This document shows, one piece after another, positions 1 through 64,000 of a DNA stretch of 64,000 bases (its first letter is position 1; each line of letters begins with the position of its first letter). The stretch is from Eledone cirrhosa (taxonomy: Eukaryota), in NCBI GenBank assembly GCA_964016885.1, contig OZ024763.1, positions 6,200,001 through 6,264,000 on the forward strand. Reading direction: 5' to 3'. The translations under genes and the position numbers were made by a program. Below the pieces are notes generated by a model, which saw only the letters and a list, made by a program, of their open reading frames with translations, searched no databases and had not been told where the DNA came from.

Positions 1-329
1 TTCTTATTTTTTAACCCCTGCACTGCCTGCCAACAGCACCAGACACTTGAGTAACCAATTTATCTTGCCAAATTGATTAACAATTAATACAAATAGAAAT
101 ATGATGCATAATTAAACAAAAGGAAAATTTAATTATTTTATAACAAAGTTCAGCAACAAGAATTTTAAGTTTCAATTCTGTTTTATATTTATGATTTTAA
201 TCTTCAGCACGCTGTTGGTGACAATAGAGTAATCTCCCCTTAATAGACAATCAAGTGTCAAGGGAAGCAATTCATAAAAAAATTCAGCGTGCTGAAGATT
301 AAACAAATACAATCATTTTAAAAAGCTGG

Positions 330-1410
330 GTTTACAATAGGTGCACTGTATCCCTGTATATATCTGGTTTACCAATAGGTCTACTGTATCACTGTGGTGT
401 ATTTGGTTTACAATAGGTACACTGTATCCCTGTGTGTGCCAGGATTACAATAGGTACACTGTATCCCTGTGTGTGCCAGAATTACAATAGGTACACTGTA
501 TCCCGGTGTGTGCCAGAATTACAATAGGTACACTGTATCCCGGTGTGTGCCAAGTTTACAATAGGTACACTGTATCCCTGTCTGTGCCAAGTTTACAATA
601 GGTACACTGTATCCCTGTGTATCTGGTTTACAATAGGTACACTGTATCCCTGTCTGTGCCAAGTTTACAATAGGTACACTGTATCCCTGTGTATCTGGTT
701 TACAATAGGTACACTATATCCCTGTGTGTTTCTGGTTTACAATAGGTACACTGTATCCCTGTGTGTATCTGGTTTACAATAGGTACACCATATCCCTGTG
801 TGTATCTGGTTTACAATAGGTACACCATATCCCTGTGTGTATCTGGTTTACAATAGGTACACTATATCCCTGTGTGTACCTGGTTTACAATAGGTACACT
901 ATATCCCTGTGTATATCTGGTTTACAATAGGTACACTGTATCCCTGTGTATCTGGTTTACAATAGGTACACTATATCCCTGTGTGTATCTGGTTTACAAT
1001 AGGTACACTGTATCCCTGTGTATCTGGTTTACAATAGGTACACTATATCCCTGTGTGTACCTGGTTTACAATAGGTACACTGTATCCCTGTGTGTATCTG
1101 GTTTACAATAGGTACACTATATCCCTGTGTATATCTGGTTTACAATAGGTACACTGTATACCTGTGTGTTTCTGGTTTACAATAGGTACACTATATCCCT
1201 GTGTGTACCTGGTTTACAATAGGTACACTGTATCCCTGTGTGTTTCTGGGTTACAATAGGTACACTGTATCCCTGTGTGTTTCTGGGTTACAATAGGTAC
1301 ACTGTATCCCTGTGTATATCTGGTTTACAATAGGTACACTGTATCCCTGTGTTTCTAGTTTACAATAGGTACACTGTATCCCTGTGTGTATCAGGTTTAC
1401 AATTGGTACA
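330..1410. repeat. Minisatellite, 35-37-bp unit, about 29 copies
   Basis: Unit tttacaataggtacactgtatccctgtgtgtatctgg. Confidence 0.95.
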
Positions 1411-1820
1411 CATCTCATTGGGGGAGTGGGGAAAGACACAAATTTCTTTGTTTTTTTTTTAAGTAAAAGAAAATCATCATCATCACTATCAACATCATTA
1501 TCATCACCATCATTGTCCTCACTATCACCATCACCACAGTCACTATCAACATCAACATCACTATCAACAGTAAGACCAACATCATCATCATCATAATCAT
1601 CAAAATCACAAATGTCACCATAGTCACTATCACCACCATCAAACAAAGTTTTGTAATGCAATATATGTGTGTATATATGTATTGTTGCATACAGACACAC
1701 ATATATATATATATACACACACACACATATATATATATATACACACACACACACATATATACACACACACACACACACATATATACACACACACACATAT
1801 ATATATATACACACATATAT

Positions 1821-1853
<33 letters not shown>

Positions 1854-1945
1854 CCACACACACATATATATATATATATATACTGACCAAACCCATGCAA
1901 GCGTGGAAGATGGACATTAAACGATGATAATGATGATGATGATGA

Positions 1946-2067
1946 TACTGAATATAAGCCGAAGAATATGTGACCAAGAAATTGATGGTAAAATGGAAGG
2001 GGTTGGCATTTTTGCTCATTTCTCAAACACAAAATAGGGGTCAACTTATATTCGAGTATATAAGGTA
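1946..2067. mobile_element. Tc2/pogo-like MITE relic
   Basis: atactgaatataagccga ... tcaacttatattcgagtatataaggta imperfect inverted termini. Confidence 0.4.
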
Positions 2068-2679
2068 TATATATATATACATATGTCTGTAAATAAGCAT
2101 GTATGTATATCTATGTATGCCTGTGTGTGTGTGTATATACATGTATTGTTGTACACATACACACACATCTGAAGATATATCGCAATAGCAATGAAATTAA
2201 TTTTAAGCGGAAGCATTTGAAAACCAAATGGGTTAATAAACGAAGCATCGTCAAGTATTAAGGTTGTTAGATTAATAATTAAAAATAAACAAATTAATTA
2301 AACAAAAAGAATGAATAACGATTGTTAGTGTTGTGTTGTTTAGTTTTAACAAGATGGGATGATGATGGTGGTAGTGGTGGTAGTGGTGGTAGTGGTGGTG
2401 GTGGTAGTGATGTTGGTGATGATGGTGGTGGTGATGGTGGTAGTGGTGGTGATGGTGGTAGTCATGTTGGTGGTGGTGATAGTGGTGGTGGTGGTGGTAA
2501 TGGTAGTGTTGATGGTAGTCATGTTGGTGGTGATGATGGTGGTAGTGGTGGTGGTGGTGGTAATGGTAGTGTTGATGGTAGTCATGTTGGTGGTGATGAT
2601 GGTTGTAGTGGTGGTGGCAGTAGTGATGGTGGTTTCTAAATTAGGGAAGAGGGGTGGGAGAGTGGTTAGTCGAGTATAC

Positions 2680-4205
2680 CAACCCCAGTGCATTACTGGT
2701 GATATATTTTATCAACTCCGGAAAGACAAAAGGCAAAGTTAAACTTGATGGGATTTGAGCTATATTTATGGTAATTGTTTCTGCTTGTGGCACAAAGCCA
2801 GCAATTTGAGTGGAAGACGGGAAGTTGATTAAATTGACCCCAGTGCATTACTGGTACTTCATTTTATTGACTCTGGAAGGACGCATGGCAAAGCTACCCA
2901 CAGTGGGAATTGAAGTATAATTATGATAATAAAAATGCTTTCTGATTTATGCACAAGGCCAACAATTTGGTGGGGAAGGGAAAGTTGATTAAATCAACCC
3001 AGTGCATTACTGGTACTTTATTTTATCGGCTCCGTAAGGCAGGATTTGAATTCAGAATGTAAAAAAAAGATAACTATTTTGCAAATCATGTCGTCCAATA
3101 CTGCCAGTCCGCCACCCTAGGTAATAAGTGTTTCTACTTTTGGCACAAGGCCAGCAATTATCCCAGTGCATTACTGGTACTTTATTTTATCGACCCCTGT
3201 AATGATGAAAGGCAAAGTTAACCTCAGCGGGATTTGAACTCAAATTATAAAGGGGCGTAACTCTATGCTGCAAAGCATGGTGTTCGACGCTCTACCGATA
3301 CTGGCAATCCATAATGATAATTGTTAGGATTTATCTGCTGGATGATTTGAAATTTGAAATGTTGGAACCAAAACAGAGAAATCGCCACAAATGTCTAAAG
3401 CTGCTATAGGGATTGGCAGTAATCGGTAGAACGTCGGACACATGCTTTACAGCATACAGTTACATCCCTTCATGTCCTCTGAGTTCAATCCTGTCATTCT
3501 TTAGAAGTTGACAAAATAAAGTACAAGTAATCCACAGGGGTCGATTTAATCAACTTTTCCCCAGCCCAAAAATGTTTGGCCCTGTGCTTAAATAAGAAAC
3601 CATTATTGGTTTTATTCAAATCCCACCGAGGATAGCTTTGCCTTTCATCCTTATTTACGGGGTTCAATAAAATAAAGTACCAGTAATATACTGTTATAAT
3701 GGTGTGACACACCTGTTTAGTATATCTGTATAAAACGAGGGTAAAACTGAAGGTATTCACCAGGAGAGACTACAATGAGACTCCGTACACACAGTTCCCC
3801 GTGACAGTTCACTTCAGTTCTTATTTATAGAGTTTCACCTAATCCACTTTTAGTTATGCGGGGGTATTCAGGGATTTTTACCCACTGCATACACTGGGGT
3901 AGATTTAATCAACTTTTCCCCTTGTGCCTAAATCAGAAACAATTATTTATAATGATTTCTTCATTTGGATTCCAACATTTCAAAACAAAATAATAATAAT
4001 GGTTTCTGATTTAGGCACAAGGCCAACCATTTGAGGAGGAGGAGAAAGTCAATTAAATCAACCCAGTGTATTACTGGTACTTTATTTTATCGAACCCCGT
4101 AAAGATGAAAGGCAAAGCTAACCTCGACAGGATCTGAACCGAGAACGTATAAAACCCTAACTATATGTTACAAAGCATGTTGACCAATACTCTACCAATA
4201 ACTGT
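2680..4205. mobile_element. Cluster of about 7 copies of the abundant about 200-bp tRNA-derived SINE, both orientations
   Basis: Repeated gagttcaaatccc(g)ccgagg..tttgcctttcatcc..ggggtcgataaaataaagtaccagt..ggccttgtgcc. Confidence 0.8.
3692..3889. mobile_element. Possible solo LTR inserted in a SINE
   Basis: TG...CA ends, flanking tatac/tacac, splits the SINE motif gtaccagtaatac-tggggt. Confidence 0.35.
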
Positions 4206-4346
4206 CAATAATAATAAAAATAATAATAGTAAAAATAATAATAATAAAAATAACAACAACAACAATAATATTAGTAGTGGTATTCCTAAGAGGAGATGAT
4301 GATATCTAAATACAGAAAAAAAAAACAATACAAAAATCTCCCAGAC

Positions 4347-4397
4347 CTTTTCATTATTGTCCAGAAACGACAGCAGAGGAATCTTGTAGCAACAATT
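4347..4397 (-). CDS. Candidate 51-nt micro-exon (NCCYKIPLLSFLDNNEK)
   Basis: Unique sequence between repeats. Acceptor ttttcatccttacatttag, donor AAG|gtctgg, open in phase 0/0. No recognisable homology. Confidence 0.25.
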
Positions 4398-4966
4398 CTA
4401 AATGTAAGGATGAAAATAATTCATAAAAATATATAAAGATCAGGTTAGGAGCTGCAGCAAGTCATTCAGGAGCTGACGAGGGGGGGATTTAGCTGCTATT
4501 TTTTAGCTGTTAATGTCCATAACATCTGGTGCTTGTTTTTTTTAAAAATAATTTTTACAAGATTTCAGCAGTTGGGGTATGTATGTGTGTATGTATGTAA
4601 GGTGTGTATGTGTGGTATGAGGTGGTGTATATGTAAATGTGGTTGGCAGTAGGAAGGGGATCCAGCCAGATTGGTCTCCATCTTGCTTATATATGGTCCC
4701 ATTTTAACATGGCACCAACACTAGAGAGGTACATGTTCACATATATACAAACATGTATAACATACACATATATACAATACACACACACACACACACACAC
4801 ATACATATGATTAAATCTCCCAAAACTGCACCCCCCCTCCCCCACCACCATTTTAAAGGGTTCTTATTAAAAAATAAAATCATTTATGTGGTTTTAAAAT
4901 GTTTAATCTGTGTGTATGATTAAATGTTAGTTTTTTAAGACATGTCTATATTGACACACAATACAT

Positions 4967-5395
<429 letters not shown>

Positions 5396-5833
5396 ATATA
5401 TATTATTATCATCACCGTTTAACGTCCATTTTTCCATGCTTGCATGGGTCAGACGGGTCGTCTGTGTTGAGAGACCAGATTAGCCATGACGTACCGTACT
5501 CCAATGGGACAGTAAAATTGGCTGGGAATTTTACAGCTGGATGCCCTCCCTAACACCAACCACAGTGTGGGACTAGATGGCTCCGTTATGAGGAGGGACA
5601 GGCAGTTGGCCGCACTGAACCCTTCTCACAGTGGAACCGTTGTTTGGGAACCACATCCACAATTACAGTATGGTACCGGATGCCACTGCTATGGGGGACA
5701 GGCCAGTTGAAAGCGGCAAACCCTTCTCATAGCAGCACCATAGTTTGGGAGCCTGGAACTGTATGGCACCTCTATGAGGAGTGACAAGCCAGTTGGCTGC
5801 ACCAAACCCTTCTTACAGCAGAACCACACACAC

Positions 5834-5864
<31 letters not shown>

Positions 5865-6075
5865 TATGCACCTATATATATATACACACAGATATGCACC
5901 TATATATATACACACACATATGCACCTATATATACACACACACACACATATGCACCTATATATACACACACACCTATATACACACACACACATGCACCTA
6001 TATATACACACACACGCACCTATATATACACACACACACACCTATATATACACACACACACACGCACCTATATAT

Positions 6076-6113
<38 letters not shown>

Positions 6114-6232
6114 CGGTTGAAACATGTTAGTTTGACAAGAAACTCTTTAGTGTTTATTATTCTGTGTGTGTATATATATATAGGTGAAGCAGCTCTTCAA
6201 CTGATATAGAACACTCTTGTCTTTAGTACATT

Positions 6233-6265
<33 letters not shown>

Positions 6266-6623
6266 CACATATATATATTTACACACACACACGCATATAT
6301 ATATAAATAAATATATATACACTTATAAGTAACTAAATAGCTCTTCAACTGATATAGACCATTCTCATCATTTGTGTAAGTAGATTAAACACACACACAC
6401 ACACACACACACACACCAATGATTTTGTCAATTCATTGCCTAGCTGATATATGAAACCAGTGGTATGGCAATGGTTGAGAGAGACGCATTCAAACACTCG
6501 TACACAAACACCTGCAAACTCATACAAAATAAAAAGAAGAAGGATAAGATAAAAAGATATCAAATAAATATTAAAAAGCAAAAAAGGTATATAACCCCCC
6601 CCCCCCCCGCCCTGAACAGATGT

Positions 6624-6705
<82 letters not shown>

Positions 6706-6717
6706 ATAAAAGTTTAC

Positions 6718-6751
<34 letters not shown>

Positions 6752-8248
6752 TTTATCTTGTGATTCTATAGACATGTTTTATGATATATATATACATATA
6801 TATATCACACATCCATTGATATGGATTCTGAACACATGCACATGCTTAAGTCACATTAAGGTCAACTGCAGGAATCGGTGATAAGTTACAAAAGAGTGTG
6901 ATGACCAATGCCCTGGAAGTTGGCTTACCATGAGATTAGTCCGAAGAATAAAACCCAAGTCGTATGTTGACGAATATTCGTACTCCCGGCATGTTAATTG
7001 TAACATGCCGTCTTGGAGAGTAGAGTTTATTTTGTCGATATTTTGAGGTGTCGGATCGTGGGAAGATTAACACAAATTAAGATATAACTTCTCCCCCATT
7101 ATTGACACTTCGCAACAGTGAACATTACAAGGCCCTCTTTGTTTTCCGACTTATTATGGTGTGTTTTCTCGGGTTATGTCTACTATAGGGGAAAACAGGA
7201 TGGTTTTATTGAATTGCTTCAGTCATTCGAAGGGCTTTACAAACGGTGATATACAGGGTGCTTGAACAGTACCTGAATATGTTCACTCGATTATAATTTC
7301 TTCAATAATTGCGATGACTTCCTCAATTGTTCTGTGTTTATTCTTGAGTGCTAAGGCAGTAAGTTTGCTATTCTTATACACAAGTTTGTTGAATAAGTTT
7401 GATACTCTTCAAGCTCAAACTTCCCCGGCTTATTCACTCTGAATGAAGAAAGCTGGATGGAAGAAGGACTTATGGCTTAAACAGCTATTGATAGTTCCAC
7501 GCAAAAAATTGATCTGCAATAAACACACCTAGTAAAGATTTCTAGTGAAAATCCAGTATGTGTAATCAAGGTCGCTAGCATTTTCAAGTGCACTCTGGGA
7601 ACTGCGAATAACCCCACCTTTCCCGGGTTCGTTCTGCAGCTAATAATATAATAAAGGGAGGAGTGCGGAACTGTGTCCTGAATATATTATTTTATCTGTT
7701 GGTAAAATAAGTTGGATTACTTTGAATAAATAATGAATGAATATTACATAATTTATCTACTAAATTTTGTTATTCTTGATTAAATATAAATATTCTTATA
7801 TATAATGATTGTTTATTTTAAGATTCACTTCTTTTAAAATGTCAATATTTCCGTTTATGATATAACAGACGCTATATCACACCGCTTATATAAATGTTCA
7901 TATATTTGCATCGTTATATCATTTCATTTATAATTTTCTCCTTTTTTGTTATTATTACATTTCACCGTAATACAGTTTATATATAATATTGTCTTTTTTA
8001 AATGTATCATTGATTACTTTACTGATTACATAAGACAGTGTAACACAGTCTCTCTTCAATTTCTGCGCATATTGTCAATTACAATTTTATTTGACGTATC
8101 ATATCTACATGTATGTATACTTGCGTATAATATCAATATACACATTACACATGATACGCCCGAAGGGTGGTTTTTTTGTTAGTATATATAAGCAAGTATT
8201 GCACCAAGAAAAATAAAACGCCAACGAGAAGAGATTATGAATTTATTT

Positions 8249-8360
8249 GCTTTCACATATGTTTCTGTGTCTATTATAAATTGTCTACATATGCTGACTA
8301 CAAGATATACTGTTCAATCATATGCAATACATAATTATTTATTACACTTCATCAGAAAGC
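8249..8360 (-). ncRNA. Degenerate type I hammerhead motif with long stem II
   Basis: Minus strand reads gcttt-CTGATGA-(long hairpin)-GAAA-CATATGT-g-aaagc-aaataaa. Stem III ACATATGT is palindromic. Position 17 is G (non-canonical). Confidence 0.45.
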
Positions 8361-8409
8361 CTATAGTAGTAGAATTCAACTGTTCACTACGAGGTAAAAT
8401 TCAGTAATC

Positions 8410-8468
<59 letters not shown>

Positions 8469-9080
8469 TGCATAAACACACTCATTCATACACACACGTC
8501 AATTCTAGATTCATTCTTTTGAATGAAACAGTTCTAGTCCTGTTGAAGCCATTTCTATATTAAACATACATAGACACATACCTTCACCTCAACAATAAAT
8601 CATTCAATGCTACAACTAATTATTGTTTTATAATAGAAAAAACTTTAGATTGACAATGTTGAAATAACTTTGAACTTCACTACCACCACTACTGCTGTCT
8701 CTCCTACCACCACCACCACCACCACTACCACCACACACACAATGTAACAGGATGTGTTGTTATGTTGTTAAAATATAATGGCATCCTTGTTTAGGTGGTT
8801 TTGGAGGGGTTGCTGCTTAAAGGGTTAAACTGTATACAAACTACCACTACCACTATTATACACCATAAACAGTTACAGCCACCACCACTACCATACACTG
8901 CCATCAATACCACCACCATACATGCCACATGTATCACCACCACTACCACAAACCTCACACAGAATAAGACACTCCCACCACCACACAATATAAGAGGAGG
9001 TGTTATGTCAGTAACAACAATAAAATCCCATCCTTGTCAGTCGTATATTTCACACCACAGCTGACATATTTTAAGTACAT

Positions 9081-9304
9081 TTAACCCTTTAGCATTTAAA
9101 CCGGCTGTATCCGGCCAGAATTTTCTTATTTTCTCACCTCTTTCGGTTGAAACTGGTTGTAAATGGCTGCTCATACTGGCGTTAAGGTATTGTTCTCAAA
9201 ATAAATTACATCAAAATCTGGTAGATTCAATATTATGTGAGGTAAAGCCGTTACCATGAAAATACAATAGTATATATAGAGTAATGTAAATGCTAAAGGG
9301 TTAA
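9081..9304. mobile_element. piggyBac-like MITE
   Basis: TTAA-ccctttagcattta...taaatgctaaaggg-TTAA: terminal inverted repeats with a TTAA target duplication. Confidence 0.85.
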
Positions 9305-9675
9305 AAACCTGGACATAGAAACCAATGAGGAAGTTTCCTTAAAACTATATCTCCATTGATTTATCAATACTTCAGATGTCTTCTCCATATCTATGATACC
9401 GTCATCATTTTACCTAGCAACGGTTGGACGGGTCACCACGGCCAGATGTTAGATGTAATCAGATAACATCTGTATATCACCATCTGTTATCATTTCCGTT
9501 TTGCGTCATTTCTTCCATACATGCATGGGTTAGATGGGTTGTCCATGCTGGGAAGCAAGTCCGGCCATGGTTGGCCATGTTGCACCTTGCTCCGGCGGGG
9601 ACTATAAATTTGGCCAGGTATTTTACAGCTGGATGCCCTTCTTAACACCAACCACATATATATATATATATATGT

Positions 9676-10150
9676 ATGTATGGCTGCTCAGCATGGACCC
9701 TTACCTCAAAACTGGAAAGAAGATTAGATAGAGCTTACACTTGCATGCTAAGAGTGGCATTGAATATCACTGAGAGAGATTGTCTGACTAATGAGCGACT
9801 GTATGGGAACCTTCGTCCAGTATATATATATATGGCTGCTCAGCTTGGACACCTTACCTCAAAACGGGAAAGATTAGATGGAGCCAACACTCACATGTTG
9901 AGAGTGGCTTTGAATGTCACTTAGAGAGCTAACCAGACCAATGAGTGACTTTATGGGAACCTTCATCCAGTATCAGACATCAAAGAATATAGAGTCAGAC
10001 TGGCAGGACATTGCTGGAGAGTTAAAGACAAAATTGTTAGTGAAGTTCTTTTGTGGGGGAGCCAACACAAGGAAGAGCTAACAGAGGACAACAAGCCAAG
10101 ACCTATATCAAATTAATTTGTGATGACATAAACTGCAATCCATCTGACCT
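9676..10150 (+). mobile_element. RTE-clade LINE 3' ORF relic with an internal about 150-bp duplication
   Basis: YGCSAWTLTSKLERRLDRAYTCMLRVALNI...RLAGHCWR, interrupted by stops. Confidence 0.7.
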
Positions 10151-10509
10151 GCTGAAGGGCATCCAACCGTAGAAAACCTGCCAGATAGTTCTATACGAGT
10201 GAGACATGGTCACCCGACCAATCTTACCTCAAATGGGACAATTCCCGTCGAACCCATGCTAGCATGGAAGATAGACGTTAAACGATGATGACGCAGTAAA
10301 GAACACCAACCACCAATTCAAATATATCTTATTGTACCAAGGAATTCCCATCATATTCCACTATATATATCATCATTGTCTTTTTACATCAGTTTTTCCA
10401 CACTCAAATGGATTATTGGGTTCTTCTCAGTGCAGCTTCTCTCCACTCACCGTGTTCCTTTGTCAACTCATGAGTCTCAGTGATACAGATCAGGATTATA
10501 CTGGTTGAA

Positions 10510-10730
10510 ACTGATAAGGCCATAATTCAGCAAAGTATTCAATACTTGGGATAGTAGAGTGTAAGTATAGTAGAGAGTCAGGGCCCAACAGCTGAGCTCT
10601 TGCTGTTTCGACAGCATATTTCATACTGGTCCAACAGCTGAGCTCTTGTTGTTGTGACAGTAAATTCCAGTATGGAATTTGCTGTCGAAAGAGCAAGAGC
10701 TAAGCTGTTGGCCCTGACTTTCTACTATAC
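10510..10730 (-). mobile_element. Older, CpG-decayed copy of the fold-back family (inverted repeat 10565-10730)
   Basis: Imperfect arms of about 65 bp. gctgtcgaaacagcaagagctcagctgttggg aligns to gccgtcgaaacggctggagctcagccgtcgggg. Flank caaagtattcaatacttggg matches 38081-38100. Confidence 0.6.
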
Positions 10731-10752
10731 ATACATACATACATATATATAT

Positions 10753-10785
<33 letters not shown>

Positions 10786-11069
10786 CACAACATATTCCAT
10801 TGGCGGACCACTTTTGAACATCTGAAAAACTATTAGGGCCATCAATATTTATTAAGCATTATTCCAAAGACTCACCACAACTTCTTTCCATAACTGGGAA
10901 ATTATAACACACATGACCCTATCAGTGAAGCCCTTTAGTATAGGTCAACTAACAGAAAATTGTATTACGGTTCCGAAAAAAATTCTAAATAAGCCTACAA
11001 GGTGAAAATTAAAAATGGTCATCGCGGGCCACTTTGACTGGTCTGGCAGGCCGAATTGTGGCCCGCCCC

Positions 11070-12062
11070 TGGAATAGAATATCTATCATATGATGAGAGA
11101 TGGGAGAGAGATAACGAAAGGAATAGAGCATATATCATAAGATGAGAGATGGGAGAGAGAAACGAAAGGAATAGAGCATATATCATAAGATGAGAGATGG
11201 GAGAGAGATAACGAAAGAATAGAGCATATATCATAAGATGAGAGATGGGAGAGAGAAACGAAAGGAATAGAGCATATATCATAAGATGAGAGATGGGAGA
11301 GAGAAACGAAAGGAATAGAGCATATATCATAAGATGAGAGATGGGAGAGAGAAATGAAAGAATAGAGCATATATCATAAGATGAGAGATGGGAGAGAGAA
11401 ATGAAAGGAATAGAGCATATATCATAAGATGAGAGATGGGAGAGAGAAACGAAAGGAATAGAGCATATATCATAAGATGAGAGATGGGAGAGAGAAACGA
11501 AAGAATAGAGCATATATCATAAGATGAGAGATGGGAGAGAGAAATGAAAGGAATAGAGCATATATCATAAGATGAGAGATGGGAGAGAGAAACGAAAGGA
11601 ATAGAGCATATATCATAAGATGAGAGATGGGAGAGAGAAACGAAAGAATAGAGCATATATCATAAGATGAGAGATGGGAGAGAGAAATGAAAGGAATAGA
11701 GCATATATCATAAGATGAGAGATGGGAGAGAGAAACGAAAGGAATAGAGCATATATCATAAGATGAGAGATGGGAGAGAGAAACGAAAGGAATAGAGCAT
11801 ATATCATAAGATGAGAGATGGGAGAGAGAAACGAAAGGAATAGAGCATATATCATAAGATGAGAGATGGGAGAGAGAAACGAAAGGAATAGAGCATATAT
11901 CATAAGATGAGAGATGGGAGAGAGAAACGAAAGGAATAGAGCATATATCATAAGATGAGAGATGGGTGAGAGATAACGAAAGGAATAGAGCATATATCAT
12001 AAGATGAGAGATGGGTGAGAGATAACGAAAGGAATAGAGCATATATCATATAATGGGAGAGA
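11070..12062. repeat. Minisatellite, 47-49-bp purine-rich unit, about 20 copies
   Basis: Unit aatagagcatatatcataagatgagagatgggagagagaaacgaaagg. Confidence 0.95.
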
Positions 12063-12124
12063 GATATATTATAAAACCCCCCCAAAATTCAGAAACAAAC
12101 AAACAAAAAAAAGCAAAATCTTAC

Positions 12125-12376
12125 GAGTTCGTCTTTGTCTGATATCTGCCGTACGGTGCCATTGAAGGCCGAGGCTTGGCACAATGTCGCTAACTGCTCA
12201 AGGTGTCGTTTCTGTATCTCTATGGTTTGGTGATAATCCGAGCGGATCTCGTTCACCCTCTGTTGGACAGTGTCCGGATGTGTGGTCAGTCCGTCCGGAT
12301 CTAGGTGTCGTGTTACATTGAAACTTCCCTGGCCCTGGTTCTGTGGTGTGCTACATTGCTTTAACAGGGGTTGAAC
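12125..12376 (-). CDS. MTMR4: MTMR3/4 exon (LDxDGL motif and coiled coil)
   Basis: ...RHLDPDGLTTHPDTVQQRVNEIRSDYHQTIEIQKRHLEQL... resembles the pre-FYVE coiled coil of MTMR3/4. 252 nt, ttcag/gtaaga. The gene continues downstream. Confidence 0.85.
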
Positions 12377-12504
12377 CTGAAACAACAAAGGGGTAACAAT
12401 AATAATAAAAAAACACCATCATGAACACCACCATAATTATCAACATTGCCCCCTACCACCATCATAAATAAAAACATTAACCCCCCCCCATCATAAACAT
12501 CACC

Positions 12505-13235
12505 ACCATGAAAGGCAAAGCTAACCTTGGTGAAATTTGAACTCAGAACATAAAGGAACGTAACTCTATGCCACAAAGCATGTTGTCTGACACTCTACCG
12601 ATTACCACCAATCTAATGCACTTAAAAGTGTCTTCTTTTTTTTATTTGTTCACTTACTCCTCAAAATTTGAAGGGAAGGAGACAGAGTCGATTAAATCTA
12701 CCCCAGTACATTACTGGTACTTTATTTTATCGACCCCGGAAGGATGAAAGACAAAGTTCACCTCAGAACTTGACATACGTTTCTTGGGTATTTTAAACCT
12801 GGTCCGAGCCCATCCCTCTCCCGGCCTGAGCCCATCCCTCTCCGAGTACAGCAGATTTCTTCCAGAGAAAGATAGAAAGTGAGAGAGAGATATAGAAGAA
12901 GAATTGATCCCAGTACTAGACTGGTACTTTTTTTTTTAACGACCTCAAAAGGGAAAGTTGACCTCGGCAGGATTTGACCTCAGAGAGCAGAAAGTTGGAA
13001 CGAATACCATAAAACATTTTATCCGACGTTCTAACGACTCTGCCAATTAGAATTGTTTCTACTTTAGGCACAAGGCCAGCAATTACCCAGTGCATTACTG
13101 GTACTTTATTTTATCGACCCCGTAAGGATTAAAGGCAAAGTTAACCTCGGCGGGATTTGAACTCAGATCGTAAAGGGACGTAACTATGCTGGAAAGCATG
13201 GCGTCCGACCCTCTACCGATACTGCCAATCCACCA
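12505..13235 (-). mobile_element. Cluster of about 4 SINE copies
   Basis: Same consensus as the 2680-4205 cluster. Confidence 0.75.
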
Positions 13236-13301
13236 TATGATATTAATAATAATAAACAAATTTTCCATGTTGTACAGCAAAGGGAGATAAATGTGTCTTA
13301 C

Positions 13302-14657
13302 CTTAGTGTCAGCAGCAGGGGCGACAGGAGTTAACGCCCTTTTCAAACACTGTGTCATGGGAATATTTGGTGTGCTGGGACAGGACTTTGTCTTGGGGAC
13401 GTTCATCTTAGTTTCGAATATGTAGTTGAACTTTAGAGATGAACGGGGTATAGATCTATATTCAGGGTCAGCTGGGGAGATTTCTGCTGCTGCTGCTGCT
13501 GCTGGTTGTAGTAGTAGCGGTGATGGTGGTAGTGGTGGTACCGTTGTTGTTGTTGCTGCTGCTGTTATTGTTATCGTCGAAGAAGACGAAGAAGACGAAG
13601 ACGAAGAAGAAGAAGAAGAAGAAGAATTAGAACTAGAGTGAGCCCCAGCCCTGGAGCCGGTCCCAGTAACAGCAGAGTCAATTCTAGAATCACTAATATC
13701 ACTGGTACTTGTACTAATACTAGAGTATATTTGTAAAGTCCTTTCCTCATTATTACATATTGTACTACTATATTCCTCCTCTTCACCGCTACTACTGCTG
13801 CTACTACTGCTGCTGTTAGTACTACTATTGCTGCTGTTACTGCAGCAGGTTTGGTGTTCAACGTTGCCATTCATGTAGACACCGGCTGAAGAAGATGAAG
13901 ACGACGACGATGTTGTTGTTGTTGTTGCTGTAGATTTAGCAATGCAAGCAGCCTTGTTGTTGTAAAGGGACAATTTACTTAAAGGTTCATCTACAATGGG
14001 ATCTAAGGAGTTGCTGAACGTCTCATTGGCCGGGATCTGAGAAGATTTGTTGAAAGTTCTGTGTGGTGGTGGTTTACTGCTGTTCATAGAAGATGTGATG
14101 TAAGGGGGTAGTGACGAGTTGCCGTTCACCTCGCTGTTTGAAAGATTCGTCAAGATGTCACCGTTGAGGAGTTCCTCACCAAACTTTATAGGATATTCCA
14201 TCCCGTTGCTGCCACTGCTTCCACCACCACCACCCTCTTCGATATTGTCTGTTGGTTCGCTGTCAGGCGTCGACACGCAGTGGTTGCCATTGTATAGTTC
14301 CCGCGGGGGACTGGCGCTTGTCTCTTCCAACAGATGGTTGCTGTTCACATTGATCAGACTGTAAACGCTGTTGCTGCATTCCTTCGTCGCCTGAAACATT
14401 ACCTGCTCGTGATTGTCTATGGCAATACTAGGGTCACTCAGCCTTCGACTGAAATAAGGAGTATGTTCCACCCCGACCAAGTCATCGTAGGATCTGGTCT
14501 TTCCCAGGTTGTTGTGGTCAACTTTGTGCTCATCGAGGAAATGGTCATTTGTACTGGTACCGACAATGTCATCGGAACTGGTGGAGAAAGAATTATTGGT
14601 GAGGAATACATGGGTCCACAGTGTCAAGTTAAGGACGTGACATGAAGGGTACAGAAC
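13302..14657 (-). CDS. MTMR4: MTMR3/4 large exon (VLYP..LxLW motif, then Ser/Thr-rich disordered linker)
   Basis: Lies inside ORF 13095..14693. VLYPSCHVLNLTLWTHVFL...KTRSYDDL...RRLSDPSI; 1356 nt, phase 0/0, ttcag/gtaaga. Confidence 0.88.
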
Positions 14658-14699
14658 CTGAAAGAGAAGGAAAGTTTTTTTTAAATGAGACACATTTTG

Positions 14700-15150
14700 T
14701 TACCATATTTCTAATGAAAAACACTGTCTATGTCTTTAACCCTTTCATTACCATATTTCTAGTGAAAGACACTGTCTATGTCTTTAACCCTTTCATTACC
14801 ATATTTCTAGTGAAAGACACTGTCTATGTCTTTAACCCTTTCATTACCATATTTCTAGTGAAAGACACTGTCTATGTCTTTAACCCTTCCATTACCATAT
14901 TTCTAGTGAAAGACACTGTCTATGTCATTAACCCTTTCATTACCATATTTCTAGTGAAAGACACTGTCTATGTCTTTAATCCTTCCATTACCATATTTCT
15001 AGTGAAAGACACTGTCTATGTCATTAACCCTTTCATTACCATATTTCTAGTGAAAGACCCTGTCTGTGGGTTTCAAATAATTTTGAAAATAATCAAGAAT
15101 TTGTGGAGAGATAGTAACATAACTAACTTTGATGTTATTAAGTTTGTGTT
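14700..15150 (+). repeat. 48-bp x8 array amplified from the terminus of a piggyBac-like MITE, followed by MITE body
   Basis: Unit ttaaccctttcattaccatatttctagtgaaagacactgtctatgtct. Related arrays at 20870-21090, 40940-41480 and 46535-46830. Confidence 0.85.
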
Positions 15151-15379
15151 AGTACATCTACACAGCACTACTGGGGCTGATATGGGAGACTAAATCACAT
15201 CAGGATAGTGCCCCAGCATAGCCACAGACTAATGACAAACCAGTACAAGAGTGTGGTGCCCCAGCATGGCCATAGTTTAATGACTGAAATCTGTAAAAGA
15301 GTGCAATATCCCAGGATCGCCACAATCTAATGACTGAAACAATACTTGTGTTGGTATGATAAACTAAATCAAGGCAGGG

Positions 15380-15645
15380 CCCCATCATGTCTAAAGTAGG
15401 TCTCATCAGGCTGGAGCTTATCCCAGTTTTTATGGCATGAAGTGAATGAGTACATGACTCCTCCTGGACAGGACGCCAGTCCATCTCAAGGTTAAACCCC
15501 CAGCTATTGCTACTGGTACTCATTTTCAGCTGAATATCCAGGAGCAATGTGAAATGAAGTGTTTTACTCAAGAACACAACCCAGTCCAAGAATCAAACCC
15601 ACAACATTATGGTTGTAAGTCCAACACCTTTACCACTAGGCCACA
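15380..15645 (-). mobile_element. tRNA-headed SINE with CORE-like segment; plus-strand copy at 58155-58430
   Basis: tggcctagtggtaa(a/g)ggtg head, ttcttgagcaaaacacttcattt body. Confidence 0.65.
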
Positions 15646-15674
15646 TTCTAATAACTGAAACCAATTAAATAATA

Positions 15675-16365
15675 ATAGTTTCTGATTTAGAGAAAAGGCC
15701 AACAATTTAGGGGGAGAGGAAAGTCGATTAAATTGACTCAAGGGCATAACTGGTACTTTATTTCAGACCCCAGTGTGATACTGATATTTTATTTCATTGA
15801 CCCAATAAGGATGAAAGGCAAAGCTCACCTTGACGGAATTGAACTCACAACATAAAGGGACGTAACTATTACTGCAAAGTATGTTGACTGACGCTCTGCC
15901 GATTACTGCCAATCCACTGCCCTCAACCAAGGAAATAATAATGGTTTCTACTTTAGGCACAAGGCCAGCAATTTTATTTTTTTGGGGGGGTGGGGGACTT
16001 GATTAAACCGACCCCAGTGTATTACTGGTACTTTACTTTATCGACCCCGTAAGGATGAAAGGCAAAGCTAACCTCGGCGGGATTTGAATTTAGACTGTAT
16101 AGGGCCGTAACTCTATGCTGCGAAGCAGGGTGTTCGACGCTCTACTGATATTGCTAACCCACCGCCCTAACCAATGAAATAATAATTGTTTCTACGTTAG
16201 GCACAAGGCCAGCAATTACCCAGTGCATTACTGGTACTCTATTTTATCAACCCCGTAAGGATGAAAGGCAAAGCTAACCTCGGCGGGACTTGAACTCAGA
16301 ATAGCAAGGGCCGTAACTCTATGCGTCAAAGCATGGCGTCTGACCCTCTACCGATACTGCCAATA
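15675..16365 (-). mobile_element. Head-to-tail cluster of about 3 SINE copies
   Basis: Same consensus as the 2680-4205 cluster. Confidence 0.8.
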
Positions 16366-16388
16366 ATAATAATCAAAAGGGTATTTAC

Positions 16389-16559
16389 CTGGTCTGTTGA
16401 AGGGTTATACAGGGAGTTGGTGAATCGTTTATTGACAGGTAAGAGAAGAGACCAGACAGAGGCAGTCTTGGTTTTCAACTTGGCTTTCTTGCGATCATTT
16501 GCATTGTTGCATAAAAAAGTTCCAAACAGACGGGAGTAGGTGTGTTGGACTAGTTTTAT
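16389..16559 (-). CDS. MTMR4: MTMR3/4 exon (end of phosphatase domain)
   Basis: IKLVQHTYSRLFGTFLCNNANDRKKAKLKTKTASVWSLLLPVNKRFTNSLYNPSTDQ; 171 nt, cag/gtaaat. Not in the ORF track. Confidence 0.93.
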
Positions 16560-16609
16560 CTGGAACAGAGAAACACAGTATGTTATATTACTAGCAAAGT
16601 ATACTTACA

Positions 16610-16815
16610 TAAACTACCTGCATCAGTTGTTAGCTGTCGAGACACTGCATCCTTTAAGGCCTCCATGCTTCCCGAGATTCGCCAACACTACAGCTAACAC
16701 ATACACACATGTACTTCCCTGACATTTGTGTATTATTCTATGTACTATACATACACCTTTGACGAGTTGTAGTGCACCTGAGCACTTTACACAATAATTT
16801 CATTATTATTATTAT
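16610..16815 (+). mobile_element. CR1/L2-like LINE 3' end; inverted copy at about 24058-24268
   Basis: KLPASVVSCRDTASFK (LPxxVV...FK), a 3'UTR and an (att)n tail. Confidence 0.55.
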
Positions 16816-17114
16816 GTGTATATATGTATAGATGCGCACATACATATATGCATACACATATACATAAACGCATACAGCACACACATACCTGTACAGAGAA
16901 GCACGCACATACGTGCATATTTTTACAGCTAGATGCCTTTCCTAACACCAACCACGTTTACAGTGTGTGCATGTATATATATATATATACACACACACAC
17001 ATATGTAAGTATACTTACACATACATACATATATGCACACACACATAAAGCACACACAAGCGTACACAGAAGCACGCATATACATGCATATAAACAGACA
17101 CACACACAAAAATG

Positions 17115-17598
17115 AATGATGATGACAATGGTAGTGGTGGTTGTGACAATGATAATGATTGGGGTGGTGGTGATTGTGGTGGTGGTGGTGGTGATTATGG
17201 TGTTGGTGGTGATTGTGATGGTGGTGGTGGTGGTGATTATGGTGTTGGTGGTGATTGTGATGGTGGTGGTGATTATGGTGTTGGTGGTGATTGTGGTGAT
17301 TGTGGTGGTGGTGATGGTGGTGGTGGTGGTGGTGGTGATGGTAGTGGTGATGGTGGTGGTGGTGGTGATGGTAGTGGTGATGGTGATGGTGGTGTTGGTG
17401 ATGGTGATGGTGATGGTGATGGTGGTGGTGGTGGTGATGGTGGTGTTGGTGATTGTGGTGTTGATGGTGGTGGTGGTGGTGATTGTGGTGTTGATGATGA
17501 TGATGGTTGTGACAATGATAATGGTGGTGGTGGTGAAAGTGATGGTGGTGATGGTGGTGGTGGTGGTGGTGGTGGTGAAAGTGATGATAATGGTGTTG
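17115..17598. repeat. (GGT/GAT)n trinucleotide tract abutting an exon donor; similar tracts at 1470-1640 and 2355-2635
   Basis: Visible by direct inspection; source of the spurious poly-G/V/P ORFs. Confidence 0.9.
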
Positions 17599-17605
17599 GC
17601 CTTAC

Positions 17606-17791
17606 CAGAAATGCTTCTGAGAACTCAAAAGCACAGGGGAACTGTCTGTAGATCTGGTGGACACAGTCGAGCCACTGCAGGAAGACTGGACAACGTTCAT
17701 TGGAATCAACATTGTTGACATCATGACCACAGCGGTCAGCAAACTTATGGCCAAACTGGAGCCATTCTCTCTCGACAAGGACATAGAAGCC
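17606..17791 (-). CDS. MTMR4: MTMR3/4 exon (phosphatase/SID region)
   Basis: GFYVLVEREWLQFGHKFADRCGH...ERCPVFLQWLDCVHQIYRQFPCAFEFSEAFL; 186 nt, phase 0/0, cag/gtaagg. Confidence 0.95.
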
Positions 17792-18398
17792 CTGCAGGAT
17801 AACATCAGAGAAGGAGGTCAATATAGAAATCAATAAATATATATATGTATAGAGATAAATCAATATATGTAGAGAGGTCAATAAGTAAGAGAGAGGTGGG
17901 GGGTAAGGGTCAATATAGAAACCAATATATGTAGAGGGAGATCAATAAGTAATGAGAGAGGGGTGTCAATAGAGAAATCAATAAATACATATATAGAGAG
18001 ATCAATATATATATATATAGAGAGAGATCAATATATATATATATAGAGAGAAATCAATATATATATATAGTGAAATCAATATGTATATAGATAAGTAAAT
18101 ATATGTAGAGGGAAATCAATATGGAAATCAATAAATATATATATATAGAGGGAGATCAATAAGTAATGGAGATATGGGTTAATATAGAAATTAATAAATA
18201 GAAAGACCAATATGTGTATATAGAGATCAATATATATATATATATATATAATGATATAGAGAGAGAGATGTAATAAAGAAAGATCAATATATCAATATAG
18301 AAATCAATCAATATATAGAGATCAATATGTATATATAGAGAGAGATGTAATACAAAGAGATCAATATAATAATCAATAAAATGAAATGTGAGACTTAC

Positions 18399-18594
18399 AT
18401 AAGAAGTTCTGTAGTAAGGGTCAAGAAGTAATTCTGCCAAGGCCACAATTTGAGGGGTCCTGTCCCAACCATCAGAGCAGTGGACCAAAACTGGTCGACC
18501 CTCCTTATGGATTGCACTAGCTACAACACAGGCAGCCTTCAGCAGGTTAGCAATATGGTGTAACCACTTGGTGTTCTCAAGACCAGACAACCAG
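18399..18594 (-). CDS. MTMR4: MTMR3/4 exon with the catalytic CX5R loop (HCSDGWDRT)
   Basis: WLSGLENTKWLHHIANLLKAAC...PVLVHCSDGWDRTPQIVALAELLLDPYYRTSY; the intact active-site signature lies at about 18456-18482. 196 nt, tag/gtaagt. Confidence 0.96.
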
Positions 18595-18644
18595 CTACAG
18601 AGAGAGGAGAAATAATAACATAAGAAACTACAAATAAAACATCA

Positions 18645-19710
18645 TCATCATTGCTTTTACATTGACTTTACTATCCTGGCATGGGTTGGACAGGACGTTT
18701 TGAGGCAATGTTTTACAGCTAGATACCCTTGAGACAAGGGGGACCAATCTTATACCATACACAGTATATATATCATTATCATCACTGATTTTATGTCAAC
18801 TTTACTATCCTGGCATGGGTTGGACAGGACGTTCTGAGACAATGTTTTACAGCTAGATACCCTTCCTGACACACAGAGACAAGGGGGACCAATCTTATAC
18901 CATACACAGTATATATATCATCATCATCACTGATTTTGTCAACTTTACTATCCTGGCATGGGTTGGACAGGACGTTCTGAGACAATGTTTTACAGCTAGA
19001 TACCCTTCCTGACACACAGAGACAAGGGGGACCAATCTTATACCATACACAATATATATATCATCATCATCACTGATTTTATGTCAACTTTACTATCCTG
19101 GCATGGGTTGGACAGGACGTTTTGAGGCAATGTTTTACAGCTAGATACCCTTCCTGACACACAGAGACAAGGGGGACCAATCTTATACCATACACAGTAT
19201 ATATATCATCATCATCATCACTGATTTTATGTCAACTTTACTATCCTGGCATGGGTTGGACAGGACGTTCTGAGACAATGTTTTACAGCTAGATACCCGT
19301 CCAGACATGCAAAGACAAGGGGGACCAATCCTAAACCATACACGCAATATATGTGTTATTTTTACATTGATTTTATTATCCTGGCATGGGTTGGGCAGGA
19401 GTTTTATAGCCAGATCTCCTTCCTGACACCAACATTTTTAATCCCTTCTTACAGCATAGAGACAAGGGGCACCCATTCTAAACCAGATACACACATCTAT
19501 ATATCATCATCACGGATTTTGTCAACTTTTGGCATGGGTTAGATGAGATTTTTTTTGAGGCAATGTTTTACAGCCAGATGCCCTTCCAGACATGCTGAGA
19601 CAAGGGGTTCCAATTCTAAACCAGATAAATAGTATATATCATCATTGATTTTGTTGACTTTACTATCCTGGCGTGGGTTGGACAGGACATTTTGAGGCAA
19701 TGTTTAGCTG
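18645..19710. repeat. Tandem array of about 135-148-bp units derived from an RTE-tail SINE
   Basis: Repeats ctatcctggcatgggttggacaggacg...ttttacagctagataccc...gacaagggggaccaatc, about 7-8 units. Confidence 0.85.
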
Positions 19711-20104
19711 GCCTCTCTCATGCTGCTGTGACATTTCACACAAATGCAGGTTTACCAGCCTTCTTAATTGTATCTCATAGGAGGTTTCTTGGGTGTTTTA
19801 ATGATAGGGACACTGGTCATATCATGTGCTTGCTACAGATCACACTTATGAAAGTTTAGCTGGCCTTCTACATTCTAAACTATATACATACAGTATATAT
19901 CATCATCATCATTGATTTTCAATGCTGGCATGGGTTGGACAGGACTTTTTGAGGCAATATTTTATAACCAGAAGCCTTTCCTGAACATCAACCTTAGTCA
20001 CTTTTTACGACCAGTAGAGATAGCGTGTACCTATTTTTAACTGGAGACACATGGTATTATATATATATATATATATATAAAAGCACAGATAAAAATGTGT
20101 TTAC

Positions 20105-20216
20105 TTAGTCTGATCTGGAGATGATCCACACAAGGTCCTTAGGGCACAGAAACTTTTCCTAATGGAATGTATGTTGGCAAGGTTCATAAACTGGATCTCA
20201 CAATTTGGATAATATT
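20105..20216 (-). CDS. MTMR4: MTMR3/4 exon (phosphatase domain)
   Basis: EYYPNCEIQFMNLANIHSIRKSFCALRTLCGSSPDQT; 112 nt, cag/gtaaac. Not in the ORF track. Confidence 0.92.
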
Positions 20217-20640
20217 CTGGAAGGAAATAAATAAATAAATAAATAAATAAAAAGCAGCATTGAAAAGTAGGGGTTTAGAAATGGATCTCAAATAACTCCA
20301 GAGGTAGAGCTGGAGAGAAGAGGAGTTTTAGCAAGGATACGAAGTCACTTGATCAAGGGTTATTAGTGTAAAATCTGGGATCAAATAATCAAGAGATATT
20401 AGCACAGATCTGGAATCAATTGATCAATAGTTATCAGCACAGATCTGAGAATGGTTATTAGCACAGATCTGGGATCAGTTGATCAGTGAATGGTTATTAG
20501 CACAGATCTGGGATCAGTGATTGGTTATTAGCACAGATCTGGGATCAGTTGATCAAGAGTTATTAGCTCTGATCTAAGATCAGTTGATCCTAAAACAAAG
20601 TAAACATTAGTGTTAGTAAGAGGTAAGTTAGATGACCTAC

Positions 20641-20763
20641 CTGCACATTCACAGCCACCTCCTTTGGCCCTGTTGGCAATGGCTGCACTGTAAGATCGAG
20701 CATCAATAATTAACATCCCAAGAGCATTGGTAGAATTCTCTCGAAGGCCCATGGTCATTTCAT
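20641..20763 (-). CDS. MTMR4: MTMR3/4 exon (phosphatase domain)
   Basis: ...MLIIDARSYSAAIANRAKGGGCECA carries the conserved DAR...ANRAKGGGxE motif. 123 nt, cag/gtaggt. Confidence 0.92.
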
Positions 20764-21089
20764 CTGGGAAAAACAAACAAACAAAAATATAGCAATCAAC
20801 TGTGTTTACAGTTATTTTCTGCATCTGAGAATCCTACACTTTCTATGAACTTCAGTAAGCTTTCTATTCTTTCATTACCATATTTCTAATGAAAGACACC
20901 ATGTCTTTAACCCTTTCATTACCATACTTCTAATGGAAGACATTGTCCATGGTTTTTCAAATAATTTTTTTAATAATCAAGAATTCGGAGAGATTTAGTA
21001 ATATATCTAACTTTCTCATTACTAAGCTGGTGTTTGGAATAAAACATAACAAAGGTTCTTAAATAAACATTTTGATGGGAAGTTTTTAG

Positions 21090-22290
21090 ATCTGAGATCA
21101 GAGTCACTCCAGGTAGAGCTGCTACTTCACCAAATTGAGAGATTAGAGCTCAGATACTACAGATATGTGGTTAGAATGTCTCAAGAAAGAATCACTGGAT
21201 AGATTTGAGAGATTAGAGCTCAGATACTACAGATATGTGGTTAGAATGTCTCAAGAAAGAATCAGTGGACAGATTTGAGAGATCACAGCTCAGATACTAC
21301 AGATATGTGGTTAGAATGTCTCAAGAAAGAATCACTGGATAGATTTGAGAGATCACAGCTCAGATACTACAGATATGTGGTTTGAATGTCTCAAGAAAGA
21401 ATCACTGGATAGATTTGAGAGATTAGAGCTCAGATACTACAGATATGTGGTTTGAATGTCTCAAGAAAGAATCAGTGGACAGATTTGAGAGATCACAGCT
21501 CAGATACTACAGATATGTGGTTAGAATGTCTCAAGAAAGAATCACTGGATAGATTTGAGAGATCACAGCTCAGATACTACAGATATGTGGTTAGAATGTC
21601 TCAAGAAAGAATCACTGGATAGATTTGAGAGATCACAGCTCAGATACTACAGATATGTGGTTAGAATGTCTCAAGAAAGAATCAGTGGACAGATTTGAGA
21701 GATCACAGCTCAGATACTACAGATATGTGGTTTGAATGTCTCAAGAAAGAATCAGTGGACAGATTTGAGAGATCACAGCTCAGATACTACAGATATGTGG
21801 TTAGAATGTCTCAGGAAAGAATCAGTGGATAGATTTGAGAGATCACAGCTCAGATACTACAGATATGTGGTTAGAATGTCTCAAGAAAGAATCAGTGGAC
21901 AGATTTGAGAGATCACAGCTCAGATACTACAGACATGTGGTTTGAATGTCTCAAGAAAGAATCACTGGACAGATTTGAGAGATCATAACTCTGATATTAC
22001 AGATATGTGGTTAGAATGTCTCAAGAAAGAATCACTGGACAGATTTGAGAGATCATAACTCTGATATTATGGACATGTGGTTAGAATATCTCAGGGAAAA
22101 AAAAAATCACTGTACATATTTTACAGGCAAAACAAAGAAGCAGAAGACCTTGAGCAAGATGGTTGGATAACATCCACGAGCTCAACTGTTCTTGCTTGGA
22201 GATCCAGCTGCATCAATTGGAGACGGCTGCTTCTAACAAGAAGTGTTTGAGGAATCTGAGCCCCTATGAGCCTTGCAGGAATAAGTGAGT
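21090..22290 (+). repeat. RTE LINE 3' fragment containing a 70-bp x14 internal minisatellite
   Basis: Unit gagatcacagctcagatactacagatatgtggttagaatgtctcaagaaagaatcactggatagatttga. A single-unit homologue lies at 49083-49400. Confidence 0.85.
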
Positions 22291-22324
22291 GAAAAAGAAG
22301 TTTTTAGATATAATTATAAACACT

Positions 22325-22557
22325 TTAACCCTTTAGCAATTAAAACCGGCCATATCTGGCCACAATTCTCTCACCTCTTTCTGTTCAAACTGGTTGTAAC
22401 AGCCACCCATACTGACGTTTAGGTATTGTTCTCAATATAAATAATATCAAAATTTCATAGATTTGATATTATGTGAGATATTTATTTATGTAAGATAAAG
22501 CCTTTACCATGAAAATACAATAGTATATGTAAAGTAATGTAAATGCTAAAGGGTTAA
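22325..22557. mobile_element. piggyBac-like MITE (same family as 9081)
   Basis: TTAA-ccctttagca...tgctaaaggg-TTAA. Confidence 0.85.
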
Positions 22558-22672
22558 AATAACCCTCTCAGGAATAAGTGGGTGAAGAAGAAGCTTAGTA
22601 CGATAGATCCAGGGGACAGTATCAAGCGGAGTAAAAAAATAAACTAAAATATAGCAAAAGTTAACAGCTAAC

Positions 22673-22860
22673 CTTTGTCAATGCCATCTGTACTCTCAGA
22701 AATATCTGGTTGAGATTGGAACTTGCTATTGGTGCCGGGATTCTGGGCACAAGCCATCGCAATGGCTTGCAGTAAATTCTCATCTTCGGTTTTTCTCCAG
22801 CCAAGCCAGCCTATTTCTGGTTGGCTGCTCCTGGAAATCACTGCTCCGCTTCGCTGGTCT
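22673..22860 (-). CDS. MTMR4: MTMR3/4 exon (phosphatase domain)
   Basis: DQRSGAVISRSSQPEIGWLGWRKTEDENLLQAIAMAC...; 188 nt, cag/gttagc, phases 2 and 1 fit. Confidence 0.9.
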
Positions 22861-23444
22861 CTGGGAGAGAGAGAAAGTCAAAGGGGAACAGAATGTAGAT
22901 AGGATAGCTGATGAGTGTGTGGTTGGTTGGAGTGAGGGTAGTATTTATAACAAACATCATTATTATCACCAAATCAATATCATCATCAATACCATTGTCA
23001 TTATCACCTTCAACAAACAACAAAGGAGTAGTGTTGACATCACAATAAAATGCACCTGGTACACTCTGCAAAGTGGTAGTATTGGTAACAGGATAAAATA
23101 CACCCAGTGCACTCTGTCAGGTGTTAGTGTTGATGATAGGATAGAATACACCCAGTACACACTGTAAAGTGTTAGAGTTGGTGCTATAATAAAATGCACC
23201 CAGTACACACTGTGAAGTGGTAGTGTTGGTGTAATGATAAAACACATCCTATATAATGCCACCAACATCACAACCAACAACTACACTACCACATACAACA
23301 TCACCACCAACCACAACAACTACACCAGCGCCACCACCACCACCAATAACAATAACTATACCAGCGCCACCATCACCATTATCAACAACAACACTACCAT
23401 AACCGTCACCACCAAAACAACAACATCACTGAAAATGTTCTTAC

Positions 23445-23558
23445 CTCCAAACTACTGATGGAATCCTTCGCATGGATCGGAAACCTGCAACATTTTTTAA
23501 TTCTTCATCTGTGATAATAGCAGGGACAATATGGACCTCAGGATAAGAAGGGCAGATT
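23445..23558 (-). CDS. MTMR4: MTMR3/4 exon (phosphatase domain)
   Basis: ICPSYPEVHIVPAIITDEELKNVAGFRSMRRIPSVVW carries the conserved CxSYP and FRSxxRIP motifs. 114 nt, cag/gtaaga. Confidence 0.92.
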
Positions 23559-23799
23559 CTGAAGAGATAAGTGCAAAAAATACAATCATGCTAGAAATAA
23601 CACTGATTAACAATAAGTACAACAGTGTTTTAAGGCCTCAACACATGACCCAACTATCTTATTCCATTTCTCTTCACAACATTCATCACTGTCTCCATTC
23701 CTCTCACCCAGTCACTTTCATCCTTCCTCAAGTGGAGGTGGGATTATTGAAACTCCGAGAATATACACATAAAAATATCTGTCTTTAAGTGTGACTTAC

Positions 23800-23896
23800 T
23801 CATAATCTTCATTGATGTATGATATTCTCCATGCTGATTTTAAATCAAAGTTCATCCGTTTCACCTCTTTACCAAAACGCAGTTGATAGCTTTCCA
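23800..23896 (-). CDS. MTMR4: MTMR3/4 exon (start of phosphatase domain)
   Basis: VESYQLRFGKEVKRMNFDLKSAWRISYINEDY carries the myotubularin WR(I/V)S motif. cag/gtaagt, 97 nt. Not in the ORF track. Confidence 0.9.
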
Positions 23897-23944
23897 CTGG
23901 AAAACATAAAAATATGACAACAACAATCAAAATATCATAAAAAT

Positions 23945-24058
23945 TGTCAGAGTCACCACAGAGGCCACGGTACAAGACATTAGAAACTTCTATATGAAAG
24001 AGGCAATGTTCATTTATAGAGTAAGGCCTTCTATTAACAGTAGATGTGAATTATATAA
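23945..24058 (+). mobile_element. Penelope-like GIY-YIG C-terminal relic
   Basis: VQDIRNFYMKEAMFIYRVRPSINSRCELY fits the KEAxxIxxxxPSxN motif. Confidence 0.45.
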
Positions 24059-24264
24059 TAATAATAAAAATTATTGTGTACAGAGCTCAGGTGCACTACA
24101 ACTCATCAAAGGTGCATGTATAGTACATAGAATAATGTATAAATGTCAGGAAAGTGAACAGTGTATGAGTCATGATATACACACAGATACATGTGTGTGT
24201 TTATGATGGGGGAATATCAGGTATAGTGTTAGCAAATTTCAAGAAGCATGGAAGTTTTGAAGGA

Positions 24265-24730
24265 TGCATCCTCTTCAGCACAGTATCTCTCTCTCCAATC
24301 GTCACGGTCCCTCGTCATCTGCTCTGTGAGCTTCAGCGATCTGAGGTCAGCTCTCACCACCTCCACCTATGTTTTTCGCGGTCTTCCTCTACTGCGTCTT
24401 CCTTCCACCGGGATTTCTTGGCACTTCTCCACCCAGTGGTAATTTCCATGCACATCATATGGCCATACCAACGCAGTCTTCTCTCTCTTATCACTTTTCA
24501 TTTCCTTAATTGCCTCTTTGACCCTATAGTCGTCAATCTCAATAGCTGGTGCATCTGTTGAGGGTAGTTTCTCTCTCTCCCATTCATTCTCAACATTCAT
24601 CAGTCTCTCATAATGACATTTCCAGGCCTCCTTTTTCTGAGCACCAGTGACGCTAAGTACACCAGCACCATTTTGAACACTTATCTCCAACATCTTGATT
24701 TACACTGACACACTGCCGAGATTTTGATAT
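24265..24730 (-). mobile_element. RTE LINE relic, internally deleted
   Basis: KKEAWKCHYERLMNVENEW ... EGRRSRGRPRKT. Confidence 0.7.
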
Positions 24731-25359
24731 GAGTGGCTGGTTACGGCCGGTTTGAACCGAAAGAAGCGAGAGAATTCTGGCCGTATACATCATTGTCGTC
24801 ATCTAAATGCTAAAGGGTTAATCGACATTCCCCTTCCCTTCAAATTGCTGACCTTGTGTTAATGCTAGAAACCATTATTGCAGATTGACTGAATCGGTAG
24901 AGTGTCGGACACCATGCTTCATGGCACAGAGTTACGGCCCTTTACGTTCTGATTTCAAATCCCACTGAGCTTAGATTTGCCTTTCATCCTTGAGGTCAAA
25001 GCACCAGTAACGTACTGGGGCCAATTTGACTTCCCCCTCCCCCAAAATTGCCGGCCTTGTGCCTAAATCAGAAACCATTATTATTATTAATAGGCGACAC
25101 GACAAAAAGCACCCAGTCCACACTGTAAAGTGGTTGTGTAGGAGACACGGTAAAAAGGCTCCTAGTCCACACTGTAAATGTGGTTGGTGTTAGGAAGGGC
25201 ATCCAGCCATAGAAAACCTGCCAGAAACAGTTCCGTATGAGTGAGACACGGTCACCCGACCAATCTTGCCTCAATTTGGACAAACCCGTCCAACCCATAC
25301 TAGCGTGGAAGATGGACGTTAAATGATGATGGTGGTGTTTATTATAATTATTAATTTAC

Positions 25360-25538
25360 CTGGAGAATTTTGCACACACAACTGATAACATGAGGAGTTC
25401 TGTTCCCTGTTGCAGTGGTCGACACACCAAGCATGGAAGGCAAACGCAAAGAGGTCCTCCATTCTTGATGGAGTTGTGATGACGGCATTGAGCCTCTTAA
25501 ACCAATCCTGGCACAACTCATTTGTGGCAAACGAACAC
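25360..25538 (-). CDS. MTMR4: MTMR3/4 exon (end of PH-GRAM)
   Basis: CSFATNELCQDWFKRLNAVITTPSRMEDLFAFAFHAWCVDHC...; tag/gtaaat boundaries, 179 nt, phases 2 and 1 match the neighbouring exons. Confidence 0.92.
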
Positions 25539-25644
25539 CTACAAAACACAAACATAAACAATGAAGTAAATAATAGCAAATTCTTTATGTTTATATGTTT
25601 ACAATACTGCTTTAATATGGAGTCTATTGGGAGAGAAAGGGGGA

Positions 25645-26243
25645 GAGAGTGGCGGTGAGAGAGTGGTGGTGAGAGAGTGGCGGTGAGAGAGTGGCGGTGA
25701 GAGAGTGGCGGTGAGAGAGTGGCGGTGAGAGAGTGGCGGTGAGAGAGTGGCGGTGAGAGAGTGGCGGTGAGAGAGTGGCGGTGAGAGAGTGGCGGTGAGA
25801 GAGTGGCGGTGAGAGAGTGGCGGTGAGAGTGGCGGTGAGAGAGTGGCGGTGAGAGTGGCGGTGAGAGAGTGGCGGTGAGAGAGTGGCGGTGAGAGAGTGG
25901 CGGTGAGAGAGTGGCGGTGAGCGAGTGGCGGTGAGCGAGTGGCGGTGAGCGAGTGGCGGTGAGAGAGTGGCGGTGAGAGAGTGGCGGTGAGAGAGTGGCG
26001 GTGAGAGAGTGGCGGTGAGAGAGTGGCGGTGAGAGAGTGGCGGTGAGAGAGTGGCGGTGAGAGAGTGGCGGTGAGAGTGGCGGTGAGAGAGTGGCGGTGA
26101 GAGAGTGGTGGTGAGAGAGTGGCGGTGAGAGAGTGGCGGTGAGAGAGTGGCGGTGAGAGAGTGGCGGTGAGAGAGTGGCGGTGAGAGAGTGGTGGTGAGA
26201 GAGTGGCGGTGAGAGAGTGGCGGTGAGAGAGTGGCGGTGAGAG
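25645..26243. repeat. 14-bp minisatellite (gtggcggtgagaga)n, about 42 copies
   Basis: Visible by direct inspection. Confidence 0.95.
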
Positions 26244-26652
26244 AACAAAATTGGAATAAATTCAAAATTCATGAGACCAAAGGAAGCGGTGTATATCTCA
26301 GTAGGTGTGTGTATGTGTGTATGTGTGTATGTATTACCAAATCGCTATGGCTGGTAATACAAGATACATATGCAGAACCTGTGACAAAGAATGCAGGTGT
26401 GCTAGTGGCCTAAAAAGGTGGCACATCGAAGTGCGTTATTGGCTTCTCAAGAAGCCAATACTGTCCTGTCTAAAAGAATGTAACACACTTGCAAGCCTAA
26501 AACATCATAGCCCTTTGCAGCAGTCACAGGACTTAAGCTGATGTCATTTGATAACCATATCTGAACACGGAGTGGCTGTCATCATATCTGTATTGCATGT
26601 CCGTGCCCCCTCTCTCTCTCTATATATATATATATGTATGTCTGTCTCTCTA

Positions 26653-26683
<31 letters not shown>

Positions 26684-26740
26684 GTATGTCTGTCTCTCTA
26701 TCTCTCTCTATATATATATATATGTATGTCAGTCTCTCTA

Positions 26741-26775
<35 letters not shown>

Positions 26776-26864
26776 GTCTCTCTATCTCTCTCTCTCTATA
26801 TATATATATGTATGTCAGTCTCTCTATCTCTCTCCCTCTATATATATATATATATGTCTCTCTA

Positions 26865-26916
<52 letters not shown>

Positions 26917-26930
26917 TGTCTCTCTATCTA

Positions 26931-26961
<31 letters not shown>

Positions 26962-27141
26962 GTATGTCTGTCTCTCTATCTCTCTCTCTCTATATATATA
27001 TGTATGTCTGTCTCTCTATCTCTCTATCTCTCTCTCTATATATATATATGTATGTCTGTCTCTCTATATCTCTCTCTCTCTATATATATATATGTATGTC
27101 TGTCTCTCTATCTCTCTATATGTATGTATGTATGTATGTAT

Positions 27142-27750
27142 GTCAGGTCACCAGTTGGTGCTACTGGTAACATGTATCCCAGTACAACCTGTCTCATGAT
27201 CGGGTCGTTGGCGACTAAACTGGCAACCCCACCAAGGTTTCTTGGTGAGGAGGGTGACTTTGGACATCCAGCAGGACTAAAAACAAAACCTGTCAAAGGG
27301 CAAAGGAGCTCTTAAGAGTCAATGGCCATCCAAAATCACTGGGAGAGATGACCCCTTAGCCTTTGTCAAGGCAGAATTCTAGGAGAAGGAAAACTCTGAT
27401 ATAACACCTGCAACCCTGATGGTATCCAATGATGTTGACTTGATCTTCTTTTTGGTAAATATCATCTTGGTTAAGAGAGTGGGACTGGCTTTGTGCAGTG
27501 CCTTTGCTCACTATAAAAGCTTCACGGCACAGGCATTGCTTTATATCTGGAGATCTCTCTGCACTTGTCGTCACATGGTACCAAAGGCAAAGCACTATGT
27601 GTCAATAATTGTCACAGGTGTAGTGTTTGTACCAGAGTTTTCAAGTCGCTGGCTGGACTAAAAAGTCACACTCGTTCAGCGCATCGGTAGGGGTTCTCCT
27701 ACATGGATATAAAGTAGTGGCCGTACTCGAAAACGAGTTGGCAGCCACCA
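27142..27750 (+). mobile_element. LINE relic with C2H2-like C-terminus; similar relic at 26340-26610
   Basis: CSVCTRVFKSLAGLKSHTR-like and CRTCDKECRCASGLKRWH-like motifs with frameshifts. Confidence 0.4.
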
Positions 27751-27826
27751 TGTATGTATGTATGTATGTATGTATGTATGTATGTATGTATGTATGTATG
27801 TATGTATGTATGTATGTATGTATGTA

Positions 27827-27874
<48 letters not shown>

Positions 27875-28323
27875 TCTATCTATCTATATATATGAATTTA
27901 TCTATATATATATATATGAATCTATCTATCTATATATATCTATATATCTATATATATATATGAATCTATCTATCTATATATATATATATATATATAAAAC
28001 CTGCCAGATAGTCCTATATGAGCAAGATACAGTCACCCGACCAGCCTTGCCTCAAGCGGGACAACTCCCGTCTAACCCATGCTAGCGTGGAAAATAGACG
28101 TTATAGTTGATATAGAAGATATAGTTGCCTTAAACATGACATTATGTACAAAAATATGTAGCTTTGTGTATGTAAAAAACCCCTTACTTCTGAGCTGTAT
28201 AACTTCTTCACCTATAATTATTTGTTTTCATATTTGAAATCATATTACTTTTTACACACACACATATATATGTGTGTGTGTGTGTTTGTATGTCTATGTG
28301 TATATATATGTATATATACTTAC

Positions 28324-28616
28324 TTGACAACTGTGGCATCTTTACAATATATAGCAATATGGAATATATCCCTGGTCTCGACAAACTCAATCAGTCCGAT
28401 TGGGACATTGGCAAATAGATCTTTACATTTGATGAGAACTCTGAAGTTGGACAGGGCTATAATGCCATCATCTATTTTACCAAGATATTCCACGGACTCT
28501 CCACACAACAGAGGAAACGGAACCTGCAGGAAACGGTCCTCCGTCACCAATTCCTTCTTCGGAAATAGCTCAGACTTGTGTATACATTCCAGATTTGACG
28601 GCTCATCTTGACACGC
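28324..28616 (-). CDS. MTMR4: Myotubularin-related protein 3/4, exon (PH-GRAM N-terminal part)
   Basis: ACQDEPSNLECIHKSELFPKKELVTEDRFLQVPFPLLCGESVEYLGKIDDGIIALSNFR...IYCKDATVV matches the MTMR3/4 N-terminus. AG/GT boundaries, 293 nt, ends phase 2. Confidence 0.92.
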
Positions 28617-28937
28617 CTGAGGTGGGAAAAACAAACAAAACAAAACAAAAATAAACATTAATGAATCATCAACATCATCAATATCACTATTATCATCATT
28701 ATAAGCATTAGCAACATCATCATCATAAACATTACCAACATCATCATCATAAACATTACCAATATTATTACATAAACATTACCAACATCATCATCATAAA
28801 CATTACCAGCAATATTATCAACATCATCTTTTTTCCATACACACACACACACAGCTCCATACAACCATACAGACACACAATCATCTTTTCATACACACAC
28901 ACACATATACGCACGCACACACCTATATACACACCAT

Positions 28938-28968
<31 letters not shown>

Positions 28969-29324
28969 CCCCCTATATACACACCATACACACACACACA
29001 TATATATATATACACCCCCTATATACACACCATATACCCACACACACAATTTCATTGAAAAAGGTGATTAACTCACACATCTGCGTGACATGTTGACAGA
29101 CACCACAGCAACACTGACATAGAATGGCGGTGGTGGAGGAGGTACCACTGACCCAGGAGGGGAGAGAAATTTGGTAAATCCAGTGTATGGGAGCAGTCAA
29201 AGTGATTGACAGATCAATAAAACAACTGATTGAACAGTCAGATTAATACACGATAGATAGATATGCGATGTAGGTAGGTAGGTATGAAATATTTCAGGAT
29301 GAGATAGAGGTAGATAAATAAATA

Positions 29325-29790
29325 TGTCAGGCAGATAAATATGAAATGTAGGCAGATAGATAGATATATAATGTAGGTGGGTGGATAAATAAATATGTAA
29401 TGTAGGTAGGTAGATAGATAGATAAATAAATATGTAATGTAGGTAGGTAGAGAGATAGATAAATAAATATGTAATGTAGGTAGGTAGAGAGATAGATAAA
29501 TAAATATGTAATGTAGGTAGGTAGAGAGATAGATAAATAAATATGTAATGTAGGTAGGTAGATAGATATGTAATGTAGGTAGAAAAGGATCAAATATAAG
29601 CAAGGTAGGTATGAAATACTTCAGGTGTAAAAGTAGGTAAGTAGACAGATAAATATGTAATGTAGGTAGAAAAAGGAAGAAATATGAGTAATGTAGGTAT
29701 GAAATACTTGAGGTGTAAAAGTAGGTAGAAATCTAAATAAATATAGGTAGATATGTAATGTAAAGTAAGTAAATATGTAATAGTTTCAAC
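29325..29790. repeat. About 40-bp minisatellite
   Basis: agataaataaatatgtaatgtaggtaggtagagagat repeats. Confidence 0.85.
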
Positions 29791-30871
29791 TAGCTATAAC
29801 CACGTCTTGATTAACCCTCATTGGTTATGGTGTTGGTAGGTATGAAATATTTGCGGTGTAACAGTGGTTGATATGTTTTAGTATCAAACAGTTGAAATGA
29901 TGTCTGGAGACCAACAGACAGGTACTTATAGGATTTACAACAATAACATGTGACAACAACAACAACATCATCTATTGTGTCATGGATTATCTGGATTGCA
30001 TAGGCAACAGTTGAGAAATTTGCTCTATGTCCACGGTAGTATTTCCTATATATACACACACACACATATACATGATGACATATACACAGATATACACACA
30101 CATACATACACATACATGATGACATATACAGATACACACACATATATATACATGATGATGCCATACAATAAGGTCTAGACACATACATACACGCCCCCTC
30201 ACCCATTTACCCCTACACTTACACATACATACAGTAATGGCTATTTTAAAAACAGATAAACCAATATGAAAGAATTATGAAATAAATATTTTGGTCACAG
30301 AATTATTTGAGATAAGAGGAAACATTTTTTTTTTTTAAATGGCCAAAACTGAGAAGACAAGAGGATGGTGATAATTCTGAGATTATTCTGAGTGTTTCAT
30401 TTCATTTGAGATGGAAATAGCTTTACCAGATATTTCAGAACCACTGAAAATAGAAAGCTCATCTAAATAAACACACACACACATATATATATATAGTGTA
30501 GGTGATTCAGTGAATTACTGGTGTGTTGGTACCAAAGCCAGCATTCTATGCACAGGCAGTGTGTATCATCATCGTCGTTTAACATCCATCTTCCACGTTA
30601 GCATGGGTTAGACGATTGTGTCTCGCTCATATAGGATTGTTTTGGGCTGGTTTTCTACGGCTGGATGCCCTTCCTAAAGCCAACCACATTTACAGTGTGT
30701 GCTGGGTGCTTTTTGCCGTGTCTCCTACATGACCACTTTACAGCGTGGGCTGGGTGCTTTTTGTCGTGACACCTACGCAACCACCTTACAGTGTGGACTG
30801 GATGTTTTGTGGTACCAACATAATATATAATCGAAAAAAAATGAGAAAGTTTTGTTTACATGTATATGATA

Positions 30872-30980
30872 TTTATTGTGTATCAACTAGCATGCGCGTT
30901 TCATAGAGGATTGACCCAGGGTCCCCCACAGAAGTTATGGACCCAACTCCATTATCGATCTGCTCTTCAGACTGGTGATG
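30872..30980 (-). ncRNA. Degenerate type I hammerhead motif
   Basis: Minus strand reads atcaccagt-CTGAAGA-...gggtcc..ggaccc...-GAAAcgcgcat-gctagttgat...aataaa; the stems are imperfect. Confidence 0.35.
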
Positions 30981-31644
30981 TGACAAAAAAAAAAAAAAAA
31001 AATAGATACATATACATAATATATATATTCCAAAATCCAAGGTCTTTTCACTCCTGTTGGAAAGATCCTCTTGTTGTTTGTGTGTAAGTGAGCATGTGTT
31101 TGAGTGTGTGAGTGAGTGTGTTTGTGTGAGAGTGTTTCAGTGTGTGAGTGTTCTGAGAACTGGTGTTAGGCAGGGTAGTGGTTGACTGTATGACTTTATA
31201 ACAACCAAAACTCCCTCAAATTGCACCATCACCATTTAATGTCTGTTTGCCTTGCTGGCATGGGACAGACCAGACACAAGGAACTTTTTTCAAACAAACA
31301 GTGGGCCACAGAAGATGTGGCTCACCATAAGGTGGGCACACTACTAAAACAATTCAAGGCAATTTAGGTGTGCCATTAGAAAGCCAAATAGGCTGCAGTT
31401 TGCCAATGACTGGGCTAGACAGTAAAGAGAAGATGACATGTGAAACCAGATATATATTTCAACTGTTGGTGTTAGAAAGGGCAGATGTTTGTAATATGGT
31501 TGACTGTATGACATTATAGCAACCAACTCTCCCTCATATTACACCATGCTGTTTAAATAAGACAAAGAGACATGTCTAGACAGGATATTTAATAGTTTAA
31601 ATGAAAACATCCATTCAGAAGAATTCCTTTTCTAGTATATCAGT

Positions 31645-32008
31645 GTTTGTGAATGTGTGTGTGTTTTTGAGTGAGTGAGTGAGTGAGTGTGTGTTTTTGA
31701 GTGAGTGAGTGAGTGAGTGTGTGTTTTTGAGTGAGTGAGTGAGTGAGTGTGTGTTTTTGAGTGAGTGAGTGAGTGAGTGAGTGTGTGTTTTTGAGTGAGT
31801 GAGTGAGTGTGTTTTTGAGTGAGTGAGTGTGTGTTTTTGAGTGAGTGAGTGAGTGAGTGTGTGTTTTTGAGTGAGTGAGTGAGTGTGTGTTTTTGAGTGA
31901 GTGAGTGAGTGAGTGAGTGTTTTTGAGTGAGTGAGTGAGTGAGTGAGTGAGTGAGTGAGCGAGTGAGCGAGTGTGCGAGTGTGCGAGTGTGCGAGTGTGC
32001 GAGCGAGC
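31645..32008. repeat. (GAGT)n / gtgtttttgagt compound microsatellite
   Basis: Visible by direct inspection. Confidence 0.9.
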
Positions 32009-33079
32009 AAGGAGGATGATTTTAGAGAAATAGAGCTGAATGTTTATATATTCAAGCCATCAGGTTATTCTCAGAAAACTCACATGTAGTGTATGTGAGT
32101 TTTCTTAGAATAAGATGATAGATATATATATATATATAACATCCGACCCACACTGTAAAGTGGTCATGTAGGACTCGCAACAAAAAGCACCCAGCACACA
32201 CTGTAAGTGTGGTTGGCCTTAGAAAGGGCTTCCAGCTTTAGAAATCTAGCCAGAAACAGTCCTATATGAGCAAGACACAGTCACATTGACCCAACTTGCC
32301 TCTAATGGGACAACCCGTCTAACCCATGCTAGCATGGAAAAAACGATCGTAAAATAATGTGTTTTACTATGAATTAACAGTTTTGTGTTTAATTTCATTG
32401 TTTTAATATTTCTCTATATATATATATTTCATTTTTTTTAAGCTAATAACATTAAAGGTGTGGTTGTTCAGAATATATCCTGGTGAACACGTTGCAAATA
32501 AATCAACCTGCGTTTCACACCTTTGCCTTTCTGACATCATAGATGTTAAATGATGATGATATATATATAACTAACAACTAGTTATATATGCAGTTCTGTT
32601 TGCATGCCAACACAAGAGCGAGAATGAGGGGCTCATTCTACTGACATGGCTTATAAAAGAGGCTGATTGCATGATTGAAAACAAATCAAATATTATTCGA
32701 AAAATTCAGTTTACATTTATATATATATATATATTTATAATTGTTTACACACACACACACACACTAACAAGACACCATACACACACACTAACATGACAAG
32801 ACAATACATACACACATACACTAACAATACATGCTTGCATGGGACTTATTCATCACAGCATCTCTACTCATCACATTCCTTCCTCATCTCCTCAGTTCAC
32901 AGATTTAAGATCAGCCCCCACCCCCTCCATCCAGGTCTCCCTTGGTCGTTCTCTTAAGTGTCTTGCTCAATGACATACCACACCACCAAGGATGGGAATC
33001 AAACTCACAACCTTATCACTGTTAGCTCAACACCCGAACCACTAAACCACAAGTCTTCATATATTTATATGTCAGTTGT

Positions 33080-33480
33080 GGTTTGGCAGTAATCGGTAGA
33101 GCGTAAGACACCAAGCTTTACAGCATAGAGTTATCGCCCTTTACGTTCTGGGTTCAAATCCCGCCGAGATTAACTTTGCCTTTCATCCACATGAGGTCGA
33201 TAAAATAAAGTACCAGTAATGCACTGGGATAATTGCTGGCCTTGTGCCAAAAGTAGAAACATTATTATTATTATTTCCATTAGGGCGGTGGGTTGGCAGT
33301 ATCGGTAGAGGGTCGGACACCATGCTTTGACGCATAGAGTTACGGCCCTTGCCATTCTGAGTTCAAATCCCGCCGAGGTTAACTTTGCCTTTCATCCTTA
33401 CGGGGTCGATAAAATAAAGTACCAGTAATACACTGGGGTAATTGCTGGCCTTGTGCCAAAAGCAGAAACAATTATTATTA
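33080..33480 (+). mobile_element. Two tandem SINE copies
   Basis: ggcggtgggttggcagtatcggtagag...gagttcaaatcccgccgagg...(att)n tail. Further copies near 24820, 33730, 47500, 50400, 54860, 60820 and 61530. Confidence 0.8.
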
Positions 33481-35316
33481 TTTCCATTATTATTTCCATT
33501 GCACATCGTTACTGCTTTACGGAGCACAACTCTGTGCACCTTGGGTATGTGCAGTGTAGTTGTTGCTGATCTTTCTATTGCATTGATAGTATGTGTCGTA
33601 ATATATGTGCAGTGCCTAGTAGTGCTATTTTTTGTATGCCGTATATATTAACAAGTCCTGGGGTTTTGGTCATGTAATATTATTAAAAGAGCAACACACC
33701 CCACCACATTACTAAACCATTGACATAATGAATTCAAATCCCACCAAGATTAGCTTTGCTTTTTATCCTTACGGGGTTGATAAAATAAAGTACCAGTAAC
33801 AAACTGGAGTCGAAATAATCAACTTTTCCCTTCCCTAAAATTGCTGGCCTTGTACCTAACTCAGAAACCATTATTATTCATTTGAAAAGGAAAATCAGAG
33901 CGGAGAAGGATGTGTCCCTTCCCAGCAATTTATTGAAAGATGGGTGAGAGAGGCGAGCATGGCCCGAGTAAATGGGCTTGTTCTGCGTATGTGCCTGTAG
34001 ATACCGAGACAGGGCACTTGCCCTGGTGGTCAGGGTCACCGTGGCTTTTTTAATGGGCTTTGACCACAAGCGACCCTTGGAGGTTTCCCCCCTATTGGTG
34101 AGTTTTCCTTCATCATCATTATTTTACATCCGCTTTTCCTTGCTTGCAAGGGTGGGACAGGTCCTTTTCAGCACAGCACAGCATCTCTCTCTTCATCACG
34201 GCCCTTTGTCATCTCCTCTGTGAGCTGTTATATGTATTTGTTTTTACACAGAAACGCCCATTTGTACCGTTCCTGTGCTGTCCTTAATGTTATACTTTGT
34301 GTCAACCCTTGTGGTTAATAAAGAAAACATTACTGAGAGCCCACTCCACCCCACTACATTACTAAAGCAGTGACAAGCCAGAGCCCCCCCCCCCCCCCCA
34401 CCCACCCTCCACCAGATATCAATGTAAACAAAAGAGAGACTATGACTGAACTGTGTCTACGATGTATTGATAGAGGCAATATAAGGGCACGCTCATTACT
34501 GTAATCAGTATTATAATGTATATGTTTATATGTAAATATGAGTGTGTCTACATGTATATATGTAAATGTGTGTGTGTGTGTATATGTTTATATGTAAATA
34601 TGAGTGCATCATCATCGTCACCGTTTTACGTCCGTTCTTCCACGCTAGCATGGGTTAGACGGGTTGTCCTGTTGTGGGTAGTGTCTGGTCGGCTGACCAT
34701 GCCTTGCTCATACAGGAACTGATTTGGCTTGATTTCTACAGCTGGATGCCCTTCCTAACACCAACCTCATTTACAGTGAGTGCTGGGTGCTTTTTTGCTG
34801 TGGCGCCTCCACGTCCACTTTACAGTGTGGGCTGGGTGATTTTTTGCCGTGGCACCTCCACGACCACCTTTCAGTGGGGGGTGTAGGGGCACATTGCCTA
34901 TATGCTTTAACTTGTACCCATGGGTACTCTGTATTACTGCGCGACGCCAGAGGTCACGGTCGTGGGTCATCGCCTTTGAGAGGTGTGTACATGTATACAT
35001 GTATATATGTAAATGTGTGTGTACATGTATATATGTAAATGTGTGTGTGTACATGTATATATATAAATGTGTGTGTGTGTACATGTATATATGTAAATGT
35101 GTGTGTGTGTACATGTATACATGTAAATGTGTGTGTGTGTACATGTATACATGTAAATGTGTGTGTGTGTACATGTATATATGTAAATGTGTGTGTGTGT
35201 GTACATGTATATATGTAAGTGTGTGTGTGTATATGTATATATGTAAATGTGTGTGTGTGTGTGTACATGTATATATGTAAATGTGTGTGTGTACATGTAT
35301 ATATGTGTATGTACAT

Positions 35317-35357
<41 letters not shown>

Positions 35358-35654
35358 CGTAAGTGTGAGTGGCATAGATATCTTGACATGTGACATATTA
35401 GAGTCACTGAGACAACTCACATCAACAATTGTTTTATTGAGGACATTCACATCTAATGTAAATATTATATCTCTCTGTCTATATCTTTCCTGCTACACCT
35501 TGCTCTATCTAGCTCTCTCTCTCTCTCTCTATCCTTCCATGTCAAGCTCTCACTATGTCAAGCTTTCGCTCTCTCTACTTATCTCTGCAGGTCAATTTTT
35601 CATTCTCCATTCAAGTTCTCTTTCTCTCATATATATATATATATATATATATGT

Positions 35655-36280
35655 CAATCTCTCTACCTCTGCAAGCCAATCTCTCTCTCTACCTCTCCAT
35701 GTCAAGCTCTCTCTCTACCTCTCCAAGCCAATCTCTCTCTACCTCTCCATGTCAAGCTCTCTCTCTACCTCTCCATGTCAAGCTCTCTCTCTACCTCTCC
35801 ATGTCAAGCTCTCTCTCTACCTCTCCAAGCCAATCTCTCTCTCTACCTCTCCAAGCCAATCTCTCTCTCTCTACCTCTCCAAGCCAATCTCTCTCTCTAC
35901 CTCTCCAAGCCAATCTCTCTCTCTACCTCTCCAAGCCAATCTCTCTTTCTACCTCTCCAAGCCAAGCTCTCTCTCTACCTCTCCATGTCAAGCTCTCTCT
36001 CTACCTCTGCAAGCCAATCTCTCTCTCTACCTCTCCATGTCAAGCTCTCTCTCTACCTCTCCAAGCCAATCTCTCTCTCTACCTCTGCAAGCCAATCTCT
36101 CTCTCTACCTCTGCAAGCCAATCTCTCTCTCTACCTCTCCAAGCCAAGCTCTCTCTCTACCTCTCCAAGCCAAGCTCTCTCTCTACCTCTCCAAGCCAAG
36201 CTCTCTCTCTCTACCTCTCCAAGCCAAGCTCTCTCTCTCTACCTCTCCAAGCCAAGCTCTCTCTCTCTCTCTCTCTCTAT
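35655..36280. repeat. Pyrimidine-rich compound minisatellite (ctctacctctccaagccaatctctct variants)
   Basis: Visible by direct inspection; about 25-28-bp units. Confidence 0.9.
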
Positions 36281-36447
36281 ATCTATATCTTTGTCCATGT
36301 GAACTCCATAATTTTGTAGGTTTTTACAGACACAGACAACATTGTGTGGTGAAATTTTCAATGTAAGCAGTAAACCTTTGATATCAACCCAGCCCCAACC
36401 TGTTCTGGTTCTATGAAACAAAACCACCCATTTTAAAGGGTTCCTAT

Positions 36448-37117
36448 TTAACCCGTTTGATACCAACCTGGTGAAAACCAGCTCCGGTTCTATGAAACAA
36501 AACTACCCATTCCAAAGAGTTCCTATATAAAATCTTCCAAGATAATTTTACATAAGAACCATATGTTAAGTTGCTATCTTAGTAATGAAATAATTTTAAT
36601 AAATCCCTCAAAATTCTTCATTAAACCTTTTTATACTAACCCAGCCAAAACCAGTTCTGGTTCTATGAAACAAAACCACCCATTTTAAAGGGTTCCTATA
36701 TGAATGAAAAATCTCCCAACATTATTCTATATAAAAACCATGTTAACTTAATATCTTAGTCTTTATTTCTATCTAAAATGATCAACAACATCCCAAAACT
36801 CATTTGCTTACTGAGTGAGATGGAACTCATCAAATCGAACCAAGGAAACAGTGTTTCCATTGCTGATACAATTTACTATCTATTGGTTGTAATTCCTAGC
36901 AGGAAAGAGGAAAGTGAAATAAAGTGTCTTGTTCAATAACATAACACACCACCCAGTTTAAGAATCGAACTTGCAATCTCACAATTGCAAATCCAATTCT
37001 CTAACCACTAAGCCATCTTACTAATGAAATAACTTTTGTATATCACTTAAAATCCTTCATTAATTAATTAATTAATTAGAGTGTCTTTCATTAGAGATAT
37101 AGTAATGAAAGGGTTAA
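36448..37117 (-). mobile_element. Second piggyBac-like non-autonomous element, with an internal SINE (about 36810-37018)
   Basis: TTAA-cccgtttgatacc ... gtaatgaaaggg-TTAA; the right end is the reverse complement of the 48-bp array unit. Confidence 0.55.
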
Positions 37118-37127
37118 GGGTACTTAC

Positions 37128-37215
37128 CATACTGGCAGGCATCTGGTGGGTGTTGGGGTTGGTCTCACTGAAAGCTGGTCCCTCAGCCTCCAGATTGAGG
37201 TAGGGGCTGTTCAAT
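37128..37215 (-). CDS. MTMR4: Probable start-codon exon of the MTMR3/4 gene (part 5'UTR or N-terminal extension; ends ...ATG CCT GCC AGT ATG)
   Basis: On the minus strand: acceptor ttctctgtattgtag, then an 88-nt exon ending ATG|GTAAGT (consensus donor). Phase 0, so it joins the 28616 exon as M-ACQDEP. The frame is open across the whole exon (LNSPYLNLEAEGPAFSETNPNTHQMPASM). Confidence 0.6.
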
Positions 37216-37822
37216 CTACAATACAGAGAAAATAAAGGGTTATTTGAGGTAGGGGCTGGCTGGTCAATCTACAATATATAGAGAAGATTAGAGGATACTT
37301 AAGGAAAGGGTTAGTTGTTTAGTCTACAATATACACAAGACAAGGGTTATTTGAAATCGGGGCTGTCCAATCTAGTTTATAAGTGGTGGTGGTGTTAAAC
37401 CAGACCATATTAAGTCAACCACCTAAGGACCAGGACAGATTAAGTCCAGCCATTCATTTATTTTGGTGATTAAAATAAAAATAATTAAATTACATCCTGA
37501 AGAGGAAGATGACATAACAGTTTTATAGCTACACAGACATACACACAACTACACCACACTACACGCACACACATAACTATACCACACACACACACACAGA
37601 TAACTACACGTCACTAAGACAACTACACCACACTAAACACACACAGAGACACATACACAATTACACCACACTAAACACACAAAATGGCCTACGTGTTACA
37701 GAACATGTGCATTGTGATATGAGTGTGTTACTATATATATAAGTGCATGTGTGTTTCAGTATTACTACATGTATTTATATCTGTGTGTGCATGCCCATGT
37801 GTGTATGGTGGTGTTACTATAC

Positions 37823-37904
<82 letters not shown>

Positions 37905-37976
37905 TGGTATTACTATATGTATGTGTAAGGTACATTTCAGTTAATCCTGTGATGCTCCATTAACTGCCATGAGGTA

Positions 37977-38036
<60 letters not shown>

Positions 38037-38038
<2 letters not shown>

Positions 38039-38173
38039 ACGAAGGAAATGTGGTAAGGAACCAGGTGGACCATAACGCACCAAAGTAGTCAATACTTAGG
38101 GTAGTAGAGTGGGTAATAGGGACGAGTAGGACCCCGACGGCTGACCTCAAGCCGTCGGGGTCCTACTCGTTCC
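38037..38173 (-). mobile_element. Same family as 55285-55484, shorter fold-back, between (TA)n and (GA)n
   Basis: Hairpin acgagtaggaccccgacggct...gccgtcggggtcctactcgt; the flank is the near-identical reverse complement of 55403-55484. Confidence 0.7.
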
Positions 38174-38192
38174 GAGAGAGAGAGAGAGAGAG

Positions 38193-38289
<97 letters not shown>

Positions 38290-38939
38290 AAGAAAGAGAG
38301 AGAGAAGAGATAAGCAGGTCTAATATTAGCTAGCTATGAACTAGAATCTTAGAAACTAAAGAATATATGTTATGTGGGAGGGGACAAGGTGGGAGGGGGG
38401 GGGGGGGTGATATGATGGTAACTGCTGGTATTTCATGTACCATGCCAACAGCTCAGCAAATCTCTACATATACACTCACAGTCGGGGACTAGGTGTTGAA
38501 ACAGCAAGGGCAAACCCATCAGGGGTCCAGACTCTTTATAATATATATATATATATATAAGTATGTATACGTACATACATATGTGTATACAGACGTACAG
38601 TAGTATGTATATATATATATACAGACATGCACACATATATATATGTACGTATGGATTCACCGAACATTTATTATAATGCTCGGTTTGTTTGTTTGTAAAC
38701 AAACAAACCCCGAATTAAGCCGTACAGTGTTCAGGCAACCATCGTCGCCCTTTTGTTCAACACTGACACAGGAACGATGTACTAGTTTCAAGCTTATTAG
38801 CTATCGTCAGCACCGTATACCTTCCTGCCAGATGATTGAACGTCTGAAAGTATATACTTTCCTTATGCATATTAACGGCTGAGCAGCCTAATTTGCATAT
38901 CGAGTGGGTTAGTCGGCCGGGCGTACCGAAAACGATAAA

Positions 38940-39132
38940 TGGAAAAGAATGAAACGAAATTTCATTTCTCACTCTTAGTACGGCTGATACTTAAATGTAA
39001 GTATGTATGTATATGTACATGTACATACATATATGTATACAGACGTACAGTAGTATGTATATATATACATACATGCACACATAAGTATCAGCCGTACTAA
39101 GAGTGAGAAATGAAATTTCGTTTCATTCTTTT

Positions 39133-39135
<3 letters not shown>
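38940..39135. repeat. Perfect inverted repeat, 54-bp arms with about 88-bp microsatellite-like spacer
   Basis: tggaaaagaatgaaacg...cggctgatactta versus taagtatcagccg...cgtttcattcttttcca. Confidence 0.85.
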
Positions 39136-39210
<75 letters not shown>

Positions 39211-39700
39211 ATATATAAACACACACACAGACATATACATAAACATATATAAACACACACACAGACATATACATAAACATATATAAACACACACACAGAC
39301 ATAAACATATATAAACACACACACAGACATATACATAAACATATATAAACACACACATATACATAAACATATATAAACACACACACAGACATATACATAA
39401 ACATATATAAACACACACACACACACACATATACATAAACATATATAAACACACACACACACACATATACATAAACATATATAAACACACACACACACAC
39501 ATATACATAAACATATATAAACACACACACACTATATATATGTATTAAAAGATCAGAGGCTATATTCAGTTGATTCAGGTTTATTTAAAACTCCATTATA
39601 CATACACTAAAATAAACGTTGAAAAGTTCCTAAGAAACTTTTAAATTTGGAAAAATCCATATCTATCTATATATATATAAATATATATATATATATAAAT

Positions 39701-39922
39701 ATATTTATTAAAATAACAGATTAAAGTTTAAGCAAAGAATCGCTGCTTTCACCCTTAACAGATCTTCAGAAGATCCCGTTAAGGGTGAAAGCAGCGATTC
39801 TTTGCTTAAACTTTAATCTGTTATTTTTAATAAATATTTGCTCTACGGTTCTTATATATTTGATATATATTTATCCTTATCGACCCTCTTTGGATTTTAG
39901 TCTTCAAATTTATTATTATTAC
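39701..39922 (+). mobile_element. Fold-back element (palindrome 39701-39837 centred on tcttcagaaga) with 3' tail, inside (TA)n
   Basis: Arms of about 65 bp. The minus-strand arm reads CTGAAGA-tctgttaagggt-GAAA. The tail gatc/atcga(g)ccctctttggattttagtcttca recurs at 63398-63498 and about 53860-53905. Confidence 0.6.
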
Positions 39923-39951
39923 TATATATATATATATATATATAGATACAC

Positions 39952-40094
39952 TTCATTATTTCTGAAGACAGCATATATATGTGATGGTATGTATATTCTC
40001 TTTGATAGTTTGTATAATTTTGTACATAGATCTTTTGAATATGCATGCCAATTCTAACACATATATGTCCTAGAAACGATCGTTAAATAATGAA
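39952..40094 (+). ncRNA. Type I hammerhead ribozyme motif with long stem II
   Basis: Stem I ttcattattt/aaataatgaa (10 bp), core CTGAAGA at 39962-68, about 100-nt stem II hairpin, GAAA at 40073-76, palindromic stem III ACGATCGT, GTT cleavage triplet. Confidence 0.7.
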
Positions 40095-41019
40095 CTTTTT
40101 TTGTTTAATATAAAGAACTGTTTCATTGTTTTATTCATTATTTTTTTAATATTTTATATATATATATATATATATATGATGGTGGTAATGGTAGTTCCAA
40201 TTGTATCAGGGTCTTTCTGAAATATATCTATAGCCATCTAAACCCATGCTAGTGTGGAAGATAGACGTTAAACGATGATGATGATGATGATATAAGTTTG
40301 ACAATGGCCACCAACGAATGCGAAAAAGTTCTCCAGGAAAGTTAACCAGGAATCTTTCAAAATCTTCCCACCGAGGTTAACAAAGAAATTACTAGATCTA
40401 CAAAACTAAATTGAAAAATTATAATATTATAAAATTAAATCAAATTGTTTAGAACTACAAGTGAAGTCATTCTTTTCCTTTTTTCAATATATATACCACC
40501 ACCAACACTAACAACACTAATATTACTACCACCACCAACAACACTAATATTACTACCACCACCACCAACACATATTACTACCATCACCAACAACAGTAAT
40601 ATTACCACCACCACCACCACTACCAACAATAACAGTAATATTACCACCACCATCACTGTACCCCTCCATTCTAACAACATGGTGGCCAGATGGCTGTGTC
40701 TGAGAAGTATGCCACCTTGAATTTATAAGTAAACCAGAGTTAAAAGATAACCAACAAACAGATACACCTGATAAAAACTGCACTGTAAAGGTGAATAGCT
40801 TCACCTGTAATTGGGATATTTACAAAGGTTAACATTTTCACTCCTTTAGTGGCATATCAGAAAGTTTATTAACCTTATTCCTCTTCTACAACAGCCTACC
40901 TATTTTCTCATTAAGTTGGTGCTAGGAACATAACATAGCCATATTTCTAATGAAAGACACTGTCTATATCTTTAACCCTTTTATTACCATGTATTTAATG
41001 AAAGACACTGCCTATGTCT

Positions 41020-41212
41020 TTAACCCTTTAGCATTTAAACCGGCCAGAATTCTCTCACTTCTCTCTGTTCAAACTAGCTGTAACTGATGTTAAGGTATTG
41101 TTCTCAAAATAAATAACATCAAATCTCATAGATTCGATATTATGTGAAATAAAACCTTTACCAGAGAAAATACAATAGTAAATATAGAGTAATGTAAATG
41201 CTAAAGGGTTAA
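41020..41212. mobile_element. piggyBac-like MITE nested in a 48-bp MITE-end array
   Basis: TTAA-ccctttagcattta...taaatgctaaaggg-TTAA; the array resumes directly afterwards. Confidence 0.85.
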
Positions 41213-42259
41213 CCCTTTCATTAGCATATTTCTAATGAACGACACTACCTATGTCATTAACCCTTCCATTACCATATTTCTAATGAAAGACACTGTCTAT
41301 GTCATTAACCCTTTCATTATCATATTTCTAATGAAAGACAGTGTCTATGGTTTTCAAATGATTTTAAAAATAATCAAGAATTTGGAAGGATTTAGTAATA
41401 TAACAAACTTTCTCATTAGTAAGCTGGTGTTCGGAACATACCTTAACAGAGATTCTTACATAAAATTATGATGGAAGTTTTTTGTTTTTATATAAATAGA
41501 AACACTTTAAAACAAACAGTTTTGTATTGTAGAACCAGGAATGCGAGGTGGGGTTAGGTGATTTGGTGTGAAACTAAAAACAAAAGGGTGTGGATGGGGG
41601 TTTTAAAATAGTTCCATTCACTCATGAAGACTATCTTTTGCCCCATCCTCCTCTCTGCATGTCTGTCTCTCTGTCTTCTCCCTCACTTATGTCTTCTTTC
41701 TCTCTCAGATCCATGTTATGAACTTGTATTTCTTAATTAATTGCTAATTACCAGTTTAATTAGTCACTGCCACATATATTCTCTTCCCAGCAGTTAATTC
41801 CTGCAGCAATTATAACTACTGATGTACTACTACCACAGCCACCACTACTACTACTAACACAACCACTACTACCACCTACACTAGTTTACTAATGTCCTAC
41901 GGTGGAGAGGTGGGTAGTAGTAATGGTGTGGTAGATAGCTGGGTGGGTAGTAGTGGAGGTGTGGTAGATAGTTGGGCGGTGGGGGGTGGGGGTCATGGAG
42001 TACTGGAAGGGTGGTGGTGAAGTGGGTGGTGGTGGAACATACAAGATAAGTGGTACAATGGTAGACAGACGGATGACCCCGTGTGATAGTTAGCTGCTTC
42101 CTTTACATCCTGAGTTCAAATCCCACCATATATAGAGAAACTAACAAAAAAGTGTTTACACTTTTTTGTTTCGCAGCCAGGTTTCTAATTCAAATATTGC
42201 AGTTATATATTTATTAAATTTACCTGAAATCTTCTAAAGAGTTACCTGAGGTTTGGAAA

Positions 42260-42900
42260 AGATAGATACCAGCACTTTGCTAAATATATTCTGTGGTAGA
42301 CTTGTCACCATACAGTTCACCTACCTCAGGTGTAAATACCAGCACTTTTCTGAATGTATTCTAAGATAGACTTGTCCCAGTACAGTTCACCTATATCATT
42401 TAAATACCAGCACTTCCTTGAATGTATTCTGGGGTAAACTTGTCCTGATATAATTCATCTACCTCAGGTATAAATACCAGCACTTCTGTGAATGTATTGA
42501 TGAAGACATGCCCTAATATAGTTCATCTATCTCAGGTATAAATACCAGCACTTTTCTGAATGTATTCTGAGGTAGACTTATCTCAATACAGTTCACCTAT
42601 ATCATATAAATACCAGCACTTCCTTGAATGTATTCTGAGGTAGACTTACACTAATACAGTTCACTTATCTCTCAGGTGTAAATACCAACACTTCTGTGAA
42701 TGTATTCTGATGTAGACTTGTCTTGATATAGTTCACCTACCTCAGGTACAAATACCAGCACTTTTGTGAATGTATTCTGAAGTAGACTTATCCCAATATA
42801 GTTCACTTATCTCTCGGGTATAAATACCAGCACTTTTCTCAATGTATTCTGAGGTAGATATGTCCCAATATAGTTCAGCTATCTCTATCATATAGCTACC
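42260..42900. repeat. Degenerate about 70-bp tandem repeat, about 9 copies
   Basis: aaataccagcactt...gaatgtattctgaggtagactt...agttcacctacctcagg recurs every 67-71 bp. Confidence 0.85.
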
Positions 42901-42952
42901 AGCTGTTCCCTCACTGTAACCTTTGACATACACACATCCCAGTATAGTTTAC

Positions 42953-43024
42953 CTTCTCAATCTTTCCAATTATGGCCAACACCACCAAAACCAAAGTGAA
43001 GCGTCAAGCATTATCGGTGTCTCT
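42953..43024 (-). other. Candidate non-coding 5'UTR exon
   Basis: Acceptor ttcttccctctatag and donor AAG|gtaaac flank 72 nt of unique sequence with stops in all three frames. Confidence 0.3.
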
Positions 43025-43389
43025 CTATAGAGGGAAGAATTTTAGAATTCGGAAGAGCAACAAACCAAACCAGATAGTGGGTGGTGGTGGAGGTGGGTGG
43101 ACGGTGGAGGTGAGTGGGTGGTGGAGAGAGGGTGTTGGTGGAGAGAGGAAGTGTTGGTGGAGGGGGGTATGTGGGCAGTGGTGGAGAGATCTAGGCCAGT
43201 CATCAAACATTTCCAAGTTATTTCATCAGTAACGTCGTATTAGTAGCAAAAAGATTAGATTAACTCCCAGATAAAAGTGAATCGTTGATTAAAAGATATC
43301 ATTGGATGGGGGAAGGGGGTCTTTTAAACTAAATAAAGATTCAAAACATCATCATCATTATCAACATCACTGTCATCATGACCCTAATC

Positions 43390-43856
43390 ATCACCCTGGG
43401 AGACACAGACATCATACAATCTACCCTGGGACACACAGACATCATACAATCTACCCTGGGACACACAGACATCATACAATCTACCCTGGGACACACAGAC
43501 ATCATACAATCTACCCTGAATTAGAAATGGTATAAACTTAAGTTTACATATTTCACATTATTCTGTCTCTCTCCCTCCCTCAGTCTGTTGCCTTTCTCTC
43601 TCTCTCTCCCTCAGTCTGTTGCCTTTCTCTCTCTCTCTCCCTCAGTCTGTTGCCTTTCTCTCTCTCTCCCTCCCTCAGTCTGTTGCCTTTCTCTCTCTCT
43701 CTCCCTCAGTCTGTTGCCTTTCTCTCTCTCCCTCCCTCAGTCTGTTGCCTTTCTCTCTCTCTCTCCCTCAGTCGGTTTGCCTTTCTCTCTCTCTCTCCCT
43801 CAGTCGGTCTGCCTTTCTCTCTCTCTCTCCCTCAGTCGGTCTGCCTTTCTCTCTCT
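43390..43856. repeat. 30-bp x4 array followed by an about 31-35-bp CT-rich array
   Basis: acacacagacatcatacaatctaccctggg, then cctcagtctgttgcctttctctctctct. Confidence 0.9.
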
Positions 43857-45172
43857 TAAAGGACTAACAATAACTGTTGTGGTGTAGTGTAGTGGTGTGT
43901 GTCTACATGTAACAGTCACATACACTCACAACCATATGCACAAATACACACACACAGTTACACATACATATAACCCCACATACACACACAGACATGTAGA
44001 GAGTCACAGTAACCTCGAGAACAAACAATATAGTTATAATGTTAAAGTTTACCAAAGACAATAAACAGCCTTATATATATATATATACACACATATATAT
44101 ATTTATATATATACATATATGTATATATATGAGTGTATACAGTGTATATATAGTTTTCCAAAAGACAATCAATAGCCTTATATATATACATACATACATG
44201 TGTGTATACAGTGTATATATTGTTTACCAAAAAACAATCAACAGCCTTATATATACACACATAGATATGTATATATACATGTGCATATAGAGTGTATATA
44301 TAGTTTACCAACATAAAAACAACCAACAAACCAAGAATTGTGACTATTATTATTGTTGATACTAACAATGGAAATATGGATGACTTTTACAACAATCAAC
44401 AACTGCCTTACATAATATAAACACAGACATTGCTTTCCTGGTTGATAGAGGCAGTTGTGGTGATGATGGTGATGTAGCTACATGAGCAAAGCAGTAGAAA
44501 CCAAGCCAAAATCAGTTCTGTATGAGCAAGACATGGTCACTTGACTTCTCATTGCTCATAACAGTATAACTCGTCTAACACACACACACACACACACATA
44601 TATCATGATGATCATCATCACCATTTAATGTCCATTTTCCCACACTGTCATCAGTTAGACGAATTATCATGTAAGTAATGCCAGGTCAAATGACCATGTC
44701 TTGCTAATACAGAACTGATTCTGGCTTGGTTTCTACAGCTGGATGACCTTCCTAATGCCATCCTCTTTCACTGTGTACTAGGTCCTTTTTGTCATGACAC
44801 CTACACTACTTTACAGTGTGGGCTGGGCACTTTTTGTGATGTCGCCATCACGACTACTTTACAGTGTGGGCTGGAGGCTTCACTGGACGTATACTTCCGC
44901 TTGTCCTCATAGGAGATGTATGGGAGTAGGTGGGGTGGGGCGGTGCATATTATATATGTGTCAGTCTGTGCCCGTGGGAAGTCTGGTCTTCTGTATTACT
45001 GCGTAACGCCAAAGATCTCGGTCCTGTGTCATTATCTTTGAGAGATGCAATTGGGCAAGGTCAGCTTTTATCACCTCGTCCCAAGTCTTCCTGGGTCTCA
45101 CAGCTTCCATCGACTTTGAGTGCTCTGCACTTTTTTATATAGCTGCAATCCTTCATACACATCACATGTGTG

Positions 45173-45207
<35 letters not shown>

Positions 45208-45211
<4 letters not shown>

Positions 45212-45865
45212 TAGTGAGACCTGGATGCTGTGTGTAGAAGACTTGTGTAGATTAGAAAGAAACGAAGATGCTCCGATGGATGTGTAACAGTAATATACGC
45301 GAACAGCAAAGCATAAATGAACTGAGAGAGAGACTGAGCATAAGAGGAATCAAATGCTGTGTGCAGGAGAGGAGGTTGCGTTGGTATGGGCATGTGGTGC
45401 TTATGAAGGATGAGAGCTGCATAAAAAGGTGCAGAGCATTAGAAGTTGATGGAAGCCTTGGAGTGGGGAGACCCAAGAAGAACTGGGTTGAGGTGATAAA
45501 AGCGGCCCTGCCCAATTGCACCTCTCAATGGTGATGACACAGGGCCGTGACCTCTGGCGTCACGCAGTAATACAGAAGACCCAACATCCCATGGGTACAA
45601 GCCGAAGCTGAAGCATATAGACAATATGACCCACCCCCTCCCACTGCAAAGTGGTTGTGGAGGTGCCACAGAAAAAAAACACCCAACACTCACTGTAAAT
45701 GAGGTTGGTGTTAGGAAGGGCATCCAGCTGTAGAAATCAAGCCAGAATCAGTTCCTGTATGAGCAAGACAAGGTCAGCCGACTGGACACTGCCCACAACA
45801 GGACAACCTGTCTAACCCATGCTAGCATGGAAGAATGGACGTAAAAGGGTGATGATGATGATATA
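45208..45865 (+). mobile_element. RTE LINE 3' end with tail
   Basis: MLRWMCN...QERRLRWYGHVV...GRPKKNW, followed by the shared gttaggaagggcatcc...catgctagcatggaa(gat)n tail. Confidence 0.75.
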
Positions 45866-46342
45866 TGTGTATTTATTTATTTGTGAAAGCGTGTGGCTGA
45901 GTAGTTAGAGAATTAGACAAGCAATCGTGAAGTTGTGATTTCCATTCCCAGACTGGGTGATGCATTATGTCCTTGAGCAAGACACTTTATTTCACGTTGC
46001 TCCTTCTGCCTGGATTTGCAACCAACAATTAGTATCAGCAATTGGAAAAACCAATGGAAACATTGTTTCCTTGGTCCGATTTGACGAGCTCCACCCCACT
46101 CGTTAAGTGAATGAGGTCTAGGATCTTGTTGATATATGTTGCTCATGTTATTACAGCATCATCATCATTATTACCACCACCAATGCTACAATGGCCACTA
46201 TCAACTAAGAAGGCAATAATATACATATGTACACCCACAAAACGTATGTGTATACATTTTGTTGCCTTGTTGCTGGTTGTATAATGGTGGAGGTAATAGT
46301 GTAGCAACAACAGCAATTGATAACTGTCTCTCTATGTGTGTG

Positions 46343-46382
<40 letters not shown>

Positions 46383-47748
46383 TTAACCTTTTCATTTCCA
46401 TATGTCTAATACAAGACACTAACAACCAGTAGAGAAATAGCTTCAAATTTCACATAGAAATATTCCTAATTCCTAACATCACGATTCTTGCAGCATGTGA
46501 ACAACAACGCTGCAGGTAAAGGAATAATTAAGGTTCTGAAAGACACTGTCTATGTCGTTAACTCTTTCTTTACCATATTTCTAATGAAAGACCCTATCTA
46601 TGTCTTTAACTCTTTCATTACCATATTGCTAATGAAAGACCCTGTCTATGTCTTTAACCCTTTCATTACCATATTTCTAATGAAAGACACTGTCTATGTC
46701 TTTAACCCTTTCATTACCATATTTCTAATGAAAGACACTGTCTATGGTTGTCCAAATAATTTTTTAAATAATCAAGAATTTGGAGGGATTTAGTAATATA
46801 ACTTTCTTGTTATTAAACTGGTGTTTGGTGAGAAATGAAGTGAAAATGCTTTGGTGGATTTGCAATGTTAGTGAGCATGAACAGAGACAAGCTGGATATA
46901 AGAGGAATCAGACAGAGTGTAGGAGGGAAGACTGGACTGGTGTGGTTATGTGATATGAATGATGATAGCCAGGGGAAGAAGTGCCAAAAAACTCAGTGGA
47001 AGGAAACTGCAGTAGAGAAAGTTCAAAGAAGACTTGGGGAGAGGTTGTGAAAGCAGGTTGCAAATCAGTGAAGCTCACAGAGAGATGACGAAGGACAACA
47101 AGTGGTGGATTGCTGTGCTGGAAAGGACTTGTTCAACCCATGCAAACATGGAAAAATGGAATTAAAATGATGATGATGATAAACTCTTTAAAATAGGTTT
47201 TGTATCATAGAACTAGGGGGTGGTTTCGGGTAGTTTGGTAGTTTGCGTACGGTTATAGATGTAGAGGTTGTCCTGCTTCAACACACCTGGATATGCTATG
47301 TGCTGACACTGGAGGAAATTTAATGGATCTTGGAGTGATAATGCTAGATCGAGACAAATGGAGGGAGTACTGTTCATTGAGTAAAACAAACAGATCATAG
47401 AACGAGGGAGTGGTTTGTGGTAAGGTGGGTTATGAAGAAATTAGAACAGGGGGAGGGGTTGTGGTTGGATGGGTGATAAAGACATTATTACAGCAATGAA
47501 TCCCGCCGAGGTTAAATTTGCCTTTCATCCTTACAGGGTCGATAAAATAAAGTACCAGTAACGTACTGGGTAATTGCTGGCCTTGTGCCAAAAGTAGAAA
47601 CAATTATTACAGCAATGACCTTCAGTTTTGTCCCAGTAACATTAACTAGGTGAACAATAGGTAACTGACATTTAACAAGGAGCAGTTCAAGGAGGAAGGC
47701 AGAGTCTAAATTTAACTGTCTCATTTTCTCAAGAAAATTTTAAACCTG

Positions 47749-47785
<37 letters not shown>

Positions 47786-48789
47786 TAGTACATAACCTGG
47801 TGTTCTGTGGAGGAAATAAATTTGTGTTTATTTTCTATACTGTGACAAAGCTATGTTTGCAGATTGAATATACAGACACACACACATATAAGTAAGAGAC
47901 GAAGTGTGTGTGTGTATGTGTGTACATATATACACACACACATACATATATGTATATCGATTTTTTTTTATAGATATGACTTCTATAGTCCTGTAGAAGC
48001 CTTTTCTATATAAAAGTAAAGATGCCTATACTCTACCAACGTATTGAGATATATATAGTGAGGAAATGACTGAAACTGTGTCTATGGTTGTGATGGAGAA
48101 ACGATAAAAAACACCTAGCCAACACTGAAGTGGTTGTGTAGGTGTCATGAAAAAAGTGCCCAGCCCTCACTGTAAATGTGATTAGTGCTAGGAAGGGCAT
48201 TCAGCTGAAGAAACCAAACCAAAAAAATCAGTTCTGTATGAGCAAGACATGGTAACCTGACCTAGCATTGCCCACAACAAGATAACTCATCTAACCCATG
48301 CTAGCATGGAAAATGGATGTAAAATGGTGATATATATATATATATTTATATATGACAAGTATGTTTTGAAACAGCGAGTGAGTTTGAAAATAGAAATAGA
48401 AGCTTTCACTGTATTTTTTACTAAAGAAATTTTTTAGCCTGATAGTGGAGTTTAGAACCCTCTAAGAAATGGAAAAAGATGAGTATTGACGTGAGAATGG
48501 TAGAATTTTACCTTAGCAATTTTATTGATCTAAAATATTTTCGTATTTACCATTCATTTAAATATTTAAATTTGTATTTCTTATTCCACAATGCTTCAAG
48601 CAAACTACAACACTTATGTACACACACACACCATTATATATATATATATATATATATATAAAGGTTGTCTGCTCCATACAAACCTTAACTTCTTGCACTT
48701 TATGTCTGTTCTTTGTTTATTTTGATAATATATTCTTCTTGCATATAGTTAAATATTATTGATTATTTAATAATTAGTATAGTATGTAT

Positions 48790-49400
48790 AGACATCCTGA
48801 GTTGACATTGCACTCAGTGCTCCTGTGGGAGCCCCTACATGGACACACTGGAAGAGGAAGACCCAGGTTAACATATGTTGATGCCCTAAGGACAGACACT
48901 GGTCTGTTGGAGATGTAGGATATGGCAGCGATAATGAGGGACAGAGACCGCTGGAGAGAACTCGTCCATGGATCTCGTCCGGGAATTTTACCCGAAAGAA
49001 TAGAATTGTGAATACAAGCGGCCGAAATGGGATTCCTCTGAAGGGCCTTTGGAGTAACATTACTCGATAAAGTGCATAGCTTGGAGATCAGAGAGTCATT
49101 CCAGATAGAGCTGATACTTCTTCGAATTGAGAGATCACAGTCCCGATACTATGGGCATGTGGTTAGAATGTCTCAGGAAAGAATCACTCAACAGTTTTTA
49201 CAGGCAAAATCAACCAGCAGGAGACCCAGGGGTAGACCCTGAACAAGATGGTTGGATAACATCCATGAGCTTGGCTGGTTATGCTTGAGGATCCAACTGG
49301 ATCAGTTGGAGACGTTTGCTTCTGACAGGACCCACTGGAGGGAGTGTTTGAGGACTCTGCTGCCATGACACTCCCAGGAATAAGTGGACAAAGAAGAACA
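48790..49400 (+). mobile_element. RTE LINE relics
   Basis: RIERSQSRYYGHVVRMSQERIT...RRPRGRP*TRWLDNI. Confidence 0.7.
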
Positions 49401-50917
49401 TTTCAATGTTAAACAACATTGACGGAGAATCATGTTGACAACAGTGGCAATAAATAATTACATAAGTACATGGCATATAAACACACACACACACACACAC
49501 ACATGTATACACACACACATATAAACACATACACACATATATATAAAATTCTTTTCATGCAATAAAATTTCATGAAAAGGTTTGTTTGCACATACTTTCT
49601 CCCTCTCACAATGGCTGTCTCCCTCTCACATGCAATGTCTGTCTTTCAGACACACAATCGCTCTCTCTCTCCACCCCCACATACTATATAATATAGATCT
49701 CAGTACACTTTAGTATCCAAGTAGTAACTACTGTACTCCTTTCAATGAACTAAATTGTAGGTCAAACCAAGGTGGACTGAGGCTATTGTGTGTGTAGTGT
49801 CTGAGAGAGAGAGAGAGAGAGAGAGAGAGCACTTGATTAAAGTGTGTACCATAGGAGGATATTGTGTGAGAGAGAGAAAACTATTTACTGCACGCAGCAG
49901 ATTTCTTCCAGAGAAAGAGATATAGAGGAAGGAAAATCAACCCCTGTACTTGACGGGTACTTTTTTGGGTATTGACCTGGAAAGGATGGAAGGCAGAGTT
50001 AACCTTGGTGGGATTTGAACTCAGAGAGCAGAAAGCCGGAACGAATACCTCACAATGTTCTAATGAGTGACAATTTGCTGCCTTTTTGTGATGGCTGGAG
50101 CGGCCATGTGCAACAGCCCTTGACCTTCATCAAGCAATTGCGCCAACCACTTTCCCTTTCAGGTATAGAGAACCCCTAACCAAAGAACAACAACAATCAA
50201 GGTACAAATCTCGAGATCTCAAGACTGCCACCCTCAATGTTGGTACCCTGAAAGGCAGATCAGTTGAAACTGGCAAGGGACATGATGAAGGATCACGACA
50301 AGTGGGGAGATGCTGAGTAGGACCCGTCCAACCCATGCAAGCATGGAAAAGAAGACATAAAAACGATGATGATGACGATGATGATGATCCAGTATAATAA
50401 TGGTTTCTACTATTGGCACAAGGCCAGCAGTTACCCCAGTGTATTACTGGTAATTTATTTTATCGACCCCGTAAGGATGAAATGTAAAGTTAATCTTGGC
50501 GGGATTTGAACTCAGATCGTAAAGGGCCATAACTATGCTGCAAAGCACGGTGTCTGACCTTCTACCGATACTGCCAGGTTTCATACTGGTACTTTATTTT
50601 TTTGATTCTTTCGGAATAAAATGCAAAGTTGACCTCGGTGGGATTTGAACTCGGAAAGGTGCAGAGACAAATGCCAGAGGCATTCTATCCAACATTCTAA
50701 TGTTCTCCATCTTGAAAACCCAGAGGTTAATTACAAAAGGTTTAATTATTTTTGGTTCAATAACAACTGTTCCTATATAAATCATTGAACTACTTATTAA
50801 ATGATCAATGACACCAATATAGAGAAATCAATATCAGCTAACAAGGAAGGAAGCCACTTGATGGTTGTTTAACCTGCTAGAGATAGCAGTTAAACTTCCC
50901 TCAAACTATTCCTTATA

Positions 50918-51117
50918 TGTATTTGTGTCAGCTGAACAATTCATAGGCTGACCAAGATACTCTCATGGAACGACCAAATAAGATTTATTTTTCAACATAG
51001 TCCCTGGAAAGAAACATACAGTTATTAATAAGAGTTGAAATTAATGCATGAAAGATTTCACAGCTCTAACATCACTTCTTGATAGTCAGCCTATGAACTT
51101 TTCAGCCTACCCTTGTA
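50918..51117. mobile_element. Mariner-type MITE
   Basis: gctgaacaattcataggctgac ... gtcagcctatgaacttttcagcctacccttgta inverted termini. Confidence 0.65.
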
Positions 51118-51399
51118 CTTGTGTCAGTATTCACTCCAAGATGGGGTTGAGCCAGCTCCAACTGGTATGTCCACAGTGTTGTGAACAGAAGCTGCACATG
51201 CAGTGACTGCAAATGTCAGATGCAGATATTGTCAGCCAATTCCAACAGCAGACACCATATATACCAGTGCATCCAAGTCGCAAACAGAGGCCATACATGC
51301 AAGGTGCCAATGCCTATATTGCCAACTAATCACCATGGTGGACACCATATATAACAATATTGGCTCCAGCCTGTACATCCTGGTAGAAAAAAAGGAGAG

Positions 51400-52480
51400 G
51401 AGCTGATCATTAGATCAGACCAAGGAAGCAATGTTTCCATTGGTCTTTCCATTGCTGATACTATGTTAGTCAACTCCTGGTAGAATAAAGGAGCTGATCA
51501 TTAGATCAGACCAAGGAAGCAATGTTTCCATTGGTCTTTCCATTGCTGATACTATGTTAGTCAACTCCTGGTAGAATAAAGGAGCTGATCATTAGATCAG
51601 ACCAAGGAAGCAATGTTTCCATTGGTCCTTCCATTGCTGATACTATGTTAGTCAACTCCTAGTAGAAGAAAGGAGCTGATCATTAGATCAGACCAAGGAA
51701 GCAATGTTTCCATTGGTCTTTCCATTGCTGATACTATGTTAGTCAACTCCTGGTAGAATAAAGGAGCTGATCATTAGATCAGACCAAGGAAGCAATGTTT
51801 CCATTGGTCTTTCCATTGCTGATACTATGTTAGTCAACTCCTAGTAGAAGAAAGGAGCTGATCATTAGATCAGACCAAGGAAGCAATGTTTCCATTGGTC
51901 TTTCCATTGCTGATACTATCTGTCAGTCAACTCCTGGTAGAATAAAGGAGCTGATCATTAGATCAGACCAAGGAAGCAATGTTTCCATTGGTCTTTCCAT
52001 TGCTGATACTATGTTAGTCAACTCCTAGTAGAAGAAAGGAGCTGATCATTAGATCAGACCAAGGAAGCAATGTTTCCATTGGTCTTTCCATTGCTGATAC
52101 TATCTGTCAGTCAACTCCTGGTAGAATAAAGAAGCTGATCATTAGATCAGACCAAGGAAGCAATGTTTCCATTGGTCTTTCCATTGCTGATACTATCTGT
52201 CAGTCAACTCCTGGTAGAATAAAGGAGCTGATCATTAGATCAGACCAAGGAAGCAATGTTTCCATTGGTCTTTCCATTGCTGATACTATCTGTCAGTCAA
52301 CTCCTGGTAGAATAAAGAAGCTGATCATTAGATCAGACCAAGGAAGCAATGTTTCCATTGGTCTTTCCATTGCTGATACTATCTGTCAGTCACAACTCCA
52401 GGCAAAAGGAACATCATGAAATAAAGTGTCTTGCTGAAGAACACTACACACCACCCAGTCGAGGAATTAAACCCACGGCC
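51400..52480 (-). repeat. 91-93-bp x11 minisatellite derived from a tRNA-SINE body, ending in the SINE remainder
   Basis: Unit agctgatcattagatcagaccaaggaagcaatgtttccattggtctttccattgctgatac...; homologous to the single-copy SINE segments at 46010-46095 and 36820-36900. Confidence 0.88.
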
Positions 52481-53811
52481 TTGGGAGTAGAAGGAGAGGT
52501 TGTAAATTTAACTATCCGCACATTTATCAAGAGGTGGTGGCTTCTAAAAATAAACAGGACAAGACAAGATCTGTGAAACAAACATGAGAGAAGAAAAAAT
52601 ATTTCATAACTTTGGTAACTTGAGGAAAGCTTAGCAAACATTTGAATCTAAGCCACAAATAATTACAGGGTCTTGCCATAAATATTATATAACTTAATTA
52701 CAGTGAAGAAATATAGTCTTGTGACCACGTGCTTCATAAATTCTGAATACGATAAAAGAATTCAAAATAGATATATGGCCTCTTTTTTGTAGTTTTTACT
52801 GGTTTCAGTCATTAGACTGTGACCATGCTGGGGCACCACATAAAACAATGCTGATGATGATGATAGTGATTGTATCAATACCATCAATGTTTGCAGTAGA
52901 TTTAACTAACACAAACAGGAAAGACACATTGAATAATGTAGTCTTTGATACACTGTGGACAGAACATCTGCTACTTTCCTAAAAGTTGAGCTTTTGTTTG
53001 TTTTTTGTTTTTCTTCTTTCTTTATCCAATCCATCTGTCATGGGAGAGGGAGGATGGCAGAGAGAGGGGGTGGCAGAGAGAGGGGGGTGGCAGAGAGAGG
53101 GGGTGGGGCAGACAGAGGGGGTGGGGCAGAGAGAGGGGGTAGTGGAGAGGAGTTTAGTGTTTAAATAAACTGATTTATTAAAAATACGTCACTATAAATA
53201 GGACAAGTTATTTATGAATATATAAATAGCCATCTATCAATCTGTCTAACTACCAATCTGTCCATGTGTCTATCTATCCATTTATCTACCTATCTATCTG
53301 TGTGTCTATCTACCAATGTCAGTGCCTGACTATCTATCTATCTGTGTGTCTATCTACCAATGTCAGTGCCTGACTATCTATCTATCTATCTGTGTGTCTA
53401 TCTACCAATGTCAGTGCCTGCCTGACTATCTATCTATCTGTCCATCGATCTATGTATCTCTCTATGTACATCTATCTATCTATCCAACCATCTATATGTA
53501 CACCTGTTTATATATTTGTCTATCTATGTACATGGATGGAGGAGTGATCAAATTCGTGAACTAGTTATCTGTGGAGATGGCCATAATTGGACCATGAAAC
53601 CTTAGGTAGTGCTTTTTGTTCCATGTATGTGTGTGTGTGTGTATATATATACATATATGTAGACACCCCACGCCATGTACACACCGGTTTCCCTATTACC
53701 CAAACAAGGAACCTCGTTCTTCCCCCAACTCTCACATCTGACCTTCAGCACTATTTTTCTTTATCACAACCAATATTTTACTAAACACACACATTTGCTC
53801 TACGGGTTTAT

Positions 53812-53860
<49 letters not shown>

Positions 53861-54154
53861 ACCCTCATCGAGTCCTCTGGGTTTTCGTCTTTGCATTTAT
53901 TAGGCACCTCTTAACCAATATACACCCTACACCACCCTTTCTCTGTAAAGTTATGTTGGTACCACAACATACAGTCCACACTGTAAACGTGGTTGGCGTT
54001 AGGAAGGGCACCCAGCCGTAGAAAACCTGCCAGAAACAGTTCTGTATGAGCGAGACACGGTAACCCGACCAATCTTGCCCCATGTTAGCGTGGAAGATGG
54101 ACGTTAAACGAAGATGATGATGATTACTCTTATAATATATATATATGTAGAGTT

Positions 54155-54495
54155 GGAAGCACATGGCTTAGTGGTTAGAGCATTGGCCTTGCAATCGAAA
54201 GGTTGTGAGTTCAATTCTCAGACCGGGTGATGTGTTGTTTCCTTGAGCAAGACATTTTATTTCACATTGCTCCAGTTTACTCAGCTGTAGAAATGAGATG
54301 ATAGGGACTGGGGTCCATATCATTCCACTGCAAAGTGGTCGTGGAGGTGCCACGGCAAAAAAGCACCCAGCACTCACTGTAAATGAGGTTGGTGTTAGGA
54401 AGGGCATCCAGCTGTAGAAATCAAGCCAGAATCAGTTCCCGTCCCACCCTTGCAAGCAGGGAAAAGTGGACCTAAAATGAAATGATGATGATGAG
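54155..54495 (+). mobile_element. Composite tRNA-headed SINE with RTE-like tail
   Basis: Same head, junction and tail as 5071-5395. Confidence 0.8.
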
Positions 54496-54755
54496 TTATA
54501 ATAATTATGAATACCTAAATCTGTACTAATTATATATATATACAATCCGGTCTCCTGTTATTAAAATTTACCTCCGTTCCTGCACCAGCCACGGGATTCA
54601 ACATCAACAATGGATGATTCGCTTAACGTAGAGTGCTTTTCCTATTATTACTTAATGGTTAAATAAACGGTATGACCAGTTCTAACCATTGGTGAACTAC
54701 AAAACATAAATGAATATATATTAGACTTTTAACGATATTTTATAAACTCGTATAA

Positions 54756-54839
54756 GCGTCTGAAGAAAGATCCCCAATTTGATGCTTCTTGTTTTCTGTA
54801 GGTATGGTCAAATGTTGGCCTTGAAACCTGAGGTAGCGC
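54756..54839 (+). ncRNA. Type I hammerhead ribozyme motif
   Basis: Stem I gcgt/gcgc, core CTGAAGA at 54760-66, imperfect stem II aag..ccaatttga/tcaaatgttggcctt, GAAA at 54823-26, near-palindromic stem III ACCTGAGGT, GTA triplet. Confidence 0.6.
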
Positions 54840-55284
54840 CAATGTTCGTGTATGAACAGAATTGTTTCTACTTTAGGCACAAGGCCAGCAATTACTCCAG
54901 TGTATTACTGGTACTTTATTTTATCGACCTCCGTAAGGATGAAAGGCAAAGTCAACCTCGGCGGGATTTGAACTCAGTCCGTAAAGGGACGTAACTCTGC
55001 TACAAAACATAGCCTCCGACCCTCGACTGATACTGCCAATTCACCTGTATGAACTTAATATAATACATTATATAAATATAATCAAAATAATCCCCGACAA
55101 TCAAATAAGCTGAAGGAACAAACTGCGAGCTCTTTATATATGCAACCCTAAGCGAGTCCTCTCTGGATGTTGGTTTTTGTATTATGACTATTATAGTAAG
55201 GAGAAAAATACACAGATCCCCTATTATCGGACACAAATATTTATGTATATTTCTCTTCTTACTATGTTATATATATATATATAT

Positions 55285-55482
55285 GAACGATTAGGACCCC
55301 GACGGCTGAGCTCAAGCCGTTTCGACGGCTAATTCTGGACTTCTAGAGTCCAGTAAAGCCGTCGAAACGGCTGGAGCTCAGCCGTCGGGGTCCTACTCGT
55401 TCCTATTACCCACTCTACAACCCTAAGTATTGAGTACTTTGGTGCGTTATGGTCCACCTGCTTCCTTACCACATTTCCTTCG

Positions 55483-55484
<2 letters not shown>
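55285..55484 (+). mobile_element. Fold-back element with the 3' half of a hammerhead, between (TA)n tracts
   Basis: Palindrome 55285-55402. The right arm reads gccgtc-GAAA-cggctg-gagct-cagccgt-C-ggggtcc. Its tail is the reverse complement of 38037-38120. Confidence 0.65.
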
Positions 55485-55540
<56 letters not shown>

Positions 55541-55717
55541 TACATATGTGTGCTATTGTTATAAATGCGGTGATTCCAGCGAATGTTCTAGAAACAGGCG
55601 ACTGAGGCAAAATCCTATAAAAGACAGTGAAACAATGAAGAATGCGATGTAGGAATTGAAAATAGCCTAACACAAGCGAAAGTAGAAATACGAGACGGAA
55701 CAAGGATAGCCATTTAA

Positions 55718-55771
<54 letters not shown>

Positions 55772-56107
55772 GATGTCGGTACTAGTAAAGTGGAAATGAC
55801 ATTATTGGTATTAATCGATAATTTAAAATATTCGATACATACATATTATATTCGCTGGGGGGTGTTTCTCGTTGGTTGATAGGGAAATAAATTTGTTAAA
55901 GATTAAATTGGCGTTGGTATGTATGTATGTATGTATGTATGTATGTATGTATGTATGTATGTATGTATGTATGTGTGTATGTATGTGTGTATGTATGTGT
56001 GTGTGTATGTATGTATGTGTGTGTGTATGTATACATACATATATATATATAGAGAGAGACATAGACAGGAATATACATATATACTCATATAGGTGTATAT
56101 GTATATA

Positions 56108-56140
<33 letters not shown>

Positions 56141-56631
56141 TATAGAAAAATAATACGCAAAACTTACATTAGTAACCATATTTTGGAGGTTTGTCTAATC
56201 ACGAGTAGTGGTGGTGGTGGGAGCAGAGAGGAAGAGAGAGAGAGAAGTAGAAAGAAAGTGAAGGGGGAGGAGACGCGAGAGAAAAACAAACGTTTTAAAC
56301 TGAACACGGTCGGTAAACCTTAAGTTTCAGCTGCGAAACCTTTCCTCCCACACAAAAATATATAAATAACCCGAAACACCCAATTAATAAAATATTTATT
56401 TATTTATACAGGTAAATTTAACATTAAATTAAAAATAAAAGATAAAATAAAAAAAGGATTTTTGATGATAAATTATTTAATTACGAAAATAAACACAAGC
56501 ATACATAGGAGTGTGGTAGGAGAGACGCAACATTAACTCAATCAATACAATAGAAGGGATAGACCTTAAGTTTCGGCTACGAAATTTAAACGCAGTCCAG
56601 TTAAGTATGTTTAAATGGGATATATATATAC

Positions 56632-56990
56632 ACAATATATTAACAAATGGAAACTATATTTATAAAACCATATTTATTTTATTATACATATTTCAAGGGC
56701 CACCAAGGCAAATTATGGTGCGCTTTCATCAGATAAAATACAATACAGATTTGTTTTATAAATAAATATTGACATACCCTGAAAAAAAACAACAACCGTA
56801 ACTATCCAGGAAGCTCCAACCGTTAAGGTTGTCTTTTTTTCAGGGTATGTCAATATTTATTTATAAAACAAATCTGTATTGTATTTTATCTGATGAAAGC
56901 GCACCATAATTTGCCTTGGTGGCCCTTGAAATATGTATAATAAAATAAATATGGTTTTATAAATATAGTTTCCATTTGTTAATATATTGT
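56632..56990. repeat. Long inverted repeat (about 157-bp arms, about 45-bp spacer), each arm holding a hammerhead
   Basis: acaatatattaacaaatgg...ccctgaaaaaaa is the exact reverse complement of tttttttcaggg...ccatttgttaatatattgt. Confidence 0.9.
56882..56947 (+). ncRNA. Type I hammerhead ribozyme motif (mirror copy on minus strand at 56675-56740)
   Basis: Stem I tattttat/ataaaata, core CTGATGA at 56890-96, stem II aagcgcacca...tggtggccctt, GAAA, short stem III ATA-TG-TAT, ATA cleavage triplet. Confidence 0.7.
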
Positions 56991-57120
56991 ATATTTACTC
57001 CACTAATCTGTTGAGTGCTTTATATCAGTTATAAAAATGTTTAAGCTTGTTGAATCCCAACAAATTAAATATAACCTCTGCATATATTAATCAGAATGGA
57101 TGCAGTTAAAAGTAGTTAGA

Positions 57121-57242
57121 CCATTACCCACCAGAGTACTTGATACCTGGAGCAGTTGAATGGGTAACATGAAGGATTCGGGACCCCGACGGCTGAGCTC
57201 CTGCCGTTTTAACCGTTGAAAGTTCAGCCGTCGGGGTCCCGA

Positions 57243-57245
<3 letters not shown>
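57121..57245 (-). mobile_element. Related subfamily of the fold-back element
   Basis: ttcgggaccccgacggctga...tcagccgtcggggtcccgaa (57177-57243), next to (TA)n. Fragments recur at 63285-63330 and 61385-61456. Confidence 0.6.
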
Positions 57246-57283
<38 letters not shown>

Positions 57284-57309
57284 ATATATATATATATATA
57301 TATCACAGA

Positions 57310-57680
57310 AAAAAAGAGAATCAGTGTTGCGACGAATGGAATTTATTGGACATATTACAATCGATTTTCTGGCAACCAGGTCGAGGCACGATCGATGTGA
57401 TTATCGAACCTGACTCTGAAACTCGCAAGGTCCTCAGATACGTCTTGATTGATTCTACGAAGCAGATTTTCCTAGGGGGATGACGGCTGAGAGAAAAGTA
57501 CTCAATACCGAAGTAGAGTTTAAATATTCATTTTATTAAGGCTAAGTAGTGAGTCTTGTTACTCTGGAGTTTCACCTGCTTCTCACAGGGTCATCAGACT
57601 AATTCTTGTCTGATGACCCTGTGAGAAACAGGTGAATCTCCAGAGTAACAAGACTCACTACTTAGCCTTAAAATGAATAT
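57310..57680 (-). mobile_element. Penelope-like pLTR relic with fold-back (inverted repeat 57524-57680)
   Basis: Arms of about 75 bp carry hammerhead cores. On the minus strand these are followed by AATAAA and gtattgagtacttt, a motif shared with the 55.3/38.1 kb elements. Abuts (TA)n. Confidence 0.55.
57604..57653 (+). ncRNA. Type I hammerhead ribozyme motif, degenerate (inverted partner at 57554-57599)
   Basis: Stem I tcttgt/acaaga, CTGATGA, stem II cctgt-gagaa-acagg, GAAT (GAAA in the inverted copy), stem III (a)ctc-ca-gagt, GTA triplet. Confidence 0.65.
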
Positions 57681-58434
57681 ATGTGTGTGTGTGTGTGTGT
57701 ATATATACACACACATGCACGCGTACGTATATATGTTTATGTATTTGTTTTGTTATTTCATGATGTGAAACCGTCTGGTGAAACCGATATTGTTATATTT
57801 AGGGATGGCCATGTTGCTAGTATTGCCAAGAGTAAGAAACACATATGGCCATCCCCAAGGAAGGATTGGATATACAACTGGCCCACAATGGTGCTTCACT
57901 GAAAATACTTATCGAGAAAATGGTTTGAAAACAACAATAATCAATGCTGGTGAACTACCTTATCCCCAATAGACATTTACTTCCAACCATAAGTGGTATA
58001 CTGTATCCAAGGTACCAGAGGTGGTGAATTTTACATTGGTGTGGCCTTCATTTCATGTTGCTCCAGTATACTCAGCCAAAAATGTGTACCAGCAGCAATA
58101 GCCAAGGGGTTTAACCTTGTGATAGACTTGTGTCTTGTCCAGGGGCAAGTCTAGCATGGCCTAGTGGTAAGGGTGTGGTACTTATGAACATAATGTTGTG
58201 GGTTAGATTCCATAACTGGATTATGTTGTGTTCTTGAGCAAAACACTTCATTTTATGTTGCTCCAGTATACTCAGCTGGAAATGAGTACCAGCAGCAATA
58301 GCTAGAGGGAGTTAACCCTGCGATGGACTGGCGTCCTGTCCAGAGGGGAGTCCTGTACTCTCAGTCACTTAATGCCACAGAACCAGATAAGCACCAACCT
58401 GATGAGCCCCAGGTTCAAGACAGACTTTAGCACT

Positions 58435-58647
58435 TTAAGACCACTACACATTTGTAGCAAAGAACACTTCAACACACATGCATCTTCCTTCAAGAAACAC
58501 ATAGATAAATGCAAGAACATAACTAAAGATAGAGCACTCACTATCGAAGACAGGGATAGGAATACTGGTAATCTCAGAATAAAAGAATCTATACTAACAG
58601 CCAAACTGAAACCCAAAATCAACAATAGACTAGAACTGAACACCTAG
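58435..58647 (+). mobile_element. Penelope-like element GIY-YIG endonuclease C-terminal relic
   Basis: LRPLHICSKEHFNT...NLRIKESILTAKLKPKINNRLEL fits the RxLxxRxxEH ... xESxxIxxxxPxxN pattern. Confidence 0.55.
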
Positions 58648-59017
58648 TGGCTAACTTAGACATACACAGTACACCATCATCACCATTTAACATCCATTTT
58701 TCACAAGCAGGGTTTAGACAAGCTGCCCTGTTGTGAACCAAGCCAGGTCAGATGGATGTGTCTTGCTCACATAGAGCTGATTTTGGCTTGGTTTCTATGG
58801 GTGGATGCCCTTCCTAACACCAACCACTTAACAGTGTGTACTGGGTGCTTTTATCATGTAGATCACCAGCATGTGTGTGTGTCTATTTATATATGTAACA
58901 TCAAAACTTCAAGCTGACTATGTGTAACATTCGATATGGAATAAAACATTTTAAAGTGAATCTTCGTTATCTCTTGCATTACATATATATATATACACAC
59001 ACACATTTACACACACA

Positions 59018-59114
59018 TACAGGGTGTCCCCAACAAATTTATACACATACCAATTACCTGTACAGGCAATATTTATTAGACTGCTGGTGTATACATTTTT
59101 GGGAATACCCTATA
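59018..59114. mobile_element. Tc1/mariner-type mini-MITE
   Basis: ta-cagggtgtccccaacaaatttatacac ... gtgtatacatttttgggaataccct-ata. Confidence 0.55.
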
Positions 59115-59609
59115 TATATTCTATCTCTAACAATTTAGCAGAAATATCCCTTGCAAGCAGGGAAAAGCAGATGTAAATAAACAACATAAGACAATTATTT
59201 CATTTACCAGTGGTTTCTTGAAGACATATTTATGTCTGTCTTCATTATCTTATGTTGTTTATTACATAACTAAAAAGCTCTGTAGCCTACATAGAGCACT
59301 CTTTTCCTTTACCTTTCCTACGGAAATACTTCATTTATATATACAATTCTCCTGATATTGTATGTATATACACGCATATACATACATGTGTGTGTGTATG
59401 TGTGTGTGTGTGAGTGTCTCATGACTAAAAACTATTCAATTTTGAATATTTGTTTATCAACTTTCACACACACACATACACACACAATATACACCACACA
59501 CACACACACTACACACAATATACACCACACACTACACACATTTATTTATTTATTTAGTGAGTAATGTGAAATGGTTCAGATAATACAGATAGCAAATTAT
59601 TTTTTATTG

Positions 59610-60540
59610 TAGCTGTTGTAGTTGTTAGTGGTAGTGGTGGTGGTGCTGTGTTGTGTTGTAGTTGTCAGTGGTAGTGTTGTGGTAGGGGTGGTGGTGCTGT
59701 GTTGTTGTTAGTGGTAGTGTTGTGGTAGGGGTGGTGGTGCTGGTTGTTGTCAGTGGTAGTGTTGTGTTGTAGTTGTCAGTGGTAGTGTTGTGGTAGGGGT
59801 GGTGGTGCTGGTTGTTGTCAGTGGTAGTGTTGTGGTAGTGGTGGTGGTGCTGTGTTGGTAGTGTTGTGTTGTAGTTGTCAGTGGTAGTGTTGTGGTAGGG
59901 GTGGTGGTGCTGTGTTGTTGTTAGTGCTAGGGGTGGTGGTGCTGGTTGTTGTCAGTGGTAGTGTTGTGGTAGGGGTGGTGGTGCTGTGTTGTTGTTAGTG
60001 GTAGTGTTGTGGTAGGGGTGGTGGTGCTGGTTGTTGTCAGTGGTAGGGGTGGTGGTGCTGGTTGTTGTCAGTGGTAGGGGTGGTGGTGTTGTGTTGTTGT
60101 TAGTGGTAGTGTTGTGGTAGGGGTGGTGGTGCTGTGTTGTTAGCGGTAGGGGTGTTGTGTTGTAGTTAGTGTTGTGGTGGTAGTGTTGTAGTTAGTGGTA
60201 GTGTTGGGGTTGTAGTTGTGGTGGTGTTGTTGGTGTTGTTAGTGATTGTGTTGTAGTTGATAGTGTGGTGTTGGTGGTGTTGGTGATGGTGTTGTTGGTG
60301 CTGGTAGTAGTAGTACTATCAGTTGTAGTAATATAGAAAGCTGACATCAGAAACAACAGTAGTAGCAGCAACAGCAGTAGTATTAGTAATAGTAGTAGTA
60401 TTAGCTGTAGTAGCAGTAGTAATATAGAAAGCTGACATCAGAAACAACAGTAGTAGCAGCAACAGCAGTAGTATTAGTAATAGTAGTAGTATTAGCTGTA
60501 GTAGCAGTAGTAATATAGAAAGCTGACATCAGAAATGATA
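59610..60540. repeat. GT-rich degenerate minisatellite followed by an about 90-bp x2.5 duplication
   Basis: gtggtagtgttgtggtaggggtggtggtgctg variants; gtaatatagaaagctgacatcagaaa occurs 3 times. Confidence 0.85.
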
Positions 60541-61814
60541 ATAGTTGTCTAATCAGATTTACAGGCCAACATGACAATACAAGTTTCTCAGGGATTTATT
60601 AGACTTTTCTCCCACAGATTATATAGTGGTAGTAGTGGCTCTATAAAACATGGGAAACTACTGCTACTACTACTACTGCTATTACTGACATTTCTAGTAC
60701 TTTATTTTAACGACAAAACTAACCTCGGCAGGATTTGAACTCAGAACGTAAAGGGATGAAACTCTATATGCCACAAAGCATGACTACTACTACTACTACT
60801 ACTAATAATAATGTAATTGTTTCTACTTTTGGCAAAAGGCCAGCAATTACCCAGCGCATTACTGGTACTTTGTTTTATCGACCCCGTTAGGATGAAAGGC
60901 AAAGTTAACCTCGGCGGGATTTGAACTCAGAATGGCAAGGGCCGTAACTCTATGCGTCAAAGCATGGCGTCCGACCTTCTACCGATACTGCCAATCCACC
61001 TGATAATTCAACGTTCACTACTTCATATTGACATGGGTTGGACTGGTGATCAGGGACCATGTCAGTACTTAATAGAAGTTATTGTCTTCAGACTGAAGGG
61101 CAGGGAGAGGGGGTGGGGGTAAGGCATGTCTTGCTTTCATATATCCCAGTTGGCATGGGTGTTTATGTACATGTGTGTATGTATGTATGTATGTATGTGT
61201 GTGTGTGTGTGTGTGTGTATATGTATGTATGCAAGTATGTATGTATGTATGCATGTCTATATGCATATGCATGCAAGTACGTATGTGTGTGTATATGTAT
61301 GTATATATATATACACACACCTGATTTATCTGAAGAATTACAAAAAAAACATTATTATATATCAGAATGGAGGCGGTAAAAACCAGTTAGACCATGAGTA
61401 CTCGATATTTGGGGTAGAAGAGGGGGTAATTTGAAAAGGGGTCCCGAACTTTTCATATATATATATATATATATATATAGATAGATATATATATTATATG
61501 TGTGTGTGTCTACGTGTGTATATACGACATAATTGTTTCTACTTTGGGCACAAGGCCAGCAATTACCCCAGTGCATTACTGGTACTTTATTTTATCGACC
61601 CCGTAAAGATGAAAGGCAAAGTTAACCTCGGCGGGATTTGAACTCAGACCATGAAGGGCGACATAATGTGCAGTGTAAATAGCGGAAGGTGAAACTGGGA
61701 TGGCCTATATAATGTAACACACGTAGTTGTTGTTGTTGTTGTTGTTCAGCTGACTGAAAGTATCTGGGGCAGCTGCTGGAGTTGGAAAGAGAGGAAGGGG
61801 GAAGGGGGAGGGTA

Positions 61815-62135
61815 GACGTGGGTTTATGAGAGTTGGAGGGATAGAGAGAGAGAGAAACGTGGGTATATGAGAGTGGGAGAGATAGAGAGAGAGAGAAACG
61901 TGGGTATATGAGAGTGGGAGGGATAGAGAGAGAGAAACGTGGGTATATGAGAGTGGGAGGGATAGAGAGAGAGAGACGTGGGTATATGAGAGAGAGAGAG
62001 AGAGACGTGGGTATATGAGAGAGAGAGAGAGAGACGTGGGTATGTGAGAGTGGGAGGGATAGAGAGAGAGAAACGTGGGTATATGAGAGTGGGAGGGATA
62101 GAGAGAGAGAGAGAGACACGTGTATGTGAGAGAGG
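61815..62135. repeat. Purine-rich about 28-40-bp minisatellite
   Basis: acgtgggtatatgagagtgggagggatagagagagag variants. Confidence 0.85.
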
Positions 62136-62901
62136 CGGAGTGAGATAGAGACTGATAGACAGGCGTGTGTGAGTGAAAGTGAGAGAGAGGAGTGAGTAGA
62201 AGAGATGTGTGTATGTGTAAGAGAGAGAGAGAGAGAGGACTATTATTATAAAAAGCATGCGACAGCCGCCGTGTTACTGTTAAATGATGATAAAGATTAT
62301 GATGGTGATGGTTGTTTTCTATTCAAGGCCAATATATATAAACTACGAATTAAAAAAAACCAAACGAAACGAAACTCAGCTAACATATCACAAGCATGTT
62401 TCTATATATAAACACACATAATGTATGTGTGTGTATATGTGTCTTAATTATGAAATCTAACGCAACTGTACATGTGTGTGTAAATATGAAATCTAACGCA
62501 ACTGTACATGTGTGTGTGTGTGTGAATATGAAATTGATCAGAGAGAAATGTATGTGTCTGTTGATAATGTCCGTGTGTGTGTTGATAATTATGAGACTGA
62601 ACAGAGAATTCCATATATATATATATATATATTATAAATAAGAAAGACAATTTTATCCGTACATCTTCACTTTTATATTAAAACTCCGGTTGATAACCTT
62701 ACAGAGAAAATCCTAAGGGACACAGATCATTGAGTGCTTTACGTCTGTTTACGAAAAAAATCGGTACATGATTTGATCAACCAACTTTCATCAACTGAAT
62801 AAATAAATATATATATATATATATATAAATGAAGTAATTCCGTCGGAAAGGTCCAGGAAAAAAGAGTGCTCTATGTAGGTAACAGAGCTTAATAGTTATA
62901 A

Positions 62902-62946
<45 letters not shown>

Positions 62947-63231
62947 AACACACAATGACATGACACTAGTCTTTTGTAAAACTTGGTTAAAATGAAAGCA
63001 ATCATGACTGTCATTTTTGTTGGCAAATCTTCGTATGTAAGTCATTAAATAAGTCTTAGCAGTGAGACCATTATTGAAGCTAGTAGTCCAGAGTTTATAG
63101 CTAAGAAAACCAGATTCTTGTAAAGACAGAGACGAATATTAGACAAGACAGCTGCAGCAGACATCGTGTAAAATTGTAATGATTCATGTATGTGTGTGTG
63201 TGTGTGTATATGTAATATGTATGTGTGTGTG

Positions 63232-63284
<53 letters not shown>

Positions 63285-63355
63285 GTCAGTTGAAACGGTA
63301 GGAGCTCAGCCGTCGGGGTCCCGAATTTGTCATATGTGCGTGTGTGTATATATAT

Positions 63356-63397
<42 letters not shown>

Positions 63398-63488
63398 ATT
63401 AAAATAACAGATTAAAGTTTAAGCAAAGATATATATTTATATATATCATCCTGATCGAGCCCTCTTTGGATTTTAGTCTTCACATTTA

Positions 63489-63551
<63 letters not shown>

Positions 63552-63801
63552 TATATACACACACACACACACATATATATAGAGAGACAATGGCTGTTTA
63601 GTGGAGATAGTGCCGGATATAGCCATATATGATTTCGACAGACCTATGGTGGTCTCCATACATTATATATAAACAGGAGTGAAGAGATATTTTAATGACA
63701 ATATAGTTGTCATCATAATTAAAATATATATATATATCGAAATGTGAACAACGAGGATGGATTGTGTACGTGTGTGTGTATATATATATTTATATATTTA
63801 T

Positions 63802-63907
63802 ATAAACACGCGTACACCTTAAATGTCAAGTAAGCCTGTCTCTCTCCCTATATATATATAGGGAGAGAGACAGGCTTACTTGACATTTAAGGTGTACGCG
63901 TGTTTAT
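63802..63907. repeat. Perfect 106-bp palindrome centred on (TA)6
   Basis: ataaacacgcgtacacc...ctctccc-tatatatatata-gggagag...ggtgtacgcgtgtttat. Confidence 0.9.
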
Positions 63908-63920
63908 GTCTGTATGGCTT

Positions 63921-63968
<48 letters not shown>

Positions 63969-64000
63969 GCTATACATATATATGTTGTACATATATAACA

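What the first reader, a model, noticed from the sequence alone, without database searches (positions are those of the whole stretch)
55285..55484. Palindrome centres map to hammerhead hairpins, suggesting snap-back synthesis during retrotransposition
Copies of one family share the same 3' tail but fold back at different points. At 55.3 kb the axis is the loop of putative stem II (ctggact-tctag-agtccag), with GAAA, stem III (acggctg/cagccgt), GTC and the stem I strand intact but CTGATGA replaced by the inverted copy. At 38.1 kb the axis is the stem III loop. At 39.77 kb (another family) the axis is the CTGAAGA core itself. Inference: nascent cDNA self-primes at ribozyme stems and copies itself, producing a 5' inversion. 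That would explain the inverted pLTRs known in Penelope elements.
Basis: partly seen in the sequence, partly recalled or inferred. Interest (0 to 1): 0.75.

Follow-up and report, generated by a model that had tools for sequence, protein, structure and literature searches.

The report
Mirrored Penelope stubs record RNA starts
This palindrome is one of over 13,000 short mirror-image copies of a Penelope-type jumping gene; their centres sit not on ribozyme hairpins but at one fixed point that is likely where the element's RNA begins, and a small class stops at the ribozyme's predicted cut site, which hints that the ribozyme works in the living animal.

Summary
The palindrome is real. It is a 5'-truncated insertion, in (TA)n, of a Hydra-clade Penelope-like element (PLE); a full-length parent with a 719-aa RT/GIY-YIG-type ORF was found (L254). 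The hairpin/snap-back reading fails as a general rule. In 75 unselected inverted copies both arms stop against a sharp wall at an initiator-like (T/C)AGT (13,323 such copies genome-wide); two other families stop at TTAGT too. Only 325 are centred on stem III. The inverted arm often holds sequence absent from the direct arm, so it needs its own primer. Best model: both nicked target strands prime at two internal RNA sites, both cDNAs run off the RNA 5' end (likely the start site), and they are end-joined. In a minor class (267 pattern matches) most arms stop at the predicted hammerhead cut. Inverted pLTRs, self-priming and both-strand extension are in print, and this scan noted two-armed priming before on other DNA. 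Mapping the axis to RNA 5' ends was not found in my searches. No RNA data.

The parts
55285..55341 (-). Inverted, tail-less arm: parent positions +58 (outer end, fixed) to +1 (inner end). Inferred cDNA primed by the second target strand.
   Evidence: outer end preceded by (TA)n in 46 of 48 copies
55342..55346 (+). 5-nt junction filler not in the parent; its last base is a G directly before +1 (possible copy of the RNA cap, inferred)
   Evidence: against parents; fillers differ between copies
55347..55403 (+). Direct arm, parent +1 to +58; +1 is the A of (T/C)AGTCC, an initiator-like motif and likely transcription start
55364..55391 (+). 3' half of a type I hammerhead: GAAA 55364-67, stem III 55368-72/55380-84, predicted cut after 55386 (so +42 = 55387), stem I 3' strand 55387-91
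   Evidence: parent fold; alignment of six parents
55404..55485 (+). One-sided 82-nt tail (+59 to +140) between the two fixed ends; in full elements it continues into the 5' UTR and ORF
   Evidence: 16,569 exact copies of its last 32 nt; continuation in L114, L154, L164, L165
55486..55525 (.). (TA)n target, also on the left (about 55268-55284); a target duplication cannot be resolved in it
38037..38173 (-). Same family, minor class centred on the stem III loop (38143-38149, loop in sense orientation)
39701..39922 (+). Second family (parent hammerhead AGTTT CAGAAGA ... AAACT); junction by a 3-nt microhomology at 39765-39767, 4-8 nt downstream of its own TTAGT +1
57481..57680 (-). Third family, palindrome with canonical CTGATGA hammerheads; parent has TTAGT directly before stem I, where arms stop

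Best explanation
The palindrome is a short insertion of a Hydra-clade Penelope-like retrotransposon whose two arms were likely made as two separate cDNAs, primed from the two nicked strands of a (TA)n target at two fixed internal sites of the RNA, run off the RNA's 5' end (likely the transcription start) and joined head to head. Shown in sequence: fixed outer ends at +58 and +140, one tailed and one tail-less end, a sharp inner limit at -4..+1, variable junctions, a coding parent. Inferred: both-strand priming (shown in vitro for another PLE, PMC11167929), that +1 is a capped start site, that both arms usually copy the same RNA, and end-joining. About 2% of templates likely began instead at the hammerhead cut (+42), and about 2% of copies are joined through stem III.
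For: Sharp wall: of 75 simple inverted copies among 119 tail-selected ones, inverted-arm ends lie in -4..+9 in 63, direct-arm starts in 50, and only 1 of each lies upstream of -4. Genome count 13,323 against 325 for stem III. Contig depth in runs X1 and X4 steps up about 16-18-fold at the bin holding +1 and down about 30-fold after +140. Direct arms that follow unrelated internal sequence also start at -3..+2 (L092, L153, L165 twice; family 2 L191). Same TTAGT limit in family 2 (mode +1 on both arms, none beyond -4, n = 41) and, predicted beforehand, family 3. A TATA-like box lies 29 nt upstream in two subfamilies. Family 2 has an untemplated G before +1 in 8 of 10 unexplained bases (counted by eye; p = 0.003); such a G is attributed to cap copying in PMC9341517 (passages). 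Two primers: in L254 the multi-kb ORF-bearing body ends tail-less at +58 while an 830-bp inverted arm carries the tail; long inverted arms exceed direct arms in L061, L062, L078, L087; L303 has arms from two subfamilies. Same RNA usually: subfamily markers agree between arms in 36 of 37. Cut-site class: direct arms starting at +42 number 14 against 3, 1-2, 0 and 1 at +43..+46 (by eye, 100 rows of 1,534); 6 of 8 such copies with a short inverted arm stop at +42/+43 on that arm too, against 3 of 75 (p = 6e-6). Of the first 100 of 267 matches (by eye), 49 have both arms ending exactly at +42 with a filler; fillers with both letters run A-then-T in 6 and T-then-A in 1, as expected if each cDNA gains untemplated A.
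Against: No RNA evidence for the start site or the cut. The G before +1 is weak in the main family (9 of 61 unexplained bases; T 25, A 19). TTAG also fits a splice acceptor, and the D. virilis Penelope intron ends at helix I (PMC4209133). Family 2 lacks a TATA box, 12 of its 30 tail-selected copies run on past +1 (by eye), and its junction pattern allowed only 14 extra nt upstream. About 22 of the 100 cut-site rows belong to the subfamily whose parents carry a C3.A8 core mismatch expected to impair cleavage. 35 of those 100 are blunt CCCCGGGG junctions that a 2-nt CG microhomology could also give. PMC11167929 found no reads ending at the cut site of its element. My junction caller is rough: 44 of 119 copies were left out (no arm called, long, or complex) and a few mutated arms were miscalled. 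Asymmetric deletion after insertion could mimic part of the arm asymmetry.
Confidence: 0.72

Rival explanations
1. One reading: the nascent cDNA folds back at hammerhead stems and copies itself, so centres map to stems.
For: 325 copies are centred on stem III, by my rough estimate far more than independent random ends would give. +1 lies 5-10 nt from the apical loop of the parent's long stem II. Self-priming was proposed for PLE palindromes (PMC3846280).
Against: About 40 times more copies are centred at +1. Fold-back at the stem II tip would keep the loop and 5' strand, but only 1 of 75 direct arms passes -4. +1 falls at different hammerhead positions in three families. Stem III loops are 11 sense to 9 antisense. 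The other two 'hairpins' cited are junction products.
Confidence: 0.04
2. One cDNA runs off the RNA 5' end, then snaps back on itself, copies itself to +58 and joins the target; later asymmetric deletions blur the centre.
For: Explains the +1 wall, arm concordance (36 of 37) and coupling of the two arms at +42. Long palindromes are known to lose their centres (recalled).
Against: Cannot make L254, L061, L062 or L087, where the tail-less arm holds up to kilobases absent from the tailed arm, nor the mixed-subfamily L303. One-base A or T fillers between perfect arms, and A-then-T fillers, fit two 3' ends joined, not a priming loop.
Confidence: 0.1
3. Twin priming holds, but the wall at +1 is not a start site: a splice acceptor or other processed end, or a limit inherited from already truncated source copies.
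For: All three motifs read pyrimidines-TAG; the Penelope intron ends at helix I. ORF-bearing copies such as L154 themselves begin at about +4.
Against: Arms usually keep the AG and sometimes 1-4 further genomic bases, then stop; no recurrent exon-like sequence is seen before +1 (listing, by eye). Junctions are diverse rather than inherited.
Confidence: 0.11
4. An ordinary MITE of a DNA transposon with a TA target.
For: Fixed outer ends, inverted repeats, TA flanks, high copy number.
Against: One-sided tail, variable centres, contiguity with an RT-endonuclease ORF, partial tandems and template jumps.
Confidence: 0.01

Closest known systems
Hydra clade of C-terminal EN+ Penelope-like elements (Craig et al. 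2021, PMC8557442; section 11 read, passages elsewhere)
   Same: Single ORF, RW-basic and DKT motifs, CxCx5C linker, CxxC and CxH around the conserved E/N, (TA)n target, hammerhead in the pLTR, inverted 5'-truncated copy, one-sided tail.
   Different: Tail is 82 nt rather than 30-40; 3' UTR about 0.75-1.2 kb; hammerhead has a U3-A8 or C3.A8 core and a long stem II split by the inferred start site; most copies are 200-bp stubs. That paper attributes the tail to endonuclease resolution.
Poseidon_Ac in vitro mechanism (Frangieh et al. 2024, PMC11167929; parts 1-2 of 4 read)
   Same: Both target strands cut and extended, two internal RT start sites whose spacing is the tail, predicted dimer, AT-rich target.
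   Different: That work found no difference in start site between strands, did not explain inverted copies, found cleavage dispensable and saw no reads ending at the cut. Here the two ends nearly always use different sites and a minor class ends at the predicted cut.
Adineta vaga Penelope inverted pLTRs (Arkhipova et al. 2013, PMC3846280; passages and discussion read)
   Same: Head-to-head inverted pLTR, junction palindromes, optional tail, TATA and initiator-like motifs in the pLTR.
   Different: Explained there by self-priming on an antisense template; the copies here favour two primers on a sense template.
LINE-1 twin priming (Ostertag and Kazazian 2001; seen only as a reference entry, mechanism recalled) and R2 ribozyme-defined 5' junctions (PMC3774820; search listing and start of abstract)
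   Same: Second target strand primes internally and cDNAs are joined; an RNA self-cleavage site fixes a 5' junction.
   Different: L1 inversions are not duplications of the same segment and have no fixed second site; R2 uses an HDV-like ribozyme for all full-length copies, here a hammerhead for about 2%.

Membership tests
EN+ Penelope-like element | Single ORF with RT followed by GIY-YIG-type endonuclease | tested here: met
   L254 3580-5739, 719 aa, with YRDDG and a C-terminal VIY..YIG region read by eye. Pfam gave 0 families at E 0.1, so this rests on motifs, not on a profile match.
EN+ Penelope-like element | pLTR from partial tandem, inverted 5'-truncated copy, one-sided tail | tested here: met
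   L254, L153/154, L164/165; tail at exactly one end in 20 of 20 and 33 of 41
Hydra clade | RWK, DKT, CxCx5C linker, CxxC and CxH, no CCHH | tested here: met
   RWR (one conservative change), DKT, CNCPDRSIC, CNLC, CKH; absence of CCHH judged by eye
Hydra clade | Insertion in (TA)n | tested here: met
   46 of 48 left flanks and 43 of 48 right flanks
Hydra clade | Phylogenetic placement among reference Hydra RTs | not tested
   no reference proteins fetched, no tree built
Type I hammerhead ribozyme | Three stems around the conserved core | tested here: met
   parent fold shows stems I-III with GAAA and GUC; Rfam listed no hammerhead among the best 150 of 238 window matches
Type I hammerhead ribozyme | 3-8 core pair (C3-G8, or U3-A8 as in PMC4209133) | tested here: inconclusive
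   U3-A8 in 10 of 40 parents, C3.A8 mismatch in 30 of 40, the latter enriched by the query; family 2 has CAGAAGA
Type I hammerhead ribozyme | Self-cleavage at the predicted site | not testable with these tools
   only the indirect pile-up of arm ends at +42
MITE | Uniform internal structure, symmetric termini, link to a transposase | tested here: not met
   centres vary, one-sided tail, parent encodes RT

The most novel reading that the evidence does not exclude
The centres of these palindromes are a fossil map of RNA 5' ends: both arms are reverse-transcribed from one RNA and run off its end, which is the capped start site in most copies and the hammerhead cut in a few hundred. That would be genomic evidence that PLE hammerheads cleave in the germ line and that the cleaved RNA is a transposition template, and it would replace self-priming as the origin of inverted pLTRs.
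Probability: 0.5. Interest if true: 0.72.

Novelty: new member of a known kind. Interest (0 to 1): 0.52.

Why it matters
How Penelope-like elements make inverted pLTRs, and whether their hammerheads do anything in vivo, are stated open questions (PMC8557442, PMC11167929, PMC3846280). The element itself is an ordinary Hydra-clade family. Its thousands of stubs give base-level predictions (start at +1, priming at +58 and +140, cut at +42, both arms from one RNA) that a 5' end mapping or the existing in vitro assay can test directly. It also warns that such stubs look like MITEs or microRNA hairpins to annotation tools.

Tried and rejected
Rfam scan of the window: microsatellite and hairpin matches below gathering scores, no hammerhead among the 150 listed. 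Pfam: nothing for the ORF. RNA runs: no RNA holder listed; the four runs laid are contigs of unknown kind and cannot show starts. Whole-element query was not used for the breakpoint distribution because it selects copies like the query; its 30 loci entered only the base-before-+1 tally. Family 3 exact tail pattern found only 3 copies, so a DNA query starting at +4 was used, which hides ends downstream of +4. My first junction caller was discarded because one reference biased calls to +9. The idea that arm length (55-65 nt) is what is conserved was not tested separately from the motif, since arm lengths are similar in the three families. A pause at the foot of stem III or in the G run was considered for +42; it does not explain both arms stopping at the same base in one copy, but is not excluded. 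Literature searches for a published mapping of PLE palindrome centres to start or cut sites found none; the library lacks most subscription papers, and supplements of the papers read (for example Hydra consensus files of PMC8557442) were not opened.

Full report
Observation. The window lies at G000:C24:6200001-6264000 of a 3.0-Gb genome. At 55285-55485 there is (TA)n, a 57-nt inverted arm, a 5-nt filler, the direct arm, an 82-nt tail and (TA)n. The fold is far beyond chance (z = -17.6). The 38.1-kb copy has the same tail and folds at stem III; the 39.77-kb and 57.6-kb palindromes are other families.

The parent. The last 32 nt of the tail occur exactly 16,569 times. Un-inverted copies lead upstream through a 3' UTR into an endonuclease domain, and four loci continue past the tail into an ORF. 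L254 holds an open 719-aa ORF with the motifs that PMC8557442 gives for the Hydra clade. Pfam did not recognise it and no tree was built, so clade membership rests on motifs and target. The parent carries a full type I hammerhead fold: stem I ACCCC/GGGGT, a long stem II, GAAA, stem III, GTC. Its core is TTGAGAA or TTGATAA (the U3-A8 variant described in PMC4209133) or CTGAGAA, never CTGATGA.

Where the centres are. I numbered from the A of (T/C)AGTCC as +1. The sample was 119 tail-selected copies: 29 from a DNA query and 90 of the first 100 pattern rows, all on contig C1. 75 had a simple inverted arm; 44 were long, complex, lacked an arm or defeated the caller. Inverted arms end in -4..+9 in 63 of 75, direct arms start there in 50 of 75, and one of each passes -4. 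Junctions show microhomology in 36, a filler in 27 and are blunt in 12. Genome-wide, 13,323 palindromes match a pattern for this class and 325 a pattern for stem III; both are lower bounds and the patterns differ in tolerance. Summed contig depth in runs X1 and X4 rises at the bin holding +1 and falls after +140; it is no copy number but shows the same limits in other data. Family 2 (11,762 tail copies; 1,655 short palindromes) has its mode at the A of TTAGT on both arms in 41 loci (40 of the first 50 listed plus L188), none beyond -4, within the limited range the pattern allowed; 12 of 30 tail-selected copies run on un-inverted. For family 3 I predicted TTAGT before stem I; parents L281 and L296 have it, and apart from these and L283 the arms in 30 rows stop at or after -1 (by eye). 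So the wall follows a sequence motif, inside stem II in one family and at the edge of stem I in two. Fold-back at the true stem II tip would keep the loop at -9..-6; this is almost never seen.

What +1 is. It resembles the TCAGT-type initiator (recalled), has a TATA-like box 29 nt upstream in two subfamilies, and is also where direct arms restart after template jumps (L092, L153, L165, L191). In family 2 an untemplated G precedes it in 8 of 10 cases not explained by the other arm, the mark ascribed to cap copying (PMC9341517); in family 1 this signal is weak (9 of 61). PLE promoters lie in the pLTR (PMC2377424, passages). A start site is therefore likely but unproven: no RNA holder was listed, and a splice acceptor remains a rival.

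How the arms are made. Outer ends are fixed at +58 and +140 and nearly always one of each (20 of 20; 33 of 41 with 1 both and 7 uncalled). This matches the two internal start sites and both-strand extension shown in vitro for Poseidon_Ac (PMC11167929). The inverted arm reaches more than 10 nt further than the direct arm in 25 of 75 copies, the reverse in 5. In L254 the ORF-bearing body ends at +58 and only an 830-bp inverted arm has the tail. Self-copying cannot give this. Subfamily markers agree between arms in 36 of 37 copies, with one clear mixed copy among 20 others (L303): usually one RNA, sometimes two. In stem-III-centred copies the loop is sense in 11 and antisense in 9, so either cDNA may supply it; annealing of two cDNAs, fold-back of either, or later deletion between the resulting direct repeats all fit.

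A class at the predicted cut. Among the first 100 of 1,534 copies whose direct arm starts between +38 and +54, +42 is the peak inside the hammerhead (14, with 6 more at +41, against 3, 1-2, 0, 1 at +43..+46; about a third of rows were indels or other subfamilies and were dropped; by eye). Of 12 such loci fetched, 3 had no inverted arm, 1 a long one, and 6 of the other 8 stopped at +42/+43 on the inverted arm too (against 3 of 75, p = 6e-6). A pattern for this class matches 267 times; of the first 100, 49 have both arms ending exactly at +42 with a filler, 35 are blunt and ambiguous, 12 run on 3 nt or more, 4 are unclear (by eye). Fillers are mostly A, T or A-then-T. A physical RNA end at the cut explains the coupling best. 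Against it: the subfamily with the C3.A8 core is not depleted (about 22 of 100), and PMC11167929 saw no such ends for its element.

Verdict. The finding is a real, ordinary stub of a known clade, and the proposed hairpin mechanism is not supported beyond a 2% class. Inverted pLTRs, tails and self-priming are in print, and this scan noted two-armed priming at fixed sites before; my reading was written down before those look-ups. [quoted passage not shown] Five literature searches and one word search of the scan did not find this stated. Interest 0.52; best explanation 0.72.

Noticed in passing
window 56625-56997: 164-bp inverted arms with a 45-nt spacer; each arm holds a CTGATGA...GAAA hammerhead-like motif about 70 nt from the centre, so here the centre is on no hammerhead stem. 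A poly-T/CAG stretch near the centre resembles a splice acceptor.
   Followed up: no
window 10520-10740, 57110-57245, 63289-63330: Diverged relatives (75-90%) of the 55.3-kb family with their own fold-back junctions; stem III letters differ but still pair in part.
   Followed up: partly
window 38935-39140 and 63802-63907: Inverted arms enclosing a microsatellite; look like a different, MITE-like repeat.
   Followed up: no
L165 (G000:C1:27008138-27010229): Three pLTR units in tandem, each restart at the same point just after the ORF start codon, preceded by a short inverted arm: repeated template jumps or a small circle.
   Followed up: partly
L303 (G000:C1:63662810-63663160): The two arms carry markers of different subfamilies: two RNA templates in one insertion, or gene conversion.
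   Followed up: partly
L063, L074: Long copies that appear tail-less at both ends, and L246 tailed at both: exceptions to the one-tail rule.
   Followed up: no
L075 about 990-1045 and many window positions (3123, 13051, 16181, 33220, 47565, 54860, 61522): The element's 3' UTR carries a 45-nt piece of an abundant SINE-like repeat; tRNA-like matches at 5080 and 54164.
   Followed up: no
L089 downstream flank: A fragment of a different Penelope-type RT lies directly behind the tail-less end; families pile up in the same (TA)n tracts.
   Followed up: no
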